From contig CAXXDN010000001.1 of NCBI GenBank assembly GCA_963667465.2, forward strand, positions 320,001-384,000: a stretch of DNA of 64,000 bases. Reading direction: 5' to 3'. The notes beneath the pieces are model-generated. The model was not told where the DNA came from. It worked only from the letters and a program-made list of their open reading frames with translations, and searched no databases. This DNA comes from Dehalococcoidia bacterium (GTDB lineage: Bacteria; Chloroflexota; Dehalococcoidia; UBA2979). Positions 1 to 64,000 of the stretch are shown piece by piece (the stretch's first letter is position 1; every line of letters begins with the position of its first letter). Made by a program: the position numbers and the translations under genes.

Positions 1-87
1 ATCCAGCGCTACGAAGCCACGGACTACGCATCCGCCAGCCTCGCTCGCATCAAGGAGGTTGCTAGCGCCCTCGGCGCGAAGAGCTAA
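1..87 (+). CDS. 3' end of an XRE-family helix-turn-helix protein (partial, runs off window start)
   Basis: Frame 1 reads IQRYEATDYASASLARIKEVASALGAKS* (TAA 85-87), resembling the C-terminal half of XRE HTH proteins; not in the ORF track. Confidence 0.65.
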   Translation: MQRYEATDYASASLARIKEVASALGAKS

Positions 88-977
88 CCCCGCGCCGCCG
101 CCAGCGCGTAGAGCAGCCCCTCCACCTCCCGAGGCGGGAGCGCCGGGCCGGGGGCGAGCAGGCAGTGGGTGACGCCCGCGTCGCCGAGGGCGGAGGCGGC
201 GTCGAGGATGGCGGCCGGCTCCTGCTGCGCGGCGACGGGGAGCGGGGCGCAGACGTCGATCGCGGCGAAGTCGCGGGCGGCGGCCTCGCAGACCTCCCGG
301 GCCGCGGCGACCGCCTCGGCAGGGTCTGAGGCGGCGTCGAGGATCAGGCCGTCGCCGACGGCGGCGAGGCGGGCGAGGGCTCGCGGGCCCTCGTCGCGGA
401 CGTAGATCGGCGGGTGCGGCTTGCGGCTCGGCTTGGGGTAGGCCCCGATGTAGCCGAAGCGGATGTAAGCGCCCTCGAAGGTGCTCGGGTCGTCGCTCTC
501 GCGCCACATTTCGCGGCAGATCGCGATCCACTCGTCGGTCACCGCGGCGCGCGGCTCGTAGTACTCCTCGACGCCGAGCGCGGCGAACTCGCCGCGCGGG
601 GCGTCTTCGGAGACGCCGAAGAGCAGTCGGCCCTCCGCGATGCAGTCGAGCGTGCTCACCGCCTTCGCGAGGAAGAGCGGGTTACGCAGCGCCAGCACGC
701 AGTCGAGCGTCCCGATCTCGATGCGCTCGGTGTTGGCGGCGATGCCCGTGAGCAGCGAGATCGGCTCCAGTACCTCCTCGCGCCAGGCGTTCGCCCCGCC
801 CGCGCCGCGCAGCGGGGTGGCGAGCCGGTCGGAGGCCCAGACCGAGTCGAGGCCGAAGCGCTCGGCCGCCTCGCCGAGGCTCACGAGCGCCGAGGCGTCG
901 AGGGCGCGCGCGGGTCCGGCGGCGTTGGGCAGCAGCAGTCCGAAGCGCATCGGCGTCACCTCGCTCTGCTCACTCAA
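84..977 (-). CDS. LLM-class (luciferase-like) flavin/F420-dependent oxidoreductase, degenerate active-site motifs
   Basis: MRFGLLLP, GLDSVWASDRL, EPISLLTGIAANT..IEIGT, LRNPLFLAK..STLD, YPKP...PHPPIYV; start may be ATG 950. Confidence 0.85.
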   Translation of the reverse strand: MSEQSEVTPMRFGLLLPNAAGPARALDASALVSLGEAAERFGLDSVWASDRLATPLRGAGGANAWREEVLEPISLLTGIAANTERIEIGTLDCVLALRNPLFLAKAVSTLDCIAEGRLLFGVSEDAPRGEFAALGVEEYYEPRAAVTDEWIAICREMWRESDDPSTFEGAYIRFGYIGAYPKPSRKPHPPIYVRDEGPRALARLAAVGDGLILDAASDPAEAVAAAREVCEAAARDFAAIDVCAPLPVAAQQEPAAILDAASALGDAGVTHCLLAPGPALPPREVEGLLYALAAARG

Positions 978-1950
978 AGGCCGGCAGGATCTCGTCGGCC
1001 ATGAGCTGGATGCCGCGCATGATGCGCTCGAAGGCGGGCTCGCGGCCCTCGACGCGCGGCAGCGTCATGAAGTGGCGCACGCCCGCCTTCGCGAACCGGC
1101 GCAGGTCGGAGACGATCTCGTCGGGCGTGCCGCTGCAGAGGTGCCGCTCGCCGTCGCGGCGGCCGTTCAACTGGAAGCGCATGCCGTGCGCGCCGCTGGC
1201 GCTGAGCAGCCAGTTCTTCGAGATCTCGATCTCGTCGGGGTCACGGCCCTCGGCGAGGCAGATGCGGCGGAACTCGGCGATGCGCTCGGTCAGCTCCTCG
1301 ATGGTGTCGCCGGTGCAGTCGAAGCCCTGGCCGAGACGGACGGCGCGGCGCATGGCGGCGCGGCTGTGGCCACCAATCACGATCGGCGGGTGCGGCTTCT
1401 GCAGCGGCTTGGGGTAGGCGCCGACGTTCTCGAAGTTGACGAACTCGCCGTGGAAGCTCGACGGGCCGCTGCTCGTCCACAGCTCCTTGACGGCGCGCAG
1501 GTACTCGTTGGTGACGGCGCCGCGGCGGGGGAAGTACTCCGGCGGCAGGTTGAGCGCCGTGAACTCTTCCTCCATCCAGCCCAGCCCCGCCCCGAGGGCG
1601 AGCCGGCCGTTCGAGAGGTGGTCGACCGCGGCCAGCATCTTCGCGAGCACCACGGGGTGGCGCAGCGGGATGATCAGCACGCCCTGGTTGAGGACCACGT
1701 GCTTCGTGCGCACCGCAAGCGCGCTCAGCAGCGTGACCGGCTCGTAGACCGGGTACTGCCAGCGTGTCGCGCCGCGGCGGTCGCGGTGCGCATCGTCGTA
1801 GCCGATCTGCGCCGGCAGCACGAGGTGGTCGCCCATCCACAGCGAGTGGAAGCCGAGCGCGTCGGCGACCTCGCCGATCTCGATGCAGCCCTGGACGCCG
1901 ACGCTCTGGCCGAGATTGCCGACGTTGGAGACGGAGATGCCGAACTTCAC
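970..1950 (-). CDS. LLM-class F420-dependent oxidoreductase (Rv2161c/TIGR03619-like)
   Basis: MKFGIS, GFHSLWMGDHL, LRHPVVLAKMLAAVDHLSNGRLALGAGLGW..EEF, PKPLQKPHPPIVIGG. Confidence 0.9.
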   Translation of the reverse strand: MKFGISVSNVGNLGQSVGVQGCIEIGEVADALGFHSLWMGDHLVLPAQIGYDDAHRDRRGATRWQYPVYEPVTLLSALAVRTKHVVLNQGVLIIPLRHPVVLAKMLAAVDHLSNGRLALGAGLGWMEEEFTALNLPPEYFPRRGAVTNEYLRAVKELWTSSGPSSFHGEFVNFENVGAYPKPLQKPHPPIVIGGHSRAAMRRAVRLGQGFDCTGDTIEELTERIAEFRRICLAEGRDPDEIEISKNWLLSASGAHGMRFQLNGRRDGERHLCSGTPDEIVSDLRRFAKAGVRHFMTLPRVEGREPAFERIMRGIQLMADEILPAFE

Positions 1951-1986
1951 CGGCTCGTCCTCGAACGTTGTGTCGCTGCCCGCACC

Positions 1987-2832
1987 TTACACGCCGATCT
2001 CGCCGCGCTGGAACGCCTCGATGGTGGCGCGCAGGCCGTCGCGGGTGATGCGGCGGTTCATCTCGTTCACGGCGTCCGAGTGGTGCGCCGTGACGTTCAC
2101 GTCGACGGACTGGAGCATCGCCTCGCGAAAGCCGCGCAGGTCCTGCGTGCGGTTAATCGCCCGCTTCTGCAGCGTCAGGATGTCGCGAGGCGTCCTCGCG
2201 AGCCTCCGCACGTACTCCTCGACGGCTTCGTCGAGCTGGTCGGCGGGGAAGGCGCGGTTGAAGAGGCCGATCCGCACCGCCTCCGTGCCGCTGATGATCG
2301 AGCCGGTATTGAAGAACAGCTCCTTCGTCTTCTTCGGACCGATCAGCCACGCCCAGTAGACGGAGTTGAAGCCCGCGCCGAGCGGCAGCTGCGGCGCACC
2401 CACCCGCGCGTCCTCGGCGGCGAAGGTGATGTCACAGACGGCGGCGAGCTGGACGGCGCGCCCGAGGCAGTAGCCGTGCACCTTCGCGATCACCGGCAGC
2501 GGCGAGTCCCAGATGCGGAAGTAGCGCTGCAGGTTCAGCTCGCGCCCGGCGCGGTCGTCGACGGTCGAGGTGGGGACCGGGTGCCCGGAGGCCTCGTCAC
2601 GCTTCGTGTCCGCGCCGGTGGAGAAGGCGCGCCCGGCCCCGGCGATGACGGCGGCGTGGACGCCCTCGTCGGCCTCGGCGCGATTGAGCAGCGCCAGCAG
2701 CTCGTCGTCGAGCGCCGGACTGATCGCGTTGAGGCGGTCCTGGCGGTCGATCGTCAGGGTGGCGACGCGGCCTGCGACCTCGTAGCGAACGAAGCCCTCG
2801 GGCAGCGTGTCAGCGGCAGTCTCAGCGCTCAA
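1987..2832 (-). CDS. Enoyl-CoA hydratase/isomerase (crotonase) family protein
   Basis: ATLTIDRQDRLNAI, GAGRAFSTGAD, PVIAKVHGYCLG, CDITFAAEDARVG motifs. Confidence 0.9.
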   Translation of the reverse strand: MSAETAADTLPEGFVRYEVAGRVATLTIDRQDRLNAISPALDDELLALLNRAEADEGVHAAVIAGAGRAFSTGADTKRDEASGHPVPTSTVDDRAGRELNLQRYFRIWDSPLPVIAKVHGYCLGRAVQLAAVCDITFAAEDARVGAPQLPLGAGFNSVYWAWLIGPKKTKELFFNTGSIISGTEAVRIGLFNRAFPADQLDEAVEEYVRRLARTPRDILTLQKRAINRTQDLRGFREAMLQSVDVNVTAHHSDAVNEMNRRITRDGLRATIEAFQRGEIGV

Positions 2833-2879
2833 GCGCAGGCCCCTCTCCAGGATGCGTCCGGGTCTGCGATGATAGCGAG

Positions 2880-3446
2880 GTGAGCGAGAACCTGGTCGGC
2901 AAACTACTGGTCGCGACGCCGCTGCTGCAGGATCCGAACTTCGTGCGCACGGTGGTGCTGATCTGCCAGGAGAACGACGACGGCTACCTCGGCCTGATCC
3001 TCAACCGGCCGCTGGAGGCGACCGTTGCCGAGCACCTGCCGGAGTGGGAGCACCTCGTGTCCGCGCCGGCGCGCATCTTCGAGGGCGGTCCCGTGCAGCG
3101 CGAGGTCGCGCTCGCCCTCGGCCGCCGCAGCGACGGCGGCGGGGACAGCGGCCCCGCGGAGGGCTGGACGCCGGTCGGCGAGCAGCTGGGGCTGCTGGAC
3201 CTGCGCGGCACGCCCTCGGAGCTGTGGGGCGTGGTCGAGGAGCTGCGCATCTTCAGCGGCTACTCCGGCTGGGGCGCCGGGCAGTTGCAGGGCGAGCTGA
3301 GCGAGCAGGCCTGGTTCGTCGTGGACGCCGAGCCGGGCGACCCGTTCGCCGGGGACAGCGAGGGGCTGTGGCGGCAGGTGCTGCGCCGCCAGCCGGGCAA
3401 CCTCGCGATGTTCGCCAACTTCCCGCCCGACCCCGCTCTGAACTGA
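2880..3446 (+). CDS. YqgE/AlgH (DUF179) family protein
   Basis: GKLLVATP..QDPNFVRTVVLIC, GLILNRP, GGPVQ, RIFSGYSGWGAGQL..EL...W, P.DP.LN C-terminus. Confidence 0.92.
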   Translation: MSENLVGKLLVATPLLQDPNFVRTVVLICQENDDGYLGLILNRPLEATVAEHLPEWEHLVSAPARIFEGGPVQREVALALGRRSDGGGDSGPAEGWTPVGEQLGLLDLRGTPSELWGVVEELRIFSGYSGWGAGQLQGELSEQAWFVVDAEPGDPFAGDSEGLWRQVLRRQPGNLAMFANFPPDPALN

Positions 3447-3519
3447 CCGGCACTGAACTGGCCGCTCTGAACTGACCGGCACTGAACTGGCCGCTCTGAA
3501 CTGACCACGCTGAACTGAC
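3433..3519. repeat. Tandem repeat, 29-bp unit CCGCTCTGAACTGACCGGCACTGAACTGG (two perfect copies plus one degenerate; six CTGAACTG cores)
   Basis: Directly visible at 3433-3461, 3462-3490 and 3491-3519, between convergent genes. Confidence 0.9.
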
Positions 3520-3524
3520 TGCCG

Positions 3525-4733
3525 CTACGAGGCGAGCAGCAACGGGATGCGCAGCTCCTCCGGTCGCAGCCCGGAGTGGTGCGAGGCGTGGCGCAGCAGC
3601 TCGCGCGCCCCGTTCGCGGGGTGGTAGCCCAGCACCTGTGCGCCTCGGGAGATCGCGACGAAGTCGCCGAGGCGCTCGGCCGTGAGCGGGCTCAGCGGCT
3701 CCGGCCCGAACAACCGCAGCTCGTCCACCTCCTGCGTGGTCAGCAGCAGGAACGCCTCGCCGAAGCGCTCGCGGAAGCGAGCAGCGAAGGCCTCGTGGGC
3801 GCCGGGACGCACGTGGAAGTGCAGCACGCGCGAGTCGCCGGCGGGCTCGGCGGCGAGCAACTCGGGTATCCCGTCGTCCTCGCGAATCAGCAGCACCTCG
3901 TTCCCGGTGACGCCGAGGTGCCCGTGATCGGCGCTCAGCGCGACCACGGCCTGGCCACGCAGCTCCCGCGCGAGCAGGCCGAACAGCTGGTTGATGGCGT
4001 GCAGCGCCCGGGTCGCCTCGGCGCTCCACGGGCCGTGCTCGTGGGCGGCGTGGTCGAGGTGCGGGATGTAGAGGTAGACGAAGCTCGGCCCGTCGGCCCC
4101 GAGCACGGCCCCGATGGTCTGCTCCACGCCCTCGGCGAGCGTCTCGTACCCGATCGCCGGCTCGCCGCCGGTGCCGTAGCGCGAGTAGACACTGCCGGCG
4201 ATCGCCTGCGGCACGAGGACCAGCGTCCTGCGCGTCATCCTCGGCGTGAGCGCGGGCAGCGGGAACAGGTCCTCCGGCCGCACGCCGAGCTCGCCGAGCG
4301 AGCGGTCGTCGCGGCGGCGCACGTAGGGGAGGACGGTGGCCGGTCCGCCGATCGCCTCCACGTGCGTCCACCAACCGGTGACCGCATGCTGCGCCGGCCA
4401 CTCGCCGGTCAGCAGCGTGGTCAGGGCGACCACGGTCGAGGCGGGGAAGATCGCCCGCAACTCCATTGCGAGGTGCGCGCGGAGCACGTTCGCTCCGTCG
4501 CCGCCCTGCTCGATCATGTCGAGACCGAGGCCGTCGGCGAGCACGAACACGATGTGCTCGCGTTCCTCGAGGCGATCGGCGATGGCTTGCGCCTGCTCGC
4601 CCGGCGCGAGACCGCGGACGCCGCAGGCCGAGCCGATGGCGCGCGCAAGGTCGAGGAAGTTCGGAACATCCGCGTCGGGGCGAAGCAGCTCGCCTGCCTC
4701 GAACGCCGCGAGCAGTGCCTCGACATCGCTCAT
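3525..4733 (-). CDS. Alkaline phosphatase superfamily (type I phosphodiesterase/nucleotide pyrophosphatase) protein
   Basis: Metal-binding motifs LADGLG, FPASTVVALTTLLTG, LDHAAHEHG, SADHGH, HHSG; ATG 4733 (MSDVEALL) preferred over upstream starts. Confidence 0.88.
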   Translation of the reverse strand: MSDVEALLAAFEAGELLRPDADVPNFLDLARAIGSACGVRGLAPGEQAQAIADRLEEREHIVFVLADGLGLDMIEQGGDGANVLRAHLAMELRAIFPASTVVALTTLLTGEWPAQHAVTGWWTHVEAIGGPATVLPYVRRRDDRSLGELGVRPEDLFPLPALTPRMTRRTLVLVPQAIAGSVYSRYGTGGEPAIGYETLAEGVEQTIGAVLGADGPSFVYLYIPHLDHAAHEHGPWSAEATRALHAINQLFGLLARELRGQAVVALSADHGHLGVTGNEVLLIREDDGIPELLAAEPAGDSRVLHFHVRPGAHEAFAARFRERFGEAFLLLTTQEVDELRLFGPEPLSPLTAERLGDFVAISRGAQVLGYHPANGARELLRHASHHSGLRPEELRIPLLLAS

Positions 4734-4876
4734 CGGCGTCCCCCTGTCACGCCCATCATGGCCCGCGGCGCGGAGGTTGAACAGCCGCGACCGCGCGAGG
4801 CGGCGGCGCGCCGCGCTCAAGGCGCGCTGCGGCTATGCTGGCGGTCGCAATTCCGGGCAGCGACGAGGAGGGCGGC

Positions 4877-5950
4877 ATGCTGAAACTGGCGATCTCGTGC
4901 GGCGGCGCGACCTACGCAATCCAGGACTTCGACGAGACTACGGTCTACGCGCAGGAGGCCGAGAAGATCGGCGTTGACACGATCTGGACCGCCGAGGCCT
5001 GGATCCACGACGCGATCACGCCGCTCGCCTACCTCGCGGGCAAGACGGAGAAGGTGCGGCTGGGCACGGGCATCATGCAGGTCGGCGCGCGCACGCCAGC
5101 GATGGCCGCGATGACGGCGATGACGATGACGCGGCTGACCGGCGGGCGCTTCATCATGGGCTTCGGCACCTCCGGGCCGCAGGTGATCGAGGGCTGGCAC
5201 GGCATCTCCTTCGACCGCCCGGTCGCGCGCACGCGCGAGTACATCGAGGTGGTCCGCCGCGCGGTCAGTGGCGAGCCGCTGACCTACGAGGGCGAGTTCT
5301 ACAAGCTCCCGCTGCCCGGCGGCGACGGCAAGGCGCTGCGCCCGACCGGGGCGGCGACGCCCGACGTGCCGATCTGGATCGCCTCGATCGGCCCTCGCAA
5401 CCTGGAGCTGACCGGCGAGCTGGCGGACGGCTGGCTGGGCACGGTCTTCATCCCGGAGGAGGCAGAGCTGTTCTTCTCCCATATCCGCACGGGCGCCGAG
5501 CGCGCGGGGCGCGACTTCGACGCGATCGAGAAGCAGACGGGCGCGGGCGTGTGGTTCGCCGACGACGACGAAGAGCTGAACCGGGCGCTGGATGCACTGA
5601 GCGTCGGCGTCGCGTTCAGCCTCGGCGGGATGGGCTCGCGCCGCTACAACTTCTACAACCGCGCCTACAGCCGCCAGGGCTACGCCGACGAGGCGAAGCT
5701 GGTGCAGAACCTCTGGCTCGACGGCAAGCGCGACGAGGCGCGCGCAGCCGTGCCGCGGGAGCTGGCCGCCAAGGTCAACCTCGTGGGCGACGACGCGATG
5801 GTGAAGGAGCGGCTGCGCCTCTACCACGACATCGGCATGGACATGATCTTCGTCTCGCCGCACGGCGACACGATCGAGGAACGCCTCGAGACACTGGGGC
5901 GGACGATGGACCTGGTGAACGCCGTCAACGCGGAGGCCGCGGCGGCGTAG
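4877..5950 (+). CDS. LLM-class F420-dependent oxidoreductase (Rv3520c-like)
   Basis: WTAEAW..DA..PLAYLA..T..VRLGTGIMQ..ARTPA, GFGTSGPQVIEGWHG, GPRNLELTGELADGW; GAGGAG RBS before ATG 4877. Confidence 0.9.
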   Translation: MLKLAISCGGATYAIQDFDETTVYAQEAEKIGVDTIWTAEAWIHDAITPLAYLAGKTEKVRLGTGIMQVGARTPAMAAMTAMTMTRLTGGRFIMGFGTSGPQVIEGWHGISFDRPVARTREYIEVVRRAVSGEPLTYEGEFYKLPLPGGDGKALRPTGAATPDVPIWIASIGPRNLELTGELADGWLGTVFIPEEAELFFSHIRTGAERAGRDFDAIEKQTGAGVWFADDDEELNRALDALSVGVAFSLGGMGSRRYNFYNRAYSRQGYADEAKLVQNLWLDGKRDEARAAVPRELAAKVNLVGDDAMVKERLRLYHDIGMDMIFVSPHGDTIEERLETLGRTMDLVNAVNAEAAAA

Positions 5951-7337
5951 CCGGCGGGCCGCCCGGAGGCTGCCCGCCCCCGGATTGCGCCTCACCCCGC
6001 TGCGCCTCACCCGGCTGCGCGTCGCCCGTGACGGTGGTGATGCGCAGCCGTTCGCGGGCGACGATCTCCCCCCAGAACGGGCGGCGGATCAGCATGATGC
6101 AAATCGCGGAGAGCATCACCAGCAAGCCGTAGATCATGAAGATGCCCTGGTAGGTGCCGGTACGGTCGAAGACCAGCCCGGCGATGATCGGGAAGGCGAC
6201 CCCGAAGGGCATCTGCGACATCATCGTGAGACCCCGGATCGTCGAGAAGCGCGCCGACCCGAAGTAGTCGGCGATCAGGGTCATGAAGAGCACGACGTAG
6301 GCGCCGTGGCCGAAGACGTAGAACGGGTAGAAGAGCGCGAGCAGCCAGATGCGCTCGGATGTCACGTTGGCGAAGATAATCAGCCCGATGCCCTGCGCCA
6401 CGAAGCAGGCGACGTACGTGCGCCTGCGTCCGAACGAGTCAGCGATCAGGCCGAAGAAGAAGCGCCCCGGGATCTGGATTGCCCCGTACACGGCGACGGC
6501 CAGGCCCGCATGCACTGCGGAGAAGCCGACGTTCTGCAGGTGCGGCACCTGGTGCACGATCCAGACATTCTGCGTGGGGCCGCCGAAGGTTATCGCCACG
6601 GCCAGCAGGTAGAACGCCGGCGTGCGCAACGCCTCGGCGACGGACATCCCGCTCGTCGAGGCGAGGTGCGCCGCGTGGTCGCCTCGACGCCTCGCCTCCT
6701 CGGGAGAGATGCCGTCCGGGTGCTGGCCGTAGGGCTCGGGACGGTCGCGCAAGACGCCCACGAGCGGCAGGCCGACCGTGAGAATCACGAAGGCGGCGAT
6801 GACCAGCGTGGTACGCCAGCCGAACTCCGCGATCAGCACGGCGATGACGGGCGCGATCATGTAGCCCGCTGCGTTCCCGGAGAACAGCAGGCCCATCGCC
6901 CGCGAGCGGCTGCGCTGGAACCAGTTCATGACCGCCGCCGAGAACGGCGTGAACCCGCCCGCGCTCTGCCCGATCGCGATCACGAGGCTGGACACGTAGT
7001 AGTGCCAGACCGTCTGCGCGCTCGCGAAGAGCAGCATCCCGGCGAAGACGATGAACAGGCCGCCGAACGCCATTCGCCGCGGCCCGAAGCGATCGACGAG
7101 GTAGCCCGTGAACGGGGCCATCAGCCCGGACTCGAAGGCTCGCAGCGAGTAGCCGATCGTGATCACCGCGACGGTCCAACCCAGCTCGGCGCGGATCGGC
7201 TCGATGAAGACGCCGAAGCTGAAACCGATCACGCCGCCGATGAGGAAGTTCGTCGTCCCTCCGGCCAGCACGATGTACCAGCCGTAGAACAGCGGGCCAC
7301 CCGTCAGCCGGTTGGCGACGCGCACGAGCGCGCTCAC
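5925..7337 (-). CDS. MFS transporter (OFA/MCT-like)
   Basis: About 12 hydrophobic segments; FYGWYIV start, GYLVDRFGPRR motif A, second-half GLIADSFGRRR. Confidence 0.9.
   Translation of the reverse strand: MSALVRVANRLTGGPLFYGWYIVLAGGTTNFLIGGVIGFSFGVFIEPIRAELGWTVAVITIGYSLRAFESGLMAPFTGYLVDRFGPRRMAFGGLFIVFAGMLLFASAQTVWHYYVSSLVIAIGQSAGGFTPFSAAVMNWFQRSRSRAMGLLFSGNAAGYMIAPVIAVLIAEFGWRTTLVIAAFVILTVGLPLVGVLRDRPEPYGQHPDGISPEEARRRGDHAAHLASTSGMSVAEALRTPAFYLLAVAITFGGPTQNVWIVHQVPHLQNVGFSAVHAGLAVAVYGAIQIPGRFFFGLIADSFGRRRTYVACFVAQGIGLIIFANVTSERIWLLALFYPFYVFGHGAYVVLFMTLIADYFGSARFSTIRGLTMMSQMPFGVAFPIIAGLVFDRTGTYQGIFMIYGLLVMLSAICIMLIRRPFWGEIVARERLRITTVTGDAQPGEAQRGEAQSGGGQPPGGPPATPPRPPR
5970..6029. repeat. Imperfect 15-bp tandem repeat in the MFS C-terminal tail (GDAQP-GEAQR-GEAQS-GGGQP)
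   Basis: CTGCGCCTCACCC-type units repeat with 15-bp period. Confidence 0.6.
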
Positions 7338-7459
7338 GACCGTCCCATGGGCCGCGCCCTCCGGTTTCCGTTCGAGTTCATGGCCAGCGTCGGGCCCAAT
7401 GCTAACGGAGGGTCGTCGCGCACAACAGGCACCGCTATAGTCCGCGCGGGAGGTGGCTC

Positions 7460-8293
7460 ATGAGCGGACGACTCGAGGGCAAGCGAGCGGTAATCACCGG
7501 AGCGGCGAACGGCCTCGGCCGCGCCTGCGCGGAGCGCTTCGCCGAGGAAGGCGCTTCGATCGTCGTCGCCGACCTGCTGGCGGACGGCGCGGAGGAGGTC
7601 GTCGAGACCATCCGCGCGGCCGGCGGCACGGCCGTCGCCGTGCAGGTCGACACACGGATGGATGAGAGCAACGCCGCGCTGGCAAAGAGCGCGGTCGAGG
7701 CGTTCGGCGGCATCGACATCGTGATCCCGGCCGCCGGAGTGGCGCACCCTGGCTACGTCACCAACGAGGTAGACCACAACGCCCAGCATTTGGCGGCCTT
7801 CGCCGAGGATCCCCTGGGCCACAGCTTCATCTACCAGCCGCTGGAGATGTGGGATTACGTCATGGACGTGAACTTCACCGGCGTGCTGCTGACGCTGCGC
7901 CACACCCTGCGGCCGATGATCGAGGCCGGCGAGGGTGGCGCCGTCGTCACGATCGCCTCGATCCTCGCGAAGCTGCCTGTCGGCGCATCTTCGGCGGCCT
8001 ACCAGGTGGCGAAGGCGGGCGTCTGGATGCTGACCAAGTCGATGGCGCCGGAGCTGGCGAAGCACGACATCCGCATCAACACGATCGGGCCCGGCTACTT
8101 CGAGACCTCGATGACGGAGATGCTCCGCATGGACGAGGCCACGAAGCAGGCGGTGCTGGCGATGGTGCCGATGGGCCGCATGGGCACGCCGCGCGAGCTT
8201 GCCAACACCGCGCTCTTCCTCGCCAGCGAGGACTCCTCGTACTTCACGGGCCAGCTGCTGATCCCGGACGGCGGGTGGTTCCCGACGGCCTAG
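7460..8293 (+). CDS. Short-chain dehydrogenase/reductase (SDR)
   Basis: TGAANGLG Rossmann motif, YQVAK catalytic motif, IRINTIGPG; GGAGG RBS. Confidence 0.93.
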   Translation: MSGRLEGKRAVITGAANGLGRACAERFAEEGASIVVADLLADGAEEVVETIRAAGGTAVAVQVDTRMDESNAALAKSAVEAFGGIDIVIPAAGVAHPGYVTNEVDHNAQHLAAFAEDPLGHSFIYQPLEMWDYVMDVNFTGVLLTLRHTLRPMIEAGEGGAVVTIASILAKLPVGASSAAYQVAKAGVWMLTKSMAPELAKHDIRINTIGPGYFETSMTEMLRMDEATKQAVLAMVPMGRMGTPRELANTALFLASEDSSYFTGQLLIPDGGWFPTA

Positions 8294-8312
8294 TCGGGAA
8301 GCGACGCGCGGG

Positions 8313-8774
8313 CTAGAGCAGCGCTGCGAGGCCGAGCGCGACCGCGCCGAGGATCAGCACGAGCGAGGCGGCGACCGCCCAGAGCGAGAGCAGCCAGTAC
8401 CAGGGCGCGGCGATCATCCCGGCCCCGCGCTCGCGCAGCGCGAGGCGCAGGGTGCGCGCCAGCAGCCGCCCGTCGCTCGACCACGGCTCGCCGCGCAGCG
8501 CGGCCTCGCCGAGCTGCGTCCGCAACTCGTCGAGCATTGCGGCGGCGCGGTAGAGCGTGCGCGCGAGGTGGACGAGCAGCAGGCCGGGCAGCAGCAGCGC
8601 GGCGGCGATGACCGCCGCGAGGCTGAGCTCCACAGGCGTCGCCGGGCCCTCGCGACCCGCGATCAACCACCAGACAAGCGCGCCCGCCACGAGCGAGGCG
8701 AACGCGAGGAGCTCGATAGCGCGCAGGCCGCGCCGCGCGAGTCTTGCGGGATCGGCTACGCGCCAGCTATGCAT
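8313..8774 (-). CDS. Hypothetical membrane protein (about 3 TM helices)
   Basis: Hydrophobic stretches in an otherwise empty interval; start uncertain (could be GTG 8759). Confidence 0.6.
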   Translation of the reverse strand: MHSWRVADPARLARRGLRAIELLAFASLVAGALVWWLIAGREGPATPVELSLAAVIAAALLLPGLLLVHLARTLYRAAAMLDELRTQLGEAALRGEPWSSDGRLLARTLRLALRERGAGMIAAPWYWLLSLWAVAASLVLILGAVALGLAALL

Positions 8775-8790
8775 CTGTCACCACCAGTGC

Positions 8791-8899
8791 GCCTCCCCGG
8801 AGGCCAGTGCGTAACCGCCCCTGGATTCCCGCGTTCTCCGGAACGACGGTTCTACAGAGTCTGTCCCGGCGAGACGATACGGACGCCTTCCGGGGAGGC
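8791..8899. repeat. Small inverted-repeat-bounded element containing a degenerate GGATTCCCGC...GGAAyGACG palindrome
   Basis: GCCTCCCCGGAGGC (8791-8804) is an imperfect inverted repeat of GCCTTCCGGGGAGGC (8885-8899); internal CTGGATTCCCGCGTTCTCCGGAACGACG at 8821-8848. Confidence 0.45.
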
Positions 8900-8955
8900 A
8901 ACAGCCCCCGCGCGCCGAGGCTAGACTGCGGCAGTCACCCGGAGGAGGCAACGCT

Positions 8956-9297
8956 GTGGGCACATACCGCCTGTACACAGGAGACGACGGCGAATCCCGC
9001 GTCGCGCCCATCGACCTGTCGGACACGCCCGACTGGAGGGCGGGTCTGGACGCCACGACCATCAGCTTCCGGGAGGCCCCTCCGGGGAGATTCGTGGACT
9101 GGCACCCGGCGCCCCGCCGGCAGTTCGTCATCATCCTCTCGGGGCAACTCGAGATCGGGCTGAGCGACGGGTCGAAGCACATCTTCGGTCCCGGCGACGC
9201 CCGCCTGGTCGAGGACACGACCGGCAAGGGCCACACCACCGCGGTGCACGGCGACGAGCCCTGCGTGACAGCCACCATCCCGCTCGCCAACCAGTAG
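8956..9297 (+). CDS. Cupin-domain protein
   Basis: RLYTGDDGES, DWHPAPRRQFVIILSG.LEIG..DG, GPGD..LVEDTTGKGH; GGAGGAGG RBS. Confidence 0.85.
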   Translation: MGTYRLYTGDDGESRVAPIDLSDTPDWRAGLDATTISFREAPPGRFVDWHPAPRRQFVIILSGQLEIGLSDGSKHIFGPGDARLVEDTTGKGHTTAVHGDEPCVTATIPLANQ

Positions 9298-9455
9298 CAT
9301 CGCCCCAGCCCCGGCGGGCCGGACAGCGTGCGCGATTCCGCCTCGAATCTACCTAAATCGCCGCCTCGATCCGGCAGGCTCGAGGTGGGCCGGTTGTCGC
9401 TTCGCGGGCGGTGGCGGAAGCTCGCGAGGGCGTCCAACCGGCGAGGGGGCCAGGC

Positions 9456-10487
9456 ATGCGCTATCGCACGATCGCGGGTACGGACATCTCCGTCTCGGAG
9501 CTCGGCTTCGGCGTCTGGACGGTCGCCGCCGGGTGGTGGGGCGACTACAGCGACGACGAGGCCGTGACGCTGCTGCGGCAGGGCCATGAGCGCGGCATCA
9601 ACTTCTTCGACACCGCCGATACCTACGGCAACGGGCGCGGCGAGACGATCCTGCAGCAGGCCTTCCCCGGCGCCGATCGAGACAAGATCGTGATCGCCAC
9701 CAAGTTTGGCTACGACTGGGAATCGCAGATCGGCAAGCGCCGCGAGGGCCACCAGGAGGCTCCGCACTGCTTCGAGCCGGACTTCCTGCAGCGCGCCCTC
9801 GACGGCTCGCTGCGCCGCCTCGGCACGGACCGCATCGACCTCTGGCAGCTGCACAACGTGCGCATGGAGCACCTGGAGCGCGACGACGTCTGGAGCTTCC
9901 TCGACCGCGTGCGGCGCGAGGGCAAGGTGCGCAGCGTCGGGGCCGCCCTCGGTCCGGCGATCGGCTGGCGCGAAGAGGGACTGTACGCCCTCGCCGAGCG
10001 GCAGGTCGAGGTCGTGCACATGATCTACAACGCGCTTGAGCTGGACCCCGGCCGAGAGCTGATCGCGGCGGCGCGCGCGGCCGGACGCTCGCTGATGGTG
10101 CGGGTGCCGCATTCCTCGGGGATGCTCGAGGGCAAGTACACGGTGGACACCGTCTTCGACGAGAACGACCACCGCCGCCACCGTCCCCGCGCCTGGCTGA
10201 TCAACGGCCTCAAGAAGATTGAGCAGCTCGATTTCCTGACCGAGACGACGGGCGGCATGCTCGGACAGGCGGCGCTGCGCTACATCCTCAAGGATCCGGA
10301 GATCGTCTGCACGCTGCCCAACATCTACGGCCTCGAGCAGATCGAGGAGTTCGCGGGGGCCGCAGACTGCGGCGACGTGACTCCCGAGGCCGCCGCACGC
10401 GTCGAGGCGCTGTACGAGTCCAACTACGGCCTGCCGCTCGAGCAGGAGGCCGCCGTCACGGCGGCGGCGGGACGGGGGTCGCGATGA
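9456..10487 (+). CDS. Aldo/keto reductase
   Basis: MRYR.I.GTD..VSELGFG, GINFFDTADTYG.G.GE, IATKFGY, SLRRLGTDRIDL.QLH. Confidence 0.93.
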   Translation: MRYRTIAGTDISVSELGFGVWTVAAGWWGDYSDDEAVTLLRQGHERGINFFDTADTYGNGRGETILQQAFPGADRDKIVIATKFGYDWESQIGKRREGHQEAPHCFEPDFLQRALDGSLRRLGTDRIDLWQLHNVRMEHLERDDVWSFLDRVRREGKVRSVGAALGPAIGWREEGLYALAERQVEVVHMIYNALELDPGRELIAAARAAGRSLMVRVPHSSGMLEGKYTVDTVFDENDHRRHRPRAWLINGLKKIEQLDFLTETTGGMLGQAALRYILKDPEIVCTLPNIYGLEQIEEFAGAADCGDVTPEAAARVEALYESNYGLPLEQEAAVTAAAGRGSR

Positions 10488-11287
10488 CGACGACCGAGGC
10501 ACACAGCGGCTCGCACCCGGCGTCCGGCTACCACTCGCGGCCGGAGGCGGCGGAGGGCGGCGCACCGCGCAGCCCGCGCGGGGTGCAGTCCGTCAAGTTC
10601 AGCTTCTATCGCGTGCGCGACGAGGTGCGCGCGCTGCCGGCGGCCGAGCGCGAGGCGATCGCGGAGGGGCTCGAGGCGCTGCTGGAGCGCTCGGCGAGAT
10701 CGCTGCTGACGCGGCTCTACTCGACGGTGGGAACGCGCGCGGACACGGATTTCCTGGTCTGGCAGGTCCACGACGACCTCGCGCCGATCCAGGACTGGCA
10801 CGCGCTGCTGCTCGGCTCCGCGGCGGGCGCGGCGCTGGAGCGCCCGCACTCCCTTCTCTCGATGACGATGCGCTCGATCTACACCAACCCCCTGCACGAG
10901 GGCACGGGCTCGCGCGACCGGCTGCGCGAAGATGGCGGCGTGAAGGGCTATCTCTTCGTCTACCCGATGGTGAAGACGCGCGCCTGGTACAAGCTGCCTC
11001 GCGACGAGCGGCAGCGGATCATGAACGAGCACATCGCGATCGGCCACCGCTACCACGACATCCAGATCAACACCACCTACTCCTACGGCCTCGACGACCA
11101 GGAGTTCGTCGTGGCCTTCGAGGGCGACGACCCCGGCGAGTTCCTGGCGCTGGTGCGCGAGCTGCGCGACTCCGAGTCGTCCTCCTACACGGAGCGCGAC
11201 ACGCCGATGTTCACCTGCCGCCGCATCGACACGCCTCGCGAGCTGACGGCGCACGTCGGCCTGCGCACTTCCGGGGGCGCCTCGTGA
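10484..11287 (+). CDS. Chlorite dismutase-family heme protein, most likely coproheme decarboxylase (ChdC/HemQ)-like
   Basis: YSTVGTRADTDF, YPMVK..AWY.LP..ERQRIM.EH (catalytic Tyr/Lys and proximal His), YSYGLDDQEFVVAFE; no distal Arg. Confidence 0.85.
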   Translation: MTTTEAHSGSHPASGYHSRPEAAEGGAPRSPRGVQSVKFSFYRVRDEVRALPAAEREAIAEGLEALLERSARSLLTRLYSTVGTRADTDFLVWQVHDDLAPIQDWHALLLGSAAGAALERPHSLLSMTMRSIYTNPLHEGTGSRDRLREDGGVKGYLFVYPMVKTRAWYKLPRDERQRIMNEHIAIGHRYHDIQINTTYSYGLDDQEFVVAFEGDDPGEFLALVRELRDSESSSYTERDTPMFTCRRIDTPRELTAHVGLRTSGGAS

Positions 11288-11586
11288 GCGTGCGGCTCGC
11301 GGCGCTGTTCACCGCCACGCCGGGCGGCGAGCAGCGGCTGCGCGAGGTGCTGCAGTCCGACGCGCGCTCGACGCAGAGCGACGACGGCGCGGAGCGCTTC
11401 GAGCTGTTCGTCAGCGCCGAGAACGAGCGCCGCCTGGTGCTGATCGAGCAGTGGCGCACGCAGGACGATCTGGACGCGCACAAGACGCACGAGCACCGCA
11501 ACGAGACCCACGCCGCGCTGCACGGCGAGGACATCCTCGAGGACCTCGAAATCTGGATCTGCGAACCGAGGGATGGCCCCGCATGA
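11284..11586 (+). CDS. ABM (antibiotic biosynthesis monooxygenase)/putative quinol monooxygenase, copy 1
   Basis: RLVLIEQW.TQDDLDAH..HEH motif; GTGA overlap with upstream stop. Confidence 0.85.
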   Translation: MSVRLAALFTATPGGEQRLREVLQSDARSTQSDDGAERFELFVSAENERRLVLIEQWRTQDDLDAHKTHEHRNETHAALHGEDILEDLEIWICEPRDGPA

Positions 11587-11879
11587 CGATCAAGCTGACC
11601 GTGTCGATCACCGCCAACCCGGACGGCCGCGATCAGCTGCTGGAGATCCTGCGCGGGGACGTCACCGGCAGCCGCGAGGAGCCGGGCAACACCCGCTTCG
11701 ACCTCTACGTGCAGGACGACGACCCCAACCGCTTCGTGCTGATCGAGGAGTGGCCCAACCAGGAGGCGTTCAACCACCACATCCAGCAGGACTACCTCCA
11801 GCGCCTGCGCGAGGCCTTCGAGGACCCCTCGCTCTGCGCTGGCCGCGATGTCTGGCGCCTGGTCGAGGACGACGAGTGA
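11583..11879 (+). CDS. ABM/putative quinol monooxygenase, copy 2
   Basis: MTIKLTV.., SREEPGN..FDLY..DDDPNRFVLIEEW..QEAFNHH; ATGA overlap. Confidence 0.88.
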   Translation: MTIKLTVSITANPDGRDQLLEILRGDVTGSREEPGNTRFDLYVQDDDPNRFVLIEEWPNQEAFNHHIQQDYLQRLREAFEDPSLCAGRDVWRLVEDDE

Positions 11880-12187
11880 GCCAGCGCGCGACGGTCTTCC
11901 TGAGCGCAAACCCCGACGGCCTCGAGGAGGTCCTGGGTCTGCTCCGCGCCTACGCCGAGGCGGGGCCGGGGGAGCCGGGCAACCTGCGCCTGCGGGTGAG
12001 CCGGGACATCCTCGACCCCTCGCAGTTCGTGATGTGCGAGGAGTGGGAGACGCAGGAGGCGCTCGACGCGCACATGACGCACGACCACACGCAGGCGCTG
12101 CTCGCCGCATTCGGCAACTCCGGCCTGATCACGGGAACCGAGATCTGGCAGTCGTTCGAGCTGCAGCCATCGGGAGGAGCGGCATGA
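11876..12187 (+). CDS. ABM/putative quinol monooxygenase, copy 3
   Basis: GTG start (VSQRATVFLSANPDG), EPGN...RVSRDILDP..FVMCEEW..QEALDAH; GTGA overlap. Confidence 0.85.
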   Translation: MSQRATVFLSANPDGLEEVLGLLRAYAEAGPGEPGNLRLRVSRDILDPSQFVMCEEWETQEALDAHMTHDHTQALLAAFGNSGLITGTEIWQSFELQPSGGAA

Positions 12188-12480
12188 CCAGCCGCCTCAC
12201 CATCTTCATCTCCGCGAACCCGCAGGGGCGTGAGCACTTGCTGGAACTGCTGCGCGCGGACGCCGAGGCGACCCCGCGGGAGCCGGGCAACGCCGGCTTC
12301 CGGGTGAGCCAGGACATCCTCGACCCCGATCGCCTCGTGCTCTGCGAGGCGTGGGAGAGCCGCGAGGCGCTCGAGGCGCACTTCGCACACGAGCACTACA
12401 AGGCCGTGAAGGCCGCGTTCGCTGACCCACAACTGATCGTCGCGTCCGAGGTCTGGGCCGCGCCGGGGGAGGACGCATGA
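12184..12480 (+). CDS. ABM/putative quinol monooxygenase, copy 4
   Basis: MTSRLTIFISANPQG, EPGN.GFRVSQDILDP..LVLCEAW.SREALEAH..HEHY; ATGA overlap and GGAGGAG RBS. Confidence 0.87.
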   Translation: MTSRLTIFISANPQGREHLLELLRADAEATPREPGNAGFRVSQDILDPDRLVLCEAWESREALEAHFAHEHYKAVKAAFADPQLIVASEVWAAPGEDA

Positions 12481-13613
12481 CAACCGGGGCGGCCATCCCG
12501 GCCGGCGTCGACGACCCGACCAACGCCGCCATCCTCGCGGTTTCCGAGGATCGCGTGGCCGGCTTCCAGCGCGACCCGCTGGGGCGCATCGCCGAGCGCT
12601 CCGGCGTGGCCCTGCCGGTCGTCGTCGAGCGGATTCGCGTGATGCTCGAGGCGGGGACGATCCGGCGGGTGCGCCAGACGCTGCTCGCGAACAAGCTGGC
12701 GCCGGGCGCGCTCGTCGCCTGGCGGCTGCCCGAGGAGCGCCTGCACGAGGGCTTCGACTACCTCTTCGAGCAAGACCCGTTCTCCGGCCACGTCGTGATC
12801 CGTAGCGCCGACCCGGCCACGCCGGGCGCGAGCTACCGCCTCTGGACCACGCTCAAGACGCCCGTCGGCTTCTCGCTGGAGCGGCACTGCGAATTGCTGG
12901 CTGGGCGCATCGGCGCGGAGGCGTTCCGGCTGATGCCGGCGAAGCGGCTCTTCACCCTCGGCGTCGGCCACGTGCGGCGGCGCGGGCTGGAGCCGGGCGC
13001 GCGCAGCGACGAGCCCGCGCGGGTGATCGACACGGAGATCGTGGACCTCGACGAGCAAGACTGGCGCGTGCTGCTGGCGCTCAAGCGCGAGTTCGCGCCG
13101 GAGGAGATCGGCCCCGACCTCTGGGCAGGTCGCGCCGCCGAGGCGGGCCGCTCCCTCGAGGCGTTCTTCGAGGCCGCCGAAGAGCTCGACCGGCGCGGTG
13201 TCGTCGGGCGCTTCTCGACCTTCCTCGAGCACGTCAAGCGGGTCGCGGGGGCGGCGCCGGTGACGCGCTACAACGCGCTGTTCCACTGGGCCGTGCCGCA
13301 GGGGCGCGAGCTCGACGCCGGGCGCGAAGTCGGCCGCCATCACGTGATGACGCACGCCTACTGGCGCGAGGGCGGCCCGGAGTTCCGCAACGTCAACGTG
13401 ATGGGCGTGGCCCACGGCACGGACAAGGACCTGCTGCTGGCCCACAAGGCGGCGATCGACGAGCACCTCGCCGAGGCCGGCATCACCGTGGGCTACACCA
13501 ATGTCTTCTGGGGCGGTCGCAGCGAGATCAAGCCCTCGGAGATCGCACCCGACGCGTACGTCGCGTGGGTGCGCGAGCAGAGCGTGGACCCGGACGAACT
13601 GCGCGAAGCGTAG
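12477..13613 (+). CDS. Lrp/AsnC-fold protein, likely fused siroheme decarboxylase (AhbA/AhbB, NirDL/GH-like)
   Basis: Two HTH+ligand-domain repeats (GTIRRV..GALVAW..GHVVIR; GVVGRF..NALFHW..THAYWR) typical of Ahb/Nir decarboxylases; located in an operon with a ChdC-like gene. Confidence 0.72.
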   Translation: MTTGAAIPAGVDDPTNAAILAVSEDRVAGFQRDPLGRIAERSGVALPVVVERIRVMLEAGTIRRVRQTLLANKLAPGALVAWRLPEERLHEGFDYLFEQDPFSGHVVIRSADPATPGASYRLWTTLKTPVGFSLERHCELLAGRIGAEAFRLMPAKRLFTLGVGHVRRRGLEPGARSDEPARVIDTEIVDLDEQDWRVLLALKREFAPEEIGPDLWAGRAAEAGRSLEAFFEAAEELDRRGVVGRFSTFLEHVKRVAGAAPVTRYNALFHWAVPQGRELDAGREVGRHHVMTHAYWREGGPEFRNVNVMGVAHGTDKDLLLAHKAAIDEHLAEAGITVGYTNVFWGGRSEIKPSEIAPDAYVAWVREQSVDPDELREA

Positions 13614-13663
13614 CCCGGCGCCCCCGGACCCACCTTCCGGGCCCTCCGGACCTCCTCGGAACC

Positions 13664-13682
13664 CTTAATCGAGGGTTAACCG
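13664..13682 (+). promoter_or_regulatory. Putative Pho-box-like tandem (CTTAATCG-agg-GTTAACCG) upstream of pstS
   Basis: Two TTAAY cores with 11-bp period in a very GC-rich background, about 110 bp upstream of pstS. Confidence 0.5.
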
Positions 13683-13789
13683 CGCCCGCTCAGCATCGCG
13701 ATCGGTGACGGAGATCGGCCCGCCCGGGGTTGTACTGCGCGCCGGAAACAGAGCCGTCCGTACAGGACATGCCGAGGAGGTAACAGCGA

Positions 13790-14800
13790 GTGTTCGCATT
13801 CCGATGGGGGAGACTGCTCCCACTGGTCATGCTCGCCGTCGCGGCGACGATGCTGATCGTGGCGTGCGGCGACGATGACAGCGAAGACCCCGCAACCGGC
13901 AGCGAGACGCCTGCCACGACGACGAGTGACAGCGAGGAGCTCTCCGGCAGCGTGGCGATCGACGGCTCCAGCACCGTCTTCCCGGTGACCGAGGCGGTCG
14001 CCGAGGAGTTCCGCTCCGTCGCGCCCGACGTGCGCGTCACCGTCGGCGTCTCCGGCACCGGCGGCGGCTTCGAGAAGTTCTGCAACAGCGAGACCGACAT
14101 CTCCGACGCCTCCCGCCCGATCAAGCAGAGCGAGATCGACAACTGCGCCGCGAACGGCATCGAGTACCTGCCGCTGCGCGTCGGCCTCGACGGCCTCGCC
14201 GTCGTCGCCCACCCGGACGCCAGCTTCCTCGAGTGCATCACGATGGAGGAGCTGGCGATCCTCTGGGGTCCAGGCTCCGAGGGCAGCATCAATAGCTGGA
14301 ACCAGGTGCGTACCGGCTGGCCTGACGACGAGATCAAGCTCTTCGGTCCTGACACCGACTCGGGCACCTTCGACTTCTTCACCGAGGAAGTGAACGGCGA
14401 GGGCGGCGCCTCGCGCGCCGACTACACCAACTCCACCGACGACAACGTGCTGGTCACCGGCATCTCCGGCTCGACCGGGGGCTCCGGCTACTTCGGCTAC
14501 GCCTACTACGCCGAGAACCGGGAGCGCCTGCGCGTGGTCGCCGTCGACGGCGGCGAGGGCTGCATCATCCCCTCCGACGCGACGGTCTCGGACGGCTCCT
14601 ACCCGCTGGCGCGACCGCTCTACATCTACGTCTCGCTGGCGTCGCTGGCGGAGCAGCCACAGGTCCGCGAGTTCGTCCGCTACTTCCTGAGCGACGCCGC
14701 GATTGCGCTCGTGCCCGAGGTGGGGTACACCGCAATTGCTGCCGACGAGCTCGCCGAATCCCGCGCCAACCTCGAGGCCGCCATCGCCGGTGGCGGCTAG
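13790..14800 (+). CDS. pstS: Phosphate ABC transporter substrate-binding lipoprotein
   Basis: Lipobox LIVAC; IDGSSTVFP, SGTGGGF.KFC, DASR.IK, DSGTFDFF, YPLARPLYIY. Confidence 0.95.
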   Translation: MFAFRWGRLLPLVMLAVAATMLIVACGDDDSEDPATGSETPATTTSDSEELSGSVAIDGSSTVFPVTEAVAEEFRSVAPDVRVTVGVSGTGGGFEKFCNSETDISDASRPIKQSEIDNCAANGIEYLPLRVGLDGLAVVAHPDASFLECITMEELAILWGPGSEGSINSWNQVRTGWPDDEIKLFGPDTDSGTFDFFTEEVNGEGGASRADYTNSTDDNVLVTGISGSTGGSGYFGYAYYAENRERLRVVAVDGGEGCIIPSDATVSDGSYPLARPLYIYVSLASLAEQPQVREFVRYFLSDAAIALVPEVGYTAIAADELAESRANLEAAIAGGG

Positions 14801-14833
14801 CGAGCGAGGAGAGAGCACAGGGGTGAGCAGCTG

Positions 14834-15766
14834 ATGGCTGCCGAAGCAGCAGCAGGGCCGGCGGCGCAATTCCAGCGCCGCCGCAGCCGCGAGTTGGTCG
14901 AGCGCGCGATCGGCTACGCGCTGTTCCTCTGCGCGGCGATCACGGTGCTCACCACGGTGGGCATCGTGCTCATCCTCGTCGTCGAGGGCTTGCAGTTCTT
15001 CCGCGACGTCTCGCCCTGGGAGTTCTTCACCGGCACGAAGTGGACGCCACTCTACACGAACCAGTCGTTCGGCGTGCTGCCGCTGATCGGCGGCACGCTG
15101 CTGGTGGCGGTGGGGGCGGCGCTGATCTCCGTGCCGGTCGGGAGCGCGAGCGCGATCTACCTCTCCGAGTTCGCGAGTCCCGGCACGCGCGCCGTGCTGA
15201 AGCCGATCCTCGAAATCCTCGCGGGCGTCCCCACGGTGGTCTACGGCTACTTCGCCCTCACCGCGGTGACGCCGCTGCTCCGCGCCACGCTCTTCCCGGA
15301 GACGGAGATCTTCAACGGGCTCTCGGCGATGGTCGTGGTCGGGATCATGACCATCCCGATGGTCTCCTCGCTCTCCGACGACGCCCTGCACGCCGTCCCG
15401 GCCGACCTGCGCGAGGCCGCCTACGGCGTGGGCGCCACGAAGTTCGAGGTGGTCACGCGCGTCGTCTACCCGGCGGCGCTGAGCGGGATCATCGCCTCCT
15501 ACATCCTCGCCGCCTCGCGGGCGATCGGGGAGACGATGGCGGTGACGATCGCGGCGGGCGCGTCGCCGAACCTGACGGCGAACCCGCTGGAGTCGATCCA
15601 GACGATGACCGCCTACATCGTGCAGGTCTCGCTCGGTGATACGCCGCACGGGACGATCGAGTTCCGCACCATCTTCGTCGTCGCGCTGACACTGTTCGTC
15701 ATGACGCTCGTCATGAACATCATCGCCGCGCGGGTCACTGCCCGCTTCCGGGAGGTCTACGACTGA
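14834..15766 (+). CDS. pstC: Phosphate ABC transporter permease
   Basis: [46 protein letters not shown]. Confidence 0.95.
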
Positions 15767-16695
15767 TGGCCGCCACGGACATGCAGGGCGCGCACGACCA
15801 GGGCCTGTACCTCCCGAGGCTGTCCTTCCGCAACAAGAAGGGCGCGGCATTCTTCGCGGTCTGCCTCGCCGGCACCCTCGTTGGAGTCGTCTTCCTTGTC
15901 TTCCTGCTGGTCGACGTCTGGCGGGACGGCGCCGGCTTCCTGCGCTGGGAATTCATCCAGAACTTCCCGTCGCGCTTCCCGGAGCGCGCCGGCTTCCAGT
16001 CCGCGCTGTGGGGCAGCCTCTGGCTGATCGCCACGACCGCGCTGCTCGCCTTCCCGATCGGCGTGGGGGCGGCAATCTACCTCGAGGAGTACGCGCCGCG
16101 CGGCTTCGTCACCAGGGCGATCCAGACCAACATCTCGAACCTCGCCGGAGTGCCCTCGATCGTCTTCGGCATCCTCGGCCTGCAGCTGTTCGTGCGCGGC
16201 ACGGTCGGCATCGGTCCGAGCATCGGGGGCGGCTTCGGGCGCTCGCTCATCGCCGGCGGCGCGACGATGGCGCTGCTGATCCTGCCGATCGTGATCGTCG
16301 CTGCGCAGGAGTCGATCCGCGCGGTGCCGCCCTCGCTGCGCGAGGCCTCGTACGGGGTCGGCGCGACACGCTGGCAGACGGTCTGGCACCACGTGCTGCC
16401 GCAGGCGTTCCCGGGCATCATGACGGGCACGATCCTGGCGCTGTCGCGGGCGATCGGTGAGACGGCGCCGCTGATCATGATCGGCGCGCTGACCTTCGTG
16501 GCCTTCCGGCCGGAGAGTCTGCTGGATCCGTTCACGGTGATGCCGATCCAGATCTACAACTGGGTGGCGCGGCCGCAGCCGGAGTTCCAGGATCTCGCGG
16601 CCACGGGCATCATCGTGCTGCTGGTGATGCTACTCTCGATGAACGCGATAGCCGTGCTGCTGCGGCAGTGGACCGGACGGCGCTACGGACGCTAG
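15766..16695 (+). CDS. pstA: Phosphate ABC transporter permease
   Basis: [46 protein letters not shown]. Confidence 0.95.
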
Positions 16696-16752
16696 AACGC
16701 AGGCGTACGCTGGCCCCGCTCGCGGGGTCCGGCGGGAGCGAGGAGCCAGCGG

Positions 16753-17634
16753 ATGGTCGGCAACGTGACCGACGAAGCAGAACGTACGGTGGCCGTGGCG
16801 GCGGCCCGCACCGGCAACGTGAGCGTGCAGGCCGGCGTGCGCGCCAAGGAGCCCCTCCCCGCCACCGAGACCAGCATCGCCGTAGAGATTCGCAACATCA
16901 GCCTCTGGTACGGCCAGAAGCAGGCGGTCGGCGGCGTCTCGCTCGACGTTCCTCGCAACCGCGTCACGGCGCTGATCGGGCCCTCCGGCTGCGGCAAGAG
17001 CACGCTGCTGCGCTGCATCAACCGCATGAACGACCTGATCGACGGCGTTACCATCGAGGGCGAGGTCGTCATCGACGGGGCGAACATCTACGCCCCACAC
17101 ACGGAGCCGGCCCAGGTGCGCCGCCACGTCGGCATGGTCTTCCAGAAGCCCAACCCGTTCCCCAAGTCGATCTACGACAACGTCGCCTTCGGGGCGAAGA
17201 TCAACGGCTACACCGGCAACATGGACGACCTCGTTGAAGAGTCGCTGACCAAGGCGGCGCTCTGGGACGAGGTTAAGGGCGACCTCAAGAAGTCCGGACT
17301 GGCGCTCTCCGGCGGACAGCAGCAGCGGCTCTGCATCGCCCGCGCGATCGCGGTGAACCCGGAGATCGTGCTGATGGACGAGCCCTGTTCCGCCCTCGAC
17401 CCGATCGCAACGCAGCGGATCGAGGACCTGATGCTCGAGCTGGCGAACGACTACACAATCGTGGTAGTCACGCATAACATGCAGCAGGCGGCGCGCGTTT
17501 CGCACAAGACGGCGTTCATGCTCGCCGAGGATGACCTCGTTGGACGGCTGGTCGAGTTCTCCGACACCGACGAGATCTTCCTCAACCCGCAGGACAGCCG
17601 CACAGAGGAATACATCACCGGCCGCTTCGGCTAG
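16753..17634 (+). CDS. pstB: Phosphate ABC transporter ATP-binding protein
   Basis: [50 protein letters not shown]. Confidence 0.97.
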
Positions 17635-17746
17635 TCCCCGACGCAGCCCCACGCGGGCGCCCGCGAGTCGCGTTGGCGGCGGCACGCAGCAGCGGCGACC
17701 CTGTCGGCAGAAGGACTGCCACCGCCGGATCGGAGCACCATCGGAC

Positions 17747-18412
17747 ATGCCGCGCGAGCAGTTCCAGGCCGACCTCGACCAGCTCCAGGACGGCCTGCTC
17801 GAGATGGGCGCGATGGTCGATCGCCAGATCGAGCGCTGCATCGTGGCGCTCGTCGAGCGCGACGTCGCACTCGCGGACGCCGTGATCCGCGACGACGCCG
17901 AGGTCAACCGCAAGCGCTTCGACCTCGACAACCAGGTCCTGCACCTGCTCGCTCAGCAAGGGCCGATGGCGCGCGACCTGCGCGTCGTGATCTCGGTGCT
18001 CTCGATGGTTGTCGACCTCGAGCGGATGGGGGACCACGCCAAGGGCATCGGCTCGATCGTGCAGATGATGTCGGACCAGCCGCTGGTCAAGCCGCTCGTC
18101 GACATCCCCGAGATGGCGACACGTGCGCGCTCGATGCTCAACAACGCCCTCGACGCCTTCGTCACCGGCGACATCGAGGCCGCCTACCGGGTCGGGCAGG
18201 CGGACGACGGGGTCGACGAGCTGCAGGACCGCGTCTACCAGGATCTGGTCGCGATCATGATCAACGACCCCACGACGGTGGAGCCGTGCACGCACCTGCT
18301 CTGGGTGGCGCACAACCTCGAGCGGATCGCGGACCGCACCACGAACATCGCTGAGCGCGTCGTCTTCGCGGAGACGGGCGAGATCGTCGAGATGGACCTC
18401 TCGACCTACTAG
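17747..18412 (+). CDS. phoU: Phosphate signaling/uptake regulator
   Basis: QGPMARDLR, DLERMGDHA..I, DD.VD, LERIADR.TNIAE.V. Confidence 0.95.
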   Translation: MPREQFQADLDQLQDGLLEMGAMVDRQIERCIVALVERDVALADAVIRDDAEVNRKRFDLDNQVLHLLAQQGPMARDLRVVISVLSMVVDLERMGDHAKGIGSIVQMMSDQPLVKPLVDIPEMATRARSMLNNALDAFVTGDIEAAYRVGQADDGVDELQDRVYQDLVAIMINDPTTVEPCTHLLWVAHNLERIADRTTNIAERVVFAETGEIVEMDLSTY

Positions 18413-19119
18413 CCCTCGCGCTGGCCAGCGTCCTCGGAGCCCGGCGGGCTCGCCGCCCGCACGAGCTGATAGAGCAGCGCGCCGAGGATGGCGCCGGCGA
18501 TCGGCCCAACCCAGTAGACCCAGTGGTCCGTCCACGTCCCGGAGAGCAGCGCGGGGCCGAACGAGCGCGCGGGGTTCATCGAGGCGCCCGCGATTGGTCC
18601 GGAGAACGTGGCGGCGAGGCCGACGTAGCCGCCGATGGCGATCGCGGCAGTGCCGCGCACGGCACGCGCGTCGGTGGCGACGGCCATGATCACGAACATC
18701 AGGAAGGTGGTGATCACCACCTCGAGGCCGAGCGCCTGGGCGGCGGTGTCTCCCGGTACGGTGCTGCCGAGGCCGGCGACACGCCCGAACAGCCAGCGCA
18801 GCACCAGTCCGGCCGCGGCCGCTCCGGCCAGCTGCGCGCCGAGGTAGGGCAGCACGTGCGCGCGGGGGAAGCGCCCGGCGACGGCGAAGGCGATGGTCAC
18901 CGCCGGGTTGATGTGCGCGCCGGAAATGTGCCCGGTCGCGAAGACCGCGGCCATCACCGCCAGCCCGAAACTGAGACCGATTCCGAGCGACCCGACCCCG
19001 CCTCCCGAGACGGCGTCGATGACGATCGCGCCGGGGCCGGCGAAGACGAGCAGGAACGTGCCGAGCGATTCAGCCGCGTACGCCCGCCCGTGATCGAACT
19101 TCGGGAGCCAGTCGCGCAT
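18409..19119 (-). CDS. MIP-family channel (aquaporin/aquaglyceroporin, NIP-like)
   Basis: AESLGTF, SGAHINPAVT and GASMNPARSFGP motifs; ATG 19119 with TACCCT -10 element 6 nt upstream. Confidence 0.93.
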   Translation of the reverse strand: MRDWLPKFDHGRAYAAESLGTFLLVFAGPGAIVIDAVSGGGVGSLGIGLSFGLAVMAAVFATGHISGAHINPAVTIAFAVAGRFPRAHVLPYLGAQLAGAAAAGLVLRWLFGRVAGLGSTVPGDTAAQALGLEVVITTFLMFVIMAVATDARAVRGTAAIAIGGYVGLAATFSGPIAGASMNPARSFGPALLSGTWTDHWVYWVGPIAGAILGALLYQLVRAASPPGSEDAGQREG

Positions 19120-19180
19120 CGCCGGAGGGTAGCGCGAGGCGGTTACGCCGTCGTTAATCTGGCCCTCGGCCAGCCGCCCG

Positions 19181-19207
19181 GCGCCGCCTGCCGGGCAGGG
19201 GTTGCGC
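19181..19207 (+). repeat. Direct repeat copy 1, GCGCCGCCTGCCGGGCAGGGGTTGCGC
   Basis: 26/27 identical to 19951-19977. Confidence 0.85.
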
Positions 19208-19342
19208 CAGCGCACGCCTGGCGAGGGCACCACTACCTGCTGCTCGCATCGCGCCAGCCCACTACCCAACCAACCTCCGTTCGCGGCGATGTACCATGAG
19301 TGCATCCGCTCGCTCGCCGTTGGCGAGCCGGGAAGGTAACGG

Positions 19343-19576
19343 ATGATGAGGACGCTGGACAGGATCACCATCGATCCAGCCGTCATGGGCGGCAAGGCCT
19401 GCATCCGCGGGATGCGGGTCACAGTGGGGACCGTCGTGGGACTGTTGGCGTCCGGCCGCTCGCCTGCCGACATCCTGGAGTCCTATCCGAATCTTGAGCA
19501 AGAGGACATCGAGCAGTCTCTGGCTTACGCAGCCTGGAGACTGGAGGAACGAGAAGTTCCCCTCTCCTCACCGTGA
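19343..19576 (+). CDS. DUF433 family antitoxin (VapB45-like)
   Basis: RITIDPAVMGGKACIRGMRVTV..V..LLA.G....IL..YP.LE.EDI...L.YA. Confidence 0.92.
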   Translation: MMRTLDRITIDPAVMGGKACIRGMRVTVGTVVGLLASGRSPADILESYPNLEQEDIEQSLAYAAWRLEEREVPLSSP

Positions 19577-19941
19577 GGCCAAAGCTCCTGCTCGACATGA
19601 ACCTGTCGCCCGAATGGGTGCGGACGTTGCAGGAACAGGGGTGGGAGGCTGTGCACTGGTCCACCATCGGCGACCCAGGGGCCCCCGACAGGGAGATCAT
19701 GGACTGGGCGGCCTCTCACCAGTATGTCGTGTTCACCCACGATCTCGACTTCGGGACCATGCTGGCGCTATCGCACCGGGCTGGCCCCAGTGTGTTTCAG
19801 ATTCGGGCCGCGAACATACTGCCAGATCAGTTGGAGGGGTCCGTCATCGCCGCGCTCAGTCAGCATGAGGCAGACCTGGCGTCTGGAGCACTGGTAGTCG
19901 TTGACCAGAGCCGGAGCACGGTTCGAGTCTTGCCACTCTGA
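19573..19941 (+). CDS. DUF5615 PIN-like toxin (VapC45-like)
   Basis: KLLLDMNLSP, A.D.EI..WA.....VVFTHDLDFG; GTGA overlap with antitoxin. Confidence 0.9.
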   Translation: MRPKLLLDMNLSPEWVRTLQEQGWEAVHWSTIGDPGAPDREIMDWAASHQYVVFTHDLDFGTMLALSHRAGPSVFQIRAANILPDQLEGSVIAALSQHEADLASGALVVVDQSRSTVRVLPL

Positions 19942-19950
19942 GATCGTAGA

Positions 19951-19977
19951 GCGCCGCCCGCCGGGCAGGGGTTGCGC
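19951..19977 (+). repeat. Direct repeat copy 2, GCGCCGCCCGCCGGGCAGGGGTTGCGC
   Basis: 26/27 identical to 19181-19207. Confidence 0.85.
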
Positions 19978-20000
19978 GGCGGGCCTACACTCGTGCTCCG

Positions 20001-21620
20001 GTGCAGCGAGCAGTCTCCCCAACCGACTCGCCCTCCTGCCTCGACCACGAAATCGAGTGGCAGTTCGTCGTCGACGATCTCGCCGAGGCGGAGCGCGTCC
20101 TGCGGCACGAAGCGACGGCCGATGGGCTGAGCCTGGAGCCGCTCGGCGAGCAGCAGCTCATCGATCAGTACCTGGACACGGACGCGTGGGCGTTTCACCG
20201 CGCGGGGTTCGCGCTGCGGCTGCGCGACGAGGGCGGCCCGCCCCTGGCAGAGCTGAAGGCGCTGGCCGGGCGAGACGACGGCTCCGAGGAGCACGCGCCG
20301 CTGCGAAGGCTGGAGATCAGCGAGCGGCTCAGCGCGGCCTACCCGCTCACGCCCCTGGCCGGGCTGCGGGCCGGGTCGGGGCCGGTCTCGCGACGCGTGC
20401 GCGACGTTGCCGGGAACGACGCGCTGCGACCGCTGTTCACCCTGCGCACCGTGCGGCGCCGTTTCGCGCTGCGCTCGGGCTGCGCAACGCTTGCCGAGAT
20501 CGCGATCGACGACACATCGATCCTGCGCGCGGAAGGCGGTGTGGCGGCCGGGTTGCGCCGCCTCGAGGTCGAGGCCGGCGGGGAGGGCACGCCGGAGCGT
20601 GTCGAGCCGTTCGCGCGGCGGCTGCGCGCGGACGCCGGGCTGCAGCCGGCGGAGGGCTCGAAGTTCGAGGCCGGGCTCGCGGCGGTCGCTCTGCAGCCCG
20701 CCCCTCCGCCCGACCTGGGCCCGACAGGCTACGACCACGCCTCGAGCCTCGCGGAGCTGGCCCGCGCCGCGCTGCGACGCCAGCTCGCGGCCTGCCTCGC
20801 CGAAGAGCCGGGGGCGCGGCTGGGCGACCACGTCGAGGCGTTGCACCGCATGCGCGTCGCCAGCCGCCGGATGCGGGCGGTGACGCGCAGCTTCGCGGAG
20901 GCGCTGGCGCCGGAGTTGCTCGCGCTGCGCGAGGAGTGGCGCTGGATCGCCGACGCGCTCGGCGAGGTCCGCGACCTCGACGTGCAGATCGAAGCGCTCG
21001 GCGAGTCGGATGCCGCCCTCGCGCCGCTGCGCGAGCAGCTGCGAGCGGCGCGCCGCGAGGCGCGCGTGGAGCTGCTGGCGGCGCTGAACTCGCCACGCTA
21101 CGAGGCGCTTATCGAAGGCATGGCCGAAGCCTTGCGCGGACCGCCCACGACCACCGGAGAGGGCGAGCGGCCCGCGCATCTCGCGGTTCCGGGGCTGCTG
21201 CGCAAAGCCCGCAAGCGGCTCCGGCGCACCGTCCGGCGCCTCGACGGCGCCGCGCCGGCGCGCGAGTACCACCGGGCGCGGATCCGGGCGAAGCGCGTGC
21301 GCTACGCGACCGAGTGCGTCGCCGACCTCTACGGCGAGCCGGCCCGGGAGCTGATCGGGGCGCTCAAGGAGGTGCAGGACGTGCTCGGCCGCAGCCAGGA
21401 CGCCGCGATCGCGATCGACCGGCTCCAGGGGATCGCTCACACCGATCGCGAGACACCGCCCGGGACGCTGTTCGCGATGGGCCGCCTGGCCGAACGCGAA
21501 GCCCGCGTGCTCGCCACACGGGACGAGGCCTTCCGCGCTGCGTGGGCTCGCTTCCGGAAGTGCTGGAAGCGATTCGACCGGGCGCTCGACGAAGGCGTCA
21601 GCTCCGGAGGATCGCGATGA
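20001..21620 (+). CDS. CYTH + CHAD domain protein (polyphosphate-associated)
   Basis: EIEWQF, DQYLDT, ALRLR, EIAIDD, LEVE (CYTH); LHRMRVASRRMR, LGEVRDLDV, H.ARIRAKRVRY, QDVLG..QD (CHAD). Confidence 0.9.
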   Translation: MQRAVSPTDSPSCLDHEIEWQFVVDDLAEAERVLRHEATADGLSLEPLGEQQLIDQYLDTDAWAFHRAGFALRLRDEGGPPLAELKALAGRDDGSEEHAPLRRLEISERLSAAYPLTPLAGLRAGSGPVSRRVRDVAGNDALRPLFTLRTVRRRFALRSGCATLAEIAIDDTSILRAEGGVAAGLRRLEVEAGGEGTPERVEPFARRLRADAGLQPAEGSKFEAGLAAVALQPAPPPDLGPTGYDHASSLAELARAALRRQLAACLAEEPGARLGDHVEALHRMRVASRRMRAVTRSFAEALAPELLALREEWRWIADALGEVRDLDVQIEALGESDAALAPLREQLRAARREARVELLAALNSPRYEALIEGMAEALRGPPTTTGEGERPAHLAVPGLLRKARKRLRRTVRRLDGAAPAREYHRARIRAKRVRYATECVADLYGEPARELIGALKEVQDVLGRSQDAAIAIDRLQGIAHTDRETPPGTLFAMGRLAEREARVLATRDEAFRAAWARFRKCWKRFDRALDEGVSSGGSR

Positions 21621-22165
21621 ACCTCTACCTCGTGCGCCACGCGATCGCCGAGGAACGCGACGCACGACGCTGGCCCGACGACGCGCTGCGCCCGCTGTCC
21701 GATCGCGGCCGCCGCCGCTTCGAGCGCGCGGCCTCGGGGCTGCGCCGGCTCGGCATCGAGGTGGACGTGCTGCTGACCAGCCCCTACGTGCGGGCCTGGG
21801 CGACCGCCGTGATCCTGTCCTCGGAGGCCGGCTGGCCGGCGCCGGTCGTCTTCGACTCCGAGCGGCCGAGGAGCAGGCCGGAGCACGCGCTTGCCGAGCT
21901 CGCCCGGATCGCGGAGCAGCGCAGCAGCATCGGCGAGGGCCGCGCGATCGCGCTCGTCGGCCACGAGCCGGACCTCGGTCAGCTCGCCTCGGTGCTGCTG
22001 ACCGGCGAGGCGCACGCGCTGTGGCTGCACTGGCGCAAGGGCGGCGTCGCCTGCCTGCGCTGCGACCCGGCGCTGCTGCCGGGGAGCGCGACCCTCGAGG
22101 AGTACCTGCCGCCGAAGGTGCTGCGCGGCCTCGCGGGCCGCCGGCAGCGCCGCGCGGAGGGCTAG
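21617..22165 (+). CDS. sixA: Phosphohistidine phosphatase SixA family
   Basis: MNLYLVRHA.A, D..RPLS..GR, TSPYVRA..TA, LVGHEP; ATGA overlap with CHAD gene. Confidence 0.88.
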   Translation: MNLYLVRHAIAEERDARRWPDDALRPLSDRGRRRFERAASGLRRLGIEVDVLLTSPYVRAWATAVILSSEAGWPAPVVFDSERPRSRPEHALAELARIAEQRSSIGEGRAIALVGHEPDLGQLASVLLTGEAHALWLHWRKGGVACLRCDPALLPGSATLEEYLPPKVLRGLAGRRQRRAEG

Positions 22166-23712
22166 CCTCCGCTCGCGACGCCGACCCTCCCTCGCTCGTC
22201 CTCGATCAGCAGTCGCCTGCCGAAGACCTGCTCGAGGCGCCCGGCGATCCGCTCCGGACGCCAGCTGGAGCGCCCCGGCAGCAGCACGCGCAGGTCGCCG
22301 CCCGCATCCAGCGTCACCCGGGGCGGAGCACCGACCGGCAGGCGCAGCTCCATCCCGTCGGCGAGCACGAGAATCGCGGCCGCCCGCTGCAGCGCCTCGT
22401 CATCCTCGGGCCCGAGCAGGGGGCGCAGCACGCGCGCCAGCGTCTGCGGGCGGTGCGCGATGCGGATCAGGGCCGCGAGGCGCGCCACGGCGGCGTGGGC
22501 GAAGCCACTGAGGTCCGCGCTCAGCACGATGTCCGCGGCGGCGCGCTGGCGCCGGTAGGCGTCGACGGAGCCGCCGATGTCGTAGAGCGTCGAGGCGTAG
22601 CGCAGCGTCTCGCGCTGGCCCTCGTCGGCCTCGGGGTCGAGCAGCGCGAGCAGCAGCTCGACAATGCCGGTGCGGCGGCGGGCGCGATCGTCGTCCCAGC
22701 TCGCGAAGCGTCGCGCGAGCGCGCCGACCGAGGCGCGGCGCACGATGGGCGGGTCGGGCAATGCTCCGTCGCCGCGCGCGACGCCCTCGCGCAGGCCCTG
22801 CCCGGAGACGAGCAGCGAGCGCCCTCGCACGTGCTCGGCCACTGCGAGCACGCCACTCGCGCCGGCCACGATGATGTCGCTGCGATCGCGGTTCAGGCCG
22901 GGCACGAGACGGCGCTGCGGCGGGGTGAGGCTCGCGAGGCGGTTGCGCACGCGACGCAGGCGGCGCGAGGTCAGCGTGTAGCCGTGGACCCGCACGATCG
23001 GGTAGCGCCGCCCGCGACGGCTCACCGCCGCGAGATTGCGGACCGTCCCGCCGGTCCCCACCAGCACCTCGTCCTTCGCGAGGCGCGGCACGCCCGCGCT
23101 GACGAGCTCGGCGCGGACGTGCAGGCGCAGCGCCTCGATCTCCTCGTCCGCGGGAGGATCCGAGGGCAGGAAGCGATCGGTCAGCCTCAGCGTGCCAAGC
23201 GGGAAGCTCCAGGTCTCGCGGATCGCGCGATCGCGGAAGCGCGCAATCTGCAGGCTCCCTCCGCCGAGATCGACGACCAGCCCATGCTCGACCGGCAGAC
23301 CGTAGATCGCCCCGAGGGCGGCGCGGCGCCCCTCGGTCTCCCCGTCGAGCAGCTCCAGCTCGACGCCCCAGCGGTCGCGGATCGCCGCCTCGAGGTCGAG
23401 CGCGTTGCCGGCGTCGCGCAGGGCCGCGGTGCCGACGGCGCAGACGCGGGCAACCCCCCGCCGCGCGGCGAGCGCCATGAAGTCAGCGAGGACGGTGAGC
23501 GTGCGATCGATCGTGTCCGCCGAGAGGCCGCCGGTGGCATCGACGGCGCGGGCGAGGCGCACTGTGGCGCGCGGCTCGGCGATCACCTCGAGGTACCCGT
23601 CGTTGCGAGGCCGCGCGATCATCATCCGCAGGGAATTCGAGCCGACATCGATGACGGCGATCGGCTCCGGCTCGCCGGGGCTGGCGTGCGGACCCGTCAG
23701 GCGTACGTTCAT
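22162..23712 (-). CDS. ppx: Exopolyphosphatase Ppx/GppA family
   Basis: VIDVGSNSLRM, GTAALRDA.N, DGETEG, VDLGGGS, GTGGTVR, GLREG; degenerate C-terminal HD-like domain. Confidence 0.9.
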   Translation of the reverse strand: MNVRLTGPHASPGEPEPIAVIDVGSNSLRMMIARPRNDGYLEVIAEPRATVRLARAVDATGGLSADTIDRTLTVLADFMALAARRGVARVCAVGTAALRDAGNALDLEAAIRDRWGVELELLDGETEGRRAALGAIYGLPVEHGLVVDLGGGSLQIARFRDRAIRETWSFPLGTLRLTDRFLPSDPPADEEIEALRLHVRAELVSAGVPRLAKDEVLVGTGGTVRNLAAVSRRGRRYPIVRVHGYTLTSRRLRRVRNRLASLTPPQRRLVPGLNRDRSDIIVAGASGVLAVAEHVRGRSLLVSGQGLREGVARGDGALPDPPIVRRASVGALARRFASWDDDRARRRTGIVELLLALLDPEADEGQRETLRYASTLYDIGGSVDAYRRQRAAADIVLSADLSGFAHAAVARLAALIRIAHRPQTLARVLRPLLGPEDDEALQRAAAILVLADGMELRLPVGAPPRVTLDAGGDLRVLLPGRSSWRPERIAGRLEQVFGRRLLIEDERGRVGVASGG

Positions 23713-23901
23713 GCGCCGACCCGTGTGCGCGGTTCGCGCCGTGGCGGGGAGCTATCGGGCAGCCATGATACCGGCAGGGCCGGTTGTGGTATGCAGCGCT
23801 GCGCACGCCGCGCCGCCGAACCGGGGCATTCGAGGCGCCCGGCTGGACTCGGAGCGGCGGTGGCGCACATCATGGAAGGGCAGAGCGAAAGGCGCCCCGC
23901 C

Positions 23902-24075
23902 ATGAAGATCTTCCGCAGGCTCTTTATCCTCGCCGCCATCGCAGGCATCGTGGCCGTCGCCGCCAGGAAACTCGGGCTCATCGGAGAGCGCGAGGACGAC
24001 TCGTTCGACTTCGTGTTCGAGGACTCAGCGGACGACGACTCAGCGGACGACGGCGACGACGACGCTTCCGAGTAG
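23902..24075 (+). CDS. Small single-pass membrane protein with acidic tail (57 aa)
   Basis: MKIFRRLFILAAIAGIVAVAARKLG followed by an Asp-rich tail; GAAAGG RBS. Confidence 0.65.
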   Translation: MKIFRRLFILAAIAGIVAVAARKLGLIGEREDDSFDFVFEDSADDDSADDGDDDASE

Positions 24076-24228
24076 CGCGATCAGCACGATCGCCATGGCG
24101 ACGCGCAGGAGCACGTTCCCCCAGGCCCGGTGGGCCGGCGGGTCCCAGTACGCGTATCCCGCCTCCTCGGTGAGATCAGGGTCGAGGTCGCCCTCGCTGG
24201 ACTCGATCCAGTCGCCGTCGTTACTCAC
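24040..24228 (-). CDS. Small protein with acidic N-terminus and C-terminal TM helix (about 62 aa)
   Basis: VSNDGDWIESSEGDLDPDLTEEAGYAYWDPP...VLLRVAMAIVLIALLGSVVVAVVR; convergent 36-bp overlap with the previous gene. Confidence 0.55.
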   Translation of the reverse strand: MSNDGDWIESSEGDLDPDLTEEAGYAYWDPPAHRAWGNVLLRVAMAIVLIALLGSVVVAVVR

Positions 24229-24331
24229 GCCTGCGCCTCGCCAGCTCCCGAGCGCCACGCGGCAGCCCGCCCGTGCAGGCTAGCGAACGCGGGCACGGCG
24301 GCGCCAGCGCCCGCGGCGAACGGGCGGCGGC

Positions 24332-25255
24332 GTGACTGCCTCCGCGCAGATCGAGGATCACGATCTCGGGGCGATCGAGGAAGCCACGCTCGACCTCGGC
24401 CGGCTCGCGGGCGAGCGCATCACGGAAGCGCTCGAACGCGAGATCGTCGTCGAGTACAAGGACGAGACCACCACCGCGGGCGGCGCCCCCACCAACCCCG
24501 TCTCCGAGACCGATCGCGCCATCGAGGCGCTGCTGCGCGAGCAGATCGCCGAGCGCTTGCCTGAGCACGGCGTGATCGGCGAGGAGGTAGGTGACGACGA
24601 CGAGGCCGGCCGCGAGTTCGTCTGGGTCCTCGATCCGGTCGACGGCACCGCGAACTTCGTCAACGGCTTCCCGCTGTTCGCCTGCTCGATCGGCGTGCTG
24701 CATCGCGGGCGGCCCGTGGCCGGCGCGATCTGGTGCTCGACCTCGCACGCGCTGCGACCCGGCGTCTACCACGCGCGCGAGGGCGGCCCGCTGCACTTCG
24801 AGGGCGAGCCGGCGCCGCTCGGCCGGCCCAGTGTGGGCGTCACGCGCCGCCTCGGCGCCGCGCCGGGCGGCGCGCCCGGCCGCCTGCGCAGTCTGGATAC
24901 GCGAGTCACGGGGTCGGCGGCGCTGGAGTGCGCCTTCGTCGCCGCCGGCATCTTCCAGTCGGCGATCTTCGGCTCGCCGAGCATCTGGGACGTGGCCGCC
25001 GGCGTCTGCCTCGTGCGCTCCTCGGGCCGCGTCGCGCTCACGATGCAGGGCAAGGAGTGGAGCGCCCTCGAACGCTTCGAGGCGCCCGCGTCCGTCCGCG
25101 GCGACCGCCCGCCGACGATCCGCGACTGGCGACAGCCGCTGATCCTCGGCACGGAGGACGAGGCCGAGGCGTTGGTCCGCCGCTCGCGCAGCCTGGGGGT
25201 GCGCTGGATGCGGGCGCGCTGGCGGCTGAGGCAGCGATTGGGGCGCTGGCTCTAG
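24332..25255 (+). CDS. Inositol monophosphatase family protein
   Basis: VSETD..IE, VIGEE, WVLDPVDGTANF, GSAALE, WDVAAG. Confidence 0.92.
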   Translation: MTASAQIEDHDLGAIEEATLDLGRLAGERITEALEREIVVEYKDETTTAGGAPTNPVSETDRAIEALLREQIAERLPEHGVIGEEVGDDDEAGREFVWVLDPVDGTANFVNGFPLFACSIGVLHRGRPVAGAIWCSTSHALRPGVYHAREGGPLHFEGEPAPLGRPSVGVTRRLGAAPGGAPGRLRSLDTRVTGSAALECAFVAAGIFQSAIFGSPSIWDVAAGVCLVRSSGRVALTMQGKEWSALERFEAPASVRGDRPPTIRDWRQPLILGTEDEAEALVRRSRSLGVRWMRARWRLRQRLGRWL

Positions 25256-25271
25256 CCGTGACGGGCCGCTG

Positions 25272-26033
25272 CTAGATCGGCGGCCAGGGGACGCAGCGCC
25301 AGGGATACATCTCCGGCAGCACCGGGTTTGCGAGCAGTTCCGTGCTGCGCTCGATCAGCGCCTCGACCTCCCGCTCGTGCAGGCAGGCGCGCAGCGCGTC
25401 CGTCGAGGGGTCCGCGGCGCGCAGGCAGTCGCGCACGCGGCGGATGTCGTGCTGCCACTGCTCCGGCAGCCGCTCGCCGGCGAAGTCCCAGACCACCGTG
25501 CGCAGCTTCTCGTGGCTGTGGAAGCAGAGCGCGTTGTCGATGCACCAGAGCTGTCCGGCGGCGTCGAGCAGGACATGCCCGCCCTTGCGGTCGGCGTTGT
25601 TCGCCAGCAGGTCGAAGGCGGCGATGCGGATCAGCGTCTCGCGCAGCTCCTCGCGATCGCGCAGCTCGAAAAAGTGCTCGGCCGGGTTGTGCTCGATGAA
25701 GAGCTGAACCGAGCCCGCCCCCTCGGGCCCCTCGCGCTCGAGGGTGGGCGGGACGAGCGCCCAGCCGAGCAGCCGCGCGTACTCCCACGCCGCGACCTCG
25801 CGGAGGTGCAGCGTGCCGTAGGGGAAGTCTCCCAGCGGGCGCTCGCCTCGCTGCGGCTTGTAGACGGCGAGGCCTTCGCCGTGCGCGGGGTGCGCGAGGT
25901 CTACGAGGAAGACGTAGTTGGAGGAGTCGTAGAGGAGCCGCGAGCGCACGACCTCGGCGTCGCGCAGCGCCTCCTCGACATGGGAGTCGCCGGGTCGCCA
26001 GGCGTTGCGGAGGTCACGGATGCTCTCGGGCAT
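25272..26033 (-). CDS. SCO1664-family PI3/4-kinase-like protein
   Basis: SSNYVFL, AVYKP..GERPL.DFP.GTL..REVAA, VPPT..REGP.G.GSVQ, FD...NNADRKGGH, IDN. Confidence 0.85.
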   Translation of the reverse strand: MPESIRDLRNAWRPGDSHVEEALRDAEVVRSRLLYDSSNYVFLVDLAHPAHGEGLAVYKPQRGERPLGDFPYGTLHLREVAAWEYARLLGWALVPPTLEREGPEGAGSVQLFIEHNPAEHFFELRDREELRETLIRIAAFDLLANNADRKGGHVLLDAAGQLWCIDNALCFHSHEKLRTVVWDFAGERLPEQWQHDIRRVRDCLRAADPSTDALRACLHEREVEALIERSTELLANPVLPEMYPWRCVPWPPI

Positions 26034-26093
26034 GCGCCCTCGCTTCCGGCGGTTCGGTTGGCGATTGTAGCGCTCGCCCTGAGCGCGGACAGG

Positions 26094-26921
26094 CTAGGGC
26101 TGCTCGACGACCTCGCGCGTGCGGATGCCGAGGCCGAGCCGCAGCGCCGTGCCGTGCATCATCATCGTCGCCAGCGCCGGGAGCGCGGCGTCGACGATCG
26201 CGCGCGCCTCGGCGATCGCCTCCGCGCTCGCGCCGGCGGCGCGCAGGGCGTCCTCATCGGCACGCAGCGGTTGGGCGAGGAAGCGCGTCGAGGAGCGCGC
26301 GTAGAAGTAGAGCGCGCGCCCGCGCTGGCGGAAGAGCGGGTAGGCGGAGAGGTGCTGCAGCTCGTCCCACGCCGCCTCGAGGTAGCCGGGCCAGACCGCG
26401 ATCGCCCGGTACAGCTCCGGCGGGCGCGCCAGCTGCAGTTGCCCGGCGACGTCGCGCAGCGGCCCGGCAGCCGCCGAGGCGAACTCCACCTCGCGCGCCA
26501 GGTGCGCGCGCTCGCGCTCGCCGTCCTCGCGCGGGGCGGGGCGGCCCTGCCCGCCGACCGAGGGGGCCTCGCGCGCCTCGGCGAGGGCGGCGCAGAGCAG
26601 CAGCAACTGCGGCTGCACCAGGTGGAAGGCGTCGAGCACGGCGAGCAGGCAGTCGAGGTCGTCCGCGGTGAGCGCGCCGCCGAGCAGCGTCTCGCGGCTG
26701 AGCGCGGGCTGGTAGACCTCCTCAACCGCGTCGAGCGCCATGTCCGCCATGTAGAGCGCGCTGCCGAGGAAACCCGCGGTCTCGACAGACGGCTCGAGCT
26801 GCGGCCAGACGGCCTCGAGCACGCCCTCGCAGGCCCCGAGGGCGGCAATCACCTCGGGCACGAAGGGCGAGCGCAGCGCGGCCGCGACGGCCTCGGCTGT
26901 GGGTGACGGCGCGGCGGTCAT
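26094..26921 (-). CDS. DehI (group I haloacid dehalogenase)-like protein
   Basis: Internal two-fold repeat (LRSPFVP..IAAL....VLEAVWPQL / PPELYRAIAVWPGYLEAAWDEL) characteristic of the DehI family. Confidence 0.6.
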   Translation of the reverse strand: MTAAPSPTAEAVAAALRSPFVPEVIAALGACEGVLEAVWPQLEPSVETAGFLGSALYMADMALDAVEEVYQPALSRETLLGGALTADDLDCLLAVLDAFHLVQPQLLLLCAALAEAREAPSVGGQGRPAPREDGERERAHLAREVEFASAAAGPLRDVAGQLQLARPPELYRAIAVWPGYLEAAWDELQHLSAYPLFRQRGRALYFYARSSTRFLAQPLRADEDALRAAGASAEAIAEARAIVDAALPALATMMMHGTALRLGLGIRTREVVEQP

Positions 26922-27116
26922 CGGGCGGAGGATAGCGCCCGGTCAGCCCGTAGCGGCGAAACGCGGTAGGGTGGATAGGCGGCGAAGGAGCCGCAAGCTC
27001 AGTACCTCTGCCCTGTCGTTTCACCCGAGCGCCCGCGTCGAGCCTGAGATCAACCATGGATCCGTCCGTCTGGACGCATCCGCAGCGCCGGCGTGGCCGG
27101 CAAGGAGTGAAGACGT

Positions 27117-27482
27117 TTGGCCCAGAGAATCTATGTAGGCAATCTGCCCTACTCGGCGACCGAGGACGAAGTGGAGACGCTGTTCGCCACGTACGGCGAA
27201 GTGCTCTCGGTGGCGCTGCCGACCGACCGCGAGACCGGCAGGGCGCGAGGCTTCGGCTTTGTCGAAATGTCCACGAGCGAGGCCGCACAGGCCATCGAGG
27301 GCGTCAACGGCACGGAGTTCGGCGGTCGCACGCTGAACGTGAACGAGGCGCGGCCTCGTGAGAACCGTGGCGGCGGTGGCGGCGGCTACGGCGGCGGCGG
27401 CGGTGGCGGCGGCTACGGCGGCGGCGGCGGTCGTGGTGGCTACGGCGGCGGCGGCGGGCGCGGCGGGTACGACCGTCGCTAG
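27117..27482 (+). CDS. RRM RNA-binding protein with Gly/Tyr-rich tail
   Basis: RNP2 IYVGNL, RNP1 RGFGFVEM, GR.L.VNEARPR, GGGGGGY repeats; AAGGAG RBS before TTG start. Confidence 0.93.
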   Translation: MAQRIYVGNLPYSATEDEVETLFATYGEVLSVALPTDRETGRARGFGFVEMSTSEAAQAIEGVNGTEFGGRTLNVNEARPRENRGGGGGGYGGGGGGGGYGGGGGRGGYGGGGGRGGYDRR

Positions 27483-27542
27483 CGTTCGCCCCTGGCATGT
27501 GGGCCCCTGGCCCTCGGGTGACTGACCGTCAGGAGCAGGTGG

Positions 27543-27571
27543 GGAGAGCCCGGCCGGGCGCCGGGCTCTCC
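27543..27571 (+). terminator. GC-rich hairpin between the RRM and DEAD-box genes (terminator or mRNA stabiliser)
   Basis: GGAGAGCCCGG / CCGGGCTCTCC perfect 11-bp stem; no U-tract. Confidence 0.45.
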
Positions 27572-27717
27572 GCTCACCACCACGCACAACTCGCATCCGG
27601 GGCGCCCCGCCCGCTCGGGCGTCCGCAGACAGTAGTGGCACGTTGAACCAATCACGGCCTCGCTCAGCGCGGAGGCCACCACCACACCCTCCCTCACCAC
27701 GAACGGAACCACCCTCG

Positions 27718-29142
27718 ATGATCCTCTCCCCTCCCGACGCGCCCGCGCTCACACGGACCGCGGGCCTCGATGACGCCCCGGCGCACGGCGAGCACGGCGC
27801 GCACACGCTGCACCGCAACGGCGGCAGCCCCACCCCGACCTTCGAGGCGCTGGGCGTCTCACCCGACCTCACCGAGACGCTGACCGAAGCCGGAATCGAG
27901 CGCCCCTTCCCGATCCAGGCGCTGGCCATCCCCGATGCGCTGGCCGGCGAGGACATCTGCGGGATGGCGCAAACCGGCTCCGGAAAGACGCTCGCCTTCG
28001 GTTTGCCAATGATCGAGCGCACGACCACCGCGCGGCCGCGCCGCCCGCACTCGCTGGTGCTGGCGCCCACGCGCGAGCTCGCGAACCAGATCGCCGAGGA
28101 ACTGACCCCGCTCGCCGCCGCCCGCGGCCTCTGGCTGACCGCGATTTACGGCGGCGTCTCGATGCCGCGGCAGGTGCGGGCGCTGCAGCTGGGCGTGGAC
28201 ATCGTGATCGCAACGCCGGGGCGGCTCAACGACCTGCTCGAGCAGGGCGAGCTGTCGCTCGCCGCGGTCTCGTTTGTCGTCGTCGACGAGGCCGACCAGA
28301 TGGCCGACATGGGCTTCCTGCCGCAGGTGGAGCGCATCCTGAACCAGATCGAGGGGCAGCCCCAGACGCTGCTGTTCTCGGCCACGCTCGACGGCGCGGT
28401 CGGGGCCCTCGTGCGCCGCTACCAGCAGCGCCCCGCCCGCCACGAGATCGCCTCCGCCGCGCCCACCGTGGACGGGCTGGAGCAGCGCTTCATCGGCGTG
28501 CGCTCCGAGGACAAGATCGACGTCACCTCCGAGATCTGCGCCGGAGCCCACCGGGCGCTGGTCTTCGTGCGCACGACCCGCGCCGCGGACCGCGTCGCGA
28601 AGCGGCTGGGGCGGACCGGGCTGCGGGTCGGCGCCATTCACGGGCGGCTCTCGCAGAACCGCCGCGAGTCCACGCTCGAGGCGTTCCGGCGGGGTGACTC
28701 GCCCGTCCTCGTCGCCACGAATGTCGCCGCTCGCGGGCTGCACGTGGACGGCGTCGACATCGTCGTGCACTACGACCCGCCCGAGGATCACAAGACGTAC
28801 GTGCACCGCTCCGGTCGCACCGCGCGCGCCGGCGAGGGCGGCATGGTCGTCACGCTCGTACTCCCGGAGCAGCGGCCCGATGTCGCCGTGCTGCAACGCG
28901 ACGGCGGCAGCAACTACTCCGTCGTCGAGATGCGCGCAGGCGACCGCAGGCTCCTCGACCTCGCCTCGTGGTCCGCGCCGCGCGAGAGCACCAGCCCCGA
29001 CCAGGGCCGAAACGCGAACGGCGCCTCACGGCGCGGTCCCAACGGACGACGGCCCTCGAAGCCCCGCAACGGGCGCGGACGCGCCTCGGGCGGTGGCCCC
29101 CGGCCGGCTGAGCGCCGTCCCGCGCGAAGCCAGCGGCGCTAG
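27718..29142 (+). CDS. DEAD-box RNA helicase
   Basis: AQTGSGKT, PTRELA, TPGRL, DEAD, SAT, ARGLHV, HRSGRTAR; basic C-terminal tail. Confidence 0.95.
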   Translation: MILSPPDAPALTRTAGLDDAPAHGEHGAHTLHRNGGSPTPTFEALGVSPDLTETLTEAGIERPFPIQALAIPDALAGEDICGMAQTGSGKTLAFGLPMIERTTTARPRRPHSLVLAPTRELANQIAEELTPLAAARGLWLTAIYGGVSMPRQVRALQLGVDIVIATPGRLNDLLEQGELSLAAVSFVVVDEADQMADMGFLPQVERILNQIEGQPQTLLFSATLDGAVGALVRRYQQRPARHEIASAAPTVDGLEQRFIGVRSEDKIDVTSEICAGAHRALVFVRTTRAADRVAKRLGRTGLRVGAIHGRLSQNRRESTLEAFRRGDSPVLVATNVAARGLHVDGVDIVVHYDPPEDHKTYVHRSGRTARAGEGGMVVTLVLPEQRPDVAVLQRDGGSNYSVVEMRAGDRRLLDLASWSAPRESTSPDQGRNANGASRRGPNGRRPSKPRNGRGRASGGGPRPAERRPARSQRR

Positions 29143-29165
29143 CCCACTCGCCCCGGCGGCCGGGG

Positions 29166-29765
29166 CTAGCCTGGCGGCGCGCCGTGCCTGCCCGCCTCCC
29201 AGCCGACAGCGGCGAGGTGTTCGCGAGCCCACCTCGCGGGAAGCGGGTGCGTCTCCGTGGCCACGATGTTGTTCCAGTGATTGAGGAAGCCGCGCCAGCT
29301 GATCACGGCGACCAGTTCCACGATCTCGCCCTCGTCGAACCACTCGCGCAGGGCCTCGAAGTGCTCCTCGGTCACCCTGGTCGGCACGACAGAGCCATCC
29401 CTGGCCAGCCGCATTGCAGCCTTCTCGCGCCGCGTAAACAGGTCGCTCTCCTCGAAGTCGTACACCGCCCGCAGCTTCTCGGCGGGCATTCCGTTCCACG
29501 CCGCCCGGAACGCCGCGTGTGACTGGGTGTGCGAGCACTGCGCAGCGATGTCGACGGCCAGCGAGACGAGGCTCTTCAAGTCCCGCTCGACGGTTCCGGA
29601 ACGGGTGGCGGCCAGCATGACGCTCACGGCCTTCACCAGCTCCGGCCGCCGCGCCATCGTCAGTTGCCCTCGAGGGATGTAGCCGCCCGTCTCCTCCAGC
29701 GCCTGGAGCGAGTCCCGGATCTCCGGGTCCACGTCCTCGATCGCCAGGGGTGTGATGTGCGCCAT
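29166..29765 (-). CDS. Carboxymuconolactone decarboxylase/AhpD-like protein
   Basis: MARRPEL, LKSLVS, CSHTQSH, F.ESDLF..REKAA, L.EWFDE.EIVELV; AAGGAG RBS before ATG 29765. Confidence 0.85.
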   Translation of the reverse strand: MAHITPLAIEDVDPEIRDSLQALEETGGYIPRGQLTMARRPELVKAVSVMLAATRSGTVERDLKSLVSLAVDIAAQCSHTQSHAAFRAAWNGMPAEKLRAVYDFEESDLFTRREKAAMRLARDGSVVPTRVTEEHFEALREWFDEGEIVELVAVISWRGFLNHWNNIVATETHPLPARWAREHLAAVGWEAGRHGAPPG

Positions 29766-29881
29766 GCGGGTCCCCTCCTTGTTGCGGTGGTCACGATAGC
29801 GCTCGCGAGCGCCGCTATTCGCGGGGCATGCGTCATCTGTCATGACTCCACATTGCCGCCTTGTGCGTTCAGCCCGTCGAG

Positions 29882-29899
29882 TGATGTAGGCTTACATCA
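29882..29899 (+). promoter_or_regulatory. Palindromic operator TGATGTA-ggct-TACATCA overlapping the -10 (TAGGCT) and start of the antitoxin gene
   Basis: Perfect 7-bp inverted repeat directly at the vapB start; typical TA autoregulation. Confidence 0.7.
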
Positions 29900-30150
29900 T
29901 GAGTCGCCGCACGCAGATCACGCTGACCGACGAGCAGTATGCGCGGCTGCGCGAGGAGTCCCGGCGCTCCGGCCTCGGCCTCGCGGAGCTGGTCCGCCGG
30001 GCGCTCGATCACCGCTACGGAGCGGCTCCCGGCACGGAGTTGCGGAGCGCCCTCGACGCGAGCTTCGCCTCTTGGGGGGACCGTGATTTCGATGGCGCGA
30101 GCTACGTCGAGAGGCTGCGCCACGGCATGTCTCGCCGGCTGGCGGACTGA
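29899..30150 (+). CDS. CopG/RHH-type antitoxin (VapB)
   Basis: RRTQITLTDEQY..L..ES...G...AELVRRAL; upstream of a PIN toxin. Confidence 0.88.
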   Translation: MSRRTQITLTDEQYARLREESRRSGLGLAELVRRALDHRYGAAPGTELRSALDASFASWGDRDFDGASYVERLRHGMSRRLAD

Positions 30151-30530
30151 TGGCGATCGTCGTCGACACCTCGGTGCTGATCGACCAACTGCGAGGCGAG
30201 GAAGCGGCTCGCGAGGCGCTTCGCGGCGCGACGGCCGCCGGCGAGCGGCTCGTCGCGTCCGTCCTCACCAAGGTCGAGGTGCTGGCCGGGATGCGGGCGC
30301 CGGAGGAGCGCGCCACGCGTCGCCTGCTCGACAGCCTCGACTGGATCGAGGTGGATGACGAGCTCGCCGAACGTGCCGGCATGCTGGCCAACCGCTATCT
30401 GCCGTCACACCCCGGTGTCGATCCGGTCGACTACGTGATTGCGGCAACGGCCGAACACCTCGACGCCCGGCTCTGGACCCGCAACGTCCGCCACTTCCCG
30501 ATGTTCCCGGAGCTCGAGCCCCCGTACTGA
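30150..30530 (+). CDS. vapC: VapC PIN-domain toxin
   Basis: [29 protein letters not shown]. Confidence 0.92.
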
Positions 30531-30557
30531 GACGCTGCGATCCACTCGCTCGCGCTA

Positions 30558-30578
30558 CGAACGCACGTTCGCTATACT
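30558..30578 (+). promoter_or_regulatory. LexA (SOS) box CGAAC-GCAC-GTTCG adjacent to -10 TATACT of ruvB
   Basis: Perfect GAAC-N4-GTTC at 30558-30571; TATACT at 30573-30578; upstream of a recombination-repair gene. Confidence 0.85.
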
Positions 30579-30606
30579 GTGCGCGGCGGGTGAGGCAGGA
30601 GGCGGC

Positions 30607-31674
30607 GTGGACGACGAGAAGCGCGGTCCGCTGGCTCGCACGCAGACCCCCGATGACATTTCGATCGAGCCCACGCTGCGCCCCCGGCGCCTCGAGGAGT
30701 ACTTCGGCCAGGACACGGTCAAGGTGTCGCTGCGGATCGCGATCGCCGCTGCGAAGGGGCGGGGCGAACCGCTCGACCACCTGCTGATCCACGGCCCGCC
30801 CGGCCTCGGCAAGACGACGCTCGCGATGATCCTCGCCTCCGAGATGGGCGTCTCGATCCGCGTCACCTCCGGGCCGGCAATCGAGCGCGCGGGCGATCTC
30901 GCCTCGGTGCTCACCAGCCTGCAGCCCGGCGACGTGCTGTTCATCGACGAGGTGCACCGGCTGCCGCGCGTGGTGGAGGAGATCCTCTACCCGGCGATGG
31001 AGGACTGGGCGCTCGACATCATCCTCGGCAGCGGGCCGAAGGCGCGCGATGTGCGGCTCACGCTCAACCGCTTCACGCTGATCGCCGCCACCACGCGCTA
31101 CGCGCTGGTCTCGCAGCCGCTGCGCGACCGCTTCGGGGCGAGCTACCGGCTGGAGTTCTACGACGAGGCAGCGCTGAGCGAGATCGTGCGCCGCTCGGCG
31201 GGTGTGCTCGGCTGCGCCATCGATGCCGACGGAGTGACGGCGATCGCCAGCCGGGCGCGCGGCACCGCGCGCGTCGCGAACCGGCTGCTGCGCCGCGTGC
31301 GCGACTACGCCGAGGTGGAGGCGGACGGTGTGATCACCGAGCCGGTGGCCGCGCTCGCCCTCGCGCAGCTCGGCATCGACGAGCTGGGCCTCGACGCGAT
31401 GGACCGCGAGTTGCTGCGGGTGCTCGTCGAGCGCTTCGGCGGCGGCCCGGTGGGCCTCGAGACGCTGGCCGCGGCGGTCTCCGAGGAGGCCGACACGATC
31501 ATGGACGTGTACGAGCCGTACCTGCTGAAGATCGGCTACCTGCAGCGCACCCCGCGCGGCCGGGTCGCCTCGCGGCTGGCCTACGACCGCCTCGGCCTGG
31601 AGCCGCCCCCCGCGCTGCTCGCCGCCGTCGCGCAGCAGCCCGCACTGTTCGGCGAGGACGGCGCGGGCGGCTGA
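30607..31674 (+). CDS. ruvB: Holliday junction branch migration helicase
   Basis: [58 protein letters not shown]; AGGAGG RBS before GTG 30607. Confidence 0.97.
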
Positions 31675-31681
31675 CGCAGCC

Positions 31682-31894
31682 TCAACGCACCCCAAGCACC
31701 ATCGCGTCGACCGGGTTGCCGGCGTCGAAGACGGCGACGGCGAGGCGGCGGCCGGCCGTGAGCTGCGCGGCGGAGATGGCGCGCGAGACCGGCACGGCCG
31801 TGACCACCGAGGAGAGCGATCCGGCGAAGCGGACGGTCGCGGTCCAGGCCCCGCTGTCGAACGAGACCAGGGTGGCGCGCTCCAGCATCGTCAC
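31682..31894 (-). CDS. 70-aa OB-fold-like protein resembling the N-terminal domain of phage baseplate spikes (gpV/gp5-like)
   Basis: ATLVSFD...WTATVRF.......AVPV.......L.AGRRLAVAVFD.GNP.DAMVLG pattern; GTGA overlap with the hub gene and GGAGG RBS. Confidence 0.55.
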   Translation of the reverse strand: MTMLERATLVSFDSGAWTATVRFAGSLSSVVTAVPVSRAISAAQLTAGRRLAVAVFDAGNPVDAMVLGVR

Positions 31895-33861
31895 ACCTCC
31901 CCGAGCGTCAGGGTCTGCTCGTAGCGTGGGCGCGCACCGCGGGCGAAGCGCAGCCGCAGGCCCGCGACACGGAACGGCGCGGCAGCGAGGCCTGCCGCCG
32001 CGTCGCTGACCTCGATGATGTCGCCGGGCTCCTGCGCGACGTTGGGCTGCACGAGCAGCTCGCCGCGTTCGACGGCCAGACGCGACTGGCGCAGCAGCAT
32101 GTCCGCTCGCGCGTCGACACGGTCCTGCGCGCCGAGATTCTCGTCGACGGCGATGACCGCGCCCGCACCCTCGGCGATCGCGGCTTCGTCGGTCGCCTCG
32201 GCGAAGACGCCGCTGCCGAAGACCCGCGCCCAGCCGGCGGCCGGGCGGCCCGCCTCGATCGCGTGCGCGAGGATGGCGTGGTCCGGGCCGTAGGCGTAGG
32301 CGGCTGCGTCGCTCGCGGACGGCTCGGACAGCACCAGCAGGCGGCCGTCACTGCGCAGCCGGTCCGGAAGCGCCCGCAGCAGCCGCCGCATGGCGGTCGC
32401 GCCACGTTCGCCGGCGCGCACGGTGAACGCCGGACGCAGCAAGCCGGATTCGCCGCTCGCTCCGCGCATGGTCAGCCGCAGCCCGGCGCGGCGAGCGATC
32501 GCGGCGAGGATCTCGATCGCGCTCTGCTGCCCCGCCTCCCACACGAGCTGTTCCGGGGCAATCCATCCCTCGAGCAGGCCGAGCCCATCGACGGCGTCCA
32601 CCTCGACCGTCGCAGCGCCGCCACTCCGCCGCCGCCGGAGCGCAGCGATCCAGAAGCGCGGCCCCTCGGATGTCTCGATGCCGGCAGCGCTGCGGTAACC
32701 GGGCTGCACCCACAGCTCGCCGCCGGCCGTGAGGGCGATCGGGGCGCGGTCGCCGGCGTAGCGCCCGTCCTCGTTACGCAGTGTCAGCCGCAGCCGTCCC
32801 TGCTCGCGCTGATCGATCACTGCTTCCAGTACGTCGTCCGTCAGTTCGTGCTCAGCGTGCGCGATGGGGGCGCGCCAGACCGCGTTCGGCGAGGCGAGCC
32901 AGGCGGCGTCGGGGGACGCCGCCGCGCCAAGCCCGTGCGGCGAGGCGTGGACGAAGGGGCGGGGATCGCGCCATTCGCCGTCGCCGTGGAGACTGCCCGC
33001 GAGACCCGCCGCGATCTGCACCCGGTCGTAGGCGCCCGCACCGCGGTAGGACTCGACGAACACGGACTGCGGCGCATCGGCGCGCATCAGGCCGCTCGCG
33101 AGGTAGCTGATGTCCGACCCGGCGGCGGCCGAGGCAACCACGGCGAGCGGCAGCCAGTGGCCCGGCGGCTGCCCGCCGCCCGAGCCGAGCACCGTTGACC
33201 AGACGCCTGCTCCTCCGTCCGCGTCGGTCCCCGACACCAGCACGTTGCAGTCCACCTCGAAGTACGCGGCAAGGCCGTTGACCGTCGCGAGCGAGCGCGA
33301 CCAGGCAACGGGCGCGGCCCACGCGCCGAGAGCCTGGCGGCGGACCGCGTAGACGGTCCCGCCCGAGGCGTAGAGCACGCTCGCGGACCCGTCCCCCTCG
33401 ATCGCAACCGCCAGCGCCGTGACGGACGAGCCGGCGGTCGCCACGGTTCGCGAAGCGCCGAAGCTGGCGCCCGAGTCCGCGCTCTCGCGCACCTCGACGC
33501 GTACGCCGTCCGTGCGGACGCTGGCGAGGATGGCGCGGGCGCCAGAGGCCGCCAGCCCGAGGCGTGGCGCGACCGCAACGGTCGCGACGGCGGTCCAGTC
33601 TCCGAAGCCGGCGCCGGACGCTGGGGCGGCCACCCGTTGGCGGCTGAGCGCGCCCGTTGCGGGATCGATCCGTGCGCGCAGCAAGGCGCCGTCGCCCGCC
33701 ACGGCGAGGGCGCACGGGCCGTTGCCCCTGGCGCCATCGTGGCTGCGCTGCCAGCGCAGCCGGATCGAGCCGGCGTCGCGGTCCAGGAGCCGCACGCGCA
33801 GGTGGGGCTCGGCGCTGGCCGACTGCTGGGCAGCGCGGAGGGTAGGGCTGAGCGCTCGCAT
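31891..33861 (-). CDS. Putative phage tail-tip protein: beta-rich N-terminal half plus gp27/Tal-like baseplate hub C-terminal half (656 aa)
   Basis: C-half has LTDDVL..., LRLTLRNEDGRY, VEVDAVDGLGLL, EILAAIARRAG, PN...EPGDIIEV.D.......FRV......YEQTLTL, typical of hub proteins; ATG 33861 follows the adaptor stop. Confidence 0.6.
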   Translation of the reverse strand: MRALSPTLRAAQQSASAEPHLRVRLLDRDAGSIRLRWQRSHDGARGNGPCALAVAGDGALLRARIDPATGALSRQRVAAPASGAGFGDWTAVATVAVAPRLGLAASGARAILASVRTDGVRVEVRESADSGASFGASRTVATAGSSVTALAVAIEGDGSASVLYASGGTVYAVRRQALGAWAAPVAWSRSLATVNGLAAYFEVDCNVLVSGTDADGGAGVWSTVLGSGGGQPPGHWLPLAVVASAAAGSDISYLASGLMRADAPQSVFVESYRGAGAYDRVQIAAGLAGSLHGDGEWRDPRPFVHASPHGLGAAASPDAAWLASPNAVWRAPIAHAEHELTDDVLEAVIDQREQGRLRLTLRNEDGRYAGDRAPIALTAGGELWVQPGYRSAAGIETSEGPRFWIAALRRRRSGGAATVEVDAVDGLGLLEGWIAPEQLVWEAGQQSAIEILAAIARRAGLRLTMRGASGESGLLRPAFTVRAGERGATAMRRLLRALPDRLRSDGRLLVLSEPSASDAAAYAYGPDHAILAHAIEAGRPAAGWARVFGSGVFAEATDEAAIAEGAGAVIAVDENLGAQDRVDARADMLLRQSRLAVERGELLVQPNVAQEPGDIIEVSDAAAGLAAAPFRVAGLRLRFARGARPRYEQTLTLGEV

Positions 33862-33872
33862 ACGGCCTCGCG

Positions 33873-34478
33873 CTACCCGCCGTGCGGCAGGGAGAGCACG
33901 CCCGAGCGGGCGCGGCCGGCGCGGCCGTGTCTGGCCAGCGCGCGAGCGAACTCGGCGAGCCGCTCCTGCGCCCAGACGTGGTAGTGCCGCCAGGTGTCCG
34001 CGCCGCCCACGTTCACGCGGTTGACCGCGTACGAGGCCCACTCGATTGCCGCGTAGGCGCCCGCCCCGGTCGCCACGAGGTCAGCGAGCGCAGGCGGCAG
34101 CGTGCTGCCGCCTGCGTCGAGCGTGTGCAGCTTCGAGTAGTGGACCGTGACCGCCTCGTCCCCGTCCGGCGGCGCGCCGAGCTGCAACGTCAGCGTGTCA
34201 CCCCAGAGTGAGAACGGCGGCCGCGAGGGCGGGTACAGGCCGACCGGGTACTCGACGGCCTCGATACTGACACGGTCGGCCAGGGCCGCGACGCTGAGGT
34301 CGCGGCTGCCGGCGACCGTCCGCAGCGCCGCGCTCGTCTCGAGCGGCGCGGCGAGCGAGAGCTCGCGGACGGCGCGCTCGACGTGCCGGTCGAGCGCCTC
34401 GTCGGGCCAGCGCTGGTTGGCCGGATCAGTGTCGCGGAGGTCGCGCCGCAGCCGCGCGCGCATCGACGGCAGGTCCAT
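33873..34478 (-). CDS. Putative phage head-tail adaptor/connector protein
   Basis: N-terminal M....MR..LR.DL.D......RW.D..LD..V..A helix pattern, central beta domain, C-terminal LP....DLV..GA helix; directly downstream of the capsid gene; GAGGAAG RBS. Confidence 0.6.
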   Translation of the reverse strand: MDLPSMRARLRRDLRDTDPANQRWPDEALDRHVERAVRELSLAAPLETSAALRTVAGSRDLSVAALADRVSIEAVEYPVGLYPPSRPPFSLWGDTLTLQLGAPPDGDEAVTVHYSKLHTLDAGGSTLPPALADLVATGAGAYAAIEWASYAVNRVNVGGADTWRHYHVWAQERLAEFARALARHGRAGRARSGVLSLPHGG

Positions 34479-34532
34479 CTCTTCCTCGATTCGGGCTGGG
34501 GAGCCTGGAGGGTGGCGAAAGGGGTTGGGGAG

Positions 34533-34571
34533 GAGGGCGGCCGCCCGGCGCCGGCCGGACGGGCCACCCTC
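34533..34571 (-). terminator. GC-rich hairpin between the capsid and adaptor genes (attenuator or mRNA stabiliser)
   Basis: Minus strand GAGGGTGGCCCGTCCGG...CCGGGCGGCCGCCCTC imperfect stem. Confidence 0.45.
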
Positions 34572-34587
34572 GCACGCGGCTGGTCGC

Positions 34588-35478
34588 CTAGGGGCGAACG
34601 CCGCTGAGCTTCGCGAGCTTGAGCTCGTTGAAGAGCGCGACCGAGACGTACCACTTGACCCGCACGCGAGTCGCGTCCTTCGTCTCCAGCGCGCCGACCC
34701 GCTCGATGGTCAGCCCGCCGGGCGCGGTCAGCCCGGCCACGGCGCCCTCGCCGAACTGCAGGGCGTAGACCGCCGAAGTGTCCTTGGACGTGCCGGTGGT
34801 GTCGTCGTCGGCGATGTGGTCGTTCACGCCGATCGGGATGCCGTCGTAGAAGGCGACCATGCGGCCGAACTCGTCGCGGTCGTGCTCGACGACGCCGCCG
34901 CCCGCCGCACGCGCGAGCTTGTTGAGCGCCCGCCGCGAGCGGCGCGACATCAGCAGCAGCTCCGGCTTGCCGCCACGCACCGTGTCGATCAACTCGTCGA
35001 GCTTGTCGAGGGTGAGCGTGGCCCCGTTCGCGCCCATCGAGACCGTCTGCGCCGCCGGGCACAGCTCGTCGAGGCCATCGAACGACTTCGCATCGCTGCT
35101 CGTGTCGCCGTTGATGAACGTGTCGTCGAACTTCTGCTGGACGGACTTCGCCTTGAGCGCCACGACTGCCGCCTCGATGTCCTGCACGTTGCTGCGGGTG
35201 CGGGCGATGTAGTTGTCGATGTCTGCGTCGCCGCCGAGGATCGTCAGCGCGGTCGTGATCTGCTTGAACGTCGGCGTGTCCTCGGACCAGGTGTCCCCCA
35301 CCGAGTAGAAGCCGGCCGAGGCCGAGAGCTTCTCACGGTTGTAGGTGAGCCCGTTGCCGACGATCTCGATGAACGGCAGCCGCTGCAGGATCGGGCTGTC
35401 GTAGATCACCGTCTCGATCACGCCCTCGAGCAGGACGTCGTTCGAGAGCTTCGCGCCTTCGGTCAGGGTCAGTGCCAT
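34588..35478 (-). CDS. Phage major capsid protein (HK97-type fold)
   Basis: MALTL.E..KLS...L..GVIE....SPIL..LPF..I.GN...YNRE, ILGGDADID, FINGD......FDGL, TLDKLDELID, GIPI, RVKWY; GGAAGG RBS; host-like codon usage. Confidence 0.9.
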   Translation of the reverse strand: MALTLTEGAKLSNDVLLEGVIETVIYDSPILQRLPFIEIVGNGLTYNREKLSASAGFYSVGDTWSEDTPTFKQITTALTILGGDADIDNYIARTRSNVQDIEAAVVALKAKSVQQKFDDTFINGDTSSDAKSFDGLDELCPAAQTVSMGANGATLTLDKLDELIDTVRGGKPELLLMSRRSRRALNKLARAAGGGVVEHDRDEFGRMVAFYDGIPIGVNDHIADDDTTGTSKDTSAVYALQFGEGAVAGLTAPGGLTIERVGALETKDATRVRVKWYVSVALFNELKLAKLSGVRP

Positions 35479-35594
35479 GGTGTCGTGTTCCGTTCCTTCC
35501 GGCGCGCGCCGCGCGCCTCGCTCGTCATTGCCGCGGGCACGCTAGTGACGTGCGCGCGCTGCTCCGAGGGTCATGTGGCAGCACTCGCCGCCGG

Positions 35595-36083
35595 CTACGT
35601 CCGGCTCCGCTGCTCGAGGCCGTAGGCGATCTTCTCGGCCGTGGTCATCGCCTCCGTGCGCGGTCCGCGCCGCTCCGGCGCACCGGCCGGGAAGCCACGC
35701 GCCGCCTCGTCCTCCGACTCGCGGGCGATCCGCTCCCGGATCTCCGCGACCGTGCGGCGCGCTGCCTCGACCGAGGCGTCGACGGCCTCGGTGTCGTCGC
35801 CCTCGACCAGCTCGGGCGGCAGCGCCGGCTCGGCCGTCAGCAGCGCTGCGCGGTAGCGCGCGACGGCGGCCCGGCGCGCGGCACGCTCGGCGTCGAGGGC
35901 GTCCCGGGCCTCCTGCAGCTCGCCGCGCAGCGTGATCAGACCGTCGTGTTCGGCCTCGGCGACGGCGGCGAGCTCCGCCGCAGCCTCGTCGGGCAGGTCA
36001 TCCCCGGACGGTTCGGGACCAGCGATCGGCTCGCTCGAGGCCGCGTTCCCGGCTTCCTGCTCCCTCGCGTCGTGTTCGGTCAT
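35595..36083 (-). CDS. Putative capsid scaffolding protein (162 aa)
   Basis: Acidic disordered N-terminus, coiled coil, C-terminal PAGAPER..MTTAEKIAYGL amphipathic helix; directly upstream of the capsid gene; GAAGGAG RBS before ATG 36083. Confidence 0.65.
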   Translation of the reverse strand: MTEHDAREQEAGNAASSEPIAGPEPSGDDLPDEAAAELAAVAEAEHDGLITLRGELQEARDALDAERAARRAAVARYRAALLTAEPALPPELVEGDDTEAVDASVEAARRTVAEIRERIARESEDEAARGFPAGAPERRGPRTEAMTTAEKIAYGLEQRSRT

Positions 36084-36199
36084 GCGTCTCTCCTTCGGGC
36101 AATCCGGTGTCCCCGGATCAGCGTTGTCGAAGAGCACGCTGCGCGTTGCGCGCGCGAACTCCGAGCGCCGGGTGGCGCTCGGCGCTGTACGATCCGGCC

Positions 36200-36796
36200 A
36201 TGGCCACTTCCGGGACCGCGGCTTCCGAGGTCACGACGCCTCGCGAGGGAGGACGGATCGCGATCCGCTCGCTTGCGCCCGCCGATCTGCGCGCGGTGCG
36301 GCGGCTGGAGCGCGCCGCCTACGGATCCGCCAACCCGCGCACCGCGTTCGAGCGCGAGCTGCGCAACGGCCTGGCGAGCTACCTCGTCGCTGTCGACGCC
36401 GCGTCCGCCGCCGAGCGGCCGGCGCGACGCGGGCCGCTCGCCTGGCTACGACGGCGCCTCGGGGCTGCCGAGGGCCCGCCGATCCTCGGCTTCGCAGGCG
36501 CCTGGTACACGCACGAGCAGCTGCATCTGGTCACGCTCGCCGTCGATCCGCGCGAACAGCGGCAGGGCATCGGGCTCGCCCTGGTGCTCGCGGTCTGCGA
36601 CCTGGCGATCGAGGCCGAGCTGGACAGCGTCGCGCTGGAGGTGCGCGCCTCGAACGCGGGCGCACTGCGGCTCTACGAGCGCTGCGGCTTCCGCCGGGTC
36701 GGCCACCTGCGCCGCTACTACAGCGACAACGGCGAGGACGCGATCGTGATGCTGCTCGACGGCCTCACCGCGCGCACGGTGGGCGAAGAAGACTGA
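36200..36796 (+). CDS. rimI: Ribosomal-protein-alanine N-acetyltransferase
   Basis: DL.AV..LER, ILGFAG, HLVTLAVDP..QRQGIG, LEVRASN.GA..LY...GF......RYYSDNGEDA. Confidence 0.9.
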   Translation: MATSGTAASEVTTPREGGRIAIRSLAPADLRAVRRLERAAYGSANPRTAFERELRNGLASYLVAVDAASAAERPARRGPLAWLRRRLGAAEGPPILGFAGAWYTHEQLHLVTLAVDPREQRQGIGLALVLAVCDLAIEAELDSVALEVRASNAGALRLYERCGFRRVGHLRRYYSDNGEDAIVMLLDGLTARTVGEED

Positions 36797-36844
36797 GCGC
36801 AGGCCGCACGCGTGCCCTCAGAAGGACCGGCCCCCTCCCTCCGG

Positions 36845-36880
36845 CCCCCTCTCCCGGGGGAGAGAGTGGGGGTGAGGGCG
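36845..36880. repeat. REP-like palindromic element CCCCCTCTCCC-GG-GGGAGAGAGTGGGGGTGAGGG
   Basis: CTCTCCC/GGGAGAG stem followed by GGGGGTGAGGG, resembling a widespread intergenic palindrome; lies between convergent genes. Confidence 0.55.
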
Positions 36881-36963
36881 CTCGCCATGCTGACTCCCGG
36901 CTCGACGGGTTGTTGCGCCCTCGGGGATGCGTACCCGGCGACAGGATCGTGCGCGCGCTTGGC

Positions 36964-37278
36964 TTACGAGGCGGCAGCGGCCTCCTCGGCCTCTTCGAGC
37001 TCTGCCGCCGGGTCGTGGACGTAGCGCAGATAGCGGTCGTCGCGCTCGCCGAGGAGTACGAGCATGCCCTCGGCCTCCTGCTCGCGTACCCAGCTGGAGA
37101 GCCTGGCGCTGTGGCCGAAGATCAGGAACGTCTCGCCTGTGAAGGAGAAGCGGCGGCCGTTGACGGTGACGTAGTAGGGCGGCGGACCGTCGTCCTCATT
37201 GAAGTTCAGGACGAACACGTCGGCCTCTCCCTCGGAGAGCACCGTCAGGTCATCGAAACCGACTTCGACCTCGCTCAC
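36964..37278 (-). CDS. Hypothetical acidic protein (104 aa)
   Basis: GTG 37278 with GGGAGG RBS; reads VSEVEVGFDDLTVLSEGEADVFVLNF...; protein-like composition. Confidence 0.7.
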   Translation of the reverse strand: MSEVEVGFDDLTVLSEGEADVFVLNFNEDDGPPPYYVTVNGRRFSFTGETFLIFGHSARLSSWVREQEAEGMLVLLGERDDRYLRYVHDPAAELEEAEEAAAAS

Positions 37279-37337
37279 CTTCGCCTCCCTCGGCCGCCCG
37301 CGCACGGGGCATCGCGCCAGATGATACGGGCGTCCCC

Positions 37338-37817
37338 CTACGAGGGGCCAGCGTCTCCACCGTCTGCAGCGGGCGTCGCGCGCAGGTCCGGCGCGGCGAG
37401 CAACATCAGCAGCGTCACGATCACCGCCGAACCCACGCACCAGACGCAGATCGCCTCGATCTCGAACAGCTCGAGCCAGGTCAGGTAGGCGGAGTAGAGC
37501 GTGCCGCCGAGGGCGAGCGCGAACGTGAGCCCGGCCAGCGCCTGCGGCGGCTCCTCGCCTCGCAACGCCGCCCACCAGCGCCGCGCGGCGATCAGCGCGA
37601 GCAGCGCGAGGTACATGCCAAGACCGAGCACGGCTATCGGCACCCCGGCAATCTCAGCGAACTCGGAACCCTGGACAGTCTGGCAGTCGCCGACACCGGA
37701 GCACGCGGCCTCTTGCCCCTCGTCGAGGGCGACCCAGCTGAGGTAGCCCGCGACCACAACGCCGGCGATCGCGAGCGCGAGCAGCAGGTCGTGGCGGCGG
37801 GCGAGCAGGAAGGCCAC
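37338..37817 (-). CDS. Vitamin K epoxide reductase (VKOR) family disulfide-bond formation protein
   Basis: C.GVGDC..V..S.F..I.GVP..VLG, YS.YL...E...I.AICVWC (CxxC). Confidence 0.92.
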   Translation of the reverse strand: MAFLLARRHDLLLALAIAGVVVAGYLSWVALDEGQEAACSGVGDCQTVQGSEFAEIAGVPIAVLGLGMYLALLALIAARRWWAALRGEEPPQALAGLTFALALGGTLYSAYLTWLELFEIEAICVWCVGSAVIVTLLMLLAAPDLRATPAADGGDAGPS

Positions 37818-37829
37818 GGTCCGCAGCGG

Positions 37830-38645
37830 CTAGCCGCCGTCGTCCGGCAGGAGGCTGTCGATCACCTCGCGGAAGGTCTCGATCGGCTGGGCGCCGGGAA
37901 CCACTTGCCCGTTGATCAGGAAGTTCGGGGTCGACAACCGGCCAAGCAGACTCTGGAGCACCTGGGCGGACTGCCCGGCCTCTTCCTCGACGATCAGTTC
38001 CTTGATGCCGGACTCGACGCAGTCATCGAAGGCATCGAGGTCGAACGCGCCCTCGGGCAGCTCATCAGCGACCTCGCGCGCGAAGTTCTTGACGTTGCCC
38101 TCGGAGGCCCACCCGGCGCGGCCCTGACGCTGGAAGAGTACGTCGTGGTAGGGCCAGAACAGGTTCTGGTCGGCCGCGCACTCAGAGGCAGCGGCTGCGC
38201 TCACGGAGTCGGGCCCGAGCAACGGGAGGTGGCGAAACTCGATCGAGACGAGGCCCTGGTTGATGTACTCCTCCTCGATCAACGGCTTGGTGTCATGGCT
38301 GAAGTCGCCGCAGTGCCCGCAGGTGAAGTCCTCGAAAGCGACGATGCGCACGGGCGCGTCGGCCACGCCGAGGAGCTTGCCATCGACAGGAGCCGATGAG
38401 CCTTGATACTCGAACTCGCCGTCGCCCACGGCGTTGCTGCCACCGGGCCGGTTGAACCAGACGAGCGCCGCGACGATCACGACGGTCACGAGGACGACGC
38501 CGATGGTGAGGAACCCGCCGAACGAGTCGATCGTGGCCTTCAGGCCGCGGCCCGCTTGCTGCGCCTGCTGTTCGGCCTGCTGCTCGGGCTGCTGCCCGGC
38601 GCCCGGCCCTCCCCGGCGGCGGCGGCGACGACGACTACTACCCAC
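37830..38645 (-). CDS. Membrane-anchored DsbA-like thioredoxin-fold protein
   Basis: TM anchor, G..DAPV.I..FEDFTCGHC, AAAASECAADQ..FW.YHD.LF, STPNFLING (cis-Pro loop). Confidence 0.9.
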   Translation of the reverse strand: MGSSRRRRRRRGGPGAGQQPEQQAEQQAQQAGRGLKATIDSFGGFLTIGVVLVTVVIVAALVWFNRPGGSNAVGDGEFEYQGSSAPVDGKLLGVADAPVRIVAFEDFTCGHCGDFSHDTKPLIEEEYINQGLVSIEFRHLPLLGPDSVSAAAASECAADQNLFWPYHDVLFQRQGRAGWASEGNVKNFAREVADELPEGAFDLDAFDDCVESGIKELIVEEEAGQSAQVLQSLLGRLSTPNFLINGQVVPGAQPIETFREVIDSLLPDDGG

Positions 38646-38771
38646 GATGCCTCCGTCCGCTCACTGTCACGGGGCGCTGACGGCCGCTTCGATTATCCGG
38701 CGGGGGCGGGGGGCGGGCAACGGCGGGGCGTTTCGTCGATCTCATGACTGGCATCGACCTGTTCGCTGGCC

Positions 38772-41210
<2,439 letters not shown>

Positions 41211-41255
41211 CGCCGTATTACCCTTCGCACCACGTCGCGTCCCGTCGTCTCGTGA

Positions 41256-41600
41256 TCAGCGCTGGCCGCGGCGCGGCGTGCGCTCCGGCAGCATCGAGCG
41301 CAGCCGATCGAGCTCGGCGCGCGCGTCGTCCAGCTCGGCCTGCAGGTCCTCGACGCGGCGGCTGAGCCGCAGCAGCACCTCGGCGCCCGCGAGGTTCACG
41401 CCGAGGTCCTCGACGTACTGGCGCAGCCGGCGCAGCACCTCGACGTCGCGCTGCGAGTAGAGGCGCTGGTTGCCGGCGCTGCGCGCGGGGGCGACGAAGC
41501 CCATCCGCTCGTAGGTGCGCAGCGTCTGCTGGTGGACGCCCACCATGCGCGCCACCACCGAGATCTGGAAGACCGGCTCGTCCTGCGGAATGTTGGTCAT
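41256..41600 (-). CDS. hspR: MerR-family heat-shock repressor
   Basis: PVFQISVVA.M.GVH.QTLR.YER.G...P.RS.GNQRLYS..D, GVNLAG; between dnaJ-like and clp genes. Confidence 0.88.
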   Translation of the reverse strand: MTNIPQDEPVFQISVVARMVGVHQQTLRTYERMGFVAPARSAGNQRLYSQRDVEVLRRLRQYVEDLGVNLAGAEVLLRLSRRVEDLQAELDDARAELDRLRSMLPERTPRRGQR

Positions 41601-41623
41601 GATCCGTCCGTCCTGGTCGTCGT

Positions 41624-42622
41624 TCAGGGCGCCGCCGAGGAGGCGCGCCCTTCCTCCGCAGCCGCGGCCTCAACCGTCGCGGGTTCGCCCTCGCGGCCGC
41701 CCTCGCTGTCCCGCAGCTGCTCGAACAGCGCGCGCTGGGCGTCGTCGATCGGCTCGGGGAGGCGCAGCCGCACGCGCGCGAGCAGGTCGCCGTGGCCGCC
41801 GCCGCTGTGCGGCATCCCCTGGCCCGCGAGGCGGAAGACGCGCCCGCCCTGTGTCTCCGCGGGGATCCGCAGCGCCAGCGCTCGCCCCTTGAGCGTCGGC
41901 ACCTCCGCCTCGCCGCCGAGCGCGGCGTCGGCGACGGGCACGTCGATCTCGACGTGCAGATCGTCGCCACGACGCTCGAAGCGCGGGTGGGCGGAGACGC
42001 TGACGCGCAGGAAGAGGTCGCCCGGAGCGCCGCCGCCGCGCCCCGGACCACCCTTGCCGCGGACGCGCACGCGCCCGCCGTCCTGGATGCCGGCCGGAAT
42101 GTCCACCTCAATGCGGCGCGACCCGCCGCCAGCATCGCGCAGCTCGATGGTGCGCGAGGCGCCGTGGTACGACTCCTCGAGGCTGACGCGCACGGGATGC
42201 TCGACATCCTCGCCGCTCGCGCGGGCAGGCCGGCCGCCGCCGCGCCCGAAGAGCCCGCCGAAGAGATCGCCGAGGCCGCCGCCGTCGCCGCCGAGGTCGA
42301 ACTCGACGTGCCGGAAGCCGCCGCCCGGACCACCGGGGCCACCGCCGAAGCGGAAGCCGCCCGCGCCCTGGCGGCGCATTTGCTCCTCGATCTGATCGGC
42401 GTTGCGCCAGTTGTCGCCGTACTTGTCGTACGCGGCGCGAGTCTCGGAGTCCGACAGCACCTCGTGCGCCGCGCTGACTTGCTTGAAGCGCTCCTCCGCC
42501 TCGGCATTGCCGGGGTTGACGTCCGGATGGTACTGGCGGGCGAGCTTGCGGAAGGCATCGCGGATGTCCTTCTCGGATGCCGAGCGCGAGACGCCGAGGA
42601 CGGAGTAGTAGTCCGTTGCCAT
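41624..42622 (-). CDS. DnaJ-class B (CbpA-like) co-chaperone
   Basis: J domain with HPD, G/F-rich linker, no zinc finger, C-terminal substrate-binding domains. Confidence 0.93.
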
Positions 42623-42628
42623 GCCAGC

Positions 42629-42717
42629 AGTATAACAGAATGACGTTTACAGGTAGATACTACCTTAGTCTCAGAAACTCATATTTATTGACACGTCCCG
42701 CATAGCTACCATAAACT
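42629..42717. promoter_or_regulatory. Divergent promoter region of dnaJ-like gene and hsp20, with a degenerate HAIR-like site
   Basis: Minus strand TGT-TATACT (42629-42637) 6 nt before the dnaJ ATG; plus strand TTGACA (42688-42693) and TAAACT (42712-42717); CCTTAGT-N7-ACTCATA (42663-42683) resembles HAIR CTTGAGT-N7-ACTCAAG. Confidence 0.65.
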
Positions 42718-42790
42718 GCAACTCGACAGGGAGGGGTCCGGCGAATCCCCTCGAACGAGCGCGAACAGCGCGTAAGGAGGCACCAGACAG

Positions 42791-43252
42791 ATGGCGCACA
42801 ACACGAGCATCGTGCGGCGCGACCCGTTTACCGGCATGCGGCAGATGATGGACCGGCTCTTCGACGACTCCTTCTTCCGCTCCGGTCCCGCCGGCTGGCC
42901 CGGCGCCGCCTGGAGCATCGAGGAAGGCACCCTGCCGGTCGATCTCTCCCGGGCCGACGGCGCGATCAAGGTGCGCGCCTCGCTGCCCGGCTTCAAGCCG
43001 GAGGACATCGACGTGCAGGTCCACGAAGGCGTGCTCTCGATCAAGGCCGAGCACGACGAGGAGCACGCGTCCAGCGACGAGCGTTTCTACCGGCGTGAGC
43101 GCGTGAGCGGCTCCGTGAGCCGCCGTATCGCCCTCCCGGGCGTCGTGCGCGACGCCGCGGTGGACGCGCAACTGGAGGACGGCGTGCTCACCCTGACGCT
43201 CCCGCTGCCCGAGCAGCCGCAGCCGAAGCAGATCGAGATCCAGACCAACTAG
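42791..43252 (+). CDS. Hsp20/alpha-crystallin small heat-shock protein
   Basis: RDPF..M..MMDRLF, LPVD, A.LPG...EDIDV, RRER..G...R.I.LP, A.LEDGVL.L.LP, IEI tail; TAAGGAGG RBS. Confidence 0.95.
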   Translation: MAHNTSIVRRDPFTGMRQMMDRLFDDSFFRSGPAGWPGAAWSIEEGTLPVDLSRADGAIKVRASLPGFKPEDIDVQVHEGVLSIKAEHDEEHASSDERFYRRERVSGSVSRRIALPGVVRDAAVDAQLEDGVLTLTLPLPEQPQPKQIEIQTN

Positions 43253-43296
43253 TCCCGCCCTCGCGGCTTCCTCCCGGCCGCAACGGCGCACCGCCG

Positions 43297-43331
43297 ACGG
43301 CCCCGGGGTTCACCCCGGGGCCGTTGCTTGT
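43297..43331 (+). terminator. Intrinsic terminator downstream of hsp20 (possibly bidirectional)
   Basis: ACGGCCCCGGGG-ttca-CCCCGGGGCCGT perfect 12-bp stem followed by TGCTTGT. Confidence 0.75.
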
Positions 43332-43363
43332 GTGCACCGCGGCTCTCGAATGTCGCGCCGAAG

Positions 43364-44199
43364 CTAGCGCGTCTTCGCGCGGCTGCGCCTCCGGCGCGGC
43401 GCCCGTGTCGAGCCCTCGATCACCTCGCGGTCGTCGCGATGGGGCCGGCGGATCTCGCGCGGGACGCGCTCCGCCTCCAGGCGCGAGAGCAGCGCCAGCG
43501 CCTTGCGCGTGTCCGAGGCGACACGCGCCGGCTCCGCCAGGCGGAAGCGGAACTTCGAGCACCAGTAGGTGAACGCCCGCAACTGCGACTGCATCGCGCG
43601 CTGCGGCAGCACGTCGCCCGTCTCCGCGCGGTACTCCACCTGCAGCTCCGCCAGCGTGCGCCCGTAGACCCGCTCGTAGGCCGCGACGTCGGGCGGGCTC
43701 CCGCGCGGACCCTCGAGGTTGCGCGCCTTCACCAGCTCCAGTTCCGCCTGCAGCAGCAGCACCTCCTCGACGGTCACCCCGTACTGGAAGTTGAGGTGCG
43801 CGCGGTGCTTCTCGTGGCCGATCGCGCGGGCGAACGCCTCCTCGCTGTCGTCGTACCCGCGCGGCGGCTTGCCATCGAACAGCAGCTGCTCCGCCTCGGC
43901 GGACGGGATCGCCTTGCCTGCGGCGTCGATCAGCCGCTCGGCGAGGCGCAGCCAGTCGAAGGCTTCCCCGGCAATCAGATAGCGGTAGCCGACGCCGTCG
44001 GCCTCTTCCTCCGGCGTCACCCAGCGCGCGATCACGTCGAGCAGTGCCGGGTACCACGGTTCGCCTCGTTCGAGCGCGTCGAGGAATGTGCGAACGCCAT
44101 CCTCAGCCTCCAGCGGCGGAGGAGGCTCCGAGCCGGCGGGGCCGGAGCCGTTGGCCCCGGCCTGCGCTCGCTCGCGCGTGGCGCTGCGGCGAGCGGGGC

Positions 44200-44203
<4 letters not shown>
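43364..44203 (-). CDS. Hypothetical protein translationally coupled to secA
   Basis: GTGA overlap with secA stop; globular-looking core ([44 protein letters not shown]). Confidence 0.8.
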
Positions 44204-46794
<2,591 letters not shown>

Positions 46795-46814
46795 GTTGCC
46801 TCCTCAGGGGCGGT

Positions 46815-47759
46815 TCAGCGGAACAGGTCGCTGACCGAGCCCCCGGTGTGGATGCGATGTATCGCGTCGCCGAAGAGGGGCGCGATCGAGAGTACCTTCG
46901 TCGGGGCGTGCTTGAACGCATCCTCGCCGAGCGGAAGGGTGTCCGTGAACACGATCTCGGAGATCTCGGGCGTGTCCAGCCGCTCGAAGGCCGCGCCCGC
47001 GAAGAGTTGGTGCACGCAGCCGACGTAGATCGAGCGCGCACGGTGCCGGCGCAGCAATTCGAGGGCGCTCGCGACGGTGCCACCGGTCAGGATCTCGTCG
47101 TCGATGATCACGGCGTCCGCGTCCGCGGCGTCTCCGATCAGCGTCAGCGCCTCGGCCTGCTCGTCATTGCCGGAGCGCCGCTTGTCGACAATCGCCAGGT
47201 CCGCGCCGAGCCGCTCGGCGACGTTGCGCGCGCCCTTCGCGCCGCCCACATCGGTGGCAACGACGACAGGGTTCGCGAGGTTGAGCGAGCGGAAGTACTC
47301 GGCGAGCAGCGGCTGCGCGTGGAGCTCGTCCACCGGGATGTTGAAGAAGCCCTGAATCTGCCCCGCGTGCAGGTCCATCGTCAGCAGCCGGTCCGCCCCC
47401 GCCACCTCGATGAAGTTGGCGATCAGGCGCGCGCTGATGGGCACGTGCGGCTGGTCCTTCTTGTCAGAGCGTCCGTAGGCGAAGTACGGGATGACTGCCG
47501 TGATGCGCCCGGCCGAGGCGCGCTTCGCGGCGTCGATCATGATCAGCAGCTCCATCAGCCGCGTGTTCACCGGCGAGCCGATCGGCTGGATCAGGTAGAC
47601 ATCGCGCTCGCGGATGTTCTGCAGGAAGCGCACGAAGATGTTCTCGTTCGAGAACTCGAACACCTCGCACTCACCGAGCGGCATCTCGAGGTGGCGACAG
47701 ACCGCCTCGGCGAACGAACGATGCGCGTTACCCGTGAAAACGGCCATCTCACGAAACAC
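46815..47759 (-). CDS. prs: Ribose-phosphate pyrophosphokinase
   Basis: FSNENI.V, ELLIMIDAAKRASA.RITAVIPY, MDLHA.QIQGFF, IIDDEILTGGT; GTG 47759 start inferred. Confidence 0.96.
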   Translation of the reverse strand: MFREMAVFTGNAHRSFAEAVCRHLEMPLGECEVFEFSNENIFVRFLQNIRERDVYLIQPIGSPVNTRLMELLIMIDAAKRASAGRITAVIPYFAYGRSDKKDQPHVPISARLIANFIEVAGADRLLTMDLHAGQIQGFFNIPVDELHAQPLLAEYFRSLNLANPVVVATDVGGAKGARNVAERLGADLAIVDKRRSGNDEQAEALTLIGDAADADAVIIDDEILTGGTVASALELLRRHRARSIYVGCVHQLFAGAAFERLDTPEISEIVFTDTLPLGEDAFKHAPTKVLSIAPLFGDAIHRIHTGGSVSDLFR

Positions 47760-47934
47760 GAACGCGCCACCGGCTCCTCGCACGCGCCTCGCTCCTGTCG
47801 CACGCTCCCGCAGACGCGGGCAAGCGGCCCGGGCGCGCCAAACACCGTGTGACGGAGGCTGGGCCGGGGCTTCCTCGATGGTACCATGACGCATCCGCAC
47901 GGCACGCGCCCAGGCCCCGGAGGTGCGCCCCGCC

Positions 47935-49107
47935 ATGGACTTCGCCCTCACCCCCGAGGAAGAGCGCTTCGGCGAGGATCTGCGCGCCGTCCTCGCCGAT
48001 CTGCTGCCCGCCGACTGGTCGCAACGCGGCCTGATCGAGCCCGCGGACTCGGCGGAGCGCGCCGCCCTCGCGGAGCGCGTCGCGCGCGCCCTCGGCGAGC
48101 GCCGCTGGCTGGCGCTGGCCTGGCCGCGCGAGTTCGGTGGCCTCGCTGCCTCCTACATGCAGCAGTACGTGCTCAACGCGGAACTCGCCTACCAGGACGC
48201 GCCCGGCGGAGGCGGCGTCGGCGTCTCCTCGGCCGGCCCGGCGATCATGCAGCACGGCAGCGAGGAGCAGCGGCGGCTCTACCTGCCGCGCATCGCCGCC
48301 GGCGAAGACCGCTGGTGCGCCCTCTACTCCGAGCCGGGGGCAGGCTCCGACCTCGCCTCGATCCAGACGCGCGCCGTGCGCGACGGCGACGAGTACGTGA
48401 TCAACGGCCTCAAGACCTGGGTCGCCGGCGCGGAGCACGCGAACATGGGCTGGCTCGCCGCCCGCACCGACCCGGGCGCCCCCAAGCACCGGGGCCTCTC
48501 CACCTTCGCCCTGCCGATGGACACGCCGGGCGTCGAGATCCGCCCGATCGAGAACCTCGCCGGCGAGCGCCAGCTCGCCGAGGTGCAGCTCCACGACGTG
48601 CGCATCCCGATCGAGCAGCGCGTCGGGCCCGAGCACCGCGGCTGGTACCACGTCGCCTCGACGCTCGACTTCGAGCGCTCCGGCGTGGCCGCCTTCGCGC
48701 GCGGCAAGCGGCACATCGAGGGCCTCGTGCATTTCGCGCACGAGCACACGAACGAGGACGAGCGCCGCGAGCAGGTGCGCTACGAACTGGCAGACCGCTG
48801 GATCGAGCTGGAGGTCGGCTTCAACGTCGCGCAGCGCATCCCCTGGATGCAGACGCAGGGCATCTCCCCGAACCACGAGGCGTCCGTCTCGAAGGTCTAC
48901 GGCTCGGAACTCACCCAGCGCATCGCCGGCACCGGCGTGCGCCTCTTCGGCCTCGCGGGCCTGATCGCCCCCGGCGGCGCCGACGCCCCGGCGGGCGGCG
49001 CCTTCGCTCGCCACTACCTGACGTCAACCGGCGCCACGATCGAGGCGGGCACCTCCGAGATCCAGCGCAACATCATCGCCCAGCGCGGGCTTGGGCTTCC
49101 GCGGTAG
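47935..49107 (+). CDS. Acyl-CoA dehydrogenase family protein
   Basis: WP.EFGG, YSEPGAGSDLAS..TRA, INGLKTW, TLDFER, IEAGTSEIQRNIIA. Confidence 0.93.
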   Translation: MDFALTPEEERFGEDLRAVLADLLPADWSQRGLIEPADSAERAALAERVARALGERRWLALAWPREFGGLAASYMQQYVLNAELAYQDAPGGGGVGVSSAGPAIMQHGSEEQRRLYLPRIAAGEDRWCALYSEPGAGSDLASIQTRAVRDGDEYVINGLKTWVAGAEHANMGWLAARTDPGAPKHRGLSTFALPMDTPGVEIRPIENLAGERQLAEVQLHDVRIPIEQRVGPEHRGWYHVASTLDFERSGVAAFARGKRHIEGLVHFAHEHTNEDERREQVRYELADRWIELEVGFNVAQRIPWMQTQGISPNHEASVSKVYGSELTQRIAGTGVRLFGLAGLIAPGGADAPAGGAFARHYLTSTGATIEAGTSEIQRNIIAQRGLGLPR

Positions 49108-49116
49108 GGAGTGAGG

Positions 49117-49447
49117 ATGAGGATCTACCTCGAAGTAGCCCCGGAGCACATCGAGAAGGGTGTGCCCAATGACGCCAACTCCTGCGCCGTTGCCCTCGCC
49201 CTTCGGGATGAGTTCGCGGGAGCGGGGTATGTCTCCGTCGAGACGTTGCGCGGGTTTTGACGACCCTTCCGACTCATGGTCGGAACTCTTTGTAACGCTT
49301 CCCATCGAGGACGCGGAGCCGGACGCGGCCGAGGAAATCGAACTGTCCGGCGGCATGGACGACGATGGATTGGCGTTCTCGCACGCCTTCGACGCGGGCG
49401 AGCCGGTGGCTCCCCTCACGTTCCTGGTGATCCTCCACCAGGGGTAG
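49117..49447 (+). pseudogene. Frameshifted phage-like small protein gene
   Basis: 49117-49260 reads MRIYLEVAPEHIEKGVPNDANSCAVALALRDEF...F*; the +1 frame continues ...LAFSHAFDAGEPVAPLTFLVILHQG* to 49447; lower GC than flanks. Confidence 0.5.
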
Positions 49448-49586
49448 GAGCGACACCTCCACCGATCCGGCTACGCCGGCCCGCTTTCACCCCATGGCAT
49501 CCGTCTCCCAAACTCCCCGGGCACCCATCGCTCTGGCCCGCGCAGGGACGTCACACGCTCACCAACAGCACGGCCGATGCAGCCAG

Positions 49587-49605
49587 TGTGTATGATAGAT
49601 ACACA
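49587..49605 (+). promoter_or_regulatory. Palindromic operator TGTGTAT-gatag-ATACACA overlapping -10 TATGAT of the TA operon
   Basis: Perfect 7-bp inverted repeat 18 nt upstream of the antitoxin ATG. Confidence 0.7.
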
Positions 49606-49623
49606 TCAGAAGGCGGGTGCGGG

Positions 49624-49899
49624 ATGGCGCGGGTACAGATCATCATCCCCGACGAGGATCGTGATCGCTTCTTCTCCCAGGCGAAACGCGAAGGCATGAC
49701 GCTGAGCGCATGGCTGCGCGCAGCCGCGAGCGAGCGCCTCGATTCCCAGCGGCAAGCGAATGCCCTCGGATCACCGGCAGAGCTCGAGGCATTCTTCCGC
49801 GAATGCAACGCCAAAGCCGGACCCGGCCGCGAGCCCGACTGGGATGAGCACCTCGCGACAATGCGCGAGTCGCGGCTCCGTGGGGCCGCCGACGCGTGA
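49624..49899 (+). CDS. RHH-type antitoxin (VapB)
   Basis: MARVQIIIPDEDRDRF..QAKREGMTLSAWLRAAA; GTGA overlap with a PIN toxin. Confidence 0.85.
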   Translation: MARVQIIIPDEDRDRFFSQAKREGMTLSAWLRAAASERLDSQRQANALGSPAELEAFFRECNAKAGPGREPDWDEHLATMRESRLRGAADA

Positions 49900-50294
49900 T
49901 CTTTGTCGACACCAACGTCTTCGTGTACGCGGTCGGGCGCGCGCATCCGCACCGCGAACCGGCGCAGACGTTCTTTGTCGACGCCAGCCGCGATCGGGTG
50001 GCCCTCTACACCTCTGCTGAGGTCCTTCAGGAACTCATGCATGTCTACCTGCCGGTCGGGCGGTTTCGTGAACTCGACGAGGCTCTGGCGCTGGCATCGG
50101 GGCCGGTCGCAGAGATCTGGGCGCTGGAACCGGCAGACATCGACCTGGCTCGACAGCTGGCGAGGCTCCACCCCACACTCGCCGCCCGGGATCTCTGCCA
50201 CCTGGCGAGTTGCCGCAGGCGCGGCGTGAGCCAGATCCAGACCTTCGACGACGCCCTCGCCGAGGCGGTCGCCGCGCCCGGGGGCAGCGGCTGA
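49896..50294 (+). CDS. vapC: VapC PIN-domain toxin
   Basis: MIFVDTNVF.YAVG..HP, TSAEVLQE, ARD..HLA, TFD. Confidence 0.92.
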   Translation: MIFVDTNVFVYAVGRAHPHREPAQTFFVDASRDRVALYTSAEVLQELMHVYLPVGRFRELDEALALASGPVAEIWALEPADIDLARQLARLHPTLAARDLCHLASCRRRGVSQIQTFDDALAEAVAAPGGSG

Positions 50295-50307
50295 CGCCTC
50301 CCCGCCA

Positions 50308-50336
50308 TTGACAGCCCTCCCCCGATCCGGCAATCT
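50308..50336 (+). promoter_or_regulatory. Sigma70-type promoter of dnaE (TTGACA-17 bp-CAATCT)
   Basis: TTGACA 50308-50313 and CAATCT 50331-50336. Confidence 0.6.
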
Positions 50337-50400
50337 GCCGACGAGTCCCGCACGCGCGTTCGCGTAACGACATAAGCAGATTGTCGGTACCCACGAGCCG

Positions 50401-53400
50401 ATGTTTACGCACCTCCATACACACTCCGAGTACTCACTGCTGGACGGGCTCAGCACCATCCCGGACCTCGTCGCACGCGCGAAGGCGCTCGGCCAGGACG
50501 CCCTTGCCATCACCGACCACGGCAATTTGCACGGTGCCCTCCAGTTCTACGAGGAGGCCCGCGCCAACGAGCTCAAGCCGATCATCGGCCTCGAGGGCTA
50601 CGTCGCGCCCGGCAGCCGCTTCGACCGCAGCGCCGCCTCGCGCACCCCCTTCCACCTCACCCTGCTCGCGCAGAACGAGACCGGCTACCGCAACCTGCTC
50701 AAGCTCTCCACCGCCTCACACCTGGAGGGCTTCTACTACCGCCCGCGCGTCGACCGTGAGCTGCTCGAACGGCATAACGAGGGCCTGATCGCGCTCTCCG
50801 CCTGCCCCTCCGGCGAGGTGATGACGGCGCTCCAGGAGGAGCGCGAGCCGGACGCTCGCGAGGCCCTCGGCTGGTACGCCGACGTCTTCAAGGGCCGCTA
50901 CTACGTCGAGCTGCAGGAGCACGGCCAGGAGCAGTTCAGCCGCCTCAACCCGCGGCTCGTCTCGCTCGCCCGCGACCTCGAGCTGCCGCTGGTGCTGACC
51001 AACGACTCGCACTACACCACGCCCGAGCAGGAGCACCCGCACGACGTGCTGCTCTGCATCGGCACCAACTCGACGATCCACGAGACCGATCGCATGAAGC
51101 TCGAGAGCGGCACCTTCTACCTCCGCTCCGAGGAGGAGATGCGCGCGCTCCTGCCCGAGCTGCCCGACGCCTGCGACGCCACCGCGCGCATCGCCGAGCA
51201 GGTCGACATCCAGCTCGACTTCGGGCGCACGCTGCTGCCCGACCCCGGAATCCCCGAGGGCATGACCGCCGACAGCTACCTGCGGCAGCTCTGCGAGGAA
51301 GGCCTTGAGCGACGCTACCGCGACCCCGGCGAGGACCAGCGGGAGCGGCTCCGCTACGAACTCGCAGTGATCGAAGAGACCGGGTTCGCGGAGTACATCC
51401 TGATCGTCCGGGACATCGCCCGCTTCGCCCGCGAGCAACGCATCCCGATGGGCGTGCGCGGCTCGGCGGCCGCCTCGATCGTCCTCTACTGCCTGGACGT
51501 CACCGACATCGAGCCGACGCAGTACCGCCTCGTCTTCGAGCGCTTCCTCAACCCCGAGCGGCGTGAGATGCCGGACGTGGACTTTGACTTCGCCGACGAC
51601 CGCCGCGAGGAGGTGATCCGCTACGCCGCCGAGCGCTACGGGCGCGACCGCGTCGCGCAGATCGTCACGTTCGGCACGCTCGGCGCAAAGGCCGCCATCC
51701 GCGACACGGGGCGCGCCCTCGGCATGTCCTACGGCGAGGTCGACCGCGTCGCCCGGCTCGTGCCGAACTCGCTCGGCATCACTCTCGACCAGGCACTCAG
51801 CGAGGTCGAGGACCTGCGCCGCGCAACCGAGGAGGACCAGGCCGTCGCCGAGCTGCTGGAGACCGCGCGCAGTCTCGAGGGCGTCGCGCGCCACGCGAGC
51901 ACGCACGCCGCCGGCATCGTGATCTCGCGCGAGCCGCTGGTCGACGTCGCGCCGCTGCAGCGCGCCACCTCCAGCCGCGACGACGACGAGCAACTGCTGC
52001 CGACCACGCAGTTCGACATGAACGACGTCGCGAAGATCGGCCTACTCAAGCTCGACTTCCTCGGCCTGGCGAACCTCACGATCCTCGGTCGCGCCGCCGA
52101 CCTGATCGGCGAGCAGCTCGACGAGCCGCTCGACCTCGAGTCGATCCCCGACGGGGACGAGGAGACGGCGCGGCTGCTGCGCGAGGGCCGCACGTTCGGC
52201 GTCTTCCAGCTGGAGGGCAGCGGGATGCGGCGCTGGGTGACGGAGCTGCAGCCGCGCGACATCCGCGAGCTGGCGGCGATGATCGCCCTCTACCGCCCCG
52301 GCCCGATGGAGCACATCCCGCGCTACATCGATGTCAAGCTCGGCCGCGCGGAGCCGCACTACCCGCACGAGGACCTCGCAAGCGTCCTCGACGAGACCTA
52401 CGGGGTGATCACCTACCAGGACCAGGTGCTGGAGATTGCGCGCACCTTCGCGGGCTACTCGCTGGGTCACGCCGACGTGATGCGCAAGGCGATGGGCAAG
52501 AAAATCCCGGAGGTGATGCTCGCCGAGCGCGACCGCTTCATCGAGGGGGCGCTCGCCAACGGCTACGACCAGCGCCTCGCGGAGCAGCTGTTCGACATGA
52601 TCGAGCCGTTCGCGGGCTACGCCTTCAACAAGGCGCACGCCTTCTCCTACGGGGTGATCGCCTACCGCACGGCCTGGCTGAAGGCGCACTACCCGGTGCA
52701 GTTCATGACCGCCGTGCTGATGGCCGCGGGCGCACATCCGACCGGCGCGCAGGACCGCATCGCGGCGGCGATCGCGGAGTGCCTGCGCCTCGGCATCTCG
52801 GTCTTGCCGCCCGACGTGAACCGCTCCGGCGTCAACTTCGCGATCGAGCGCCTCGGCGACCCCGCGACCAGCGAGGAGCCCGCGATCCGCTTCGGCATGG
52901 CGCAGATCAAGAACGTCGGCGCGGCCGCCGTCGAGGGCCTGGTCGCCGAGCGCGAGAAGGACGGCCCGTTCGCCTCGATCGAGGACTTCGCGCGGCGCGT
53001 CAACGCGCGGGACTGCAACCGCCGCGTGCTCGAATCGCTAGCCAAGGCCGGCGCGCTCGACTGCCTCGGCAGCGACGGGGTGGACCGCTCCGCGATCGTC
53101 TTCGGCGTGGACCGCATCCTCACCGTCGCGCAGGAGGCGCAGCGCCAGCGCGACACCGGCCAGACCTCGATGTTCGACCTGTTCGGGGACGAGGTGGACA
53201 CGCCGCTGCCGGCGCTGGAGCTCGATCCCGTCACGACCCCGCAACGCGAGTTGCTGGGCTGGGAGCGGGAGCTGCTCGGCGCCTACGTCTCGGCGCACCC
53301 GTTTCGGGAGGCGGCGCAACGCCTCGCCGAGTACATCACGCACCAGACGCCGGAACTGACCGCGGAGCTCGCCGGCCTCGAGGTAGTGGTGGCCGGCATG

Positions 53401-54210
53401 GTGACGGGCGTGCGGCGGCTGACGACGCGCCAGGGCAAGGCCTTCGCCGCCGTCACCGTCGAGGACCTGAGCGGCACCGCAGAGCTCACGGTCTGGCCCG
53501 ACTCCTACGAGCAGCACCAGGGCCTGCTGATGCACGGCAACGTACTGCTGGCGAAGGTGGAAGTCCGCGAGCGGGGCGACCGCCTCACGCTCGCCGTCGC
53601 CGCCCTCGCCTCGTACGACCAGGACGCCGGCAGACCGCTGAACTTCGACCTGTCGCAGTTCGTGCCGTCGCGAGGCCGGCGGCGGCAGCGCGGCGCGGAC
53701 CGGGCGGCTGCCAATGGCGCCAACGGGAACGGCGCGGCGCCCAGGCTCGAGGCCGTCCCGCCGATCCCCGAGGCAGCCGCGAACGGCAACGGAAACGGGC
53801 ACGGCAGCGCGGCCGCGGCCCTGCCGCCGGGCAACGGGATCCACAGCCGGGCAGCCGCGGCGAACGGCGGCCGGCGCAACGGCGCGACGGGCGGCCGGCG
53901 AGCGCGCCCCGCTCCGCCACCGGACGGGCCGGAGCGGCTCTGGATCCTGATCGAGGAAACGACGGACAGCGGCGCGGACCGCCGTCGCCTCGGGAGGATC
54001 GTGCAGCTGCTCGAGGCCCATCCCGGCGCGCAGCCGGTGGAGATCGAGCTCCAGGCGCAGGACGGCCGCAGCGAGCGCCTGCGCCTCCCTCCCGTCGCCG
54101 ACATCGGAGCGCTGCTCCCCGAGCTGAAGCCGCTGCTCGGCGTGCTCGGCAGCGCCGCGCACGCCGGCGAAGCACAGTCCGCTGCACTCTCAACCGCCAA
54201 GGCGATCTAG
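50401..54210 (+). CDS. dnaE: DNA polymerase III alpha subunit
   Basis: PHP domain HLHTHSEYSLLDG, TDHGN, TNDSHY; RGSAA.S, FERFLNPER..MPDVDFD, KLDFLGL, YAFNKAH, QTSMFDLF clamp motif, OB fold. Confidence 0.98.
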   Translation: MFTHLHTHSEYSLLDGLSTIPDLVARAKALGQDALAITDHGNLHGALQFYEEARANELKPIIGLEGYVAPGSRFDRSAASRTPFHLTLLAQNETGYRNLLKLSTASHLEGFYYRPRVDRELLERHNEGLIALSACPSGEVMTALQEEREPDAREALGWYADVFKGRYYVELQEHGQEQFSRLNPRLVSLARDLELPLVLTNDSHYTTPEQEHPHDVLLCIGTNSTIHETDRMKLESGTFYLRSEEEMRALLPELPDACDATARIAEQVDIQLDFGRTLLPDPGIPEGMTADSYLRQLCEEGLERRYRDPGEDQRERLRYELAVIEETGFAEYILIVRDIARFAREQRIPMGVRGSAAASIVLYCLDVTDIEPTQYRLVFERFLNPERREMPDVDFDFADDRREEVIRYAAERYGRDRVAQIVTFGTLGAKAAIRDTGRALGMSYGEVDRVARLVPNSLGITLDQALSEVEDLRRATEEDQAVAELLETARSLEGVARHASTHAAGIVISREPLVDVAPLQRATSSRDDDEQLLPTTQFDMNDVAKIGLLKLDFLGLANLTILGRAADLIGEQLDEPLDLESIPDGDEETARLLREGRTFGVFQLEGSGMRRWVTELQPRDIRELAAMIALYRPGPMEHIPRYIDVKLGRAEPHYPHEDLASVLDETYGVITYQDQVLEIARTFAGYSLGHADVMRKAMGKKIPEVMLAERDRFIEGALANGYDQRLAEQLFDMIEPFAGYAFNKAHAFSYGVIAYRTAWLKAHYPVQFMTAVLMAAGAHPTGAQDRIAAAIAECLRLGISVLPPDVNRSGVNFAIERLGDPATSEEPAIRFGMAQIKNVGAAAVEGLVAEREKDGPFASIEDFARRVNARDCNRRVLESLAKAGALDCLGSDGVDRSAIVFGVDRILTVAQEAQRQRDTGQTSMFDLFGDEVDTPLPALELDPVTTPQRELLGWERELLGAYVSAHPFREAAQRLAEYITHQTPELTAELAGLEVVVAGMVTGVRRLTTRQGKAFAAVTVEDLSGTAELTVWPDSYEQHQGLLMHGNVLLAKVEVRERGDRLTLAVAALASYDQDAGRPLNFDLSQFVPSRGRRRQRGADRAAANGANGNGAAPRLEAVPPIPEAAANGNGNGHGSAAAALPPGNGIHSRAAAANGGRRNGATGGRRARPAPPPDGPERLWILIEETTDSGADRRRLGRIVQLLEAHPGAQPVEIELQAQDGRSERLRLPPVADIGALLPELKPLLGVLGSAAHAGEAQSAALSTAKAI

Positions 54211-54270
54211 CGCCCCTCTGGCTGTAACGCCCGCGCAGCGCTTGCGAAGATCGGGCGCTACTATCGGCCC

Positions 54271-56307
54271 GTGCTACGAATCACCCCCGAGGCACAGCGA
54301 ACTGCAAGGCGGCTTCGCGAGGTCCTGACCCGGCGCATCGAGCGCTCGCCCCGCGCGGGGCCAATGGTGCTCGCGGCCGTCGTTGGGCTCGGCGCCGGAC
54401 TCGCGGCCGTCGGATTCTCGATCCTCGTCGAGCTGAGCGACCGCTTCTTCTTCGACACCCTCAAGGACGAGTGGCTCAGCGGGCTGCCCAACGCGCGACT
54501 GATCCTGATCCCCGCCATCGGCGGGCTACTCGTCGGCCCGATTACCTACCTCCTGGCGCCGGGCGCGCGCGGCCACTCGGTCCCCGAGGTCATGGCCGCG
54601 CTGGACTCGCGCGGCGGGCGGCTGCCCGCCACCGACGCGGTCGCGAAGATCGCTGCAGCGACGATCACGATTGGATCAGGCGGCGCCGTAGGGAGGCAGG
54701 GGCCGGTCGTCTTCATCGGCGCGGCGTTCGGCTCGCTCGCCGGGCGCGTCCTGCTGCTGAACGAGCAGACGATGCGGCTGCTGGCCGCGGCGGGCGCGGC
54801 GGGCGGAGTGGCGGGTGTCTTCAACGCGCCGATCGCCGGCGTCTTCTTCGCGCTCGAGGTGCTGCTGCGGCGCTTCAGCACGCGCAACTTCAGCGTCGTC
54901 GTGCTCGCCTCGATCGTCGCCACGGTCACCGCGATCGGGTTGCGAGGCGACGAGCTTGCGATCCCCGTCCCCACCCACCAGCACCTGACGAGCATCGAGG
55001 AGGCCCCGCTCTACGCCGTGCTCGGCGTGCTCTGCGGAATCGTCGGCGTTGCCTTCATCCGCGTCTTCTACTGGACCGAGGACGGGTTCACACGCCTCTC
55101 CGGGCTGCCGGGCTGGCTGCTCCCGGCAGTCGGCGGCGCCATGGTCGGCGCGCTGGCGCTCATCGACGGCAGCATCCTCGGTATCCGCGAGATCGCACGC
55201 GATGAAGCGCTGGCCGGCCACAGCCCCCTCGCCCCGCTGCTCGTGTTGCTCGTGCTGAAGATGGCGGCGACCTCGATCACCGCCGGCAGCGGGGGCAGTG
55301 GCGGCGTCTTCTTCCCCACGCTGTTCATCGGGGCAATGGTGGGCGGCGTGTTCGAGGAGGTCTCAGTCCAGGTCTTCCCCGGCATCGTCGATCACTCCGG
55401 GACCTACGCCACCGTAGGGATGGCCGCCGCGTTCGCCGCCGCCTCGCGCGCCCCGATCACCTCGACGCTGATCCTCGTGGAGATGACCGACGACTTCGAC
55501 CTCATGGTGCCGCTGCTGATCGCCATCACGATGGCCACAGTCGTCTCGCAGCTGCTCAGCCGCGGCACGATCTACTCGATCAAGGCGGAGCGCCTCGGCG
55601 TCGCCATCGACGAGGACGTGGAGCCCTCCGAGGTGATGGCGCAGCTGCGCGTCTCCGACGCGATGTCGCCGATGATGGAGGCCTTCGGCCCCGACGCCAC
55701 CCTCGATGAGATCACGCTCGCCTTCGAGGGCGACCCGGATCCGATCGCCCTCGTCGTGCGGGAGAACGGCGAGATCTACGGCATCCTGACCGGCGCCGAC
55801 ATCGGCGAGGCGCTCGCCCACGACGAGCAGAACGCGACGGCCGCCGATATCTGCTCGACGCACCTGCGCACGATCCATCCGGATCAGACGCTGCACGAAG
55901 CGCTCAACCTCTTCGCCTCGCAGGACGTGCGCGCACTGCCGGTGGTGGAGCCCGATCGGCCATGGCATCCAGCCGGGCTGCTGCGCCGCGCCGACATCAT
56001 GCGCGCCTACGCCGAGGCCGTGGACCGCCGCGCCTCGCGCTCGCGGCGGCAGCGCCTGCGCCCCGTGCGGCGCAGCGACAACGTGCGCTACCTGGAGCTG
56101 CGCGTCTCGCACGAGAGCGGCCTCGACGGCAAGCAACTCTCCGCCATCGACCTTACCGAGGACGCGGTCATCGTCGCCGTCCGCCACGAGGGCGCCACGC
56201 TGATCCCGCGCGGCCACACGCGGCTGGCCGAGGGCGATCGCGTCACGATCATCGCCAGCGCCGAGGCGGTCGCCGAGGTGCGCGCTACCTTCGAGGGCCA
56301 CTCCTGA
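54271..56307 (+). CDS. CLC-family chloride channel/transporter with CBS pair and C-terminal TrkA-C (RCK_C) domain
   Basis: GHSVPE, GGAVGRQGP, FNAPIAG, GGVFFP, TIYS; CBS repeats; IVAVRH.G..LIPRG.T.L.EGD. Confidence 0.92.
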   Translation: MLRITPEAQRTARRLREVLTRRIERSPRAGPMVLAAVVGLGAGLAAVGFSILVELSDRFFFDTLKDEWLSGLPNARLILIPAIGGLLVGPITYLLAPGARGHSVPEVMAALDSRGGRLPATDAVAKIAAATITIGSGGAVGRQGPVVFIGAAFGSLAGRVLLLNEQTMRLLAAAGAAGGVAGVFNAPIAGVFFALEVLLRRFSTRNFSVVVLASIVATVTAIGLRGDELAIPVPTHQHLTSIEEAPLYAVLGVLCGIVGVAFIRVFYWTEDGFTRLSGLPGWLLPAVGGAMVGALALIDGSILGIREIARDEALAGHSPLAPLLVLLVLKMAATSITAGSGGSGGVFFPTLFIGAMVGGVFEEVSVQVFPGIVDHSGTYATVGMAAAFAAASRAPITSTLILVEMTDDFDLMVPLLIAITMATVVSQLLSRGTIYSIKAERLGVAIDEDVEPSEVMAQLRVSDAMSPMMEAFGPDATLDEITLAFEGDPDPIALVVRENGEIYGILTGADIGEALAHDEQNATAADICSTHLRTIHPDQTLHEALNLFASQDVRALPVVEPDRPWHPAGLLRRADIMRAYAEAVDRRASRSRRQRLRPVRRSDNVRYLELRVSHESGLDGKQLSAIDLTEDAVIVAVRHEGATLIPRGHTRLAEGDRVTIIASAEAVAEVRATFEGHS

Positions 56308-56404
56308 TCCACCCTTCGCGCCCGGCGCGCCCGGCGCGCCCCTCCCGGCGCTAGCAGGTAGACTGGACCCGTAGCCCCTTCCTGCCCGTCCGAAACGGAA
56401 GGCG

Positions 56405-57415
56405 ATGGCGCAGCAACCCCCCGAGGCAGAGGCCCTGCAACCGCCCGGCGACGCCGGGTCGTCCCGCACGCAAACGGTGATCGCGAACGTCACGAGCGAG
56501 ATCGGGCGCGTCATCGTCGGCCAGGACGAGTTGATCGAGCGGCTGCTCGTTGCACTGCTGACCGGGCAGCACGCGCTGATCGAGGGCGCTCCCGGGCTGG
56601 CCAAGACGCTCACGGTCTCGACGCTGGCGCGCACCCTGAAGCTTTCCTTCTCGCGCATCCAGTTCACACCGGACCTGCTGCCCGCCGACATCACCGGCAC
56701 GCTCGTCTTCCAGCAATCGGACGGCCAGTTCCGGCTGCGCCGCGGCCCGCTCTTCGCGAACGTGATCCTCGCCGACGAGATCAACCGCGCACCCGCCAAG
56801 GTGCAGTCGGCGCTCCTCGAGGCGATGCAGGAGCGTCAGGTGACGATCGGGGGCACCAGCTACGCGCTGCCCGAGCCGTTCCTCGTGCTCGCCACGCAGA
56901 ACCCGATCGAGCACGAGGGCACCTACCCGCTGCCGGAGGCGCAGCTCGATCGCTTCATGCTCAAGATCCTGGTCGGCTATCCGGACCGCGAATCCGAGCG
57001 CAGCATCATCCGCCGCGCGCTTGAGCAGGAAGCCGTCGAGGTGGAGCCCACCGCCGGCCAGCGCGACCTCGAGGAGCTGACCCTGGAGACCCGGCGCATC
57101 GAGGTCAACGAGCGCATCCGCGAGTACATCGTGCGGCTGCTGGAGGCGACGCGGGAGCCCGCGCGCTACCAGCTCGACGACCTGGCGCCGCTGATCGAGT
57201 ACGGCGCCTCGCCCCGCTCCGGCGCAATGCTGGCGCAGGCGGTGCGCAGCCTCGCCTGCATCCGCGGGCGCGGGTACGCCCTGCCCGAGGACGTGAAGGA
57301 ACTCGCCCCGGACGTGCTCCGCCACCGCCTGGTGCTCAGCTACGAGGCCGAGGCGCGGGGCGTCAGCCCCGACCAGGTCGTCGAGCGCCTGCTGGCCGGC
57401 GTCGGGATCCCCTGA
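56405..57415 (+). CDS. moxR: MoxR-family AAA+ ATPase
   Basis: HALIEGAPGLAKT, RIQFTPDLLPADITG, LADEINRAPAKVQSALLEAMQE, ATQNPIE.EGTYPLPEAQLDRF. Confidence 0.95.
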   Translation: MAQQPPEAEALQPPGDAGSSRTQTVIANVTSEIGRVIVGQDELIERLLVALLTGQHALIEGAPGLAKTLTVSTLARTLKLSFSRIQFTPDLLPADITGTLVFQQSDGQFRLRRGPLFANVILADEINRAPAKVQSALLEAMQERQVTIGGTSYALPEPFLVLATQNPIEHEGTYPLPEAQLDRFMLKILVGYPDRESERSIIRRALEQEAVEVEPTAGQRDLEELTLETRRIEVNERIREYIVRLLEATREPARYQLDDLAPLIEYGASPRSGAMLAQAVRSLACIRGRGYALPEDVKELAPDVLRHRLVLSYEAEARGVSPDQVVERLLAGVGIP

Positions 57416-57417
57416 GC

Positions 57418-58392
57418 ATGCGCGCACGCCTGCTCGGCCTGCTGCGCGGCGGGGCGAGGGGGCCCCGTGATCAGCCCGATCCGCGCACCGAACCCCCCGC
57501 CGGCGACGGCGCACCACCGCTCCCGCCGCGACTGCTCGCCTCCGCGCGGCGCCTCGAGATCCGCGCGCGCCGCCTCGTCACGAGCGAGCTCGGCGGCGAG
57601 TACCGCAGCACCTTCCGCGGCGCCGGCATCGAGTTCGCCGAGGCGCGCGAGTACGTCCCCGGCGACGACGTGCGCCGCATCGACTGGAACGTCACCGCGC
57701 GCATGGGCGCGCCCTGGGTCAAGGAGTACGTCGAGGAGCGCGAGTTGCACCTCGTCTGCGCCGTCGACGTCTCCGCCTCGCAGCTGGCCGGGCGGCCCGT
57801 GCTCGGCCGCCGCGCGGCCGCGGCCGAGGTCTGCGCCCTGGTCACGCTGGCCGCCGCCTATAGCCACGACCGCACCGGCCTGCTGACCTTCAGCGACCGC
57901 ATCGAGCGCTACGTGCCGCCCGCCAAGGGCGCCCGCCACGCGATGCGGCTCGTGCGCGAGGTGCTGCAACCCGACCAGCCACGGCCGACCACCTCAATCG
58001 CCACGGCCTGCGATTACCTCGTACGCGTGCTGCGCCGCCGCTCCACCGTCTTCCTCATCTCGGACTTCATCGACGCCGGCTACGAGCGGCCGCTGCGCGA
58101 CCTGGGCCGCCGCCATGAGGTGATCGCCGTCGTGGTCGTCGACCCGCTCGACGAGGCGCTACCGGACGCCGGCATCGTCGAAGTCGAGGACATCGAGCGC
58201 GGGGGGCGGCTGCTGATCGACAGCTCCGACGAAGGCCTGCGCCGGCGCTACGCCGAGGCGGCCGCGGAGCGGCGAGAGCGGCGCGGCGCCACCCTGCGGC
58301 GCGCGGGCATCGAGGAGTTAATCGTGCGCACCGATGGCGACGCGGCCGAGCCGGTGCTTGAGTACTTCCGCCGCCGGAGCCGTCGCACGTGA
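57418..58392 (+). CDS. DUF58 (VWA-like) MoxR partner
   Basis: G.Y.S.FRG.G.EF.E.REY.PGDDVRRIDWNVTAR, EERE, VDVSAS, FLISDF. Confidence 0.93.
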   Translation: MRARLLGLLRGGARGPRDQPDPRTEPPAGDGAPPLPPRLLASARRLEIRARRLVTSELGGEYRSTFRGAGIEFAEAREYVPGDDVRRIDWNVTARMGAPWVKEYVEERELHLVCAVDVSASQLAGRPVLGRRAAAAEVCALVTLAAAYSHDRTGLLTFSDRIERYVPPAKGARHAMRLVREVLQPDQPRPTTSIATACDYLVRVLRRRSTVFLISDFIDAGYERPLRDLGRRHEVIAVVVVDPLDEALPDAGIVEVEDIERGGRLLIDSSDEGLRRRYAEAAAERRERRGATLRRAGIEELIVRTDGDAAEPVLEYFRRRSRRT

Positions 58393-59396
58393 CGCGCCCG
58401 GGGCTCGCGGTCGCGGCGCTGGCGCTGGCCGTCCTCGCGGCCCTCGGCGCACTCGCCGCCGCCCCGGCCACTGCGCAGCGCGCGACGCCGCTGGAGCTGC
58501 GCGTCGATGTCACGCCGCGCACGGTGACCCTCGGCGATCGGGTGCGGATCACGGTCATCGCGACGCATGCGGAGCCGCTCCTGATCACGGCCGACCCCCC
58601 ATCGCGCGGAGACGTGCTGCAACTGATCGAGGCGCTCCCCGCGGAGACCGGCACGCTGCCCGACGGTTCGCTGCAGACCGAGATCGTGTTCACCGTCGCC
58701 GCGTTCGCGCTCGGCCCGCAAGACGCCGGGCCCCTGCGCATCTTCTGGCTGCGCCGGGACGGCAGCTCCGGCGAGGCGCAGGCGATCCCGCCCATCTTCG
58801 AGGTCGCAACCGCACTCCTCGACGACTCCGGGGCGCTGCGGCCGCTGAAGCCGCAGGCGGCGTTCGGCGAGCCGCCTCCCGCCTGGGTGCGGCCCGCGAT
58901 CATCGCCGGCGCGCTGCTCGCGTTCGCGCTCCTCGTGGCGGTCGCCGTGCGCTGGCTGCGGCGCCGTGGTCCGGCGCCCGCGCCGCCTCCCGAGCAGCAT
59001 GAGCTCGCACCCGAGACCGCCGCGCGGCGGCGGCTCGAAGAGCTGGCCGGCAGTGGCGCGCTCGCGCGCGGCGAGTACGAGCGCTTCTACGGCACGCTCT
59101 CCATGGTGCTGCGCAACTATCTGGAGGCGCGCTTCAGGTTCAATGCGACGGCGCTCACCACGCCGGAGCTGGACCGCTCGATGGGCGGGCAAGGCGTCGA
59201 TCGCTGGCAGGCGCGCCTGGCCGGCGGTCTGCTCGAACGCTGCGACGCCGCCGTGTACGCAGGCCGCCATCCCGATCTCGGCTCCGCCGACCACGACCTG
59301 ACCGTGGCTTTCGAGATCATCGACCTCTCGCGTACGGGGCCACCCGCCAGCGCCGGCGCGTACGGCGGACCTGGCCCGGCAACGAGGCGGCCATGA
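58389..59396 (+). CDS. Exported single-pass membrane protein of the Bat cluster (BatD-like)
   Basis: Signal peptide, VTLGD.V Ig-like domain, TM helix, LRNYLE.RF...A...TT.EL cytoplasmic domain. Confidence 0.7.
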   Translation: MTRPGLAVAALALAVLAALGALAAAPATAQRATPLELRVDVTPRTVTLGDRVRITVIATHAEPLLITADPPSRGDVLQLIEALPAETGTLPDGSLQTEIVFTVAAFALGPQDAGPLRIFWLRRDGSSGEAQAIPPIFEVATALLDDSGALRPLKPQAAFGEPPPAWVRPAIIAGALLAFALLVAVAVRWLRRRGPAPAPPPEQHELAPETAARRRLEELAGSGALARGEYERFYGTLSMVLRNYLEARFRFNATALTTPELDRSMGGQGVDRWQARLAGGLLERCDAAVYAGRHPDLGSADHDLTVAFEIIDLSRTGPPASAGAYGGPGPATRRP

Positions 59397-60343
59397 GCTT
59401 CGCGAGCCCCTGGCTGTTGCTCCTCCTGCCCGTTGCCGGGCTGCTGCTGCTCGCCCCCGCGCTGCTCCGGCCGCGCCGTCCCCGGCTCGCCGTTGCCGAC
59501 CTCGCACCGCTGAGCGCGGCCGCAGCTCCCAGCTGGCGGCTGCGGCTGCGCTGGCTGCCCTGGCTGCTGCGCGCAGCAGCCATCGCGTTGCTGATCTTCG
59601 CCGCCGCTCGCCCCCAGCGCGGCCTTGCCCTCACCACGCTGCCCGAGGACGGCATCGACATCGTCGTCGTCCTCGACGTCTCCGGCTCGATGAGCCAGCT
59701 CGCCGAGCCCGGCCGCAACGCGCCCAGCAAGCTCGAGGCCGCGCAGGAGGTCATCGGCGAGTTCATCGAGAGCCTCGAGGGCGACCGCATTGGTCTCGTT
59801 GCCTTCCAGTCGCGCGCGATCCTGCTCTCCCCGCTCACGCTCGACCACGACGCGCTCGGTCGGCAGGTCGACGCAGCCGAGTCCGGACTGATCCCGGACG
59901 GCACGGCGATCGGGCTCGGCATCGCGGAGGCGCTCAACCTGCTGCGGGAATCGCCGGCGCGAAGCCGCATCGCGGTGCTGCTAACGGACGGCGAGAACAA
60001 CCAGGGCGAGGTGCCGCCGCTGCAGGCGGCGAGGATCGCGGAGACGCTCGGCATCCGCATCTACACGATCGGCCTCCACGGCGCCGCGCGCGGCGGCAGC
60101 CAGGTCGACGTGCGGTTGCTGCAGCAGATCGCCGCCGTGACCGACGCCGGCTACTTCGACGCCGCCACCCAGGTCGAGCTCTCCGAGGCCTACCGCGAGG
60201 TCCGCCGGCTCGAACGCAGCCGCGTGGGCGAGCGGCGCTTCACCGAGTTCCACGAGTACGGACCGCTGCTCGCGGTGGGCGCGCTGCTGTTGCTGGCCGC
60301 GGAGGTGGGCCTGCGCGCGACCATCTTCAGGAGATACCCGTGA
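59393..60343 (+). CDS. BatA-like VWA domain membrane protein
   Basis: MSFASPW.LLLL, A.ARPQ, DIVVVLDVSGSM (MIDAS), DRIGLVAF, PLTLD, GTAIG, LLTDGENN. Confidence 0.92.
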   Translation: MSFASPWLLLLLPVAGLLLLAPALLRPRRPRLAVADLAPLSAAAAPSWRLRLRWLPWLLRAAAIALLIFAAARPQRGLALTTLPEDGIDIVVVLDVSGSMSQLAEPGRNAPSKLEAAQEVIGEFIESLEGDRIGLVAFQSRAILLSPLTLDHDALGRQVDAAESGLIPDGTAIGLGIAEALNLLRESPARSRIAVLLTDGENNQGEVPPLQAARIAETLGIRIYTIGLHGAARGGSQVDVRLLQQIAAVTDAGYFDAATQVELSEAYREVRRLERSRVGERRFTEFHEYGPLLAVGALLLLAAEVGLRATIFRRYP

Positions 60344-62211
60344 TCGGCCTGGCCGACCCGCTGGCGCTGCTCTGGCTGGCGATCCTGCTGCCGGTGCTGT
60401 TCGCGACCTCCTACGCCGCGCGTCGGCGGCGCGAGGCGGACGCTGCCTTCGGCGGCGGCACGGCGCTGCGACGCGGACGCGCCGAGTGGCGACGCCCGCT
60501 GCAGCAGCTGCTGCTGCTCGCCGCGATCGTGCTGGTCGTGATCGCCGTCACACGTCCGCAGTGGGGCGAGGAGGAGCGGCCGCTCACACGGCTCGGCATC
60601 GACATGGCGATCGCCCTCGATGTCTCGCGCTCGATGACCGCGAGCGACATCGAGCCCTCGCGCGCCGACGCGGCCGCGGCCGCGCTCGACCAGCTCTTCA
60701 ACCACCTGCGCGGCGACCGCGTCGGCCTGGTCACGTTCGCCGGAGACGCATTCGAGCGGTCCCCGCTGACCCTCGATCTCGACGCGGTGCGCCAGTTGGT
60801 CGCGCGCGCGCAGGAGGAGCAGGCCTTCGTGCGCCCCGGGACGGACCTCGGCGGCGCGCTCGAGGCGGCGCTGCGCCTGCTCGACATCGAGGATCCCGCC
60901 GAGACGCAGGCGATCGTGCTGATCTCGGACGGCGAGGACCTCGCCGAGGATCTCGGAGACGCGCTCGAGGAAGCAACGGATGCGGGTGTCCGCGTCTTCA
61001 CCGTCGCCGCCGGGACACCCGACGGGGGAACGATGGCCGCACGCGAGAGCGGCGACGAGGACGCAACCACCGTGCGCCGCCCGCCGGGCGACGAACTGAG
61101 CCGCGCCGACCGGCCGACGCTCCAGCGAATCGCCGACGCAACGGGCGGCGACCTGCGGGAGCTGGGCGAACTGCCCGGACTCGCCGTGGAGTTCCAGCGG
61201 CTCCGCCAATCCGCCTTCGACCAGGGTGCGAACCGCGCGCCCGTCGAGCGCTTCCAGTGGTTCCTCGGCGGCGCGCTGCTGCTGCTCGTGCTCCAGGCGC
61301 TCGTCGCCGACGGCAGCTGGCAGCGGCGCCTCGGTGTTGGCCGCCTCACTCTCGCCGCCTCCACGCTGCCGGCGATCGCGCTGATCGTCGCCTGCGCCAG
61401 CACCGAGTACGCGGCCACCGAGGACGGCCACGACGCCTACGCCGCCGGCCGCTACGACGACGCCCTCGCCTCCTATCGCGACGCCGAGGCGGTCGCGCCC
61501 GACGCCCCGGAGCCGCCCTACAACATCGGCAACACACTGCACCAACTCGGCCGCTACGAGGAGGCGACGGTTGCCTCGTCGACGGCGCTGAGCGCCGCCG
61601 TCGATCCCCTGCTGTTCAGCCACGCGGCCTACGCCCTCGGCAGCCACGCCTTCCGCCGCAACGATCTCAATGCCGCCCGCGACGCCTGGATCAGCGTGCT
61701 GCTGCGCAATCCCTCAGACCTCGACGCGAAGCACAATCTCGAGCTGACGCTGCGCCTCCTCGCCGGCCCCGAGGAGACGACCGCGCCCACGCCTCCCGCT
61801 GGCAGCGGCGACGGGGAGGGCCAGGGCGAAGGCGAGGGCGGTACCGGGGACGAGGAGCCGCCTCCCGACGACGACAGCCCCAATCAGTCCGGTGAGGGCG
61901 GCGGCCAGCCGCAGCCCGGCTCAACGCCCGACGCAACCCCCGACCGCAACGGCGCGGGTCCGGCGCAGCCGCCCTCGGACCCCGCGGATTCCGGCGGATC
62001 GCCGGCGGGTGGCCCGGGGGCGCAGGTGGAGCAGGATCAGCCCCCAACGCTCGACGACGCGCGCGCGCTGCTCGCCGAAGAGGCGCTGCGGATCGGCGAC
62101 GAGGCGCTGACCATCGAGGACGCGATCGCGCTGCTGGAGCTGGTGCGCCGCACGAGTGAGCTCGAGGCGCTCGCGCCGCGCGGCGTGGCCGGCGGACCCG
62201 GGGACCGCTAG
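60340..62211 (+). CDS. BatB-like VWA protein fused to a BatC-like TPR domain
   Basis: RPQWG, DVSRSM.A.DI.PSR, DRVGLV.FAG, LISDGED; TPRs (YNIGN, DAKHNLEL); low-complexity acidic tail. Confidence 0.88.
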   Translation: MIGLADPLALLWLAILLPVLFATSYAARRRREADAAFGGGTALRRGRAEWRRPLQQLLLLAAIVLVVIAVTRPQWGEEERPLTRLGIDMAIALDVSRSMTASDIEPSRADAAAAALDQLFNHLRGDRVGLVTFAGDAFERSPLTLDLDAVRQLVARAQEEQAFVRPGTDLGGALEAALRLLDIEDPAETQAIVLISDGEDLAEDLGDALEEATDAGVRVFTVAAGTPDGGTMAARESGDEDATTVRRPPGDELSRADRPTLQRIADATGGDLRELGELPGLAVEFQRLRQSAFDQGANRAPVERFQWFLGGALLLLVLQALVADGSWQRRLGVGRLTLAASTLPAIALIVACASTEYAATEDGHDAYAAGRYDDALASYRDAEAVAPDAPEPPYNIGNTLHQLGRYEEATVASSTALSAAVDPLLFSHAAYALGSHAFRRNDLNAARDAWISVLLRNPSDLDAKHNLELTLRLLAGPEETTAPTPPAGSGDGEGQGEGEGGTGDEEPPPDDDSPNQSGEGGGQPQPGSTPDATPDRNGAGPAQPPSDPADSGGSPAGGPGAQVEQDQPPTLDDARALLAEEALRIGDEALTIEDAIALLELVRRTSELEALAPRGVAGGPGDR

Positions 62212-62215
62212 AGAC

Positions 62216-64000
62216 TCAGCGTGCGAGGCGGCGCAGCCACAGGCGGCGCAGCAGCAGCTCCCGGAAGAGCCGGTTGCGCAGGCGGCGGTAGAGCGCATCG
62301 GCGCGGCGCACCGCCGGCTCGTCCTCGTCACCCTCGTCCGTCGCCGGCGCCTCAGCGGCGGCGGCAGGCGCGCCGTAGCGCTCGCGCGTGAAGGCATCGG
62401 CGAGGATCTCGACGGGCTCCTCGCTCTCGAGGTCGCGCTTCAGTCCGGCGGCGGCCTCGAGCGGCGTGCGGTTGGCGGGGGCCGGGATACCCGCCCAGCC
62501 GGAGATTCGTTGCACCCTGGCCCAGCGCGCCGTGGCCGGGCTCAGCCCACGATCGGGGAATGCCCAGGCGCCCCGCACAACAAGGACGAGCACCGCGCTG
62601 GCCGCGAGCGCCGCGACTGTCCAGCCCGCGATCAGTCCGAGCGGCGCCCAGAGCGATCCGCCATCGTCGACGAGGTCCGTCCTCGGTCCACTCACGCCCA
62701 GCGGTTCCAGACTCTGCTCCAGCAGTTCCGCCAGCTCCAGCGCCGCGATCGCGTCCTCCGTGCCGCCTTCCGGAACTTCGAAGCTGCCGGTCCCGCGGCC
62801 GCTCCGGCTGACCAGCTCGCGCACCGGCGCCGGGTTGAACTCCACCCAGCCGTAGCCGGGGAAGTAGACCTCCGGCCACGCCCACGAGTCCTTCTCGCTC
62901 AGCACGAACGCCTCCGACTCCCGGCTGAACGAGGTCGAGTCGAGCGCGAATCCGACGGCAATGCGCGCGGGGATGCCGAGCGAGCGCAGCAGCACCACCA
63001 TCGCCGAGGCGTGATGGTCGAAGTAGCCCTCGCGGCTCTCGAAGAGGAACCAGTCAATCGGATCGCGGCGCGGCGGCGGGTCCGAGACCTTCAGGCTGAA
63101 CGGGTAGTTCTCGCGCAGGTAGCGCTCGACCCGGAAGGCGGCGAGGTACGGGGCGTCCTGCTCCGCTGCGATGCTCGCGGCCAGTTCACCCACCCGAGGC
63201 GGAAGATTGTCGGGTGTCTGGAGATAGCGCTCCGTCACCCACGCCGGGTAGTCGCCGCCCGCGGCCATGAGCGCGTCCACCCCCGCGACGGAGATCGAGC
63301 CCACCGCCGTGTAGCTCGCCCCGTTGCCGACGCGGCTGCTCGGCTGCAGTCCGACCACGTCGCTGGGCGAGGCTCCCGTCAGGAACTCGGCCTCGACATC
63401 GGTCGCGAGCGGCTCGCCGACCGTCAGCAGACGGCGATCGCTGAGCGGCGACTCGACGTGGACCTCGACGGCCACGAGGCTCCGCTGCTGCGCCCTCGTC
63501 GCGGGCGTGCCGAAGCGCGCCGCCTCGACCGTGATCGCCGGCGGGTCGACGAGCTCGGTGTCGGAGAGCCGCCAGCCACCGCGTTCGTAGCGATCGAAGA
63601 CGTAGGCACGCAGGTACGCGAGGCCCCCGGCCTCGGCGGAGACGACGTACATCGTCTCGTCGTCGAGGTTGACGCGGCCCTGCAGCGGCAGAGCGCCCTC
63701 GAACTGGTGGATCAACTGGCCGTGCTTGCCGTCGATCCCGATGAAGACCTGACCGAGCGGCTGGATGCGATCGGTGATCGGGCGGATCGCGTTGCCCCAT
63801 GCCCCGGCTGCGGGTTCCCAGCCGTCGCCGACAGGCACGATCCAGGCGAAGAGGATCAGCCCCGCCGCCACCCACCCGCCGGCGTGAAGCACTTGCAGCG
63901 AGAGCCAGCGAGGCAGCGCGATCGCCTGGCCTCGCCAGCCTCGAACCGTGCGCAACAAGTGGATGCGCGTGAACAGCAGGATCGCCGCGAAGAGGAAGAT
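62216..64000 (-). CDS. Membrane-anchored transglutaminase-like (TgpA-type) protein, partial (start beyond window), catalytic triad substituted
   Basis: YLR..VFD.Y...GW, YLQ.P, D.FLF..REGY, ASAMVVLLRSLGIPAR.AVGF, AWPEVYFPG.GW. Confidence 0.88.
   Translation of the reverse strand: MFLFAAILLFTRIHLLRTVRGWRGQAIALPRWLSLQVLHAGGWVAAGLILFAWIVPVGDGWEPAAGAWGNAIRPITDRIQPLGQVFIGIDGKHGQLIHQFEGALPLQGRVNLDDETMYVVSAEAGGLAYLRAYVFDRYERGGWRLSDTELVDPPAITVEAARFGTPATRAQQRSLVAVEVHVESPLSDRRLLTVGEPLATDVEAEFLTGASPSDVVGLQPSSRVGNGASYTAVGSISVAGVDALMAAGGDYPAWVTERYLQTPDNLPPRVGELAASIAAEQDAPYLAAFRVERYLRENYPFSLKVSDPPPRRDPIDWFLFESREGYFDHHASAMVVLLRSLGIPARIAVGFALDSTSFSRESEAFVLSEKDSWAWPEVYFPGYGWVEFNPAPVRELVSRSGRGTGSFEVPEGGTEDAIAALELAELLEQSLEPLGVSGPRTDLVDDGGSLWAPLGLIAGWTVAALAASAVLVLVVRGAWAFPDRGLSPATARWARVQRISGWAGIPAPANRTPLEAAAGLKRDLESEEPVEILADAFTRERYGAPAAAAEAPATDEGDEDEPAVRRADALYRRLRNRLFRELLLRRLWLRRLAR

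What the first reader, a model, noticed from the sequence alone, without database searches (positions are those of the whole stretch)
31682..36083. Stand-alone five-gene capsid cassette in the core genome: candidate GTA-like or domesticated virion system
Seen: five intact, co-oriented ORFs in morphogenesis order (scaffold-like 35595-36083, major capsid 34588-35478, adaptor-like 33873-34478, 656-aa tail-tip-like 31891-33861, 70-aa spike-like 31682-31894). They sit between ruvB (7-bp gap) and rimI (116-bp divergent gap), have clear RBSs on four genes and no frameshifts, and show host-like GC. The window has no integrase, att repeats, replication, terminase, portal, tail tube, tape measure or lysis genes. 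Established: gene transfer agents such as RcGTA are host-maintained structural modules whose other genes are often scattered; decaying prophages usually leave pseudogenes and debris. Inference: this is a host-retained particle-forming system, either a GTA with packaging genes elsewhere or a capsid-based compartment. I recall similar capsid genes being annotated in Dehalococcoidia, but this is unverified.
Basis: partly seen in the sequence, partly recalled or inferred. Interest (0 to 1): 0.92.

Follow-up and report, generated by a model that had tools for sequence, protein, structure and literature searches.

The report
Domesticated phage particle genes in Dehalococcoidia
Five intact phage head and tail-tip genes beside ruvB are one half of an old, host-kept virus-derived particle system of Dehalococcoidia bacteria, whose DNA-packaging half lies 342 kb away, which makes it a strong candidate for a new gene transfer agent.

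Summary
Five intact minus-strand genes lie at the stated coordinates: scaffold-like, HK97-type major capsid protein (MCP), SU10-type adaptor, a 656-aa protein and a 70-aa protein. A confident fold model shows the 656-aa protein is a beta-propeller fused to a gp27/Mu-gp44-type tail hub. The 70-aa protein is an OB fold like the N-terminal domain of central spikes.

TerS-like, TerL, an HTH protein and an SPP1-type portal lie at G000:C1:8.6-12.8 kb, 342 kb from the cassette.

The organism is a Dehalococcoidia bacterium. The cassette is present in all 18 other species of its genus, at the same ruvB/rimI site. Its dN/dS (MCP 0.06-0.16) matches that of flanking host genes, and the MCP tree agrees with the RuvB tree within the family.

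MCP relatives occur, almost always once per genome, in 228 of 401 genomes of the class. In other lineages the genes form one about 12-kb cluster with no integrase, replication genes or tail tube. A second genus keeps its own stable two-locus split.

Best reading: a domesticated, GTA-like particle system. Particles, DNA content and transfer are not shown. Three species have lost packaging genes yet keep an intact capsid cassette. My literature searches found no report of it.

The parts
35595..36083 (-). Scaffold-like protein, 162 aa from the ATG (an upstream GTG at 36137 would give 180 aa). It is acidic, Ala/Glu-rich and helical. The conserved C-terminal half carries the motifs RYR..LL..P.LP and GAP.R...EKI.
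   Evidence: ORF. Weak PHROG hit to head scaffolding protein (E=0.054). Lies between portal and MCP in contiguous clusters of relatives. Alignment A4 of 15 homologues. dN/dS 0.24-0.43. GGAG-type ribosome-binding site upstream.
34588..35478 (-). Major capsid protein, HK97 fold family, 296 aa. It has no delta domain and no protease gene nearby.
   Evidence: phrog_212 E=7e-71. Pfam Phage_capsid, GP7 and SU10_MCP above or at cut-off. Best deposited phages about 43% identical. Single copy in the genome. dN/dS 0.06-0.16.
33873..34478 (-). Head-to-tail adaptor, SU10 adaptor family, 201 aa.
   Evidence: Pfam PF24175 E=3e-9, 38 bits against a cut-off of 27. Alignment A5 of 20 homologues with 65% mean column identity. 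No tblastn match in 50,697 phage records. dN/dS 0.27-0.30.
31891..33861 (-). Tail hub protein, 656 aa. The N-terminal part (about 1-300) is an all-beta propeller-like domain with an Asp-box-like S-x-D-x-G-A-x-F motif. The C-terminal part (about 310-656) is a gp27 / Mu gp44 / VgrG-base type hub.
   Evidence: AlphaFold2 model with pLDDT 91.9 and pTM 0.88. Foldseek PDB hits: 7aef_q 3e-15, Mu gp44 1wru 1.5e-14 (TM to target 0.70), 3cdd, T4 gp27 1k28_D, VgrG, pyocin R2 hub; sialidases and lectins for the propeller. BFVD hits: 'Tail protein', 'Phage protein D'. Invariant columns. No tblastn match in phage records. dN/dS 0.18-0.31.
31682..31894 (-). OB-fold protein, 70 aa, translationally coupled to the hub gene by a 4-base overlap. 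It is a candidate cap or spike base under the hub.
   Evidence: AlphaFold2 model with pLDDT 90.6, five strands plus a short helix. Foldseek hits are weak (E 5e-3 to 6e-2) and mix generic OB folds (IF1, proteasomal ATPases) with the N-terminal domains of P2 gpV, a Mu baseplate chain (9ki1_V), T4 gp5, a P1 baseplate chain, VgrG and the pyocin spike. Always follows the hub gene in relatives. dN/dS 0.32-0.68 on 69 codons.

Best explanation
The cassette is the structural half of an ancient phage-derived particle system. The host lineage has fixed it in the chromosome and keeps it under selection, so it is a 'viriform' of the gene-transfer-agent kind.

The full gene set is: a 3-TM protein, a 57-aa protein, TerS-like, TerL, a Cys-rich HTH protein, an SPP1-type portal, the scaffold, MCP, adaptor, hub and OB protein. 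In this genus the set is split into a packaging locus (G000:C1:8155-12810) and the capsid/tail-tip locus in the window.

Inferred mechanism:
- The scaffold and MCP build a procapsid on the portal. No protease is needed.
- The TerS/TerL motor fills it with DNA.
- The adaptor closes the portal.
- A trimer of the 656-aa hub, capped by the 70-aa OB protein, forms a very short tail without a tube. Its propeller domains may bind or cut surface glycans of a target cell.

The element has no integrase, no replication genes and no way to leave as one unit. The most likely cargo is therefore host DNA delivered to kin, as in a GTA.

Shown here: gene identities, the split, vertical inheritance within the family, purifying selection, one copy per genome, and wide spread in the class. 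Inferred only: particle assembly, tail architecture, cargo, release and transfer.
For: **Packaging genes elsewhere in the genome.**
- tblastn with the portal, TerL, TerS and HTH proteins of a contiguous relative (L031) hits G000:C1:8681-12795 at 26-51% identity.
- Pfam gives SPP1_portal 4.9e-13 and Terminase_6C 3.6e-7. PHROGs gives portal 5e-21 and terminase large subunit 2.4e-11.
- The TerL Walker-type and nuclease acidic motifs are intact (sequences).

**Fixed site and synteny.**
- In 16 of 19 fetched relatives' loci, MCP, adaptor and hub lie in the same order on one strand. ruvB and/or rimI flank them in 10 of the 19.
- The cassette is present in 18 of 18 other species of the genus. Seventeen were found by MCP. 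In G005 the contig ends just after the adaptor.

**Purifying selection like host genes.** NG86 dN/dS against four congeners:
- MCP 0.06-0.16, hub 0.18-0.31, adaptor 0.27-0.30, scaffold 0.24-0.43, OB protein 0.32-0.68.
- Flanking genes: ruvB 0.04-0.10, ClpB 0.08-0.14, rimI 0.28-0.38, with similar dS.
- Packaging locus: portal 0.06-0.17, TerS 0.04-0.08, TerL 0.17-0.26, HTH 0.23-0.35 against G001, G010 and G004 (0.41 against G009), within conserved host flanks.

**Co-divergence with the host.**
- MCP and RuvB trees of 34 rows share 13 of 31 bipartitions. Relabelled trees share 0.2 on average and at most 4 in 1000 trials.
- Spearman correlation of patristic distances is 0.75, reached by 0 of 2000 permutations.

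**Spread and copy number.**
- 228 of 401 class genomes have an MCP match at E<=1e-30 (127 of 208 genera), nearly all with one match.
- At least 569 species genomes encode a relative.

**Not a whole phage.**
- Contiguous versions are about 12 kb and flanked by host genes.
- The best 80 IMG/VR contigs are 4-13.7 kb, plus one of 27 kb.
- The own genome has no integrase on C1, no second capsid or terminase hit, and no tape-measure hit.

**A second stable split.** In genus g24 (portal in 21 of 22 genomes, MCP in 21 of 21), portal and MCP lie 43-114 kb apart on one contig in 15 genomes.

**Possible dedicated regulation.** An ECF sigma/anti-sigma pair sits by the packaging locus in this genus. It sits directly upstream of scaffold/MCP in three other genera.
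Against: - No particles, packaged DNA, expression or transfer are shown. No RNA data could be used.
- In 3 of 18 congeners the packaging locus is broken. G014 and G017 lack the portal and have a truncated TerL. G009 lacks TerS and the first 217 residues of TerL.
- G014 and G017 nevertheless have all five capsid-cassette genes intact, and these are still under purifying selection between the two species (MCP 0.17). This fits recent loss, since the TerL remnants still show dN/dS of about 0.2. It also fits a function that needs no packaging.
- No lysin or recognised holin was found in this genome.
- No tail tube or tape measure was found. Whether an adaptor-hub-OB 'tail' can deliver DNA is unknown.
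- The element was not found in 173 of 401 class genomes, including whole families (f23 0/34, f25 0/11, f29 0/10).
- Within the own family it was not found in 13 of 36 genomes by MCP. So it is dispensable and often lost.
- Above family level the MCP and RuvB distances do not correlate (11 genomes, rho -0.19). The chromosomal site also differs between families. Old horizontal spread is therefore not excluded.
Confidence: 0.6

Rival explanations
1. The capsid cassette has a function that does not involve DNA packaging or transfer. Examples are a capsid-based compartment, a released particle that acts on other cells (bacteriocin-like, surface-glycan-degrading) or a defence decoy. On this reading the packaging genes are a separate, more dispensable relic.
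For: - G014 and G017 have lost the portal and part of TerL but keep all five cassette genes intact. dN/dS between these two species is 0.17-0.45.
- The two halves are physically uncoupled in two genera.
- The hub carries a sialidase-like propeller.
- The weak Pfam SrpI-like encapsulin hit (E=0.016, below cut-off) reflects only the shared HK97 fold.
Against: - An adaptor, hub and OB cap attach to a portal vertex, so they make no sense on a sealed compartment.
- Portal, TerS and TerL are under purifying selection as strong as MCP in the species that keep them.
- The truncated TerL copies have not yet drifted (dN/dS about 0.2), so the losses are recent.
- No cargo enzyme gene is linked to the cassette.
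Confidence: 0.17
2. It is a still-mobile minimal element of Dehalococcoidia: a satellite of the capsid-forming island kind, or a tiny temperate phage. It would rely on a helper or on host functions for replication, lysis and spread, and has merely been immobilised in some lineages.
For: - Many lineages have a compact contiguous cluster of about 12 kb.
- A viral-contig collection lists at least 534 such contigs.
- Accessory genes between MCP and adaptor vary: 127/154-aa proteins, a Laminin_G_3 protein, a fibre-like protein. G057 and G059 have an Amidase_2 lysin after the OB gene.
- The site differs between families, and deep trees are not congruent.
- A few genomes have two MCP matches.
Against: - No integrase, replication gene or att repeat lies at either locus or in the contiguous clusters examined by ORF lists and tblastn. 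I did not run family searches on every ORF there.
- The copy number is one in nearly all of 228 genomes.
- The location is fixed and the phylogeny is host-congruent within the family.
- Two independent, stably inherited splits into distant loci cannot move as a unit.
- No candidate helper prophage was found in this genome.
Confidence: 0.15
3. It is a decaying cryptic prophage remnant with no function that happens not to have been deleted.
For: - The element has been lost from many genera.
- Scattered damage occurs in relatives. MCP is degraded in G029 and only remnants remain in G039. The portal is frameshifted in G034 and TerL in G042. Stops occur in TerL of G046, G048 and G044.
Against: - Five of five cassette genes and four of four packaging genes are intact here and in most congeners.
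- dN/dS is far below 1 and equal to that of host genes.
- MCP is 54-77% identical across families.
Confidence: 0.04

Closest known systems
RcGTA-type gene transfer agents of Alphaproteobacteria (Rhodobacter capsulatus GTA)
   Same: Both are phage-derived head and tail genes fixed in the chromosome, inherited with the host and under purifying selection. Both lack an integrase and replication genes, have parts of the system scattered over distant loci, and have been lost in many lineages. The general description comes from the abstracts of PMC9662315 and PMC10883770 seen in the listing. Details of RcGTA gene content are recalled.
   Different: This is an independent lineage in Chloroflexota. Its MCP is nearest to PaMx11/Effie-type siphovirus capsids at about 43% identity. 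No tail tube, tape measure, terminator or distal tail protein was found. The tail part is only adaptor, hub and OB protein. Here the split falls between portal and scaffold. Function as a GTA is not demonstrated. I did not compare the sequences with RcGTA proteins directly.
PBSX-type defective prophage particles of Bacillus subtilis (recalled)
   Same: Both are chromosomally fixed phage-like elements that cannot propagate. PBSX late genes depend on a sigma-like factor (recalled). Here an ECF sigma/anti-sigma pair is linked to one or the other locus in four genera.
   Different: PBSX is a contiguous myovirus-like element with a contractile tail and acts as a killer particle. Here there is no sheath or tube, and the sigma link rests on gene neighbourhood only.
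Capsid-forming phage-inducible chromosomal islands (cf-PICI; recalled)
   Same: Both are small elements that encode their own terminase, portal, capsid and head-tail connector but not a complete virion.
   Different: cf-PICIs carry an integrase, regulators and replication genes, excise and move, and borrow helper tails. None of these genes was found here. The element brings its own hub, and it is split and host-congruent.
gp27-gp5 / Mu gp44-gp45 / VgrG central hub-spike complexes
   Same: The C-terminal half of the 656-aa protein has the hub fold (Foldseek E 1e-15 to 1e-9, TM to hub-only targets 0.6-0.72). The next gene encodes an OB fold like the N-terminal domain of the spike proteins.
   Different: The OB protein is only 70 aa, with no beta-helical needle or lysozyme. 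The hub has an extra N-terminal propeller. There is no baseplate, tube or sheath around it. Binding between the two was not established.
SU10-type podovirus adaptor (Pfam PF24175)
   Same: The 201-aa protein matches the family above its cut-off over nearly its full length (residues 1-187 against profile positions 1-182 of 194).
   Different: No nozzle, needle or fibre genes of that phage type are present. There is no detectable similarity to any deposited phage at the tblastn level.

Membership tests
Gene transfer agent / viriform | Virus-derived structural genes fixed in the host chromosome and inherited vertically | tested here: met
   The cassette sits at the same ruvB/rimI site in the genus. 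MCP and RuvB trees share 13 of 31 bipartitions against 0.2 by chance. This is shown within the family only and is unresolved above it.
Gene transfer agent / viriform | Maintained by purifying selection | tested here: met
   dN/dS is 0.06-0.68 for the five cassette genes and 0.04-0.41 for the four packaging genes, like flanking host genes.
Gene transfer agent / viriform | Cannot propagate itself: no integrase or replication genes, and genes not movable as a unit | tested here: met
   The two loci are 342 kb apart. All four tyrosine recombinases lie on the other contig. No att repeats. Contiguous relatives are about 12 kb with no such genes seen in ORF lists.
Gene transfer agent / viriform | Particles are produced and package random host DNA | not testable with these tools
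   This needs particle purification and sequencing. No RNA holder was listed.
Gene transfer agent / viriform | Delivers DNA to recipient cells | not testable with these tools
   An experiment is needed.
RcGTA-like head-tail cluster | Siphovirus-type tail genes (tube, tape measure, distal tail protein) in the cluster | tested here: not met
   No PhageMin_Tail hit in the genome. No such genes appear in contiguous clusters of relatives. Direct sequence comparison with RcGTA proteins was not done.
HK97-fold major capsid protein (Pfam Phage_capsid) | Profile match above the curated cut-off | tested here: met
   36.4 bits against 24.2. phrog_212 E=7e-71.
Encapsulin nanocompartment | Shell protein of an encapsulin family, with no portal or terminase and a linked cargo enzyme | tested here: not met
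   SrpI-like hit of 14.7 bits against a cut-off of 22.8. Portal and terminase homologues exist. The neighbours are adaptor and hub, not cargo.
Intact or recently integrated prophage | Integrase, att sites, replication and lysis modules; strain-variable presence | tested here: not met
   Present in 18 of 18 congeners.
Capsid-forming PICI / phage satellite | Integrase, regulator and replication module; excision; dependence on a helper phage | tested here: not met
   None of these genes is at either locus. No helper prophage signature in the genome. Excision itself is not testable here.
gp27 / Mu gp44 / phage protein D tail hub | Hub fold | tested here: met
   Model pLDDT 91.9. 1wru E=1.5e-14 with TM to target 0.70; 3d37, 3cdd, 6u5h_A and 1k28_D. 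Trimer formation was not tested.
SU10 adaptor family (PF24175) | Profile match above the curated cut-off | tested here: met
   38 bits against 27, near full length.

The most novel reading that the evidence does not exclude
Dehalococcoidia, and perhaps further Chloroflexota, carry their own independently domesticated gene transfer agent. It would be a new viriform family with a minimal tube-less tail (adaptor, propeller-bearing hub, OB cap), kept in single copy through much of the radiation of the class and split into separate loci at least twice. It would be a main route of gene exchange in a group where no such agent appears in the literature I searched.
Probability: 0.35. Interest if true: 0.9.

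Novelty: new variant of a known kind. Interest (0 to 1): 0.8.

Why it matters
Proven gene transfer agents are few and come from a handful of lineages. Each new independent one shows how a virus becomes a host organ.

Here the evolutionary signature of domestication is unusually clear:
- one copy per genome;
- a fixed chromosomal site;
- selection like that on host genes;
- two stable splits into distant loci;
- presence in over half of the 401 sampled genomes of a whole class.

That class includes organohalide-respiring and other widespread uncultured bacteria.

The finding gives a concrete, testable candidate for how these bacteria exchange DNA. It also explains why virus-detection tools flag hundreds of short Dehalococcoidia contigs as viral. 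It further offers a possibly new minimal tail design, with a hub attached to an adaptor and no tube.

Tried and rejected
**Searches that missed the packaging genes.** Pfam Phage_portal (PF04860) and Terminase_6N (PF03237) found nothing useful in the own genome. tblastn with the portal, terminase and head-tail proteins of phages PaMx11 and Effie gave no hit better than E=0.005. The packaging genes were found only with the proteins of contiguous Dehalococcoidia relatives.

**Complex prediction.** The job on the hub's C-terminal half with the 70-aa protein returned 'no answer' (score 0.00). It counts neither for nor against binding.

**Sequencing runs.** No RNA holder was listed. I did not lay reads.

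**Profile searches of solved structures.** Searches with the adaptor, MCP and scaffold alignments gave only weak rows: adaptor against 7wmp_m 'Adaptor protein gp12' E=0.14, MCP against 8cjz_Y E=0.0029, and nothing meaningful for the scaffold.

**Shared promoter motif.** I looked for a motif upstream of both loci. The block GGAGTT-N-CGTGC, conserved upstream of the scaffold gene within the genus, has 30 matches genome-wide and none upstream of the packaging operon. No promoter-like or terminator-like site was found by the consensus scan.

**Deep co-phylogeny.** Among 11 genomes of other families, RuvB is star-like (52-75% identity) and gives no usable signal. The age and mode of spread above family level therefore stay open.

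**Outside the class.** Twenty genomes of other Chloroflexota classes have MCP relatives, out of 41 genomes with a match among 301 searched. In the five loci I fetched, tblastn found no hub or OB gene and the order differs. In one of them the ORF list shows an amidase-like gene and an adaptor-like gene downstream of the MCP. I do not count these as the same system.

**Literature.** Seven full-text searches found no paper describing this gene set:
- 'gene transfer agent' with Chloroflexi;
- 'gene transfer agent' with Dehalococcoidia;
- Tepidiforma with prophage;
- Dehalococcoides with terminase and capsid;
- GTA, domesticated, vertically inherited and major capsid protein;
- Dehalococcoidia with major capsid protein and portal protein;
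- Dehalococcoidia with prophage and terminase.

I saw listings and abstract starts only, plus three passages of the geNomad preprint, which do not mention Chloroflexota. Supplements were not consulted, and subscription journals are not covered.

**Rejected readings.** Encapsulin, intact prophage, satellite and RcGTA homologue: see the membership tests.

Full report
**What is in the window.**
- They lie between a ruvB ORF that ends 7 bp away and a divergent GNAT acetyltransferase (Pfam Acetyltransf_1).
- GC in the cassette (0.71-0.76) is within the window's range.
- The 296-aa protein is a major capsid protein: phrog_212 E=7e-71 and Pfam Phage_capsid above cut-off.
- The 201-aa protein is an SU10-family adaptor: 38 bits against a cut-off of 27.
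- The other three proteins have no significant family match.
- No tRNA, Rfam family or att-like flanking repeat was found.

**The two unknown proteins.**
- An AlphaFold2 model of the 656-aa protein, built on 13 homologues, is confident (pLDDT 91.9, pTM 0.88).
- Its C-terminal 350 or so residues match tail hubs and central-spike bases. Hits include an extracellular contractile injection system chain (7aef_q, 3e-15), Mu gp44 (1wru, 1.5e-14, TM to target 0.70), the MuSo2 43-kDa tail protein, the P1 and 80alpha baseplates, VgrG, T4 gp27 and the pyocin R2 hub. Viral models named 'tail protein' and 'phage protein D' also match.
- The N-terminal 300 or so residues are all-beta. Sialidases and propeller lectins match here at lower rank and high rmsd. 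An S-x-D-x-G-A-x-F motif is nearly invariant. Its likeness to the Asp-box of sialidases is recalled, not tested.
- The 70-aa protein folds as a five-stranded OB barrel (pLDDT 90.6). Its Foldseek matches are weak. They mix generic OB folds with the N-terminal domains of P2 gpV, a Mu baseplate chain, T4 gp5, VgrG and a pyocin spike.
- Its gene overlaps the hub gene by 4 bases and always follows it in relatives.
- So 'tail-tip-like' is confirmed, and 'spike-like' is plausible but weakly supported.

**The missing half of the system.**
- In distant relatives a 442-464-aa protein sits directly upstream of the scaffold gene. In one relative (L031) a 459-aa and a 123-aa protein lie further upstream.
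- Used as queries, these hit the window's own genome at G000:C1:8681-12795, 342 kb from the cassette.
- There I find, all on one strand:
  - a 3-TM ORF of about 99 aa (8155-8454) and a 57-aa ORF (8451-8624), coupled by overlapping stop and start codons to the next gene;
  - a 116-aa TerS-like protein, whose L031 homologue matches PHROG terminase small subunit at 6.6e-9, while the own copy matches no family;
  - TerL (Terminase_6C 3.6e-7; PHROG terminase large subunit 2.4e-11);
  - a Cys-rich HTH protein (PHROG late transcriptional activator 9e-7);
  - an SPP1-type portal (Pfam 4.9e-13; PHROG 5e-21).
- TerL keeps a Walker-A-like RQGGKN, a VDEAQ Walker-B/catalytic block and the acidic nuclease motifs. 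These are identical in kind to those of the distant relative. Reading them as motifs rests on recalled knowledge of terminases.
- The genome has no other Terminase_6C or Phage_capsid hit, no tape-measure family hit and no Amidase_2 hit. Its four tyrosine recombinases are all on the other contig.

**Who carries it.**
- The nearest public records are titled Dehalococcoidia, Chloroflexi/Chloroflexota or Tepidiformaceae. At least 569 of 588 matched stretches in a one-genome-per-species collection encode an MCP relative.
- Among 61 relatives' genomes, MCP was found in 39, and portal and TerL in 46 each.
- In the genus, MCP was found in 17 of 18 other species. In the eighteenth (G005) the contig ends right after the adaptor, with hub and OB genes present. 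G025 is another such contig-end case.
- In 401 genomes sampled across the class, 228 have an MCP match at E<=1e-30 (205 of 372 high-quality genomes; 127 of 208 genera). Nearly all have a single match.
- Some families are full (f6 21/23, f16 31/34, f21 10/10) and some are empty (f23 0/34, f25 0/11, f29 0/10). One of the 228 genomes (G239) is marked unpublished.
- Twenty genomes of other Chloroflexota classes also have MCP relatives. In the five loci fetched from them, tblastn found no hub or OB gene, so I leave them aside.

**Ancestral layout and splits.**
- Contiguous versions run: 3-TM, 57-aa, TerS, TerL, HTH, portal, scaffold, MCP, then variable genes (127- or 154-aa proteins, a Laminin_G_3 protein, a fibre-like protein), adaptor, sometimes an 89-aa membrane protein, hub and OB protein. 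They span about 12 kb between host genes.
- In G057 and G059 an Amidase_2 lysin follows. In G057 a small membrane protein follows as well.
- The best 80 viral-collection contigs with this MCP are 4-13.7 kb, plus one of 27 kb. Those examined carry the same order. None is a full phage genome.
- ruvB lies next to the OB gene in the own family and also in G046 and G055 of other families. It does not in eight other families.
- In the own genus, portal and MCP are 303-784 kb apart on one contig in nine genomes, and 2.0 Mb apart in G013.
- In G020 and G035 they are about 10 kb apart with ruvB between them.
- In a second genus (g24 of family f6; MCP in 21 of 21 genomes, portal in 21 of 22), portal and MCP are 43-114 kb apart on one contig in 15 genomes.
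- Two stable, inherited splits are hard to reconcile with a mobile element.

**Selection and inheritance.** NG86 dN/dS against four congeners:
- Cassette: MCP 0.06-0.16, hub 0.18-0.31, adaptor 0.27-0.30, scaffold 0.24-0.43, OB protein 0.32-0.68.
- Flanking host genes: ruvB 0.04-0.10, ClpB 0.08-0.14, DsbA-like 0.15-0.24, rimI-like 0.28-0.38, with dS in the same range.
- Packaging locus: portal 0.06-0.17, TerS-like 0.04-0.08, TerL 0.17-0.26, HTH 0.23-0.35 against G001, G010 and G004 (0.41 against G009). This locus lies inside conserved host flanks that include an M48 peptidase and an ECF sigma/anti-sigma pair.

ML trees of MCP and RuvB for 34 rows share 13 of 31 bipartitions. Randomly relabelled trees share 0.2 on average and at most 4. 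Patristic distances correlate at rho 0.75, reached by 0 of 2000 permutations. All shared splits lie within the own family or separate it from the rest.

Among 11 genomes of other families there is no correlation. RuvB carries almost no signal there, and one RuvB (G057) is aberrant. Vertical descent is therefore shown at family level only.

**Results that cut the other way.**
- G014 and G017 have no portal and a truncated TerL, with a stop codon in G017. G009 lacks TerS and the first 217 TerL residues.
- G014 and G017 still have all five cassette genes intact. Between these two species dN/dS is 0.17 (MCP) to 0.45 (scaffold).
- The TerL remnants still show dN/dS of about 0.2, and the breakpoints differ between the two species. 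The losses therefore look recent and separate. A packaging-independent role of the capsid cassette is still not excluded.
- Elsewhere there is scattered decay in G029, G034, G039, G042, G046, G047 and others, and complete absence in many genera.
- No lysis gene was recognised in this genome.
- There is no expression evidence.

**Regulation leads.** These rest on gene neighbourhood only.
- The ECF sigma factor (Sigma70_r2, r4_2 and ECF) and its anti-sigma partner lie three genes from the portal in this genus.
- The same pair lies directly upstream of scaffold/MCP in G020, G034 and one further genus (L052).
- An HTH protein of late-activator type is part of the packaging operon.

**Comparison with what is known.**
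- The nearest deposited phages (290 records, all under 60% identity, best 43%) are siphoviruses with tube and tape-measure genes.
- None of the 50,697 phage records has a tblastn match to the adaptor or the hub.
- A protein-atlas look-up puts the hub nearest to unnamed Chloroflexota clusters, and then to a siphovirus Gp37-like hub family.
- In kind, the system matches the definition of GTAs/viriforms given in the abstracts seen. In descent and tail design it is separate from RcGTA.
- Seven literature searches and one paper look-up found no description of it. This does not cover subscription journals or supplements.

**Verdict.**
- The best-supported account is a domesticated, GTA-like particle system of Dehalococcoidia, split into two loci in this genus (confidence 0.6).
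- The main rivals are a packaging-independent role for the capsid cassette (0.17) and a still-mobile satellite-like element (0.15).
- I rate it a new variant of a known kind, with interest 0.8.

Noticed in passing
window 29899-30530 (+): A RHH antitoxin (Pfam RHH_1) and a 126-aa PIN-like protein form an overlapping VapBC-like pair just upstream of ruvB. The pair is present in G001 and G011 (83-97% identity) but not found in the G009 and G010 loci.
   Followed up: partly
G000:C1:8155-8624 (outside the window; locus L043): Two small ORFs, a 3-TM protein of about 99 aa and a 57-aa protein, are translationally coupled to the TerS-like gene. They are conserved in the family and in G046. The membrane protein could be a holin-like release factor.
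   Followed up: partly
G000:C1:14788-16379 (L043); L024 10057-11570; L025 5927-7417; L052 8026-9539: An ECF sigma/anti-sigma pair travels with either the packaging locus or the capsid locus in four genera. It is a possible dedicated regulator.
   Followed up: partly
G000:C1:264-7818 (L043): A 407-aa ORF that looks like a transposase (3510-4733; no family search run) is flanked by an inverted duplication of two genes (572/664 aa and 174/172 aa), just upstream of the packaging locus.
   Followed up: no
L036 9482-10492 (G006): A 336-aa ORF that looks like a transposase is inserted between MCP and adaptor in G006. Four 62%-identical copies lie on contig C2 of the window's own genome.
   Followed up: no
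G000:C1:7820-8100 and 8971-9756 (L043): GC-rich repeated elements lie upstream of the packaging operon and fill the 0.8-kb gap between the TerS-like gene and TerL. They read as P-A-L-S-R-x-G-R-G in one frame. Similar short repeats are frequent in locus L261 of another class.
   Followed up: no
G011 contig C4 (L040) versus G011:C1 (L039): The G011 assembly holds a second cassette and a second ruvB on a 28.9-kb contig. Both group with G015 rather than with the main G011 copy in the MCP and RuvB trees. This contig probably belongs to another species in the bin.
   Followed up: partly
G056:C1:434145-435503 and 437983-438933: G056 has several TerL-like copies (49-50% identity). One lies 2.5 kb from ruvB, while its MCP and portal lie at 1.01-1.03 Mb. 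This may be a remnant of the ruvB-side position, or another element.
   Followed up: no
L261-L265 (genomes of other Chloroflexota classes): Single-copy MCP relatives (51-55% identical) occur in 20 genomes outside the class, for example 4 of 4 genomes of genus g307. By tblastn they have a different gene order and no detectable hub or OB gene. This may be a separate domestication or prophages.
   Followed up: partly
window 36964-37575 (-) and 37338-37817 (-): A 203-aa ORF with no Pfam match overlaps the 5' end of the neighbouring 159-aa membrane-protein ORF by about 240 bases. tblastn finds both conserved in G001 and G011. Which start codons are real was not settled.
   Followed up: no
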